Part shown: piece by piece, positions 1-32,000 of the stretch
Layout: the number at the start of each line of letters is the position of its first letter
How positions within the stretch are numbered: the first letter of the stretch is position 1
Origin: Rubeoparvulum massiliense
GTDB lineage: Bacteria > Bacillota > Bacilli > Rubeoparvulales > Rubeoparvulaceae
Direction: 5' to 3'
Length of the DNA: 32,000 nt
Assembly (NCBI RefSeq): GCF_001049895.1
Contig: NZ_CVPE01000006.1
Span: 176,441-208,440 of the forward strand
Program-made: the position numbers and the translations under genes
The notes under the pieces: model-generated
The model's database searches: none
What the model was told of the DNA's origin: nothing
The model's input: only the letters and a program-made list of their open reading frames with translations

Positions 1-120
1 TACATATATCCTCTGCTATGTTTAGCTTCTGTCATGTTATCCACCCCAATCATAATATAACATATATCAGATATTTTACAGGTTATTACCACTAAATATC
101 AGAATTTTTTCTAATCACTA

Positions 121-600
121 AGTTAATAGATGCTGGACAATTGACGTGTCAAAAGACACGCTTTGTCCGAAGCCGTTTCATCTCATGGTTAAAGCCACGA
201 GTGTTCTCGGCTATTCCATAAAATAATATAAGGGGTCTTGATGACCTCGATGGGCACCACTTCATCATCAATAAACCTTTTTAGGATCGCTTGAAGTAAT
301 AATACATCATGAACTTTTTGAAATTCGTGATTTCAGAAAGTTTCTGAATGAGAGCAGAATAGGAGGCTTTAGGAAGAACTGGATACTTTAAAATAGCTAC
401 ATTCAATCTGGAGGATTAAACCGTGTTGTAACCTTCTCCGCAAGTCTTTCACCGGGGGAATCCGTGCGATGATTCAGGCAATAAACAAGTATAACATCGT
501 TTCTTTGTTGATTTCCATTGAAGCTTCATGGAGGGACTTTTTGGAGATCGTCTGAAGAATAGAGACCGTGTCCAGAATGGAAAAAATGCATCAAAACATC
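121..600 (-). pseudogene. decayed DDE transposase N-terminal remnant (IS1182/IS5-like)
   Basis: The reverse strand encodes frame-shifted, stop-containing fragments such as '...KETMLYLFIA*IIARIPPVKDLRRRLQHGL' and 'YPVLPKASYSALIQKLSEITNFKKFHDVLLLQAILKRFIDDEVVPIE'. These resemble the N-terminal part of IS1182-type transposases (KDLxxRLxxD, SYSxLIxKLSE, LLLQAIxxxFIDD). Confidence 0.5.
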
Positions 601-907
601 GGGGAAGTTCTGTGTCGAATAAATCTTATATCCCAAATAAGTCACCTTGTAATATAATGGTAATAAGGAGTTCTCCTCCAATCTCAGGGTTTTGGTTGCA
701 ATTAGTTTTTTCGAGATTTGAGGAATTACTCCTTGTTCTAGGCGTTAAAGCCTTGAAACTGTTGGGCATAAATTTATGAAAATGATTCATTTAATATCCT
801 GACTATATTTTTATCCCATGCAAAGAAATATAGAAAAATAAAATAAAGAAGGATATTAATGGGTATATAAGATCCATTTAAAAAACCATATGCTACCATT
901 AAAATAG

Positions 908-2491
908 ATGGAAAAAGGCTACTTCTTATTCAATGATTTTCAAAGGAAGGAGGAACTTGTCATATCAACTTATTATCAGCGATTAATCTCGTATTTGATC
1001 CTCTTCTTTTTACTCTGTTTTTGGATAACAGTCCTAATTGCTCCTGCAGTATATAGCTCCAGTGGACCATTCTCTCCGGATGATTTCTCTTATCCAACCG
1101 ATCTCAAACCTACATACTATCCTACACCCCAAGTAGTAGTCCCCAATGGTACCTCTGATGCAGGTACTGTTACACTTCCTACGATAGAAGTAGACTCCGT
1201 CCAACTAACAGCCTTGGAAATTGCATACCATAGTATAAGTGAAGTTGTATCTCATACTTTGGAGCAAATTAAGATCTATGCGCCAATTGGATGGGAACAA
1301 GGTTCCAAATGGTTCGCCGCTTTTGTAATTCAACCTACTACCTATCATTTCCACGTTCTCTATAATAGTAGAATAGATTCACTAGCATATTGGCATGCAT
1401 TCTTCAATCTTACACTAATGCTTAGTACAATTGTACTAAGCACGATTGTTGCTAGGCAGATCGGAGGCCAATATGTTGCTTCATCCATGCTATGGAATAG
1501 TCTCCAATATGGTCGCTTCAGTATTGGAATACTTCCAGTAACAACTACAACCACCTCCCGATTGATTTCTTCTAGTTGGATAGGCGGATGGATAAGGGGT
1601 AAACTCCCCATCCGAGAGGCTTTTGCCAGTAGGTTTTGGAAAGGAAGAAAGAGCAAGACTTCGGTGATAAATGCTTCTTCTGTTATGAGAGTAAGGCCAC
1701 AACAGTTAGGAGTCATTAGAAATCCATTGACAGGGAATCAGCCACGTTCTTTACAGTCAAAACCAGGTACGATACGATATGCTCAAGTAAATAAGTACCT
1801 AAAAAACAAATTACTTGAGGGGAAAGGGTATCGAGGTGGTGGAGGCTTTTCATTTCGGGGCGAGTTTCGTCAACAGATCGATGCTCCGAGATCAAGTCCC
1901 CCTGCATCTGCGAATCGTGGAAATACATCGAGTTCTTCTAGTTCAGGAAGTAGATCTACGTCAGGATCGATTCGAGGGAATAAGTTTCAATTGCCTAAAA
2001 ACTATAAGGAATACATCAAAGCTGTTGAAAATATGGGTCCAATCTATCGCATCACTAGAGAGCGTTTAAAACTGCCCAGTTCATCCTCCTCTCAGGGAAC
2101 GAAAGGGAAGGGTGAAACTAGACCTACCTGGAAACAGTCCGAAAAGGATGTGGCCAAGGAATATCCAGGCTATAAAGAACAGCAATCTTTTAAAGGCGGG
2201 GAGTCAGTGCAACATGGTACGAGGGGAAGTTCGAGGCCAGATCTTTATATTAAGGGTCATAGTATTGAGGTCAAAAATTATAATGTGACAACTACCTCAG
2301 GTCGAAGCAATTTGGTAAATAACGTATCTAATCAAGTGAATAAAAGAGTAAGTGATTTGCCTATAGGTACAAAACAAACTGTAATTATTGATGTTAGAGG
2401 ACAAAACGTTAGTAGACAGATATTACGAGAGATTAAGTTAGCAATAAATAACAAGACAAATGGAATAGCCAACATTATTTTTAAACAGTAG
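908..2491 (+). CDS. membrane-anchored polymorphic toxin-like protein with C-terminal restriction-endonuclease-fold (PD-(D/E)xK-like) domain
   Basis: N-terminal TM helix (LISYLILFFLLCFWITVLIAPAVY) and a second hydrophobic segment, then a Gly/Ser-rich low-complexity linker. The C-terminus 'ESVQHGTRGSSRPDLYIKGHSIEVKNYNVTT...LPIGTKQTVIIDVRGQ' carries PD...EVK nuclease-type motifs. An Imm70-like gene follows immediately. Confidence 0.75.
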   Translation: MEKGYFLFNDFQRKEELVISTYYQRLISYLILFFLLCFWITVLIAPAVYSSSGPFSPDDFSYPTDLKPTYYPTPQVVVPNGTSDAGTVTLPTIEVDSVQLTALEIAYHSISEVVSHTLEQIKIYAPIGWEQGSKWFAAFVIQPTTYHFHVLYNSRIDSLAYWHAFFNLTLMLSTIVLSTIVARQIGGQYVASSMLWNSLQYGRFSIGILPVTTTTTSRLISSSWIGGWIRGKLPIREAFASRFWKGRKSKTSVINASSVMRVRPQQLGVIRNPLTGNQPRSLQSKPGTIRYAQVNKYLKNKLLEGKGYRGGGGFSFRGEFRQQIDAPRSSPPASANRGNTSSSSSSGSRSTSGSIRGNKFQLPKNYKEYIKAVENMGPIYRITRERLKLPSSSSSQGTKGKGETRPTWKQSEKDVAKEYPGYKEQQSFKGGESVQHGTRGSSRPDLYIKGHSIEVKNYNVTTTSGRSNLVNNVSNQVNKRVSDLPIGTKQTVIIDVRGQNVSRQILREIKLAINNKTNGIANIIFKQ

Positions 2492-2494
2492 GAT

Positions 2495-2920
2495 GTGAAT
2501 AAGATGGCAGTAGGTTTTTTAGTAGATTGCTTTTTTTATGAGGTTGGGAGAGGTGATTTTCTTCATTCATTTTTCTCAACAATTTCTTACCACTTAGAGA
2601 CGGAAGGATGGGGAACGAAATACCCCTATTTATTAAAAAGGCTATACAGGGATAAACTTTCATGGCTTGATGTAGGCAAGGCGCGTGAAGAATTAAGAGA
2701 TATTGAACGCCAATTGCAAGTGATGAGTCCAGATAAAGTAATATGGGACATTGATGATTTATCTCAAAAGCCTCCTTGGGGAGAAAATATTAGTCCAAAA
2801 GTAACAAATCTCGCAAACTATTTTGCTTCAAGTGATGGGAGAACTTTTTTTGAGTTACTATATGCTGCTTTTCAGGTTGCGGAAGAGGATAGGTGTGATA
2901 TTATTATTCACCAGGTATAA
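2495..2920 (+). CDS. Imm70-like immunity protein
   Basis: Starts a few nt after the toxin stop. 'MAVGFLVDCFFYEVGRGDFLHSFFSTISYHLE...WGTKYPYLLKRLY...DKVIWDIDDLSQKPPWGENISP...LANYFASSDGRTFFELL' matches my recollection of the Imm70 family. Start is GTG 2495 or ATG 2504. Confidence 0.8.
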   Translation: MNKMAVGFLVDCFFYEVGRGDFLHSFFSTISYHLETEGWGTKYPYLLKRLYRDKLSWLDVGKAREELRDIERQLQVMSPDKVIWDIDDLSQKPPWGENISPKVTNLANYFASSDGRTFFELLYAAFQVAEEDRCDIIIHQV

Positions 2921-2965
2921 GGGGTCAGTCCCCCAGTGCGTTAAAGCGACGGGGGACTGACCCCT
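2921..2965. repeat. palindromic repeat copy 1 (GGGGTCAGTCCCCC...GGGGGACTGACCCC), candidate terminator
   Basis: Perfect 14-bp inverted arms 2921-2934 and 2952-2965. Begins at the base immediately after the immunity-gene TAA. Confidence 0.85.
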
Positions 2966-3106
2966 ATGTAATTATATCAACCTTGTGAAATTAGGAACAA
3001 AACAGTTCCATCTCACAGTAAAAGTTGTTAAGATATGTTGGGTCGATTTGAACAGGTAGATATTATCAGACAACATGAGTTGTTTTGCAGAAAAAAGGTG
3101 AAATCC

Positions 3107-3859
3107 TTGGATTCATTGTTTATCATACTATTAGTGATTGGGACGATCTCCTCATTTATTGGAACCTTAGCAGGTGGAGGTGGTCTAATCACTCTACCAG
3201 CCATGATGCTTGTAGGCATTCCTATCCATACAGGCATTGCTACGAATAAGTTTTCTTCAGCCTTTGCTGCATTAACCAGTGTCTCCTATTTACTCAAAGA
3301 GAAGCAGCTAACAGCTAAGGCCATTGGCTTTCTCGTCATGGTAGCTGCATTTGGAGGATTATTCGGCGCACTCATTACTGCCAGCATTGCAGAAAAGGCC
3401 ATGAATATTGTTGCCTTTATCCTTCTGCTTTTTGCCTTAGTTTTTACATTAGCCAATCGCAAATTGGGTGAGGTAGAGCAGAAGGAGAGTATGCCCCCTA
3501 GTTTTATCTCGAAAACGATGCCATTCTTGATCGCAACCTATGATGGTGGCTTCGGTCCCGGTTCATCTACATTTGGTATTCTCCACTATATGAATCAGCG
3601 AAGCACCTATATAAAAGCGGTTCAATTAACCAGGGTTCTCACCCTAGGTAGTAGCATCGGTGCCTTTCTTGTTTTTTATCAGACAGGCTATGTGAATTGG
3701 CATCATGCCATCGCCATGGCCATCGGCTCCGCACTAGGCTCCCAGCTAGGGTTGCTACTAGTGCCAAAGATTCCGCTCCGCTATGCGAAAGTGTTATTAC
3801 TAACCATCATGTTTTTACTGGTGGGAGAAGTGTTATATAAGATTCTGCAAGTGGTATAA
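3107..3859 (+). CDS. sulfite exporter TauE/SafE family membrane protein
   Basis: 'TISSFIGTLAGGGGLITLPAMMLVGIPIHTGIATNKFSSAFAALTS' and a multi-TM profile typical of TauE/SafE. TTG at 3107 with AAAGGTG upstream is the likely start (the ORF track extends to 3035). Confidence 0.85.
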   Translation: MDSLFIILLVIGTISSFIGTLAGGGGLITLPAMMLVGIPIHTGIATNKFSSAFAALTSVSYLLKEKQLTAKAIGFLVMVAAFGGLFGALITASIAEKAMNIVAFILLLFALVFTLANRKLGEVEQKESMPPSFISKTMPFLIATYDGGFGPGSSTFGILHYMNQRSTYIKAVQLTRVLTLGSSIGAFLVFYQTGYVNWHHAIAMAIGSALGSQLGLLLVPKIPLRYAKVLLLTIMFLLVGEVLYKILQVV

Positions 3860-3860
3860 A

Positions 3861-3916
3861 AAGGGGTCAGTCCCCCACTGCGTTAAAGCTTTAACGTGGT
3901 GGGGGACTGACCCCTT
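3861..3916. repeat. palindromic repeat copy 2, likely bidirectional terminator
   Basis: AAGGGGTCAGTCCCCCACTGCGTTAAAGCTTTAACGTGGTGGGGGACTGACCCCTT is almost fully self-complementary. It lies 1 nt after the TauE stop and between convergent genes. Confidence 0.85.
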
Positions 3917-3920
3917 ATTG

Positions 3921-4667
3921 TTATTGATATTCTTCCCTAGGTTGAAACTCCTCTTGAAAGGTCTGTCCCCGTCGAAATAGATTGCGAGCGAGGTAGACAA
4001 AGGGTGTATCCAGTAAGGCCACGAACCACTTAATCACATAGGTGGTGATAATAATATCGATGAAGACGTCGGTAGGATAGACGCCGATAAAAGCAACGGT
4101 GGTAAAAACCAAGGTATCAATGAGCTGGCTGATCATGGTGCTACCATTGTTACGAAGCCAGAGGTAGCGGTCGCCGGGGAAGTGCTCACGCCACTTCTCA
4201 AAGGCCCAGATATCGAAGCGCTGACTGATCAAGTAAGCTAGTAGACTGGCGATCACGATCCTTGGCATAAAGCCAAAGATGGTCAGCAATGACTCATGGG
4301 CAAAGTCATCGGCTGCTGGGATAAACCAGAGGACAATCTGCATAATAATCATCGTAGAGAGCAAGGTAAAAAAGCCCACCTGTACGCCCTTGGCTGCAGC
4401 CTTCTTGCCATAGATTTCGGACAGAATATCGGTGGCTAAGTAGCTGGTTCCATAGACGATATTCCCCAATGTGGCCACCACGAAGAAAAAGTCCACTGTT
4501 TTGACCACCTGAAGATTAGCAATGATGGCCGCGATGGCAATCCAAAAATAAAGCCCTGTCTTTCCAAACCATTTAAATGCAAGAATAATGGCGGAAAAAT
4601 TGACAATGAGAAGTATGAACCAATAGAGCACATTGGCATACTCCGGAGAAAAATGAAGCGGATTCAA
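3921..4667 (-). CDS. queuosine precursor transporter, YhhQ/COG1738 (DUF165) family
   Basis: 'VATLGNIVYGTSYLATDILSEIYGKKAA...RNNGSTMISQLIDTLVFTTVAF' is the YhhQ family signature. TTG start at 4667 has an AAGGAG RBS upstream. The ORF-track N-terminus (to 4796) overlaps a promoter and a riboswitch. Confidence 0.85.
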   Translation of the reverse strand: MNPLHFSPEYANVLYWFILLIVNFSAIILAFKWFGKTGLYFWIAIAAIIANLQVVKTVDFFFVVATLGNIVYGTSYLATDILSEIYGKKAAAKGVQVGFFTLLSTMIIMQIVLWFIPAADDFAHESLLTIFGFMPRIVIASLLAYLISQRFDIWAFEKWREHFPGDRYLWLRNNGSTMISQLIDTLVFTTVAFIGVYPTDVFIDIIITTYVIKWFVALLDTPFVYLARNLFRRGQTFQEEFQPREEYQ

Positions 4668-4685
4668 TTGTATCGACTCCTTATA

Positions 4686-4724
4686 CCGTAGTTTTGTTTT
4701 AGGACAGGATATTGCGAACTGTCC
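4686..4724 (-). promoter_or_regulatory. preQ1-I riboswitch candidate
   Basis: Minus strand GGACAG-TTCGCAATATC-CTGTCC-TAAAACAAAACTACGG: 6-bp P1, 11-nt loop and an A-rich tail. Organization and motifs match preQ1-I aptamers (UUCGCA/UCGCAGUAA loop; AACAAAAC/CUA tail). Located between a -10 box and the RBS of a queuosine precursor transporter. Confidence 0.8.
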
Positions 4725-4743
4725 GTGTAGATCACAAGGACAT

Positions 4744-4772
4744 ATTATACCATAGCATGGTGTATTCGTCTT
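4744..4772 (-). promoter_or_regulatory. sigmaA-type promoter for the queuosine transporter
   Basis: Minus-strand TATAAT at 4749-4744. Weak -35 (AAGACG) 17 bp upstream. Confidence 0.5.
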
Positions 4773-4845
4773 GATGATTTTATGGAAAAAGAACACGTGT
4801 TCGCAAATCGTTACATATTAACGTATAATATAAGGAAATGAGACT

Positions 4846-5361
4846 GTGCTTTTACCTCTAAAGGTGAAGTATTCGCAGAGCTACACTGGTTGCTACTCTC
4901 ACGAAGCGCAAGCAGAAGATAAAGGGGTGAATCCTCCGATGGTGGAGAATGATGGTGTATTATATTTTCCTGCTGAGTACGAAGCGTTTGTTCAGCTCGT
5001 TCGCCAACAGGTGGTGCTTCAGCTCCTTTGGCGAATGGTCATCTATGATCAAGAAAGGCTAAAAGCAGAGACGGAGCAGACCATCAAGGCAGCTCGGATT
5101 TTTCATGCCTATCTCCAAGCGGTGGAGCCGAAAATTATCGAGAATGTGAAGCAGGTGAAGCGTGATCTCCGCCAATTAGGTGGTCAAATCCTCCAAGAGA
5201 AGCAGGAGAAGCATGTTCGCGTCGTGGAAGCGCGCTTTCGAGGTTTTATTTATACCCAGCATTTTCATAATGTATTCCTCAAAACCTTATGTGAACAAGA
5301 ATTATTGGCTTATCTCGGCGATGTAGACGGAAGTTTGTTGATGAAACAAATGTTTGTATAG
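4846..5361 (+). CDS. hypothetical protein
   Basis: 171-codon ORF, coding-like composition, no recognised family. Start uncertain. Confidence 0.55.
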   Translation: MLLPLKVKYSQSYTGCYSHEAQAEDKGVNPPMVENDGVLYFPAEYEAFVQLVRQQVVLQLLWRMVIYDQERLKAETEQTIKAARIFHAYLQAVEPKIIENVKQVKRDLRQLGGQILQEKQEKHVRVVEARFRGFIYTQHFHNVFLKTLCEQELLAYLGDVDGSLLMKQMFV

Positions 5362-5433
5362 AGCTCGCTTTTGTGATAAAATGTAAAAAGAAATTGTGAA
5401 AAAGAGTACAGGAATTGAACGTGAGGTGGAACG

Positions 5434-6555
5434 ATGACAGAGAAAGAGCGACAAATATTACAGATCATTAAGGAACAGCCTTTTTTATCACAGGCGGAGC
5501 TCGCTGAACGGTGTGGCTTATCACGGTCAGCTGTGGCAGGCTATATTTCACAATTGATGAAAAAGGGTGAGATTATTGGACGTGCCTATATTCTCCGTGA
5601 GCATGCTCCCATTACCTGCATCGGGGGCGCTAATGTGGACTGGAAGGCGCAGGCCCTCGATCCCTTTGAAATGTATACATCCAATCCAGGCAAGGTGGAT
5701 AAATCTACCGGCGGTGTGGCACGTAATATGGCGGAGAATTTAGCCCGCTTAGGGGTAGAGGTGCAGTTGGTTAGTATCGTCGGTCGTGATGAAGAAGGGG
5801 AATGGCTCCGTGAGCAAACAGCAGCCAATGGTGTGGATGTCCATGGCATTATTCAGTCCGTCACATCGCGGACAGGCAGTTACATGGCTGTCATCAATGG
5901 TGCAGGTGAGATGGTGACCGCCATTGCCGATATGGGAATTTATGATGAGCTGACACCGGATCAGCTCTCCCATCTTCAAGCGCGTCTTGCCAAGTCAGAC
6001 TGGCATGTGCTAGACACCAACATCCCTAAAGAGACCATTGAATCCCATATCAAGTTTGTGAAGGAGCGGGGAGGTAAGGTGGTCGTTGATCCTGTCTCCA
6101 ATGTGAAGGCCATGAAGCTGCGGGATACGCTTTCCCTCATCGATGTCTTTGTTCCTAATCGCTATGAAGCAGCGGCCTTAACTGGAATTGATACATCCAC
6201 GCTGGATGGCTGCATCGATGCAGTGCAGTATTTCCGCCAGCTGGGGGTAGAGCTGCCGATAATCACCATGGCGGAGCAAGGTGTGCTCTTTGCCAATTAC
6301 GATGGGATCTTCCAAGTGACATGTAACCCAGTGCCTGTAAAGGACGTAACGGGTGCAGGTGATGCCTTTGCCGCAGGCTTAATCTACGCACTTCATCAAG
6401 GTGAGGAAGACCTGATGGCGATCCAATGTGGCATGAATACGGCCAATATCACCATTCAATCCAGTCAGACCGTCGCCCCAGAGATGTCCTTGGATACCAT
6501 GCGGCGCGAGTTGAAGCAGACTGAGTTTCATGTGAAGCGCTTGTCTAAACGTTAA
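5434..6555 (+). CDS. psuK: PfkB-family (pseudouridine) kinase with N-terminal winged HTH
   Basis: N-terminal 'TEKERQILQIIKEQPFLSQAELAERCGLSRSAVAGYISQLMKKGEIIGRAYIL' HTH, PfkB motifs 'NPGKVDKSTGGVARNMAENLARLG' and 'DVTGAGDAFAAGL'. Followed by psuG. Confidence 0.85.
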   Translation: MTEKERQILQIIKEQPFLSQAELAERCGLSRSAVAGYISQLMKKGEIIGRAYILREHAPITCIGGANVDWKAQALDPFEMYTSNPGKVDKSTGGVARNMAENLARLGVEVQLVSIVGRDEEGEWLREQTAANGVDVHGIIQSVTSRTGSYMAVINGAGEMVTAIADMGIYDELTPDQLSHLQARLAKSDWHVLDTNIPKETIESHIKFVKERGGKVVVDPVSNVKAMKLRDTLSLIDVFVPNRYEAAALTGIDTSTLDGCIDAVQYFRQLGVELPIITMAEQGVLFANYDGIFQVTCNPVPVKDVTGAGDAFAAGLIYALHQGEEDLMAIQCGMNTANITIQSSQTVAPEMSLDTMRRELKQTEFHVKRLSKR

Positions 6556-6590
6556 CAGCAAAGAATAACTAGAGAAAGGGGTCATAGCAC

Positions 6591-7502
6591 ATGAAAGAGT
6601 ACATGGTGATTCATCCAGAAGTTGCAGCAGCATTAGCAGCTCATCAACCAGTCGTCGCATTAGAGTCAACGATTATTTCCCATGGGATGCCCTATCCCGA
6701 TAATGTGGAGACGGCATTGGCTGTGGAGGAGGTCATCCGTCAGCAGGGTGTTGTTCCTGCTACCATCGCAATCCTACAGGGGAAGATCCATATTGGCTTG
6801 ACGAAGGACGAAATTGAATACTTAGGTAAGGCAACCGGCGTACGCAAGGTGAGCCGTCGCGATTTCCCTGTGGTCTTGGCGAAGGGCTTAGACGGTGCTA
6901 CCACAGTGGCTGCCACCATGATCTGTGCAGAGCGAGCAGGTATTCCTGTCTTCGTTACAGGAGGAATCGGTGGTGTACATCGGGGCGCAGAAACCACCAT
7001 GGATATCTCCGCCGATTTACAAGAGCTAGCTCATACCAATGTGGCAGTAGTCTGTGCAGGGGCCAAGTCCATCCTCGATCTGGGCTTAACCCTAGAATAC
7101 CTAGAAACATTCGGCGTTCCAGTGGTTGGCTATCAAACCGAGGACTTTCCTGCCTTCTTTACACGGAAGAGCGGCTACGGTGTAGATGTAAGCGCAGAGA
7201 ATCCTGAGGATGTGGCAAAAATGATGAAGGCCAAATGGGATCTTCAGCTCCATGGTGGGATGGTCATCGCCAACCCCATTCCGGAAGCAGATGCCATGTC
7301 CAATGAGGAGATGGAAGGGATTATTCAGCAAGCGCTACAGCGTGCTGAAGCCGAAGGGATTAAAGGGAAGCGAGTTACCCCCTTCCTCCTCTCAGAAGTG
7401 AAGGAGGCCACCCATGGGCGGAGCCTCGTGGCCAATATTGCTCTGGTGAAGCATAATGCAGTGGTAGGGGCGGCTATTGCCAAGGCCTATGCGGCTCTCT
7501 AG
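6591..7502 (+). CDS. psuG: pseudouridine-5'-phosphate glycosidase
   Basis: '[27 protein letters not shown]', '[14 protein letters not shown]', '[31 protein letters not shown]' are hallmark PsuG/IndA motifs. Confidence 0.95.
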
Positions 7503-7572
7503 TATGGAGGCAGAGCTGTTCTAGGTGGAGTATGGCTGTTGGTACTTCGATAAAAATCGGATTGATCGAGTT

Positions 7573-7609
7573 AAAAAGGTGGCGGTAAATGGAACCGTCA
7601 CCTTTTTTT
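7573..7609 (+). terminator. intrinsic terminator after psuG
   Basis: AAAAAGGTGGCGGTaaatggaACCGTCACCTTTTTTT stem-loop plus T-run. Confidence 0.85.
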
Positions 7610-7639
7610 CATTGTCAACAAGAGTTATTTGGCGTACAA

Positions 7640-7665
7640 TACATTCAAACAGACATTTGAATGTA
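7640..7665. promoter_or_regulatory. ArsR/CadC/CzrA-type operator
   Basis: Perfect inverted repeat TACATTCAAA-cagaca-TTTGAATGTA directly upstream of the ArsR-family gene. TGAA/TTCA core as in ArsR/SmtB operators. Confidence 0.75.
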
Positions 7666-7669
7666 AGGG

Positions 7670-8038
7670 ATGATGATGATGGTAGCAGATCGCTGTGATA
7701 TCTATCAATTTGATAAAAATAAAGTGGAGCATAGTCAAACAGCATTGGCCCAAATTCCTGCAGAGGGGATGGTGGCCATCTTTAAGGCGTTGGCCGATGC
7801 CACAAGGATGAAGGTAGCCTATGCACTCAGTATTGAAGCGGAGCTCTGCGTCTGTGATGTAGCCAATATTATCGGTGCCTCCACTGCCACGGCCTCTCAT
7901 CATCTGCGCTATCTCTTAAAGCGCCAGGTGGTAAAATTTCGTCGCGATGGGAAGATGGTCTATTACTCCTTAAAGGATGAACATGTGAAGCAGCTCTTAG
8001 AAATCGCCTACCTCCATGCAAAGGAGGAACAACGATGA
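7670..8038 (+). CDS. cadC: ArsR/SmtB-family metal-sensing repressor (CadC-like)
   Basis: 'EGMVAIFKALADATRMKVAYALSIEAELCVCDVANIIGASTATASHHLRYLLKRQVVKFRRDGKMVYYSLKDEHV' includes the ELCVCDVA metal-binding motif. Exact start uncertain (several ATG). Confidence 0.9.
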   Translation: MMMMVADRCDIYQFDKNKVEHSQTALAQIPAEGMVAIFKALADATRMKVAYALSIEAELCVCDVANIIGASTATASHHLRYLLKRQVVKFRRDGKMVYYSLKDEHVKQLLEIAYLHAKEEQR

Positions 8039-10185
8039 GCTCAGAAGCGATGAAGCAAGTTTGGCGTGTACAGGGTTACTCCTGAGCAGACTGTGCTGCT
8101 CAGTTTGAGCAGAATGTGAAGAGGATTCCAGGTGTTGTCGATGCGAAAGTGAACTTTGCTGCAGCGAAAATAACTGTCTGGGGTGAGGTTAGTCGTGAAG
8201 CAGTGGAGGAAGCTGGTGCCTTTGAAAGCTTAAAACTGATGGAGGAGCAGGCCACCTTCACTGACCAGAAGGTTCCTATTTGGAAACGTCCTACCTTCTA
8301 CCAGGTGGTGGGGAGTGGACTCTCGCTCATCCTAGGTTGGTGGACACTGCTTACTGATGTGGAGGAAATCTGGCCTACCTTCTTCTTCGTCTTTACCATT
8401 ATTTTGGGCGGATATGCGCTAATTTGGCGCGGGTTAACGAACCTGACACGCCTCCGCTTTGACATGAGTACATTGATGACGGTTGCTATTCTTGGTGCTG
8501 GTGCATTAGGAGAATGGGGAGAAGGAGCGACCCTCGTCTTTCTCTTTGCCATCAGTGAATGGCTTGAGCGTATCTCCATGGATCAGGCCCGCTCCTCGTT
8601 GCGTAATCTACTGGAGTTGGTGCCACCCGTTGCCCAAGTGATACAAGGAGATGAAGTGATTGCTACCCCTGTTGCGGAAGTGCACCCTGGCGCACGCTTA
8701 TTAGTTCGTCCAGGGGAACAGATTCCCCTAGATGGCATCGTTGTGAAAGGTCTCTCAGCGGTGAATCAAGCGGCCATTACAGGGGAAGCGGTTCCAGAGC
8801 AGAAGCAGCCTGGCGATCCAGTCTATGCTGGTACCTTGAATGGTGATGGCTTGCTCGAGGTAGAAGTGACGAAGGAAGCAGAGGAGAGCACCTTAGCCCA
8901 GGTGATTCAGCTAGTAGAAGAAGCACAGGAGAAGAAGGCACCTGCTCAACAGCTGGTAGATCGCTTTGCCCGCTATTATACCCCCTTGATTATCGCCATC
9001 GCTGGGGCGGTAGCCATTCTGCCTCCACTCTTGGTAGGTCAGGATTGGCAGGCTTGGATCTACCGTGGTCTAGCCATTCTCGTGGTAGGCTGCCCTTGCG
9101 CCTTAGTGATTTCTACACCGGTTGCCATCGTCACAGCTGTTGGCAATGCAGCACGTAATGGTGTACTCATTAAAGGCGGTGCCTATCTTGAAGAGGTGGG
9201 GCGACTCACCACCATCGCCTTCGATAAAACAGGCACCCTAACCCAAGGTAAGCCGCAGGTTACCGATGTGATTCCCCTTGCCGCAGGAGTGGGAGGATCT
9301 GATCTACTTCTCCTTGCCCATCAGCTAGAGGAAGGCTCCAATCATCCATTGGCCACAGCCATTCATCAAGCGGTGGAGGATGGCAAGCTAAAGGGATCCC
9401 CACAACGAGAGCTCATGGAATTTCGAAATCTCCCTGGGAAAGGGATTACCGCCACCATTGCAGGGAAGTCGTACCGCTTGGGACAGAGTAATTGGCTGCT
9501 TTATGAGGAGAAGGTACAATATACGCCTGTCGTGGAGGAATGGATTGAACGCCTTGAGCAGGCAGGCAAAACGGTGATGCTCTTAGCTGATGAGGGGCAG
9601 ATTCTTGGAGTCCTTGCAGCACGTGATGAGCTACGGCCAGAGATCCCCCATGTGGTTCGGACTTTGAAGGAGCTGGGCTTGAAGCATACGGTGATGCTAA
9701 CAGGGGATCATCAACAAACAGCCGTAACCTTGGGAGCTGAAGCAGGCATCGATCAGGTTCAAGCACAGCTCTTACCAGAGGAGAAGCTACGCTATATTGA
9801 GGAACTTGCTCAGCAGGAGCGCGTTGCCATGGTAGGCGATGGCATCAATGATGCGCCGGCGCTGGCTCGCGCCCATGTAGGTATCGCTATGGGTGGCATT
9901 GGTACTGCTGCTGCCATGGAATCGGCACAGATCATTTTGATGGCTGATGATTTACAAAAGCTGCCCTTTACCGTTCGCTTAAGCAGAAGAACCCTGCGGA
10001 TTATTCGCGAGAATATTACAGTGGCGTTGGGATTAAAGCTATTCGCACTCATCTTGATCATCCCAGGTTGGCTGACACTCTGGATGGCCATTTTTGCCGA
10101 TATGGGGGCTACCTTATTGGTGACATTGAATGCATTGCGTCTGCTCCGTGTGAAGAACCACGAAGTGTGCAGAACTGCTGAGTAG
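8035..10185 (+). CDS. cadA: CadA-like heavy-metal-translocating P1B-type ATPase; putative selenoprotein with in-frame UGA at 8083-8085
   Basis: ATG at 8035 overlaps the upstream stop (ATGA) with RBS AAGGAGG at 8021. Read-through gives MSSEAMKQVWRVQGYS-U-ADCAAQFEQNVKRIPGVVDAKVNFAAAKITVWGEV..., aligning UGA with the first Cys of CadA CxxC. Downstream: GCPCALVIS, DKTGTLT and GDGINDAPALARAHVGIAMG all intact. Confidence 0.75.
8083..8116 (+). promoter_or_regulatory. candidate bacterial SECIS element (UGA plus downstream hairpin)
   Basis: UGA at 8083-8085. Perfect 7-bp stem CUGCUCA (8096-8102) / UGAGCAG (8106-8112) around apical loop GUU (8103-8105), with loop G 17 nt after the UGA. The stem can extend via U94-A114, G93-U115, U92-G116 after one mismatch. 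Confidence 0.6.
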
Positions 10186-10223
10186 GAGAAAGTGAAGAAA
10201 CTTCATATCATAAAACAACGAAG

Positions 10224-10264
10224 ACGGCACTGTTTCTCCCTTAAAAATAGAGAAACAGCGCCGT
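10224..10264. terminator. intrinsic terminator between cadA and the DUF378 gene
   Basis: ACGGCACTGTTTCTC ... GAGAAACAGCGCCGT near-perfect 15-bp stem followed by TTTAGTTT, between convergent genes. Confidence 0.8.
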
Positions 10265-10344
10265 TTAGTTTATCTGATCCTACTCTTCGTTATTTTGAAC
10301 ATGGTTGTTTTGAACACGACATCAATGCTACATCATCATGTCTG

Positions 10345-10548
10345 TTATGCTGTTCTCTCAGGTTGGCGATCGCGAAAGAAGAGCGAGATGGCATAGAGGG
10401 CCGAGATACCAACTATTGCATAGATAATCCGACTGATCAATCCCGATTGCCCACCGAAGAGCGCAGCGACTAAATCATATTGAAAGAATCCGATTAAACC
10501 CCAGTTGATTCCACCAATTATAACCATTGCAAGTGCAAATTTTTCCAC
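10345..10548 (-). CDS. DUF378 family small membrane protein
   Basis: 'FALAMVIIGGINWGLIGFFQYDLVAALFGG...RIIYAIVGISALYAI' is characteristic of DUF378. Confidence 0.9.
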   Translation of the reverse strand: MEKFALAMVIIGGINWGLIGFFQYDLVAALFGGQSGLISRIIYAIVGISALYAISLFFRDRQPERTA

Positions 10549-10634
10549 AGTAATGAACCTCCCTTTTTATCAGTACTTAATCTTATTGTGGTACTTTAAA
10601 GGGAGTTTTATACATGGAGTCAACGGAAGTGGTA

Positions 10635-11069
10635 TCATTCCAATTGGACTGGAGTTTTACGAGGATCATCAAGCCAGTAGCGCAGGTAAATGAGATGATC
10701 CGTCGCTTCTTCCAGTAGGATTTCTCCAGATGGTGCGATCCATTGCTCCATCTCACGAAAGGTCTCAACCATATACTCATCGGTCTGGGATTGCTCCACC
10801 ACGACCCAAGAGAATTGCTGTTGTACGGAAGGTGATGGCTGATAGGAAAGCTCACCCTCTAAATATTGGGTAATAGGGATCGTCCGGGCATTATCTACAT
10901 AGGGAAGGTGCCGAATTATTTGGGGGATGGTAAAGGAGCAAAACAGGACGAGACAGCTCATCAGGTAGATGATCAGGAGTTTTTCTAAGGGATGCTTTAG
11001 CGTACCTTGAGAAGCGGTTACTTCATCCATCAAATGATGCTGCTGTTCTTCTAATTGTTCCGGTGACAT
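10635..11069 (-). CDS. hypothetical protein with one TM segment
   Basis: 144-codon ORF, one hydrophobic helix (LLIIYLMSCLVLFCSFTI). No recognised family. Confidence 0.65.
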   Translation of the reverse strand: MSPEQLEEQQHHLMDEVTASQGTLKHPLEKLLIIYLMSCLVLFCSFTIPQIIRHLPYVDNARTIPITQYLEGELSYQPSPSVQQQFSWVVVEQSQTDEYMVETFREMEQWIAPSGEILLEEATDHLIYLRYWLDDPRKTPVQLE

Positions 11070-11172
11070 GCTTATCCCTCCTCGCTACATTGTATGGATT
11101 TGTCCCTTTAATTATGATTAAATGGAATGGAAGTAATACGCATTGGTTGAATGCAGATTGGGAGGAATGAAG

Positions 11173-11694
11173 ATGAGTGTAAGTGAACATAAAAAGGAAG
11201 CACCTACCACGGTTCAATGTGCCATCATCACGGTGAGTGATACAAGAACTGAGGAAACGGATAAAAGCGGACAATTGATCAAAGCTTTATTAAATGAAGC
11301 CGGGCACACCGTAGTGGCGTATCATATCATGAAGGATGATTATGAAGGAATTCAGCGCCTTCTTCAAGAATTGGTACATCATGAGAAGGTGGAAGCCATC
11401 CTTCTCAATGGCGGAACAGGTATTGCACTCCGTGATACTACATATGAGGCGGTAAAAGACCTCTTGGTGAAGGAGTTACCTGGTTTTGGTGAAATCTTCC
11501 GCTACCTTAGCTTTACAGAGGATATTGGAACTGCAGCCATACTTTCCCGAGCCATCGCTGGCGTCTACAACAATCGTGCCATTTTCTCCATGCCTGGTTC
11601 ATCTGGAGCAGTCCGTTTAGCGATGGAGCGCATCATTCTACCAGAACTTGGTCATGTGATGCGGGAGATTAATAAAGACCTAGCTCGTCATTAA
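11173..11694 (+). CDS. moaB: molybdenum cofactor biosynthesis protein B family
   Basis: 'CAIITVSDTRTEETDKSGQLI', 'LLNGGTGIALRDTTYEAV', 'IFSMPGSSGAVRLAMERIILPELGH'. GGAGGA RBS at 11161. Confidence 0.9.
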   Translation: MSVSEHKKEAPTTVQCAIITVSDTRTEETDKSGQLIKALLNEAGHTVVAYHIMKDDYEGIQRLLQELVHHEKVEAILLNGGTGIALRDTTYEAVKDLLVKELPGFGEIFRYLSFTEDIGTAAILSRAIAGVYNNRAIFSMPGSSGAVRLAMERIILPELGHVMREINKDLARH

Positions 11695-11731
11695 GCGGTG
11701 AATTATTTAGTTATGGGGAGGATGTGTTAGC

Positions 11732-12199
11732 TTGCAAAGGAATTCTGCTTTGCTCGGAATCTTTCTAATTGCCCTTGGAGGCTTATTCCTACTGGTTCAA
11801 CTAGGGTTTCAAATTTCCATGGAGTTTGTCTGGCCTTTATTTATTTTAATTCCCGGTATTCTCTTTCATCTAGCCTATTTTGCAGGGTGGATCCGTTCAG
11901 CAGGACTTTTAATTCCTGGAGGGATTTTAACCACCTATGGGATACTGTTCTACTACTGTATTATTTTTGGCTGGGAAACCATGGCATATATGTGGCCCTT
12001 CTTCATCATGGGGGTTGCTATTGGTTTGCTGGAATTCGGTCTTGCTGATCAGCGGCAGCCTGGTGTTCTCATCGCTGCAGGCATTATTGGGATCATTGGC
12101 TTACTCAACTTTTTGATCTCTGTGATGATGGGTGCCTTTAGCTATATTCTTGCTGTATTGTTTATTTTGGTGGGGATCTGGCTACTCATGCGCCGTTAG
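11732..12199 (+). CDS. LiaF-like/DUF5668 transmembrane protein
   Basis: Four hydrophobic helices with 'LGIFLIALGGLFLLVQLGF...VWPLFILIPGILFH...YMWPFFIMGVAIG'. Confidence 0.6.
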   Translation: MQRNSALLGIFLIALGGLFLLVQLGFQISMEFVWPLFILIPGILFHLAYFAGWIRSAGLLIPGGILTTYGILFYYCIIFGWETMAYMWPFFIMGVAIGLLEFGLADQRQPGVLIAAGIIGIIGLLNFLISVMMGAFSYILAVLFILVGIWLLMRR

Positions 12200-12374
12200 T
12201 GATCAATTACGTGATGATAAGCATGCTCGTGACAAGATAATCAATATGATGAGAGGCAGCATTCTGCAAAAGGAGTGTTGCCTTTTCTTAACCATCCCAT
12301 TGAACCCCATAATTCGTTTAGTTTAGCCAAGACGAGGCATACTAGATGAAAAGGTTAAGAAAGGATGGTCAACC

Positions 12375-12779
12375 ATGCTTCGACAACGCACTCAACGAGT
12401 TGTAGGTCATTTCATGATAGTCATTCTATTCGCATCTTTGTTATTATGGATACAGGCATTGCCTACTGTGCATGTATCGGCTCAATCATTGGCAGAACAA
12501 AAGAAGACCATTCAGGTGATCCATCACGTACGTAATTCGAATCTCTATTTGGAGTTTCGTACACGGGATGTTCAGCTTACATCACCAGCCCATCGTAATA
12601 CCAAAGGGACTGGTTATATTCAGCTTTACCTTGATGGTCAGCCCTATACGCAAATTTATCGGGCAGCCTATGTATTGAAGCAGCTTCCAAAAGGGGAGCA
12701 TACGGTACAGTTAGAGCTACGCTCCCATGGTCATGAGCCTCTAGGATGGCGTAACCATTTTAAGATCATGGTACCTTGA
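12375..12779 (+). CDS. hypothetical secreted/anchored protein
   Basis: N-terminal signal-like segment 'FMIVILFASLLLWIQALPTVHVSAQS' and a beta-rich C-terminal region. Confidence 0.6.
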   Translation: MLRQRTQRVVGHFMIVILFASLLLWIQALPTVHVSAQSLAEQKKTIQVIHHVRNSNLYLEFRTRDVQLTSPAHRNTKGTGYIQLYLDGQPYTQIYRAAYVLKQLPKGEHTVQLELRSHGHEPLGWRNHFKIMVP

Positions 12780-12836
12780 AGAATTCTGTAAAAGAATTTC
12801 AAGGTAAAAAATAGAATGGAAGAGGAGGGGACAAGG

Positions 12837-13295
12837 ATGGTAGCTCACAGCATTTATGATACAATCTTCTACGACCGTTCAGTGGAATTGGCGGATATGC
12901 TGGTTAATTCCGCAATCGCCCATGAATATCACGAAGCGAAGCAGGCCCTTGCCCTGGATCAGGTCGCACAGGAAGCGATTCATCGCTTTCAGCATGCCAA
13001 GGAGGAGTACGAGGAAGCGCAACGCTTTGGCAAGTATCATCCCGATTATCAACAGTATCGTCAGACGGTACTAGAGCGGAAGCGGGAGTTGGATCTTCTA
13101 CCAACGGTGGTACAGATGAAGCGAGTGGAGCGAGAACTGGAGCAGCTTCTCTATGAAATTGCTTATCTTCTATCCCGTAGCATCTCAACAACCATTAAGG
13201 TACCGAGCGATGATCCCATTCTCAACCTGCAGGGATCGGCAGGCTGCGGCGGAAGTTGTGCAAGTGGAGGATGTACAACCTGTGGAAATCATTAA
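12837..13295 (+). CDS. ylbF: YlbF family protein (RicF-like) with Cys-rich C-terminus
   Basis: 'HSIYDTIFYDRSVELADMLVNSAIAHEYHEAKQAL...' YlbF/YmcA-type helical protein; C-terminus GCGGSCASGGCTTCGNH. Next to YlbG. Start near 12837-12840 is approximate. Confidence 0.8.
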   Translation: MVAHSIYDTIFYDRSVELADMLVNSAIAHEYHEAKQALALDQVAQEAIHRFQHAKEEYEEAQRFGKYHPDYQQYRQTVLERKRELDLLPTVVQMKRVERELEQLLYEIAYLLSRSISTTIKVPSDDPILNLQGSAGCGGSCASGGCTTCGNH

Positions 13296-13369
13296 GCAGA
13301 ACATCATTTTCCCTTGCTTAGCTTGGACACCAATGATAAAATCAAATACATCATCGTTTTTCGAGAGAG

Positions 13370-13660
13370 GTGTTTAGGATGTTTCGAAAACGAATCGGTG
13401 TAGCCGTCTATATTGACCACTTACGATCAGCCAAACGCTTACGTCGCTTCGGACATATTCACTATGTTTCTAAACGTCTTCTCTATGTCGTCATGTATAT
13501 CGACCACGAGACTGCAGAACAGGCCATTGAAGAGCTAAAACAATTACCTTTTGTGAAGGATGTATTGCTCTCACACCGTCATGAAATGACTACTGAATAC
13601 ACGAATCTTCGAGACAAAGCGAAAGAGTATGATTATGGAGTGCTACAATCCAAGGCATAA
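13370..13660 (+). CDS. ylbG: YlbG family (DUF2129) protein
   Basis: 'RIGVAVYIDHLRSAKRLRRFGHIHYVSKRLLYVVMYIDHETAEQAIEELKQLPFVKDVLLSHR' DUF2129-like; adjacent to ylbF as in Bacillus. Confidence 0.85.
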   Translation: MFRMFRKRIGVAVYIDHLRSAKRLRRFGHIHYVSKRLLYVVMYIDHETAEQAIEELKQLPFVKDVLLSHRHEMTTEYTNLRDKAKEYDYGVLQSKA

Positions 13661-13765
13661 TCAGGAACGGTCTGTTCCTGATTTTTTGTTAATTTATACT
13701 TAGAGTCCCGAAATATATAAAAACAAAGAGTTTAATGAGCAAATGGGAGCAGGAGGGTCAATTGT

Positions 13766-14974
13766 ATGCCCCAGTGGAGAAGAAATATTTATATTCTTTT
13801 ATTTGCACAGTTTCTTGTCATGAGTTCTATGTCGCTGGTGATGCCATTCCTACCACTCTATATTCAAGAGATGGGAGTAGCCCAAGATAAAGTGGCCTTT
13901 TGGGCAGGGTGGATCTTTGGGATCAACTTTCTCTCTTCTTTCATTGTCTCACCCATCTGGGGTAATCTTGCAGATCGCTATGGTCGGAAGGTGATGGTAC
14001 TACGGTCCGGTTTTGGTATGGCCATTATTACGGGCTTAATGGGTGCTGCTAGCAATGTTTGGCAGCTTCTGATTCTTCGTCTCTTTAATGGGATGATTTC
14101 AGGCTTTATCCCTGCATCCATCGCACTGGTAGCAGCGACGACACCAAAGAGTCAGATCGGGTACGCCATGGGCTTATTACAGGCAGGTGGCGTAGCAGGG
14201 AGTATTCTCGGTCCTTTTATTGGTGGTGTACTGGCCACATGGATTGGCTTCCGTGAGATCTTCTATATCACAGGCTTTTTGCTCTTTATGGCTGCTTTAC
14301 TGGTACTTTTCTTAGTGAAAGAGGAGAATAAGCCTAATCCGAAGGATCATCCCCGTGGGCAATTTATTCAGAATTACAAACGGGTGCTACAAACCCCATA
14401 TATTTTACCGCTCTTTTTCATCGGTTTCATGATTCAATTTGCCACCTTGCTCAGTCTACCCCTGATCTCCCTCTATGTTCAGGAGCTGATGCCTACCAGT
14501 GACAAGATTGAATTATTTGCTGGAATTACCGCAGCAGTGATGGGTTTCTCCAATATGCTATTTGCCCCGATTCTTGGGCGCTGGGGAGACCGCCATGGCT
14601 CACAGAAGATCTTATTCTATTCTGTGCTTGGTGCAGCAGTGGCCTTTATTCCTCATGCCTTTGTAGTGAATATCTGGCAACTTCTTATCTTGCGTTTCCT
14701 CTTAGGAATGTGTGTGGGCGGCTTACTGCCTTCTCTTAATAGTCTGGTCAAAAAATATGCCAATAAGGATCTGGAGAGCTTGACCTATGGCTTTAGCAAT
14801 AGCTCTGTGGCATTGGGGAACTTTCTAGGACCGATTATCGGGGGATACCTTGTAGGCTTGATAAGCCTGCGTGGACTCTTTATCATGGCTTCCATACTGC
14901 TCTTCATTACCTGGTTATGGATGAAGAGGATGTTTGCGAGGGAAGACACCCATGAGATGTTGAATAATTTGTAA
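13766..14974 (+). CDS. MFS transporter, multidrug efflux-like
   Basis: 12-TM profile, 'GNLADRYGRKVMVLRSGFG' and 'GRWGDRHGSQKI' MFS loops, AGGAGG RBS upstream. Confidence 0.9.
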   Translation: MPQWRRNIYILLFAQFLVMSSMSLVMPFLPLYIQEMGVAQDKVAFWAGWIFGINFLSSFIVSPIWGNLADRYGRKVMVLRSGFGMAIITGLMGAASNVWQLLILRLFNGMISGFIPASIALVAATTPKSQIGYAMGLLQAGGVAGSILGPFIGGVLATWIGFREIFYITGFLLFMAALLVLFLVKEENKPNPKDHPRGQFIQNYKRVLQTPYILPLFFIGFMIQFATLLSLPLISLYVQELMPTSDKIELFAGITAAVMGFSNMLFAPILGRWGDRHGSQKILFYSVLGAAVAFIPHAFVVNIWQLLILRFLLGMCVGGLLPSLNSLVKKYANKDLESLTYGFSNSSVALGNFLGPIIGGYLVGLISLRGLFIMASILLFITWLWMKRMFAREDTHEMLNNL

Positions 14975-15050
14975 CAATTGCTTTACGATTATTCTGTCTT
15001 TGTTAAATTCTGTCTGCTATAATATGGATAAAAGAAATGGAGGGATCGCC

Positions 15051-15491
15051 ATGTTTAAAAAAATCTTAGTGGCTATTGATGGATCAAATCAGGGGAATAA
15101 AGCGTTGGATTCTGCCATCGCTATTGCTCAAGGTGCTGAGGGTGAGCTACATATTATGCACGTGATCAAGAATGATATGGTTCCTAGCTATGTGTTAGCA
15201 GAATTGTCTACCATCAGCTTTCAGGTCGACTTTATTGAGGTAGCACGGAAACATGGAGATACCATCCTTGAGTTGGCTGCGGAAAAAGCGAAACAGGCAA
15301 AGCTCACCACCTATACCCATCTGCTAGAAGGTGATCCCGCACGGATGATTAGTTCCTTCGCTGAGGAGCATGATATGGATTTAATTGTTTTAGGAAGCAG
15401 AGGACTTACACAGATGAAGGAATGGATGCTTGGTAGCGTAAGTCATCGCGTTTCCCAATATGCAGAGAAGCCGATTCTCATCGTTAAATAA
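15051..15491 (+). CDS. universal stress protein (UspA family)
   Basis: 'MFKKILVAIDGSNQGNKALDSAIAIAQ...LIVLGSRGLTQMKEWMLGSVSHRVSQYAEKPILIVK'. Promoter -10 TATAAT at 15018-15023. Confidence 0.95.
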   Translation: MFKKILVAIDGSNQGNKALDSAIAIAQGAEGELHIMHVIKNDMVPSYVLAELSTISFQVDFIEVARKHGDTILELAAEKAKQAKLTTYTHLLEGDPARMISSFAEEHDMDLIVLGSRGLTQMKEWMLGSVSHRVSQYAEKPILIVK

Positions 15492-15530
15492 GTAAAATCA
15501 GTAAAACTTGTAGAACTGGATTCGATGATC

Positions 15531-15560
15531 GAGAGCTCTTTTTGAGCTCTCTTTTGTTTT
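15531..15560 (+). terminator. intrinsic terminator after uspA
   Basis: GAGAGCTC-TTTTT-GAGCTCTC followed by TTTTGTTTTT. Confidence 0.9.
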
Positions 15561-15645
15561 TGTGTGATATGATAAAGTAGACTTGGTTCAGGTGAAGGTA
15601 TTCGTGACGCGTCTGAGATAAAAAGTGATATTTACATAGAGTAGG

Positions 15646-17580
15646 ATGATCTTCTTGCGTATGAAACCAATTCAACGATGGAGCATAATTATTTCTTCAA
15701 TTATACTTCTGATCACAGCACTGCTATTCTACTACTTCAATGCTACCAAGCCCACCGGAAGCGAAGAAGAGGAAGAACTTCAACCACTCAATCTGGAGAA
15801 GCTACCATCTCTGCAGATCGATTTGCATGCCCATTATCAATTGGAGGCCACCCTTCTCCCACAGGAACGTCTGATTGTGGGGACCGCTATCATCACCTTC
15901 GATCTCCCGCCTACATCGGAGGTACATTTCTACTCCTATGCCTACGAGTGGCAACCGATGCAGATTCAGAAGGTGACGCAACAGGGGAAGGAGAAGGAAA
16001 AATCCATTCCCTTCACCTATGACAAGCGTACCATTCAGATTCAAACCAAGGATCTTCAACAAGAGGATGGTCGGAGCAGCTTAACCATCGCCTTTAAGAC
16101 CCCAATCCCAGCGGGGGGTACACGGATGGGGGTGAAGGATTCCATCTGGCTCCTGACCAATTGGCATCCTCAGCTCGGTGTTCTTGATCAGCAGTATCTT
16201 TGGAAGGAACGCCCCCGTCCTCGTGGCTTCGGTGATCCCTTCTACTATTCCCGTGGAGATTATGAGGTGCTCTTTCATGCTCCAGCAGGGTATCACTGGG
16301 TGGTAAGTGGCATGGAAGAGGAGGAGAAACAACAGCAAGATCAGCAGGTGACCTGGTCCTGGAAGGGAAAGGAATTACATAATTTTGCTCTTGTAGGGAG
16401 TCCACATTTTATCATGGAGGATGTGAGGATGGAGGATGGGACGGTGATTCGTTTCGCTGCTTCCGATCCCACGCACTTAGCACAACTAAAGGCCATCGGC
16501 ATCGCTGCGTATCAAGTTTACACAACAGAGTTTGGCCAACTTTCCACCAAGCATTTCGGTGTCATCGAAACAGGCTCAGGAACCAATTATGCTATTGAGC
16601 ATCCCAATCTGGCCATCGTATCACGGGATATGTATGCATATGATCTGATTCAACACTGGTTGCCCCATGAGATTGCCCATTGGTGGTGGTACAATAATCT
16701 TTCCACATGGGAGATCGAGCATGGCTGGGTCGATGAGGGCTTGGCAGAGTTCAGTGTCTATCTCTATACGAAGCAGATGTTCGGTGAAGAGCAGGGTCAT
16801 CAATTACTGAAAGAGTATCAAGATGGTCATCAGCGCCTAATGCAGCTCTTTCCCAATGGTCACCTCGATCAAGGACTCCACAGCTTTTCCAGTCATGAAC
16901 AGTTTGACTACACCTGGTATGATGGTGGCGCCATGCTCTTTTTCAATCTACGGGAACGTATCGGGGAAGAAGAGTTTCTTCATTTTCTTCAACGTTTAAC
17001 CAAGGAGTATGCAGGGATGTATGTGGATGCTCGTCATCTCGATGAAGCCTTAAGTGAGGTTCTCCATGGGAAGGTGAACTATTTTCAGAAAAACGTAGCT
17101 CAGGCCAATCATCATCACTTTGTGGACCCTGATTGGGAGACGGAACCAGGGATTCTCTTTGCACCAGGTAGTGAGATTTTACATCAGCCAAAGGCGTTTA
17201 CAGACCATGCTTATGCCAAAAATGGGCAGCTCTATCTCCCCCTCCGTCCATTGCTAGAGTTAACAGGGGCTGAAGTAAATTGGCATGGAGAAGATGGCTA
17301 TGTGGAATTACGAGATGTTCTGATTGATGAAGGAGAACTATCAGACACATCCGATACGAAACGTAATTCAACGCGTCTCATTACTGTCACCATTCCTTTG
17401 GATGGGAATGTGGTGACACTGAAGGAGAATGAGGTGGAAAGTACCTTCACCATTCCCATGAAGGCATGTAATCGGAATGGTACACTCTATCTTCCTGTTC
17501 AATTCTATGAGACCATTTATAACTGGGAGATCGATTGGCTTAAGGGCGAGAATCAGCTTATCATCGGCGGTGATATCTAG
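15646..17580 (+). CDS. M1-family metallopeptidase with C-terminal copper-amine-oxidase-N-like domains
   Basis: Zinc site 'HEIAHWWWYNNLSTWEIEHGWVDEGLAEF', N-terminal signal anchor, C-terminal 'NGQLYLPLRPLLELTGAEVNW' repeats. Start may be ATG 15661. Confidence 0.85.
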   Translation: MIFLRMKPIQRWSIIISSIILLITALLFYYFNATKPTGSEEEEELQPLNLEKLPSLQIDLHAHYQLEATLLPQERLIVGTAIITFDLPPTSEVHFYSYAYEWQPMQIQKVTQQGKEKEKSIPFTYDKRTIQIQTKDLQQEDGRSSLTIAFKTPIPAGGTRMGVKDSIWLLTNWHPQLGVLDQQYLWKERPRPRGFGDPFYYSRGDYEVLFHAPAGYHWVVSGMEEEEKQQQDQQVTWSWKGKELHNFALVGSPHFIMEDVRMEDGTVIRFAASDPTHLAQLKAIGIAAYQVYTTEFGQLSTKHFGVIETGSGTNYAIEHPNLAIVSRDMYAYDLIQHWLPHEIAHWWWYNNLSTWEIEHGWVDEGLAEFSVYLYTKQMFGEEQGHQLLKEYQDGHQRLMQLFPNGHLDQGLHSFSSHEQFDYTWYDGGAMLFFNLRERIGEEEFLHFLQRLTKEYAGMYVDARHLDEALSEVLHGKVNYFQKNVAQANHHHFVDPDWETEPGILFAPGSEILHQPKAFTDHAYAKNGQLYLPLRPLLELTGAEVNWHGEDGYVELRDVLIDEGELSDTSDTKRNSTRLITVTIPLDGNVVTLKENEVESTFTIPMKACNRNGTLYLPVQFYETIYNWEIDWLKGENQLIIGGDI

Positions 17581-17693
17581 ATTCCCGCCTTTTCTGGTGT
17601 GACATAAAGGTGACCTTCAATCATTGCTTTACTAGGTATAATCCCTTATTCTATAAAGAGAAGGAAAATTGAAGTAGAAGAGAGGGAATGATT

Positions 17694-18239
17694 GTGGGAC
17701 AAACAGAGAATAAAGCAGCAGTAACGCGGAATTATACTCCAACGATTGTCATCTTAACCATTGTAATTAATCTGGTCGTAGCCATTCTCTTTTTTATGCC
17801 GAAGTATGAAGGGGCCACCCAGTTTGATATTACGGTTCTACCGATGATGAATGCGATTTTTAATAGCTTTACCTTTGTCTTTCTTGTAGCAGCCTTATGG
17901 ATGATTAAGCGTAGCAATATTAAAGCGCATCGTGGCTTTATATTCGCAGCCTTTACAACCACAGCACTTTTCTTAATCACCTATGTAACGTATCACTTTT
18001 TAGCAGAATCCACACCCTATGGCGGTGATGGTGCTCTACGTTATATCTATCTCTTTATTCTTTTAACTCATGTGGTGCTGGCTGCAGCCATCGTTCCCCT
18101 TGCTTTAACAACTCTAGCGCGGGGATTGAATATGCAGACGGAACGGCATCGCAAAATTGCACGCTGGACCATGCCACTCTGGCTCTATGTGAGCATCACT
18201 GGTGTGGTGGTCTATCTGATGATCTCGCCTTATTATTAA
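17694..18239 (+). CDS. DUF420 family (YozB/CtaM-like) membrane protein
   Basis: 'LPMMNAIFNSFTFVFLVAALWMIKRSNIKAHRGFIFAAFTTTALFLITYVTYHF...HVVLAAAIVPLAL...HRKIARWTMPLWLYVSITGVVVYLM'. GTG start at 17694 with AGAGGG RBS. Confidence 0.9.
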   Translation: MGQTENKAAVTRNYTPTIVILTIVINLVVAILFFMPKYEGATQFDITVLPMMNAIFNSFTFVFLVAALWMIKRSNIKAHRGFIFAAFTTTALFLITYVTYHFLAESTPYGGDGALRYIYLFILLTHVVLAAAIVPLALTTLARGLNMQTERHRKIARWTMPLWLYVSITGVVVYLMISPYY

Positions 18240-18266
18240 GCAGGAGATATTCATTAGCGTAAAAGG

Positions 18267-18302
18267 AAGACCCAGGTGGAGGAGCATCTCCATCTGGGTC
18301 TT
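18267..18302. terminator. intrinsic terminator between convergent genes
   Basis: AAGACCCAGGTGGAG-gagcat-CTCCATCTGGGTCTT stem-loop. Confidence 0.8.
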
Positions 18303-18345
18303 TATGCGTGGTGTCCTTATATAGCAATGAATCGAGCGTACAAAG

Positions 18346-18681
18346 TTATAAGGTAAGCACTTCGTATTGGTTGGCCAATTCAATAAAGTGTTTCATACTA
18401 GAGAGCTCACCGACGGTCATTTGATCCTGCAGTCCATAATAGTCGATACAGGTTTTGCATGCCAGAATGGAAACACCACTCTTTTCAAGCGCCTTTAACT
18501 GTAAGGAGATCACTGATTTGGCGGTGAGTGTAAAGACACCGCGATTCAAGCAGAAGATAGCCACCGGCTTCTCCTCTTCCTGTTTTAAAATAGTAAAGAA
18601 ATTCTCCAGTAAAGCTTCACCTAGCTCTTCATCGCCAGTGCCTAAGCGGTCTGATTGAAGAAGAATTACACGATTTTTCAT
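18346..18681 (-). CDS. DsrE-like domain protein resembling the C-terminal half of selenium metabolism protein YedF
   Basis: 'VILLQSDRLGTGDEELGEALLENFFTILKQEEEKPVAIFCLNRGVFTLTAKSVISLQLKALEKSGVSILACKTCIDYYGLQDQMTVGELSSM' matches the SDxxGxGDxELGxxLxxxF and ILxCxTCxDYYGL signatures of YedF. N-terminal TusA-like domain absent. Confidence 0.75.
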   Translation of the reverse strand: MKNRVILLQSDRLGTGDEELGEALLENFFTILKQEEEKPVAIFCLNRGVFTLTAKSVISLQLKALEKSGVSILACKTCIDYYGLQDQMTVGELSSMKHFIELANQYEVLTL

Positions 18682-18751
18682 AAGGCTGTGTCCTTTCTAA
18701 GTTAGATAGACTACATTTACTATTGTAGCAAAAGTAGGGTGTACATGCGTG

Positions 18752-19672
18752 TTAACCTTTGAGCGGTTGTTTATTCTCATCTAAGGTGAAGCCTTCACCA
18801 AAGACCTCTCTTGCATCGGAGACCACGATAAATGCATAGGGATCTACTTCATGGACGAGATTGCGGAGCAGGATTAATTCACCCCGTGGAACAACACAAT
18901 ATAAGACTTCCTTTTCACTGCCGGTATAGCCACCTCGTCCTTTTAAGAGCGTGGTTCCTCTACCCATCCGCTGGGTGATGGTACTGGAGATGGCGGGGGC
19001 TTGCTCAGAGATAATCATGGTAGCCTTGGCAAGGGAGGCTCCCTCTAGTACAAAGTCAATGACGCGTGTCCCTGTATAGATAGCCACCATGGTGTACATG
19101 GCATAGGTTAGATCGAGATAGATGGTGGAAAGGGCGATGACAAAAATATCAAACATGAGGAGTACCTTACCCATGCTGATCCCCTTATGCTTATTCACAA
19201 TTCGGGCCACAATATCTGATCCCCCTGTTGTTCCACCAAAGCGGAAGACAATGCCGAGACCGATGCCGACGAAGACCCCTGCATAAAGGGCTGCTAAGAT
19301 TAGATGATCAGGCATAGGATAGGCAATTCCTTCGAAGATCCAGAGAAAAAGGGAGACAAAAAGCGTTCCAATAATCGTATAGATCATGGTGGATTTGCCA
19401 AGCTGCCGATAACCGATAATAAATAAGGGGATATTGAGTGCAAGGTTGGTAATTGCCGGGTTAATATTAAAGATATATTTTAATAGCAAGGCGATTCCGG
19501 TGAAGCCACCTTCAGAAAGATTATTGGCAATATTAAAGGTATTGATGCCGAAGGAAAAGATGGCAGTACCCAGCATGATTCCTAAGATATTTTGCCAGCG
19601 TAATCGGAATTTTTTGGGTGGGATCGATTGATGGAGCAGGGTTGTATCGGTGCTTTGTGACATGATTGGCAC
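18752..19672 (-). CDS. YitT family membrane protein (DUF161/DUF2179)
   Basis: 'NIANNLSEGGFTGIALLLKYIFNINPAITNLALNIPLFIIGYR', 'GGTTGGSDIVARIVNKH', and C-terminal 'PHAFIVVSDAREVFGEGF'-type DUF2179. Confidence 0.9.
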   Translation of the reverse strand: MPIMSQSTDTTLLHQSIPPKKFRLRWQNILGIMLGTAIFSFGINTFNIANNLSEGGFTGIALLLKYIFNINPAITNLALNIPLFIIGYRQLGKSTMIYTIIGTLFVSLFLWIFEGIAYPMPDHLILAALYAGVFVGIGLGIVFRFGGTTGGSDIVARIVNKHKGISMGKVLLMFDIFVIALSTIYLDLTYAMYTMVAIYTGTRVIDFVLEGASLAKATMIISEQAPAISSTITQRMGRGTTLLKGRGGYTGSEKEVLYCVVPRGELILLRNLVHEVDPYAFIVVSDAREVFGEGFTLDENKQPLKG

Positions 19673-19810
19673 ATCCTCTCTAGCTTCAGCTTCTCTGTAG
19701 TTAAGTATACTTTAGTTTTGATTTTGATGACAATATGTTGGAGGGATGTTGGCAAATCGTCTGGTATGAATTAACATGAAGATATGTAAGAGGGATAGGA
19801 GGAACAGCAG

Positions 19811-20176
19811 ATGCAGTTGGAGATTGAACATCCAGAGCAGGAGAAGATGCTACGCGCTTGGCAGGAAGAGGTGGATCAATATATCTCGCAATTTAAAGAG
19901 GGGTACTTTTCTCCACTTGCCATGCTGGCCCGACTTTCAGAGGAATTAGGGGAGTTAGCCCGTGAAGTGAACCATACCTATGGTGAAAAGCCGAAGAAGC
20001 CCACTGAGCAGGCTGGCAGTATTGAAGAGGAGCTTGCTGATTTACTCTTCGTGCTCATCTGTTTTGCCAATTCACAAAATATTAGCCTTGATGCTGAATT
20101 GAACAAAGTCATGGAAAAGTTTCGGACACGCGATAAGGATCGTTGGACCAAAAAGGAGGAGTGCTCCCATGAATAA
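19811..20176 (+). CDS. ypjD: MazG-like nucleotide pyrophosphohydrolase
   Basis: 'LAMLARLSEELGELAREVNH...GSIEEELADLLFVLICFANSQNI'. First gene of the dapB-mgsA-bshB1-bshA-cca block. Confidence 0.9.
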   Translation: MQLEIEHPEQEKMLRAWQEEVDQYISQFKEGYFSPLAMLARLSEELGELAREVNHTYGEKPKKPTEQAGSIEEELADLLFVLICFANSQNISLDAELNKVMEKFRTRDKDRWTKKEECSHE

Positions 20177-20981
20177 ACCAATTCGAATCGTTGTAGCAGG
20201 TGCCAAAGGACGGATGGGACAAGAATGGATACATTATATGGAGGGAGAACCCACATTCCAGCTGGTAGCTGCGGTGGATCGTACATTAGAGGGCGTTGAT
20301 GTAGGCAATGCCTTGGGAGGCTCATCCCAAGCGCCCTTCTATACCTCCCTTGCAGAAGCTATCGAAAAGGAAAGACCCGATTGCTTAGTGGATTTCACAA
20401 CCCCAGAGGCAGGCTATCGTAATGCGCTTACGGCCATGGAGCATGGAATTCGTGCGGTCATTGGTACCACAGGCTTTAGTGAAGAGCAGCTCAAGCACTT
20501 GGAGGAGGAGCATGCCAAGCATCCTGCGGGAATGTTGATCGCTCCGAACTTTGCCATCGGTGCTGTATTGATGATGCAATTTTCAAAAATGGCTGCCCGT
20601 TTTCTACCAGATGTAGAGATAATCGAGATGCATCATAACCAAAAGCTAGATGCACCATCAGGTACAGCAAGAAAGACAGCAGCCATGATTCAAGAGGTGC
20701 GGCAGGCTCACCAGCAAGGTCATCCTAATGAATTGGAGCATATGGCCGGAGTTCGCGGTGGTGATATGGAAGGGATCCGTATCCATAGTGTCCGTCTGCC
20801 TGGTCTTGTAGCTCATCAAGAGGTAATCTTTGGCGGTGAGGGAGAGACCTTACATATTCGCCATGATTCCAATTCTCGCCGCTGCTTTATGCCAGGGGTT
20901 GCCTTGGGTATACGCTATGTAATGGAGCATCCCCAATATATCTATGGGTTGGAGCATATTCTGGGAGGGGAAATGGCATGA
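20169..20981 (+). CDS. dapB: 4-hydroxy-tetrahydrodipicolinate reductase
   Basis: '[16 protein letters not shown]', '[17 protein letters not shown]', '[30 protein letters not shown]'. Confidence 0.97.
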
Positions 20982-21403
20982 ATATCGCCTTGATTGCCCA
21001 TGACCGCAAAAAAGATGAGATGGTCAACTTTGCCATTGCCTATGAGCCTCTGCTTCAAAAACAGACGCTCTATGCTACAGGAACCACAGGACTACGGATT
21101 ATGGAGCAGACCAAGCTCAAGGTGAATCGGAAAATGTCAGGCCCATTAGGAGGCGATCAGCAGATTGGCTCTATGGTGGCTCAGAATGAGCTGGATCTGG
21201 TGATTTTTTTCCGCGATCCATTAACAGCGCAGCCCCATGAACCGGATATTCTAGCCTTACTACGGCTATGTGATGTGTATGGCATCCCCCTTGCCACCAA
21301 TGTGGCCTCTGCAGAGATTATGATCCGTGCCTTGGATCGCGGTGAGCTCAATTGGCGTGAAGTGGTTCATAAGTATCGTAATGAGATGCTTGCTAAGGAG
21401 TAA
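20978..21403 (+). CDS. mgsA: methylglyoxal synthase
   Basis: '[20 protein letters not shown]', '[11 protein letters not shown]', '[28 protein letters not shown]'. Confidence 0.97.
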
Positions 21404-21470
21404 GCCATTCGACATGGCTCTCCAGAATGGAGCAGGAAGCAGGTAGAGATGATTGGAAGATAGAAAGGAA

Positions 21471-22175
21471 ATGGCTATGGAAGCATGGGAAAGCGTTGAT
21501 ATTGTAGCATTTGGTGCCCATCCTGATGATGTGGAAATTGGTTGTGCAGGCATCTTGCATCGCCATGTGCAGATGGGGAAGCGGGTCCTCATCTGCGATC
21601 TAACCAAGGCGGAGCTCTCGTCTAATGGGAACGTGGAGCTGCGCCAACAGGAGGCAGCGCATGCCGCTGAAATCATAGGGGCGAAGCGGATCAATCTCGG
21701 GATGGCTGATCGGGGGATCGTGGAGGATACAGACTCGATCCGTAAGGTGGTTGCTGTGCTACGGCGCTATCAGCCAAAGCTAGTACTGGCACCGTATTGG
21801 GAGGATCGTCACCCTGACCATATGGCTTGCTATCATTTGGTCTACCAGGCCATCTTCTCTGCAACCATTCGTAAATTTGTAGTGGATGATCTGCCACCCC
21901 ATCGAGTTAAACAATACTTTGCTTACTTTATCAATCAGATTACGACACCAAGCTGCCTCATGGATATCTCCCAACAATGGGAGACGAAGCGGGCAGCCTT
22001 ATTAGCTTATGGCTCACAGTTCTCTGCACAGCCCGGTACGGTAAGTACGCCGTTAAATGCTGGATACCTCGCTTCCCTCGAAGGACGGGAGCGCTATTTT
22101 GGCTCACAGCTGGGCGTTCAGTATGCCGAGGGCCTCGTTAGTAAAAATCCCCTCCAGCTCACCCAGCTGGTGTAA
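21471..22175 (+). CDS. bshB1: bacillithiol biosynthesis deacetylase BshB1
   Basis: 'DIVAFGAHPDDVEIGCAGILHRH...YWEDRHPDHMACYHLV' LmbE/PIG-L family, adjacent to bshA. Confidence 0.93.
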   Translation: MAMEAWESVDIVAFGAHPDDVEIGCAGILHRHVQMGKRVLICDLTKAELSSNGNVELRQQEAAHAAEIIGAKRINLGMADRGIVEDTDSIRKVVAVLRRYQPKLVLAPYWEDRHPDHMACYHLVYQAIFSATIRKFVVDDLPPHRVKQYFAYFINQITTPSCLMDISQQWETKRAALLAYGSQFSAQPGTVSTPLNAGYLASLEGRERYFGSQLGVQYAEGLVSKNPLQLTQLV

Positions 22176-22183
22176 GGAGGCCC

Positions 22184-23326
22184 ATGATGAAGATTGGAAT
22201 CACGTGCTATCCTTCACTAGGTGGATCAGGGATTGTGGCTACGGAGTTAGGAAAATTTTTGGCGGAGCGGGGACATACGGTTCACTTCATTACATCAGGT
22301 GTACCATTTCGCCTCGGTACTTATATGCGGAATATCTATTATCATGAGGTGGAAGTGAATAGCTACTCCGTCTTTCGTTATCCTCCCTATGATCTAACGC
22401 TGGCCAGTCGGATGGCACAGGTGGCTCGTATGGCGGAGCTGGATCTTCTCCACGTTCATTATGCCGTTCCTCACGCTGTAAGTGCATATCTTGCGAAGTT
22501 GATGGTGGGAGACCACTTGAAGGTGGTTACCACCTTGCATGGGACAGATATTACTGTACTAGGGTATGACCCGACGCTTATTGATATAATCCGCTTTGGT
22601 ATTCAGCGGAGTGATTATGTGACTGCCGTCTCTGAAAGCTTGATTCAGGAGACGAAGCAATTGATCTGTCATGATCAAGAGATCGCTTGTATCTATAATT
22701 TTATCGATCCAGCGCAATATTATCGCCATGATGTAACTGCTCTTCGTCGTGAATATGTAAATTCGGAACAGAAACTGCTGGTTCACCTCTCTAATTTTCG
22801 CAAGGTGAAGCGTGCGCCTGACTGTGTTCGCATCTTGCAACAGGTTCGACAGCAGGTGGATGCGAAGCTACTCTTCATCGGAGAGGGGCCTGAATTGCCA
22901 GCGGTACAGCAATTAACCTTTGAACTGGGTCTACAGGATTATGTAATGTTTTTAGGGAAGCAGGAGGATATAACGCCCATGCTCTCTATGGCTGATCTCA
23001 TGCTGCTTCCTTCGGAGAAGGAGAGCTTCGGCCTTTCTGCCCTAGAAGCCATGGCATGTGGTGTGCCGGTTATCGCTTCCCGAGCAGGAGGTATCCCCGA
23101 GGTGGTGATCCATGGGGAAACAGGCTTCCTTGCACCCATTGGCGCTGTAGATCAGATGGCAGCTGATGCCTTGAAGCTTCTAAAGCATCCGATGCTATGG
23201 GCAGAGATGTCCCAGCATGCAGTCAATTGGGCGAAAACCCATTTTGCTGCGGAACGGATCGTAACACAATATGAGGAGATCTATCGTAAGGTCCTAGAGG
23301 GTGAAGGCCGGAGGGAAGGAGCCTAG
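22184..23326 (+). CDS. bshA: N-acetyl-alpha-D-glucosaminyl L-malate synthase BshA
   Basis: '[37 protein letters not shown]...[37 protein letters not shown]', GT4 '[24 protein letters not shown]'. Confidence 0.95.
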
Positions 23327-23332
23327 ACTAGT

Positions 23333-25444
23333 ATGAAAGATGATGAATTTTTAATAAATGGCCAGGCCTTGCCTCCACTACTTGAAGTAGGCCGAGAACT
23401 TCTTCATGTACTGAACGAAGCAGGCTATGAGGCTTATTTTGTTGGCGGTGCAGTACGAGATTATTTGCTCCATCGGCCCATTCACGATGTGGATATTACA
23501 ACCAATGCCTTGCCCGATGAGGTGGTTCAGCTCTTTCCAGCCGTAATCCCAACAGGAATGGCTCATGGTACGGTGACGGTACGCTGGAAGGGCTTCTCCT
23601 TTGAAGTCACCACCTTCCGCACCGAGGGAGAGTACCTCGATCACCGACATCCTGCAGCGGTTCAATTCGTTCATTCCCTCACGGAGGATCTAGCCCGCCG
23701 TGACTTAACCATCAATGCCATGGCCATGGATGGGGAGGGGAAGCTATACGATCCCTATGGAGGGAGGGAGGATCTTCAGAATCGGCTGTTGCGAGCGGTA
23801 GGTGATCCTCAACAACGTTTTGCTGAGGATGCCCTGCGGATGATCCGTGTTTTCCGTTTTCAGTCACAGTACCAATTTCAGATTGAAGAGACCACGTTGC
23901 AGGGCATCAAGGCGGAAAGAGGTGGTCTTCCTCTAATTGCTGCAGAGCGGATCGCCGATGAGTTTTGCAAGCTTCTTCGTGGACCAGGGTTTCTCCATGC
24001 CCTTCAACTGCTCGCGCAATTTCTTGTGCTTCAGCATCCTCGCTTACCTATACTGGAAAAACTGGTGAAGCATCCACCTGCTCTGTTCTTGCAGAGACGG
24101 ATAGATTCCCTCCACTTCCTGGCTGAAGAGCCAATGGACCCACTGATTCTCCGGCTCTTATTACTTGGGCACATGGCCACGCTCAGTGAAGCAGAGTTTA
24201 GTAAATTGGGCTATGAGCTATTTTTGCCCCGCGAGACGCGAAGGCTTCTCACAAGCTCCTATGGCTTACTCAGTGAATGGATTGAAGAGAAGTATGCAGA
24301 GAATCACTGGAAGGCAGAATGGCTGGATCTGCCACAGGAATGCATCGCCTATACGTGGGCGGCCTATTGGATCTGTGGGAAGCTCAGCAAGGGAGAGCAA
24401 GAGATAGCTGAGCTTGGGGGTGCAAATCTTCATGAGCTCTATCAATCAGAACGTAGCCAGTGGCAACGTTTCTATGAGGAACTCCCCATCCGTCACTCCC
24501 AGGAATTGCAGCTCGATGGAAACCTGCTGCTGCAGTTGATTCCTGTAGCAGCAGGACCATGGATTGCGCGACGGCTAGAGCAACTGGTCTTGGCTGTTCA
24601 TATGGGGCATCTTAAGAATGATCGTGAGGAGCTATGCCACTTTCTGCAGCAGGGCTATGCCGAAGAACTGCAAATCCGTGAGCATCTTCATACTGAATGG
24701 CTAGGTCACCAACTCTATGTCCTACCTGTAGTGGATAGCACGCAACGGGAAGCACAACGACTGTGGAAAAAGGGTGGTGCTAATGGAACGGTGGTGGTAG
24801 CACAGCATCAAACTGCTGGTCGTGGTACGAGAGGACGAATCTGGCATTCGCCTCCACAATCAGGAGCTTGGTTTAGTATGCTCTTGCAGCTCCCCATCGA
24901 TCTTAAGAGGGCACCTATCATCACCCTCCTTACAGCGGTGGCACTTTATGAAACATTGCTCAACTGGTGTCAACCAGAACAGCTTCAGATTAAATGGCCC
25001 AATGATCTCCTTCTAGCAGGGAAGAAATGTGCAGGTATCTTAACAGAGCTACATCATCATGATGAGCATGGTGCTCAATTGGTCATCGGTGTTGGGGTCA
25101 ACCTGAACCAGGAGCACAATGACTTTCCAATGGAATTACAGGAGCACGCAACCTCCTTAGCTATGGGAACTGGCGAAAAGGTCCAACCTTCATTGCTGAT
25201 TGCCTTATTCTTAGCTAAAATGGAGGAATGGCTGGCCCTATATCAACAAGAAGGAAATTCGGCTGTGCTTCATGCATGGACAAGCTATGCTGGAATGATC
25301 GGTCAACGGGTCATGACACAGCTAGAAGGCAAGGATACCAATGTGATTATCCATGGCTTGGATGAGCAGGGTAGACTCCTTCTCCTTGATAAGCAGGGTA
25401 CTATTCACACTTTAGTTTCAGGGGAGATCAGACTCAATCCTTGA
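23333..25444 (+). CDS. fused CCA tRNA nucleotidyltransferase / biotin-[acetyl-CoA-carboxylase] ligase (BirA catalytic domain)
   Basis: N-terminal 'AYFVGGAVRDYLLHRPIHDVDITTNALP...RRDLTINAMAMD' (CCA-adding) continues in frame to 'VVDSTQREAQRL...VVVAQHQTAGRGTRGRIWHSPP...IKWPNDLLLAGKKCAGILTE' (BirA). Single 703-codon ORF. Confidence 0.93.
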   Translation: MKDDEFLINGQALPPLLEVGRELLHVLNEAGYEAYFVGGAVRDYLLHRPIHDVDITTNALPDEVVQLFPAVIPTGMAHGTVTVRWKGFSFEVTTFRTEGEYLDHRHPAAVQFVHSLTEDLARRDLTINAMAMDGEGKLYDPYGGREDLQNRLLRAVGDPQQRFAEDALRMIRVFRFQSQYQFQIEETTLQGIKAERGGLPLIAAERIADEFCKLLRGPGFLHALQLLAQFLVLQHPRLPILEKLVKHPPALFLQRRIDSLHFLAEEPMDPLILRLLLLGHMATLSEAEFSKLGYELFLPRETRRLLTSSYGLLSEWIEEKYAENHWKAEWLDLPQECIAYTWAAYWICGKLSKGEQEIAELGGANLHELYQSERSQWQRFYEELPIRHSQELQLDGNLLLQLIPVAAGPWIARRLEQLVLAVHMGHLKNDREELCHFLQQGYAEELQIREHLHTEWLGHQLYVLPVVDSTQREAQRLWKKGGANGTVVVAQHQTAGRGTRGRIWHSPPQSGAWFSMLLQLPIDLKRAPIITLLTAVALYETLLNWCQPEQLQIKWPNDLLLAGKKCAGILTELHHHDEHGAQLVIGVGVNLNQEHNDFPMELQEHATSLAMGTGEKVQPSLLIALFLAKMEEWLALYQQEGNSAVLHAWTSYAGMIGQRVMTQLEGKDTNVIIHGLDEQGRLLLLDKQGTIHTLVSGEIRLNP

Positions 25445-25473
25445 GATCCCACCACTTAGAGGAGTGAATCCCA

Positions 25474-28287
25474 ATGCAACATACATATGTCATAATCGAC
25501 TTAGAAACAACAGGTCATTCACCGAAGAATGGCGATTCCATACTGGAAATTGGGCTGGTGGTAATGAGAGGAGGAAAGGTGGAGTACACCTTCGAGTCCC
25601 TGGTGAATCCTCAAGGGGAGATCCCTTCTTATATTCAAACCTTAACTGGAATCACACCAGAGATGGTGCAAGGAGCACCACAGATAGAAGAGGTTCTACC
25701 TACTGTACTTAAAGCATTAGATCAAGGGATATTTGTGGCTCATCATGCCAGCTTCGATTGGACTTTTTTACAGGAAACCTTAGAAATCCATGGCTATTCG
25801 CCATTAACCAATCCCGTATTGGATACCGTTGAACTGGCCCGCACCTTCCTACCCACGCTCCCTTCTTACTCCCTGGGCTATCTAACAGAAACCTTGGGCA
25901 TCAGCCATCTTCAGCCCCATCGTGCCTTGTCTGATGCAGAGGCTACGGCGATTCTATTGCATCGCTTGCTTCAGCACCTGGAGGAGCTACCACTTCCCAT
26001 TATTCAACAACTCCAAGCGGTGGCACCCTATTTACAGAGTGATTGGCCGCTGCTTATCAATAATCAGCTTGTAAAGAAAGGGAACTGGCAGAGGTCTGAG
26101 CAGTTCAGGGAGCAATATGGGGAATATAGAGGGGTGATTTGGCGGCGTGCAGGGGAGGGCTCAGCCGCTTTAAGCAATGCTTCTTGGCAGGCCTCACAAG
26201 ATGTAGAGACTACCATTGGGTGCTACTTTGATCCAACGAAGCCCTACTCCTTCCCTGCGCAGATGCAAGGGTATGAGGTGCGTGAGCAACAGCAAGCTAT
26301 GATGGAAGCGGTACAGGCAGCTCTCAATCAGGGGAAGCATCTCCTTGTGGAAGCAGGTACAGGGATGGGGAAAACATTAGGCTATGCTCTGCCTTCCATC
26401 CTCTGGGCTTTACATGAAGGAAAAAGAGTAATCTGGAGCACACAGACGCTGCAATTGCAGGATCAAATCTTGTATCATGAGATCCCGCTGCTCCGACGTG
26501 TTCTACCTTATCCATTCCGCGTCACATTGCGTAAAGGAATTCAACAATATCTTTGTTTTGAGCAGTTCTTTCGGTGGATGGAGAATGAACCCTATACCTA
26601 TGATGAAGCGCTGGCACAGGCGCAGCTATTGATCTGGCTCTATTCCACGGAAACAGGGGATTTAAGTGAGTTGAATCTGCCTTCCCATGGGAAAACCTTG
26701 CTGCCTCAGCTTACTTGTACCTCATCAGATTGCCTCGGTGCATCATGTCCGTGGGCAGAGCACTGTTATTATCAAAGGGCGAAGCAGGATGCTCATCAAG
26801 CGCAGATCGTCATTGTGAATCATGCCTTGCTTGCCCAGGAATTACAACAGGAGGAGGGAATTCTTCCCTCCTACGAGGCATTGGTGATCGATGAGGCTCA
26901 TCAATTTGTCGAAACTCTAGCACAACACTGGACGGAAGAGGTTAGTACGGAGCTCGTCCATCCGTTAATGAATAAGATGATAAGCGGTAAGCTGTGGGAC
27001 TGGATTGCTTTTAGTACAGGGGCACCTACAAGCTGTGAGGAGTTTCGCCGCCTAGCTCTCCAATGGCTCAACATCTATCAGGATTGGGAGGAAGAGGTGC
27101 TCTCTCTGGATGGGAAGAGAGGGAAGCAGGAAGAATCCTCCTTCATCCGTTATGAACGGGAACAGTTTACAGAGGGGGAACCTTTATTACAGGCAACAGC
27201 CCGCCTCTATACCGCGTGGCAAGCGTTGAATCAGCATATGATGGAGACGTCTGCAGTAGGGGAAAGCCAGAAGCATCTAGAACGTTTATGGCGGGATTTT
27301 CAACAGTTTGCTTCAGCTTTACCCCAGTTGCTTATTGCAAATGAGGCTCAGCTAGAGAGGGATGCTGAAGGTGAAAATGAAGGGGAACCCTATCAATATT
27401 GGATCACTTATGAATCCCTATCCTCTCGCAGTTTCACCTTGCTTGCCATCCCAACCCATGTGGCGCAACAGCTGAATGAGCGCTTATTTAAGGTGAAGGA
27501 GTCGGTGATTCTCACATCAGCTACCTTAACGGTGAATGGTTCCTTCCAATATATTCGCCGATTATTAGGCTTACATGAGGAGAGTGACACCGAGCAGGTG
27601 CGAGAAGCAATTTTTCCGTCTCCTTATCAATACGACCAACAGATGAAAATTGTGGTTCCTGAGCAGATCCCCTTGTTGCATGGTGAGGGAGATGCCCAAT
27701 TTATTGAACATGTGGCCCAATCCCTCGCGCAGGTGGTGAAAGAAGCAGGTGGCGGCTGTCTCGTGCTATTCACAGCGAAGGAGATGCTTTTACGCATTCG
27801 TGAGCGATTGGTTGAGCTTTTAGAGGGAACACGGATTCAAGTGCTAGCGCAAGGCGTTGATTCTAATAACCGGACGCGACTAGCTCAGCGTTTTCAGGCA
27901 GAGGGAGCCAGTGTCCTACTAGGAACGGCAAGCTTCTGGGAAGGGGTCGATATTCCAGGTGATGCTTTGCGGCTCTTGGCCATCGTCCGCTTACCTTTTG
28001 TTCACCCTGAGGATCCCTATTATCGGACGCGGATTGTAAGCCTAGGGTTAAAGCCACAGGAAGGCTTTTTTCGCCTTGCCTTACCCCAAACCATTCTTCG
28101 CCTCCGGCAAGGCATGGGAAGATTGATCCGTTCTACCAAGGATCGGGGGATGGTGATCCTCTATGATCGGAGGATTATCACAGGTCGATATGGAAAACAG
28201 ATTCTCCGCGCCTTGCCAGGTGCACCATTTTATGAAGTATCACAAGAGGAGCTGATCCATGAGATTCAGACTTGGTTCCATGGCTAA
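25474..28287 (+). CDS. dinG: DinG-family 3'-5' exonuclease/helicase
   Basis: DnaQ-like exonuclease 'YVIIDLETTGHSPKNGDSILEIGLV', Walker A 'VEAGTGMGKTLGYALP', 'DEAHQF', 'GTASFWEGVDIPGDALRLLAIVRLPF'. Confidence 0.95.
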   Translation: MQHTYVIIDLETTGHSPKNGDSILEIGLVVMRGGKVEYTFESLVNPQGEIPSYIQTLTGITPEMVQGAPQIEEVLPTVLKALDQGIFVAHHASFDWTFLQETLEIHGYSPLTNPVLDTVELARTFLPTLPSYSLGYLTETLGISHLQPHRALSDAEATAILLHRLLQHLEELPLPIIQQLQAVAPYLQSDWPLLINNQLVKKGNWQRSEQFREQYGEYRGVIWRRAGEGSAALSNASWQASQDVETTIGCYFDPTKPYSFPAQMQGYEVREQQQAMMEAVQAALNQGKHLLVEAGTGMGKTLGYALPSILWALHEGKRVIWSTQTLQLQDQILYHEIPLLRRVLPYPFRVTLRKGIQQYLCFEQFFRWMENEPYTYDEALAQAQLLIWLYSTETGDLSELNLPSHGKTLLPQLTCTSSDCLGASCPWAEHCYYQRAKQDAHQAQIVIVNHALLAQELQQEEGILPSYEALVIDEAHQFVETLAQHWTEEVSTELVHPLMNKMISGKLWDWIAFSTGAPTSCEEFRRLALQWLNIYQDWEEEVLSLDGKRGKQEESSFIRYEREQFTEGEPLLQATARLYTAWQALNQHMMETSAVGESQKHLERLWRDFQQFASALPQLLIANEAQLERDAEGENEGEPYQYWITYESLSSRSFTLLAIPTHVAQQLNERLFKVKESVILTSATLTVNGSFQYIRRLLGLHEESDTEQVREAIFPSPYQYDQQMKIVVPEQIPLLHGEGDAQFIEHVAQSLAQVVKEAGGGCLVLFTAKEMLLRIRERLVELLEGTRIQVLAQGVDSNNRTRLAQRFQAEGASVLLGTASFWEGVDIPGDALRLLAIVRLPFVHPEDPYYRTRIVSLGLKPQEGFFRLALPQTILRLRQGMGRLIRSTKDRGMVILYDRRIITGRYGKQILRALPGAPFYEVSQEELIHEIQTWFHG

Positions 28288-28347
28288 TTAATGCTCTTTC
28301 TTCATAGACTGATAGGAGTAGATGACGAAAGGGTGTGGCCATTGATG

Positions 28348-29226
28348 CTCCATAGGTTTCTCCAATTTTTCATCCTTTTTTCCATGCTCTTCATGCTATT
28401 TGCATGTGGGACCATTGATGAGCATATGGCTGTGCCTGCGGAATATCAGACACGAATCCTCACGGAGGAGGAGGTTCGTCGTGCACTACAGATCCATTTT
28501 CTCCCCATTGCCGAACAGGAGACGATGGTAATCCAATTCCCAGATCGAAGAGTGGTTCTTGTGGATAGTGGAACCATGGAGCACTGGAAAGAGGTAGAGG
28601 AGCAACTGAAGCAGTTAGGGATCAAGAAGATCCATGATCTTTTCATACCTTTACCAACCATCAAACGAATGGAGCTGGTTCCTGTCTTGCATGAGGAATA
28701 TGGCATTGAACGTGTGGGTTTTCCGAGTTGGTATAACGCCACGGTGAATAAGATCCAACTACCCTCCACAGTACAAATGATTCCCTTGCAAGCAGGTGAT
28801 CATTGGGATTATGAGTTCGGTGTCTCCATCCGTGTTCTTGCTCCCTTTCCACCATTATCTCGCTCACCGCAAAATAATAGCTTAGTGCTGATGGTGGAAA
28901 GAGGAAAGATTGAGCTCCTTTATGCATCTAGTATTCATGCAGAACGGGAACTCCAATTGATCCAGCGCTATGAGTTAAAGACGACAGACATTTTGAAGGT
29001 GAGTGATTTTGCCAGCATCCATGGCTCCCATCCTCTTTTCATTGATGAGGTAGATGCTCAGGTGGGGGTCCTCTTTTTTAGTAAAGAGGTGCATGGTCGG
29101 GAGGAAGTACTTGAACGTTTGAAGGAGAACTGGTTTAATCTGTTTGAAACTGATCTTCATGGATTGATTACGGTATTAGTAGCAGAAGATAATTATGAGG
29201 TGATTCTTCCTTATCAACGGAAATAA
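28348..29226 (+). CDS. putative lipoprotein with degenerate metallo-beta-lactamase (ComEC-like) fold
   Basis: Lipobox 'LFAC|GTIDE'; 'IHFLPIAEQETMVIQFPDRRVVLVDSG' resembles a ComEC-type MBL start; expected HxHxDH is absent. Start (ATG 28348) approximate. Confidence 0.6.
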   Translation, partial: LHRFLQFFILFSMLFMLFACGTIDEHMAVPAEYQTRILTEEEVRRALQIHFLPIAEQETMVIQFPDRRVVLVDSGTMEHWKEVEEQLKQLGIKKIHDLFIPLPTIKRMELVPVLHEEYGIERVGFPSWYNATVNKIQLPSTVQMIPLQAGDHWDYEFGVSIRVLAPFPPLSRSPQNNSLVLMVERGKIELLYASSIHAERELQLIQRYELKTTDILKVSDFASIHGSHPLFIDEVDAQVGVLFFSKEVHGREEVLERLKENWFNLFETDLHGLITVLVAEDNYEVILPYQRK

Positions 29227-29304
29227 GTATAGGCTCATGTACTGCTCTCACTCTATGGAAGAAAAATCGCATGCTCTCATCAATTCATGGTACACTATAG
29301 GTAA

Positions 29305-29322
29305 TTGTGATAAAAATAACAA
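29305..29322. promoter_or_regulatory. candidate Rex operator
   Basis: TTGTGATAAAAATAACAA, an 18-bp imperfect palindrome close to the Rex consensus, 22 bp upstream of the rex start. Confidence 0.4.
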
Positions 29323-29344
29323 TACGCGATTGGAGTGGGACGAA

Positions 29345-29980
29345 ATGGGAGAGAAGCCAGAGAAAATTTCGGAGTCGGTAGTACGACGCTTACCAATTTA
29401 CTTACGCTATTGTCATCAGTTGCAGAAGAATGATGTAAAGACTGTTTCTTCTAAAAAATTGGGGGAACTCCTGCAACTGAACCCTGCCCAGATTCGTAAG
29501 GATCTAGCATACTTTGGTGAGTTCGGTCGGAAGGGCGTGGGGTATGAGGTTGATTATCTCGTAAGTAAGATTGAGCAGATCTTACATGTGGATCAAATTA
29601 TTCCAATCGTTGTCATCGGTGCTGGCTCCATGGGTCATGCCTTGTGTAAATATAATGATTATCTCAAGCAGCACATGCAAATTGTTGCCATTCTAGATCA
29701 TGATCATGCGAAGGTGGGAAAGGTTGTTCACCATCTACAGGTGGAGCATATTGACCAATTGAATGAGATCGTGGCTGAACGGAAAATCAAGATTGGTATT
29801 ATTGCCGTCCCTTCCCATGCTGCACAGGATGTCTGCAATCAGCTAATGGATGCAGGGATTCATGCCATCCTTAACTTCGCACCGATCCGTCTCAAAACAA
29901 GACCTGGTGTACGCGTGCAACAAACGGATGTAGCCCGTGATTTACATACTTTGGCTTTCTATTTAACTGGAGAAGAGTAA
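29345..29980 (+). CDS. rex: redox-sensing transcriptional repressor Rex
   Basis: 'ISESVVRRLPIYLRYCHQLQ...SSKKLGELLQLNPAQIRKDLAYFGEFGRKGVGYEV' and Rossmann 'VIGAGSMGHALCKY'. ATG 29345 is the probable start. Confidence 0.95.
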   Translation: MGEKPEKISESVVRRLPIYLRYCHQLQKNDVKTVSSKKLGELLQLNPAQIRKDLAYFGEFGRKGVGYEVDYLVSKIEQILHVDQIIPIVVIGAGSMGHALCKYNDYLKQHMQIVAILDHDHAKVGKVVHHLQVEHIDQLNEIVAERKIKIGIIAVPSHAAQDVCNQLMDAGIHAILNFAPIRLKTRPGVRVQQTDVARDLHTLAFYLTGEE

Positions 29981-30052
29981 TCGGTAAGAATACGTAACTA
30001 AATGAGATCATAAAACGTCTATAAGAAAGGGATGACCCGTGGAAAGGAATCG

Positions 30053-31144
30053 ATGTACATGGAGAAGGAAACAAACAATCAAGACCAAAGTTATTTTCGC
30101 AGAAACCGTAAGTGGCTACTACCACTTTTGATCACTCTAGCTGTTCTACTCATTGCAGGTGGGACAGTTTATGGCTATATTTTGCAAAAGTATGAGAAGA
30201 TGAAGATCGATCAGGGTGACTCGATTTATCATCAAATGGAGCAGACAGAGCCAGAAGAATCTGCATCAAATCAAGAAGACGCCGATCTTGTTGTTCTGCT
30301 CATTGGTTTAGATAGTCGTAAGGGTCATGCCTCGATGAATACGGATACGATCCTGTTACTTCGCTACCAATATGATCAGCATGCCCTACAGATGCTTTCC
30401 ATTCCTCGTGATCTGAAGACCATCTATCAAGGCGAAGCGATGAAAATTAACAGTATCTTTTATCAGGGAACATTGAAGGCCCAAAAATATATGAAGGAAA
30501 ATGGAATCCAAGATAATGATTTCACCCATTTTGGAGGTCTTGTCTTTGGGCAAAAGATGTTCGCGACCTCTGCAGATGTCTTGAAGGCTCAGGTAGAGAA
30601 GGAATTTGATCTAAGGATTGATCATGTGGCCATGGTGAGTTTTGACTTCGTTCAGGAAGCTGTGGATGCAGTGGGCGGAATTGAAGTTGAGGTGGATCGT
30701 AACATGAACTATGATGATCCTACGGACAATACACATATCCACCTAAATAAAGGTGTTCAGACCTTGGATGGTAAGCAAACCTTAGATTTTATTCGGTTTA
30801 GAAAGTCCAATGATGGCTATCATTCCAGTGATATTGAACGAGGAATTCGACAGCAAAAGGTGATTCAGGCTTTATCAGCTGAGGTGCTTTCATGGAAGAG
30901 TGTGCCACAGGCCATTAATCTCATCGATAGTCTCAGCAATCATTTTAAAACCACATTCACTTTGTCAGAAATGACACAATTGGTCAAGCAGGAGTATAGT
31001 CAATTTGATAGCAAGCGGATTACCCAAATTCCTTTTGAGGTTGAATTTGAATCCAATTTTGTGATCATTCCTGATCAAGAGAAGGAGCGAATTCGCATGC
31101 TATTCAATGAGGACTCTGCTTCTTCTGAAGGAGTGAAAGAATAA
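30053..31144 (+). CDS. LytR-CpsA-Psr (LCP) family cell wall ligase/attenuator
   Basis: N-terminal TM, 'VVLLIGLDSRKGHASMNTDTILLLRYQYDQHALQMLSIPRDLKTIYQ...DFIRFRKSNDGYHSSDIERGIRQQKVIQAL'. Confidence 0.92.
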   Translation: MYMEKETNNQDQSYFRRNRKWLLPLLITLAVLLIAGGTVYGYILQKYEKMKIDQGDSIYHQMEQTEPEESASNQEDADLVVLLIGLDSRKGHASMNTDTILLLRYQYDQHALQMLSIPRDLKTIYQGEAMKINSIFYQGTLKAQKYMKENGIQDNDFTHFGGLVFGQKMFATSADVLKAQVEKEFDLRIDHVAMVSFDFVQEAVDAVGGIEVEVDRNMNYDDPTDNTHIHLNKGVQTLDGKQTLDFIRFRKSNDGYHSSDIERGIRQQKVIQALSAEVLSWKSVPQAINLIDSLSNHFKTTFTLSEMTQLVKQEYSQFDSKRITQIPFEVEFESNFVIIPDQEKERIRMLFNEDSASSEGVKE

Positions 31145-32000
31145 TGCATACATTGATTAAAAATGTAGATATCCTTACGATGAATCCCAGCCTCGAAGAA
31201 TGGTTCGATGGCTGGATTGCTTTTGCTGATGGGAGGATTACATACGTTGGTCCCGGGCAAAATCCAGAAGTAGAACGGCAATATGACGAAGTGATCGATG
31301 GTCATGGGTACTGGTTGATGCCTGGCTTGGTCAATACCCATGGTCACGCTGCGATGATCCTGCTCCGTGGGCTCGGTGATGATCTGCCATTACAAGAATG
31401 GTTAGAAGCCAAGATGTGGCCATTGGAAGCTCGCTTTACAGCGGACCATGTTTATTGGGGTACATCCCTTGCAGCTGTAGAGATGATCAAATCTGGAACA
31501 ACCCTCTTTCTCGATATGTACGCCCATATGGATCAGGTAGGCAAGGTGGTGGAACAGGCAGGACTTCGTGCCACCTTATCCCGCGGTATGATCGGACTCT
31601 GCTCAGAGCAGGAGCAACAAACCAAGCTCGACGATACCGCTGCATTCATTCGACAATGGCAGGGAGAGGCTCAGGGACGGATCGCTACCATGATCGCCCC
31701 TCATAGTGCCTATACCTGCCCACCGTCCTTTATCATGAAGGCATTGGAATTGGCTGACGAGCTGGAGATACCTGTTCATACGCATCTATCGGAAACTGCT
31801 CGGGAAGTAGCAGAAAACGAGGTCCGCTATGGCTGTCGCCCTGTTGAACATTTAGAAAAATTAGGCTTCTTTCAACGCTCTGCCCTCGTAGCCCATGCGG
31901 TTCATGTGAATGATGAGGAGATTCATTTGCTGAAAGAACATGATGTACGGGTTTCGCATAATCCTATGAGTAATTTGAAATTGGCCAGTGGCGTGGCTCC
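31144..32000 (+). CDS. mtaD: 5-methylthioadenosine/S-adenosylhomocysteine deaminase-like amidohydrolase (truncated by window end)
   Basis: ATG overlaps the upstream TAA. 'GYWLMPGLVNTHGHAAMILLRGLGDDLPLQEWLE', 'THLSETAREVAENEVRYGCRPVEHLEKLGF', 'VAHAVHVNDEEI'. Confidence 0.88.
   Translation, partial: MHTLIKNVDILTMNPSLEEWFDGWIAFADGRITYVGPGQNPEVERQYDEVIDGHGYWLMPGLVNTHGHAAMILLRGLGDDLPLQEWLEAKMWPLEARFTADHVYWGTSLAAVEMIKSGTTLFLDMYAHMDQVGKVVEQAGLRATLSRGMIGLCSEQEQQTKLDDTAAFIRQWQGEAQGRIATMIAPHSAYTCPPSFIMKALELADELEIPVHTHLSETAREVAENEVRYGCRPVEHLEKLGFFQRSALVAHAVHVNDEEIHLLKEHDVRVSHNPMSNLKLASGVA

Follow-up and report, generated by a model that had tools for sequence, protein, structure and literature searches.

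The in-frame TGA at positions 8083-8085 of the window, by which the whole analysed stretch of 32 kb is meant, is probably a selenocysteine (Sec) codon within a cadC-cadA operon, standing where the first metal-ligating cysteine of a CadA-type heavy-metal pump would otherwise be encoded. This reading draws on direct observations, namely the codon itself, its frame, the domain alignment, a recurrent exchange of TGA and Cys codons, selection acting in relatives both before and after the UGA, and a conserved, covarying hairpin. The operon comprises the following features.

7612 to 7640, plus strand: sigma-70-like promoter of the cadC-cadA operon, TTGTCA-17-TACAAT, predicted by a consensus scan (10/12)
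7640 to 7665, plus strand: perfect 10-nt inverted repeat, TACATTCAAA-N6-TTTGAATGTA, 100% complementary and overlapping the -10 box; candidate CadC operator
7670 to 8038, plus strand: gene of a cadC-like ArsR/SmtB metalloregulator with a C-V-C motif (ELCVCD) and Pfam HTH_5
8021 to 8027, plus strand: Shine-Dalgarno sequence AAGGAGG, 7 nt 5' of ATG 8035, read directly
8035 to 10185, plus strand: full-length CadA-type P1B-ATPase gene, 716 codons including UGA-17, TAG stop, from translation
8047 to 8244, plus strand: N-terminal HMA metal-binding domain, residues 5-70, with U17-x-x-C20 and the Glu of AFES (8218-8229)
8083 to 8085, plus strand: in-frame UGA, residue 17, at the first Cys of CxxC; predicted selenocysteine codon
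8092 to 8094, plus strand: TGT, C20, second metal-ligating Cys of UxxC, read directly
8116 to 8118, plus strand: GTG, the start chosen by automatic gene callers, giving a 689-aa product that lacks UxxC
9091 to 9099, plus strand: CPC transmembrane metal-site motif, residues 353-355, from translation
9223 to 9237, plus strand: DKTGT phosphorylation motif, residues 397-401, from translation

The sequence and its translation agree with the earlier note in that the ATG at 8035-8037 overlaps the cadC stop codon TGA at 8036-8038 (ATGA) behind the AAGGAGG, and that the TGA at codon 17, followed by GCA GAC TGT (Cys20), is the sole interruption of the 716-codon ATPase frame. Downstream of it, 699 codons are open to the TAG at 10183-10185 and the catalytic motifs are complete. 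The placement of the UGA on the first metal-ligating Cys of CxxC, also proposed there, is borne out by two alignments, the Pfam HMA match over residues 11-59 (with Cys put in at the UGA) and the comparison of the N-terminal domain with the Cd-binding domain of Listeria CadA (2AJ0/2AJ1; E=4e-21), where the UGA falls on the first Cys of C-T-N-C. That the automatic start at GTG 8116 loses the CxxC holds beyond the one gene caller, as the public gene calls P0001 and P0242 of the same gene begin at this codon as well.

The core of the protein matches Pfam PF00122 (E1-E2_ATPase, 1.4e-54) and PF00702 (Hydrolase, 1e-36), scores 616 bits against TIGR01525 (cutoff 346) and 523 bits against TIGR01512 (cutoff 313) and carries CPC, DKTGT, HP, GDGxNDxP and TGE, the last in the variant TGEA for TGES. 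By domain, family-cutoff and motif criteria the gene is thus a P1B-2 (CadA/ZntA-type) heavy-metal ATPase, with predicted transport of Cd, Zn and Pb. The upstream gene product, with 89.8 bits against NCBIfam NF033788 (cutoff 55), is by its sequence a CadC (ArsR/SmtB) metalloregulator, on account of HTH_5 above the family cutoff and of the CVC Cys pair in the alpha-3 region. The inverted repeat presumably resembles cad operators, and from this likeness and its position it is likely to be the CadC operator. With a predicted promoter and operator, a Shine-Dalgarno sequence, translational coupling and complete catalytic motifs, the gene looks usable.

A one-off sequencing error is excluded at 8083-8085, since three independent assemblies, the window, L002 (SRR33304997) and L083 (SRR33304998), which differ at about 0.7% of sites (99.3% identity), agree on TGA. 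The comparison was extended to 80 homologous loci (species-level) from other Bacillales, obtained by a scan of genome contigs. The alignment of homologues across this codon, which the earlier note had called for, revealed a recurrent exchange at exactly the aligned codon: 20 of the 80 loci have TGA, and the remaining ones TGT or TGC. Together with the window and L002, TGA is found in 22 sequences, next to 63 aligned Cys codons (TGT/TGC). The TGA-type genes form one clade of 16 members and at least three scattered lineages. The ATPase of the window is a lone long branch among these homologues, so that the tree does not trace its TGA back to a Sec-type ancestor.

In the largest TGA clade, the eight codons 5' of the UGA display a pS of 0.54 and a pN of 0.015 (ratio 0.03), compared with a ratio of 0.15 downstream, which shows strong purifying selection on the peptide upstream of the UGA and indicates that ribosomes of this family translate the UGA as a sense codon. 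In the window-type group, pN/pS is 0.38 upstream and 0.35 downstream of the UGA. The three strains of the window species are identical over the UGA-flanking segment, which is therefore uninformative on selection within the species.

Two pairings involving the region immediately after the UGA are predicted.

8096 to 8112, plus strand: predicted bacterial SECIS hairpin, CUGCUCA (8096-8102), loop GUU (8103-8105), UGAGCAG (8106-8112)
8083 to 8102, plus strand: alternative hairpin UGAGCAG/CUGCUCA, in which the same 5' arm pairs back onto the UGA codon; minimum free energy fold of 8083-8150

With -8.3 kcal/mol, a 7-bp stem, a 3-nt loop that starts with G-U and 17 nt from the UGA to the loop, the first hairpin lies within all four published criteria for bSECIS elements, that is a loop of 3-9 nt with a G among its first two nucleotides, a stem of 4-16 bp, a distance of 16-37 nt from the UGA and an energy of -7.5 kcal/mol or lower (PMC13188914 Fig. 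2A). Its register is kept in four other TGA lineages (L018, L040, L050 and L054), with compensatory changes in three of the seven pairs. Among all homologues, the median energy of the best hairpin is -7.9 kcal/mol in TGA-type versus -2.4 kcal/mol in Cys-type genes (MWU p=1e-9), and a perfect stem occurs in 17 of 19 TGA-type versus 3 of 56 Cys-type sequences. The TGA-type hairpin has 97% of cells paired versus 26-50% in slid controls, compensatory changes being present. Cys-type genes which encode the identical AAQFE peptide mostly retain three of the seven pairs, and in the register of the window all seven pairs are found in none of the 56 Cys-type genes. Among synonymous recodings of the peptide, 1% yield a perfect stem in this register and 12% any hairpin of -8.3 kcal/mol or lower; taken by itself, the hairpin of the window is only moderately improbable. 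Fold z-scores of the whole region were not significant, the local comparative analysis alone being informative, and a search of Rfam at gathering and permissive thresholds gave no SECIS match, a result counted as uninformative and not as negative. The exchange in 20 of 80 loci, the purifying selection upstream, the covarying hairpin of TGA-type genes and its agreement with the bSECIS criteria jointly speak for the Sec residue (UxxC) that the earlier note had postulated.

Ribosomes would begin the ATPase at ATG 8035, behind the strong Shine-Dalgarno sequence and in translational coupling with the end of cadC, and the 17-nt hairpin with its GUU loop, beginning 10 nt past the UGA, would recruit SelB-GTP-Sec-tRNA(Sec) for Sec insertion. 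The product would be a 716-aa CadA-type Cd/Zn/Pb P1B-ATPase with an N-terminal HMA domain in which U17-x-x-C20 replaces CxxC, its regulatory metal site consisting of a selenolate and a thiolate, probably complemented, as in Listeria CadA, by the conserved Glu of AFES. We infer, rather than observe, that Sec is actually inserted in the source organism and that the metal chemistry of the site may differ; the effect on affinity or redox behaviour put forward in the earlier note is speculative. Neither selA, selB, selD nor tRNA-Sec was found within the 32-kb window or contigs L001, L002 and L083, and a scan of 22 loci for tRNA-Sec found none.

Elsewhere in the window, an ORF at 18346-18681 encodes a YedF-like 'selenium metabolism' domain (DsrE/YedF-like), the sole hint of selenium metabolism. 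As a candidate second selenoprotein it was rejected on its clean ATG start at 18681 and the lack of an in-frame TGA extension upstream; other TGA-split frames in the window turned out to be trivial intergenic cases.

That TGT or TGC in an ordinary Cys-type cadA recently mutated de novo to the nonsense codon TGA, next to a coincidental hairpin, is very unlikely. One base change would be enough, the flanks of a young mutation would still look intact, 12% of recodings give some hairpin about as stable, and the relaxed ratio of nonsynonymous to synonymous changes described below is compatible with it. On this point the reasoning of the earlier note had to be amended: the flanks are indeed colinear with the family and the frame is open, but as an argument excluding a nonsense mutation this is weak alone, because a recent change of TGT or TGC to TGA would look alike. 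The scenario is, however, difficult to reconcile with a stop exactly at the codon that is conserved as TGA in 20 other lineages, with a hairpin which shares the register of four of the other TGA lineages and whose perfect form is rare among recodings and absent from the Cys-type genes, and with the fixation of the TGA in three strains. Even more improbable is reading of the UGA outside a Sec system, by a reassigned code (Trp or Gly) or efficient near-cognate suppression. UGA is leaky in Bacillus, but TGA serves as an ordinary stop in 5 of the 32 window genes, one of them cadC, where it overlaps the start of the ATPase, so the genome is not recoded and genome-wide reassignment is ruled out by stop-codon usage; moreover, homologues have Cys and not Trp or Gly in the UGA column, and the conserved downstream hairpin is a hallmark of SelB-dependent decoding.

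More weight, although it is still unlikely, has to be given to a gene which is Sec-type by descent and now not or poorly decoded, the Sec machinery being lost or seldom active. Translation would then stop at the UGA after 16 residues, the ATPase would be absent, or made without its metal-binding motif via re-initiation at GTG 8116 or low near-cognate read-through, and the gene would be subject to drift. The ATPase varies within the species by nine nonsynonymous changes (in eight codons), one codon indel and two synonymous changes, and the ratio of 9:2 compared with 15:46 in 16 neighbouring genes (Fisher p=5e-4) suggests relaxed constraint. In line with such drift, 36 of 270 columns conserved in the family are altered in this protein, among them TGES (here TGEA) and the GTD..ExAD hinge, and truncations of ZntA and CadA indicate that P1B-2 pumps can transport without their N-terminal domains. 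The 699 codons nevertheless contain no second stop or frameshift, the sole indel is in frame, of the eight replaced codons a single one falls in a conserved column, with a conservative change (V409I), synonymous divergence of the ATPase is below and not above that of its neighbours, unlike simple pseudogene drift, and the hairpin is still perfect. The 36 deviations were discounted as evidence of decay, since much of the divergence of the ATPase is explained by the long branch of the whole organism, a deep-branching Bacilli lineage whose DinG is only 38% identical to the nearest named relative. As a speculative extension, with little probability assigned to it, the UGA and hairpin may switch between two pump isoforms according to selenium supply, with selenium yielding the full-length protein and its selenolate-thiolate site, and its lack leading to a stop after 16 residues and re-initiation at GTG 8116, hence a pump without the metal-binding motif. 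Pairing of 8083-8089 with 8096-8102 could tune this choice, and the excess of amino-acid polymorphism would reflect ongoing adaptation and not decay.

Decoding of the UGA as Sec would place the gene in a family that is already on record. "Cation-transporting ATPase E1-E2, UxxC" figures among the listed bacterial selenoprotein families (2016 ISME J, PMC5029168; review PMC13188914), predicted computationally since 2007 and comprising 32 selenoproteins in 25 organisms, and many Bacillales are documented carriers of the Sec trait. The gene of the window is therefore not of a new kind, and the novelty implied by the earlier note does not stand; judged by its sequence, the ATPase is most likely a well-supported additional member of the known UxxC family, without a new mechanism. 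As in the published description, which sets the extent of the likeness, the protein is P1B-type above the TIGR01525 cutoff, with predicted Sec for the first Cys of CxxC, a hairpin after the UGA and Cys-type homologues, whereas its host belongs to a deep-branching Bacilli lineage, whose selenoprotein repertoire thereby gains a well-supported predicted member. With TGA in 20 of the 80 sampled loci, Sec-type CadA pumps appear common in Bacillales and are systematically annotated without their metal-binding domain. The publications consulted contain no biochemical characterisation of a Sec-containing P1B-ATPase, which makes the TGA-type and Cys-type genes, as a natural U versus C pair at a structurally defined Cd site, a tractable system for the effect of selenium on soft-metal binding.

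Compared with SelB/SECIS decoding of the E. coli fdhF type, an in-frame UGA and a close, small stem-loop are common to both. The minimal E. coli SECIS element is a 17-nt upper stem-loop 11 nt downstream, to which the hairpin of the window, of 17 nt and starting 10 nt past the UGA, comes close, although the sequences are dissimilar, the loop is GUU and not that of fdhF, and the role of SelB is predicted. TGA-type CadA genes of Bacillaceae (e.g. Cytobacillus firmus, Sporosarcina globispora, Robertmurraya andreesenii, Niallia, Indiicoccus and Aquibacillus) share with the window the identical TGA codon and a downstream hairpin; unlike the window, the large Bacillaceae TGA clade has a shifted hairpin (ACGUUC-GAAGA-GAACGU) and a second one. 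The public annotations of these TGA-type genes give products of 649-676 aa, truncated at the N-terminus and devoid of HMA. Their identity to Listeria CadA is about 78%; the gene of the window, by contrast, sits on a long, distant branch, and its ATPase shares only about 50-56% identity with any known CadA. With the Cys-type CadC-CadA operons of Listeria monocytogenes and Staphylococcus pI258 type it has in common an ArsR-family CadC ahead of a CadA P1B-2 ATPase, an inverted-repeat operator (predicted here) over the promoter, a single N-terminal HMA domain and the motifs CPC, DKTGT, HP and GDGxNDxP. It differs from them in TGEA for TGES, in GTAAAMESAQ for GTDxALExAD and in the codon of the first metal-ligating Cys, which is UGA.

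The gene for the CadA-type P1B-ATPase is preceded by a cadC-like gene and the motif AAGGAGG, and a candidate bacterial SECIS element (bSECIS) lies shortly behind the in-frame UGA:

7670-8038, forward strand: cadC-like ArsR/SmtB gene, its TGA stop and ATG 8035 overlapping in ATGA
7 nt 5' of ATG 8035: AAGGAGG
8096-8112: candidate bSECIS of the window, CUGCUCA-GUU-UGAGCAG

From ATG 8035 the frame reads MSSEAMKQVWRVQGYS-UGA-ADCAAQFEQNVKRIPGVVDAKVNF… and stays open until TAG 10183-10185, with TGA 8083-8085 as the sole interruption; start, overlap and single UGA are thus as the earlier note had described them. With Cys put at the UGA, the product contains the Pfam domains HMA (the N-terminal metal-binding domain), E1-E2_ATPase and Hydrolase and scores above cutoff for NCBIfam TIGR01525 and TIGR01512, heavy-metal and cadmium-family P-type ATPases. 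Its N-terminal 70 residues match the Cd-binding domain of Listeria CadA, for which the structure is solved (2AJ0/2AJ1; E=4e-21), and the UGA falls on the first Cys of the CTNC motif; this alignment and the Cys codons of homologues support the proposed replacement of the first metal-ligating Cys of CxxC. Automatic gene callers choose GTG 8116 as start, whereby, as had also been noted, the motif is lost from the product.

A sequencing or assembly artefact is ruled out, as the identical TGA with identical flanks is present in two further assemblies of the species from other sequencing runs, L002 (SRR33304997) and L083 (SRR33304998), each approximately 99.3% identical to the window. Equally ruled out is a recoded genome, as TGA is the normal stop in five of the 32 window genes, cadC among these.

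A scan of species-representative genomes, in which the closest match to the window ATPase is 55% identical, provided 80 homologous CadA loci from Bacillales. Alignment across the codon, which the earlier note had suggested as a check, uncovered the UGA/Cys exchange, with TGT at 33, TGC at 30 and TGA at 22 of 85 aligned positions (positions rather than loci, comprising the 80 loci, the window and L002, a few loci adding a second HMA domain). The 22 TGA are those of the window, L002 and 20 other loci, whose carriers include Cytobacillus firmus, Sporosarcina globispora, Robertmurraya andreesenii and Bacillus benzoevorans as well as Melghiribacillus, Indiicoccus and Aquibacillus. On the protein tree, TGA-type genes form one internally diverse 16-member clade and at least three lineages scattered among Cys-type genes, with the window/L002 pair as a lone long branch. 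In the large clade, the eight codons 5' of the UGA show a pS of 0.54 and a pN of 0.015 (ratio 0.03), compared with a pN/pS ratio of 0.15 for the next 50 codons 3' of it; it follows that the segment 5' of the UGA undergoes in-frame translation and that its amino-acid sequence is maintained, contrary to what a UGA merely ending translation would lead one to expect.

TGA-type genes possess a stable hairpin 13-35 nt past the UGA; their best energies have a median of -7.9 kcal/mol, versus -2.4 kcal/mol in Cys-type genes (Mann-Whitney p=1e-9, uncorrected for relatedness). Two registers occur. In the window register, which loci L018, L040, L050 and L054 also use, the stem joins columns 14-20 to columns 24-30 (numbering starts at the U of UGA), 97% of cells are paired versus 26-46% in slid controls, and compensatory double changes have occurred in three of the seven pairs (U-A/C-G, G-C/U-A, A-U/G-C). 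The hairpin of the large clade, ACGUUC-GAAGA-GAACGU plus a second hairpin, has 96.7% of cells paired versus 30-50% in controls, with G-C/A-U exchanges at synonymous third positions. Of the 19 distinct TGA-type sequences, 17 form the stem of one or the other register perfectly, against 3 of 56 Cys-type sequences; in Cys-type genes whose AAQFE or AKTFE peptide is identical, three of seven pairs are the usual number.

The published bSECIS model requires a loop of 3-9 nt with a G within its first two positions, a stem of 4-16 bp, a UGA-to-loop distance of 16-37 nt and an energy no higher than -7.5 kcal/mol (PMC13188914). With its 3-nt loop G-U-U, 7-bp stem, 17-nt distance and energy of -8.3 kcal/mol, the window hairpin agrees on every count. 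Upon synonymous recoding of the window peptide with its own genome's codon usage, 12% of recodings give any hairpin of -8.3 kcal/mol or better and 1% pair perfectly in the register shared with the other loci, so the evidence from the window by itself is moderate; it is homology with the other TGA-type genes alone that makes it strong. UGAGCAG is present twice (8083-8089 and 8106-8112), and the arm CUGCUCA (8096-8102) can therefore form the SECIS with the copy 3' of it or fold back onto the UGA codon; partial backward pairing seems, by eye, present in other window-type TGA genes too.

The best explanation, and probably the correct one, is that in this CadA-type pump gene TGA 8083-8085 genuinely encodes selenocysteine (Sec) and has a bSECIS of its own. 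That a nonsense mutation arose here de novo is very improbable, and decoding of the UGA as something other than Sec even more so. The main rival, itself unlikely, is a relic of the Sec type, which this lineage decodes poorly or has ceased to decode. The ATPases of the three strains differ by nine nonsynonymous (eight codons) and two synonymous substitutions and one in-frame codon indel, as against 15 and 46 in sixteen neighbouring genes (omega ~0.10; Fisher's exact p=5e-4), an excess that indicates relaxed or diversifying selection within the species. Against outright decay, however, stand a 699-codon frame with no further stop or frameshift, a single replaced codon in a family-conserved column (V to I) and a synonymous divergence below that of the neighbours. 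Deviations at family-conserved residues are largely due to the isolation of the organism, whose DinG is only 38% identical to that of the nearest named relative. Its CadA does not exceed 56% identity with any named relative. That Sec changes soft-metal affinity or makes the pump redox-sensitive is speculation.

Between L002 and L083, from adjacent runs, window 7620-11069 contains four differences in 3.4 kb, all nonsynonymous and in the ATPase (W113C, V119A, Y490H, V499A). A 15-bp intergenic indel 3' of the ATPase (10293-10307) distinguishes the window from both other strains. Six window/L002 substitutions inside 22 bp of the peptidase M1 gene (codons 183-190; 16194-16215) suggest either recombination over a short tract or assemblies that differ locally.

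The source organism belongs to a deep-branching Bacilli lineage (GC 46%), is otherwise found in four Logan runs only and has no entry in the GTDB collection of species representatives that was scanned. selA, selB, selD and tRNA-Sec are absent from the 32-kb window and three extra contigs. A 111-aa DsrE-like ORF (18346-18681, reverse strand) aligns with the C-terminal domain (positions 84-187 of 194) of TIGR03527, "selenium metabolism protein YedF", and scores 107.9 bits, below the cutoff of 110. This ORF is solitary, with neither a TusA-like N-domain nor an in-frame TGA upstream, and is the sole possible hint that the organism metabolises selenium.

Elsewhere in the window, a 703-aa ORF (23333-25444, forward strand) fuses a CCA tRNA nucleotidyltransferase (residues ~19-243 and beyond) to the biotin-protein ligase BirA (~450-701), genes which in Bacillus adjoin but stay separate; gene calls on independent Logan contigs give this fusion as well. 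A 527-aa ORF in 908-2920 (forward strand), without Pfam or NCBIfam match, may constitute a polymorphic toxin/immunity pair with the Imm70 immunity protein gene directly 3' of it (2495-2920).

The cation-transporting ATPase E1-E2 with UxxC was already counted among the known selenoprotein families by Zhang and Gladyshev (2007) and is one of the top 20 in bacteria, with 32 proteins in 25 organisms (Peng et al., 2016; PMC5029168). According to the supplement of the latter survey, SelD/SelA/SelB are found in many Bacillales and SelA and SelB are missing in Sporosarcina ureae DSM 2281, the sole directly overlapping case, in agreement with its Cys-type CadA (L078). TGA-type CadAs of Cytobacillus and relatives are represented in public protein databases only by N-truncated products of 649-676 aa without HMA, which looks like a systematic mis-annotation of a selenoprotein clade. 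Such entries, found in NCBI, UniProt and JGI for TGA-type genes among the homologous loci L003-L082 (e.g. L039, L063, L048, L068, L073), concern Cytobacillus firmus/oceanisediminis and other Bacillaceae, with approximately 78% identity to Listeria CadA. The window ATPase is most likely a further member of this known selenoprotein family, and the system itself is not of a new kind.

Follow-up and report, generated by a model that had tools for sequence, protein, structure and literature searches.

Does an in-frame UGA near the 5' end of a metal-transport gene of Rubeoparvulum massiliense (Bacilli) terminate translation, or is it read as selenocysteine (Sec), and what is the role of the repeats that follow it? 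The gene, cadA, encodes a Cd/Zn-type P1B ATPase of 716 codons, of which the UGA is codon 17, and the repeats downstream can form two hairpins. The locus was analyzed within a window of 32,000 nucleotides, that is, the whole stretch of DNA considered (contig NZ_CVPE01000006.1, positions 176,441 to 208,440). Positions given below are those of the window, and the features of the cadA locus are all on the + strand.

The gene belongs to a cadC-cadA operon, the first gene of which is a cadC-like ArsR/SmtB metalloregulator (7670..8038; Pfam HTH_5; NCBIfam NF033788, 89.8 bits for a cutoff of 55). Homologous regulators lie upstream of UGA-containing cadA genes at other loci. The stop codon of cadC (TGA, 8036-8038) overlaps the ATG of cadA (8035-8037) in an ATGA arrangement, and direct reading of the sequence places a strong Shine-Dalgarno motif, AGGAGG (8022..8027), 7 nt 5' of this ATG. 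ATG 8035, marked by both signals, is the true start of cadA. On translation from there to the end of the gene (8035..10185), the frame runs unbroken before and after the UGA, every P-type motif is present, and the product matches TIGR01525 (616.2 bits, cutoff 346.25), TIGR01512 (523.5 bits, cutoff 313.5) and the Pfam families E1-E2_ATPase and Hydrolase. At more than 40 loci, the tblastn alignment runs through the TGA as a single segment. Gene callers, for their part, shorten cadA to 8116-10185. The GTG that they choose as start (8116..8118) is inside the heavy-metal-associated (HMA) domain, 10 codons past the UGA, and direct reading revealed no Shine-Dalgarno motif before it comparable to that at 8022-8027. 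The product of a close strain (P0001) was likewise called from the GTG, without the HMA domain; it is the sole close relative among the protein-database matches listed, which include no full-length product.

The UGA (8083..8085) is situated in the N-terminal HMA domain (8035..8235; Pfam PF00403, E = 3.7e-8 for a query in which U was replaced by C). Sequence, translation and homologue alignment all point to a selenocysteine codon at the first Cys of the CxxC motif, which would read U-A-D-C here instead of C-x-x-C. In homologues, YRVQGFTCANCA... is found opposite WRVQGYS*ADCA... of the R. massiliense gene, and WRVQGYS-U-ADC aligns with YRVQGFT-C-ANC, the UGA facing the first Cys. In a genome scan, more than 100 HMA/cadA genes from other species, mostly Bacillaceae, had a TGA at the same codon. 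In R. massiliense it is not a sequencing error, because two further assemblies carry it, a 100% identical one from Logan (L151) and that of a strain 99.4% identical (L001). An identical 9.7-kb contig falls wholly inside the window, and an exact protein look-up for sequence beyond the window returned no record.

A first-pass annotation had proposed a SECIS-like hairpin just after the UGA, and the coordinates it gave for the UGA, the arms and the loop are all correct against the sequence. This hairpin, designated 'hairpin 2' (8096..8112), has a perfect 7-bp stem made of a central arm, CUGCUCA (8096-8102), and a 3' arm, UGAGCAG (8106-8112), capped by the apical loop GUU (8103-8105). The first loop base, G8103, comes 17 nt (8086-8102) after the UGA, also as claimed. 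In the published bSECIS model, an apical loop of 3-9 nt is carried by an upper stem of 4-16 bp (PMC13188914, Fig. 2A); the loop has a G in position 1 or 2, usually followed by G or U, the distance from the UGA to the apical loop is 16-37 nt, and the free energy is at most -7.5 kcal/mol (PMC13188914). Hairpin 2 lies in the coding region, directly 3' of codon 17, with a 3-nt loop on its 7-bp stem, a loop G followed by U, a spacing within the range and an energy of -9.6 kcal/mol for the 7-bp hairpin alone; the proposed fit to the model is therefore borne out for each of its structural criteria. The same annotation extended the stem beyond the G8095xA8113 mismatch. The three additional pairs do exist (U8094-A8114, G8093-U8115 and U8092-G8116), but they are energetically unfavourable, the energy being -8.5 kcal/mol with them and -9.6 without. 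Among relatives, 6 of 19 sequences cannot form two of these pairs and 2 of 19 cannot form the third, and the extension (8092-8094/8114-8116) was not retained as part of the SECIS.

Could such a hairpin arise by chance? The z-score of the local fold against dinucleotide shuffles is -0.97, which is uninformative by itself. As a null model, the same peptide was kept and its codons were redrawn from the window's own usage (5000 samples). The bSECIS model is permissive, with 51% of these synonymous resamples containing some qualifying hairpin of negative energy. A bSECIS-type hairpin of -9.6 kcal/mol or below was obtained in 0.5% of them (p ~0.005), and the joint codon probability for hairpin 2 is 0.0065; because of these two values, hairpin 2 is more than chance. 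No Rfam model exists to confirm a SECIS assignment. A search of Rfam gave no match at gathering thresholds anywhere in the window, and with E up to 10 in the interval 7950-8250, the sole match was a meaningless one of 10 bits at 8006-8036, upstream of the hairpin.

Homologues provide a clean natural control, namely the same peptide encoded with either TGA or TGY. A peptide-level scan yielded at least 21 other UGA-containing cadA genes, that is, 22 sequences with ours, of which 19 are distinct (class-B alignment A2). 'Class B' designates the UGA-containing cadA sequences encoding CAA[QR]FE[QR], and six Cys-codon genes encoding the same peptide served for comparison. Hairpin 2 is found at the same place in all 19 distinct UGA sequences, with 98.5% of cells paired; none of 500 class-B shuffles reached this value, and slid controls gave 23-43%. 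The stem also passes the check for compensatory substitutions that the first-pass annotation had suggested, with two compensatory pairs among the 19 sequences: 24/38 (UA 10, CG 7, UG 2) and 29/33 (AU 12, GC 7). Both covarying pairs (A-U/G-C and U-A/C-G) follow GC content as well, and one of them also covaries in the Cys set, so that the invariant synonymous sites constitute the cleaner evidence. Within class B, synonymous sites are invariant in the stem and loop and freely variable outside; the GUU loop is invariant, its G being present in 19 of 19 sequences though it occupies a synonymous third position. In the Cys-codon set, the hairpin 2 columns are 69% paired and the loop G is found once in six. 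Of the TGA genes, 17 of 19 fit at all four diagnostic synonymous sites, compared to none of the six Cys genes (Fisher P = 1.6e-4, on TGA sequences that are not phylogenetically independent). The hairpin thus follows the UGA rather than the encoded protein, and selection maintains it specifically in the UGA-containing orthologues. Among 118 proteins listed, moreover, Cys-type CadA normally has K and N/K/R at two positions, not the Q/R found here, and therefore the peptide of UGA-type CadA itself looks shaped by the RNA.

We consider it very likely, on these comparisons, that 8096-8112 is a bacterial SECIS that recodes UGA 8083-8085 as Sec in the HMA domain of CadA. By analogy with the mechanism in E. 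coli and Moorella, the ribosome would already have melted a UGA-containing helix (hairpin 1, described below) by the time the UGA enters the A site, and hairpin 2, starting 10 nt downstream of the UGA, would be positioned at the mRNA channel entrance. SelB·GTP·Sec-tRNA(Sec) would then bind the apical G-U and deliver Sec against competition from RF2. The resulting Sec-Cys pair may bind Cd/Zn/Pb-type ions in the regulatory N-terminal domain.

It is also possible, if unlikely, that the SECIS is the relic of a former selenoprotein gene and that Sec decoding has been lost from R. massiliense. Translation would then end at the UGA, after 16 codons, leaving either a young pseudogene or a pump deprived of its domain, made through re-initiation at GTG 8116 or a low level of near-cognate read-through. 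The ARAGORN search of the window returned no tRNA, and tblastn with E. coli SelA, SelB and SelD gave no match in the window or in any of the 150 loci, both of which are in line with such a loss, as is the lack of a full-length product in the public protein set, where P0001 starts at the GTG. Selenium is never mentioned in the R. massiliense genome paper, and the species does not appear in the supplements of Peng 2016 or deep-Sep. In favour of the SECIS reading, two of the organisms with a TGA at this cadA position, N. bataviensis LMG 21833 and R. massiliosenegalensis JC6, are on record as users of Sec, positive for SelD, SelA and SelB (Peng 2016 supplement). The genome scan also revealed a TGA-cadA in H. 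halodurans DSM 497, while strain C-125 of this species is listed without the Sec trait (Peng 2016 supplement), so that transfer of TGA-cadA into hosts unable to decode Sec is conceivable.

The comparison of two strains bears on the same point. Their cadA genes differ by 7 nonsynonymous and 2 synonymous changes and by one codon indel, compared to 3 nonsynonymous and 12 synonymous changes in the neighbouring genes (Fisher P = 0.01). Constraint on cadA is weaker than on its neighbours, and this excess of nonsynonymous changes speaks for a relic. Against this, the overall substitution density in cadA is lower than the regional synonymous rate by a factor of about 3, with 7 nonsynonymous changes compared to ~21 expected under neutrality, and the gene is therefore still constrained. 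As a pseudogene test, dN/dS is ambiguous, at ~1 on the gene's own dS and ~0.34 on the regional dS. The single indel is in frame, the frame of 716 codons is entirely preserved, including every P-type motif, and the UGA and SECIS are unaltered in all three assemblies. Re-initiation would have to take place inside the HMA fold, at a GTG devoid of a Shine-Dalgarno motif. Finally, the composition of cadA is adjusted to its host; its GC3 matches that of the neighbours, which indicates a long-resident gene, and horizontal acquisition was rejected in the absence of any compositional anomaly. A full-length selenoprotein is more likely than a truncated ORF or a pseudogene.

The remaining repeat raises the possibility of a switch. 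'Hairpin 1' (8082..8103; -13.2 kcal/mol), with arms CUGAGCAG/CUGCUCAG, consists of 8 bp and a 6-nt loop, and the UGA is within it. Its 5' arm contains UGAGCAG (8083-8089), and the eighth pair is C8082-G8103. This is indeed a second perfect 7-bp repeat sharing the central arm, as the first-pass annotation had noticed, and the two helices exclude each other. The minimum-energy structure computed by RNAfold for 8075-8130 is hairpin 1, at -13.2 compared to -9.6 kcal/mol for hairpin 2. In a regulatory switch with three arms, both hairpins would be selected, and the UGA-sequestering and SECIS-competent forms would tune Sec insertion versus termination, in response, for example, to selenium supply or translation rate. 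The mutually exclusive perfect helices and the greater stability of hairpin 1 would suit such a device. Hairpin 1 is complete, with 7 of 7 pairs, in 7 of the 19 distinct relatives, and in L023, L034, L133 and L144 one base of the 5' arm changes together with those of the other two arms, from A/U/A to G/C/G.

The conservation data, however, make this switch improbable. Pairing of hairpin 1 in the 19 distinct UGA sequences is 81.2%, compared to a mean of 81.1% in column shuffles, of which 336 out of 500 are at least as paired, and the covariation score of the UGA-burying stem is not above that of shuffles. An RNA switch would call for both helices to be conserved or covarying; hairpin 2 is conserved and hairpin 1 is not beyond chance, which gives no support to the toggle proposed in the first-pass annotation as a selected feature. 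The two outer pairs of hairpin 1 are unpaired in 8 and 10 of the 19 sequences, respectively, and two relatives with 3 of its 7 pairs (L011 and L134) keep a perfect or near-perfect SECIS. For the UGA to enter the A site, moreover, a translating ribosome must already have opened hairpin 1, and a separate trigger is thus unnecessary. Most likely, hairpin 1 is a passive by-product, because the conserved Sec-Ala codons (UGA-GCN) repeat UGAGC, the five bases with which the SECIS 3' arm begins. Five of the 7 pairs follow automatically from UGA-GCN and the SECIS arm, and Cys forms, too, conserve this Ala ('CANC'). With the SECIS arms and the peptide U-A-D fixed, the remaining pairs need just GCA or GCG for Ala, which has a probability of ~0.42.

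A more restricted version, to which we would attach an equally small chance, is that the three arms have a function in some lineages (Rubeoparvulum, L023/L034 and the L125/L142 group) as a kinetic switch driven by the ribosome. If this were true, the more stable hairpin 1 would hide the UGA and the SECIS 5' arm in untranslated mRNA, and idle transcripts could therefore not titrate SelB; the ribosome itself, on its approach, would refold the RNA into the SECIS form at the last moment, so that SelB is recruited in step with translation.

It is hardly credible that cadA was inactivated by a TGY-to-TGA mutation beside a chance hairpin, with repeats arising coincidentally from the AAQFEQ codons: the unremarkable z-score and the permissive model could be cited in favour, but the energy of hairpin 2 is rarely attained in resamples, the TGA recurs at the same position in over 100 species, the Cys-type residues differ, and this explanation is effectively refuted by conservation across the UGA set together with the Cys comparison, every UGA-type gene carrying hairpin 2 and the Cys-type genes with the same peptide not.

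If the preferred reading, a SECIS directing Sec insertion into CadA, is correct, the metal-sensing HMA domain of this Cd/Zn pump would differ in metal affinity and redox behaviour through its Sec-Cys pair, and selenium supply would be linked to heavy-metal resistance in a human-gut isolate. Annotation as truncated ORFs or pseudogenes is likely for the R. massiliense gene and for the orthologues seen in over 100 other species of Bacillota. A scan of the whole window for other ORFs broken by a single TGA gave no further selenoprotein candidate. A YedF-like ORF (18346-18681) was considered as a second one and rejected, having neither an in-frame TGA nor a TusA-like domain upstream; it is a stand-alone DsrE-like domain.

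The finding is not new in kind, as both the selenoprotein family and the SECIS model were described before. 'Cation-transporting ATPase, E1-E2' (TIGR01525, UxxC) is a listed predicted selenoprotein family (PMC13188914), for which 25 organisms and 32 proteins were counted in 2016; our literature search found no member reported as experimentally verified. From its sequence, cadA of R. massiliense is very probably an unannotated member: it encodes a P1B-type heavy-metal ATPase with the UGA in place of the first Cys in the HMA motif CxxC, as in the type example of the family, the peptides being GYS-U-ADC-AAQFEQNVKRIPGV here and GCS-U-QSC-AAVLEERVKKLPGV there. It differs in that R. massiliense is not among the organisms found listed, and in that its gene is of the CadA (Cd/Zn) subtype, in a cadC-cadA operon. 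Its class-B SECIS, with a GUU triloop, is also distinct in sequence from most Bacillaceae and Moorella-type hairpins.

The SECIS elements of E. coli fdhF and fdnG are the experimentally defined bacterial examples. As in R. massiliense, the hairpin is in the coding region directly 3' of the UGA, a small loop presents G then U, and the upper stem-loop starts ~10-11 nt past the UGA, which places it at the mRNA entrance while the UGA occupies the A site. The ribosome likewise has to unwind, in fdhF, a helix whose lower part includes the UGA. There is no sequence similarity between the hairpins, and the triloop of R. massiliense contrasts with the GGUC tetraloop and bulged U of E. coli. The helix holding the UGA in R. 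massiliense is an alternative competing for an arm, whereas that of E. coli is a coaxial lower stem.

A further comparison is with the UGA-containing cadA genes of most Bacillaceae (Neobacillus, Mesobacillus, Cytobacillus and others), designated 'class A'. [quoted passage not shown] This hairpin, however, is GUUC-GAAAA-GAAC (up to 7 bp), and a second, invariant hairpin, CACC-UGGAU-GGUG, covers the codons H-L-D-G-V. In class A genes, the columns of the class-B stem form only 1-2 of its 7 pairs, and the corresponding peptide is FEKNVKHLDGV in class A, compared to FEQNVKRIPGV in R. massiliense.

Rubeoparvulum massiliense, isolated from a human gut, branches deeply within the Bacilli; three proteins encoded in the window are identical to RefSeq entries of this species. 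ORF and profile searches of the window placed a P1B-type ATPase gene, cadA, directly after a gene for an ArsR/SmtB (CadC-like) regulator (7670-8038, + strand), which is the first gene of a two-gene metal-resistance operon. The ORF caller started the ATPase at GTG 8116; the true start is ATG 8035 (gene 8035-10185), which overlaps the regulator stop (ATGA) and is preceded, at 7 nt, by the Shine-Dalgarno sequence AGGAGG. From there the frame translates as MSSEAMKQVWRVQGYS-UGA-ADCAAQFEQNVKRIPGV..., and the UGA (codon 17, 8083-8085) occupies the position of the first Cys of the CxxC metal site in homologues (YRVQGFTCANCA...). This N-terminus is a heavy-metal-associated (HMA) domain (Pfam PF00403), and the homologue alignment puts the Cys/Sec pair at its metal ligand. 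The protein read through UGA scored 616 bits against TIGR01525 (cutoff 346) and 523 bits against TIGR01512 (cutoff 313.5). The TGA is not an error, since it is reproduced in an independent Logan assembly, 100% identical over 9.7 kb, and in a second strain that matches at 99.4% over 7.6 kb and also shares both hairpins considered below. Further along the window (19811-25444), ORF translations alone gave dapB, mgsA, a bshB1-like gene (LmbE), a bshA-like glycosyltransferase and the CCA-adding enzyme, in that order. The arrangement is typical of Bacillus and agrees with a position in the Bacilli and with cadCA lying in a chromosomal, non-mobile setting.

The first-pass annotation had proposed a SECIS element just after the UGA, and its coordinates all agreed with the sequence. 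The hairpin (hairpin 2) consists of CUGCUCA (8096-8102), loop GUU (8103-8105) and UGAGCAG (8106-8112), with a predicted energy of -9.6 kcal/mol; extending it by three further pairs, as had been suggested, worsened the energy to -8.5 kcal/mol. The published bacterial SECIS model has a loop of 3-9 nt, a stem of 4-16 bp, a UGA-loop spacing of 16-37 nt, a G within the first two loop positions and an energy of -7.5 kcal/mol or lower (PMC13188914), and hairpin 2 lies within it on every count. Against dinucleotide shuffles the local fold was unremarkable (z = -0.97), a null that is blind to coding constraint. We therefore held the peptide fixed and resampled codons at the frequencies found in the window: a hairpin within the geometry of the SECIS model at -9.6 kcal/mol or lower arose in only 0.5% of 5000 resamples.

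Relatives were then considered. Among the matches listed from a collection of 5.8 billion sequences, the closest protein was the truncated product of the second strain, and the others were at most 56% identical, with an ordinary Cys-containing HMA domain. Species-representative genomes were scanned with a peptide-level DNA pattern (G-x-[ST]-TGA-x-x-C-A-x3-E-x7-G-V); at least 120 matches were obtained, at least about 105 of them genuine cadA-like HMA N-termini with TGA at the same codon. Hosts among the matches listed were overwhelmingly Bacillaceae (Neobacillus, Mesobacillus, Cytobacillus, Peribacillus, Niallia, Halalkalibacter, Salipaludibacillus, Anaerobacillus and others), joined by Moorella-, Desulfofundulus- and Tissierella-type Clostridia. 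R. massiliense CadA aligned to UGA loci by tblastn in one segment across the TGA (51-54% identity), and CadC-like regulators were found upstream in the relatives' loci. Two of these hosts, Neobacillus bataviensis LMG 21833 and Robertmurraya massiliosenegalensis JC6, are SelD/SelA/SelB-positive Sec users with 6 and 5 selenoproteins, respectively (Peng et al. 2016 supplement). One locus, L056, titled Chryseobacterium sp. ISL-80, has a cadA N-terminus and flanks of the Mesobacillus/Bacillus sp. ISL-37/ISL-45 type and a peptide nearly equal to those of loci L045 and L077; the record is probably mislabelled or contaminated.

The UGA-cadA genes split into RNA classes. R. massiliense belongs to class B (peptide CAA[QR]FE[QR]), in which the same 7-bp stem and GUU loop recur at identical nucleotides in three Salipaludibacillus species, Salisediminibacterium halotolerans, an Anaerobacillus MAG and two Bacilli MAGs. 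A metagenome scan that fixed only the peptide, allowed TGA or TGY at the Sec/Cys codon and left all synonymous and stem-determining positions unconstrained yielded 14 genuine UGA forms and 6 distinct Cys forms. Across 22 UGA sequences (19 distinct), 98.5% of hairpin 2 cells were paired; none of 500 shuffles equalled the observed values, and slid controls reached 23-43%. Two pairs showed compensatory double changes with no unpaired cell (U-A 10, C-G 7, U-G 2; A-U 12, G-C 7), as looked for on the first-pass reading, although the sequences lack phylogenetic independence, both pairs also follow GC content, and one covaries in the Cys set as well. Most of the weight is carried instead by the synonymous sites that never vary and by the comparison of TGA with TGY genes. 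Third positions in the stem and loop were fixed (Ala GCU, Gln/Arg NNG, which supplies the loop G, and Glu GAG, each 19/19), whereas synonymous positions outside the hairpin held three or four different bases each. In the six Cys-codon genes with the same peptide, the helix was 69% paired and the loop G occurred once; all four diagnostic sites fitted hairpin 2 in 17 of 19 UGA genes and in none of the six Cys genes (Fisher P = 1.6e-4). Read in this way, the alignments show selection on hairpin 2 only where the codon is UGA, and its identification as a bacterial SECIS is well supported: it has the model geometry, is kept in UGA genes and is degraded in Cys genes. The class-B peptide itself appears to be shaped by its RNA, the Q/R positions being K and N/K/R in ordinary Cys-type CadA (118 proteins).

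Most Bacillaceae UGA-cadA genes (class A, 65 aligned loci within L002-L121, for example L004:4504-4575(-)) carry, at the same UGA codon, hairpins of different sequence from those of class B. Some 21 nt beyond the UGA comes a proximal hairpin, (A)CGUUC-GAAAA-GAACG(U); a second, CACC-UGGAU-GGUG, starts at about 40 nt, over codons H-L-D-G-V, its loop beyond the 16-37 nt range of the model. The second is invariant, synonymous sites included, in 63/63 distinct sequences; compensatory pairs occur in both, and it is apparently the RNA that dictates the peptide KHLDGV. Class-A hairpins also accompany the UGA-cadA of Halalkalibacterium halodurans DSM 497 (L071, an 8.7-kb contig). Peng 2016 records strain C-125 as having no SelD, SelA or SelB; either the Sec trait varies between strains or the operon passes into non-decoding hosts.

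It had further been suggested that the RNA toggles between hairpin 2 and a helix that sequesters the UGA. In this hairpin 1 the central arm pairs instead with UGAGCAG (8083-8089), and C8082-G8103 is added. Its energy is -13.2 kcal/mol, folding of the free RNA is predicted to give it as the minimum-energy structure, and the two helices are indeed mutually exclusive. In the same 19 sequences, however, hairpin 1 was 81.2% paired against a shuffled mean of 81.1%, 336 of 500 shuffles did at least as well, and the covariation score did not exceed theirs. It was complete in 7 of 19, and two loci (L011, L134) had 3 of 7 pairs while retaining a good SECIS. Five of the seven pairs are automatic, because UGA followed by an Ala codon (GCN) gives UGAGC, the same bases with which the SECIS 3' arm opens (U-GAG-C), so that both pair with the same 5' arm; this Ala is likewise conserved in Cys forms, following the first Cys. 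The other two require Asp or Gly at +2 and an Ala codon that is GCA or GCG, the latter with a probability of about 0.42 on window usage. The toggle thus does exist in this sequence but shows no sign of selection, and is not supported as a selected feature.

Established knowledge of the E. coli and Moorella Sec systems suggests how decoding would proceed. The ribosome would unwind hairpin 1 before the UGA reached the A site, so the central arm would be free to form hairpin 2 with no further signal. With the UGA in the A site, the stem, starting 10 nt downstream, would sit just outside the mRNA entrance; SelB·GTP·Sec-tRNA(Sec) would bind the exposed loop G-U, Sec insertion would compete with RF2, and the product would carry a U-A-D-C site in the pump's regulatory HMA domain.

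A host that had lost Sec decoding would leave hairpin 2 a relic. In the strain comparison, cadA differs by 7 nonsynonymous and 2 synonymous changes and by a 3-nt in-frame insertion after 9416 (one codon); eight neighbouring genes together show 3 and 12 (P = 0.01), an imbalance that speaks for a relic. Yet the 716-codon frame is intact, GC3 equals that of the neighbouring genes, and the nonsynonymous count is about one third of the neutral expectation (dN/dS about 1 on the gene's own dS, about 0.34 on the regional dS of 0.0128). This points to constraint weaker than the neighbours', not to free decay, and we consider a relic improbable; the pump may be under relaxed or diversifying selection, or the differences may be due to chance. 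The strains also differ by 15 nt (TTTTGAACATGGTTG, 10293-10307) in the cadA-DUF378 spacer, missing from the second strain. No tRNA genes were found in the window and no sel genes in the related loci examined, and R. massiliense does not figure in the selenium-trait tables examined (Peng 2016 and deep-Sep supplements). A 111-aa ORF (18346-18681, - strand) matches TIGR03527, 'selenium metabolism protein YedF', at 107.7 bits (cutoff 110). The match is confined to the C-terminal DsrE-like half of the model (profile positions 85-187 of 194). The ORF has a ribosome-binding site of its own, lacks both an in-frame TGA and a TusA-like domain upstream, and hints only weakly at selenium handling by the organism.

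The SECIS assignment is useful mainly for correcting the annotation and as a clean natural demonstration that the hairpin follows the UGA. Selenoproteins already include a predicted cation-transporting ATPase family with motif UxxC (PMC13188914; for example ABB15669.1 of Carboxydothermus), which in 2016 comprised 32 proteins in 25 organisms. On the sequence evidence, R. massiliense cadA is a new, unannotated member of this family with a canonical bacterial SECIS, sharing its UxxC arrangement at the HMA metal site.
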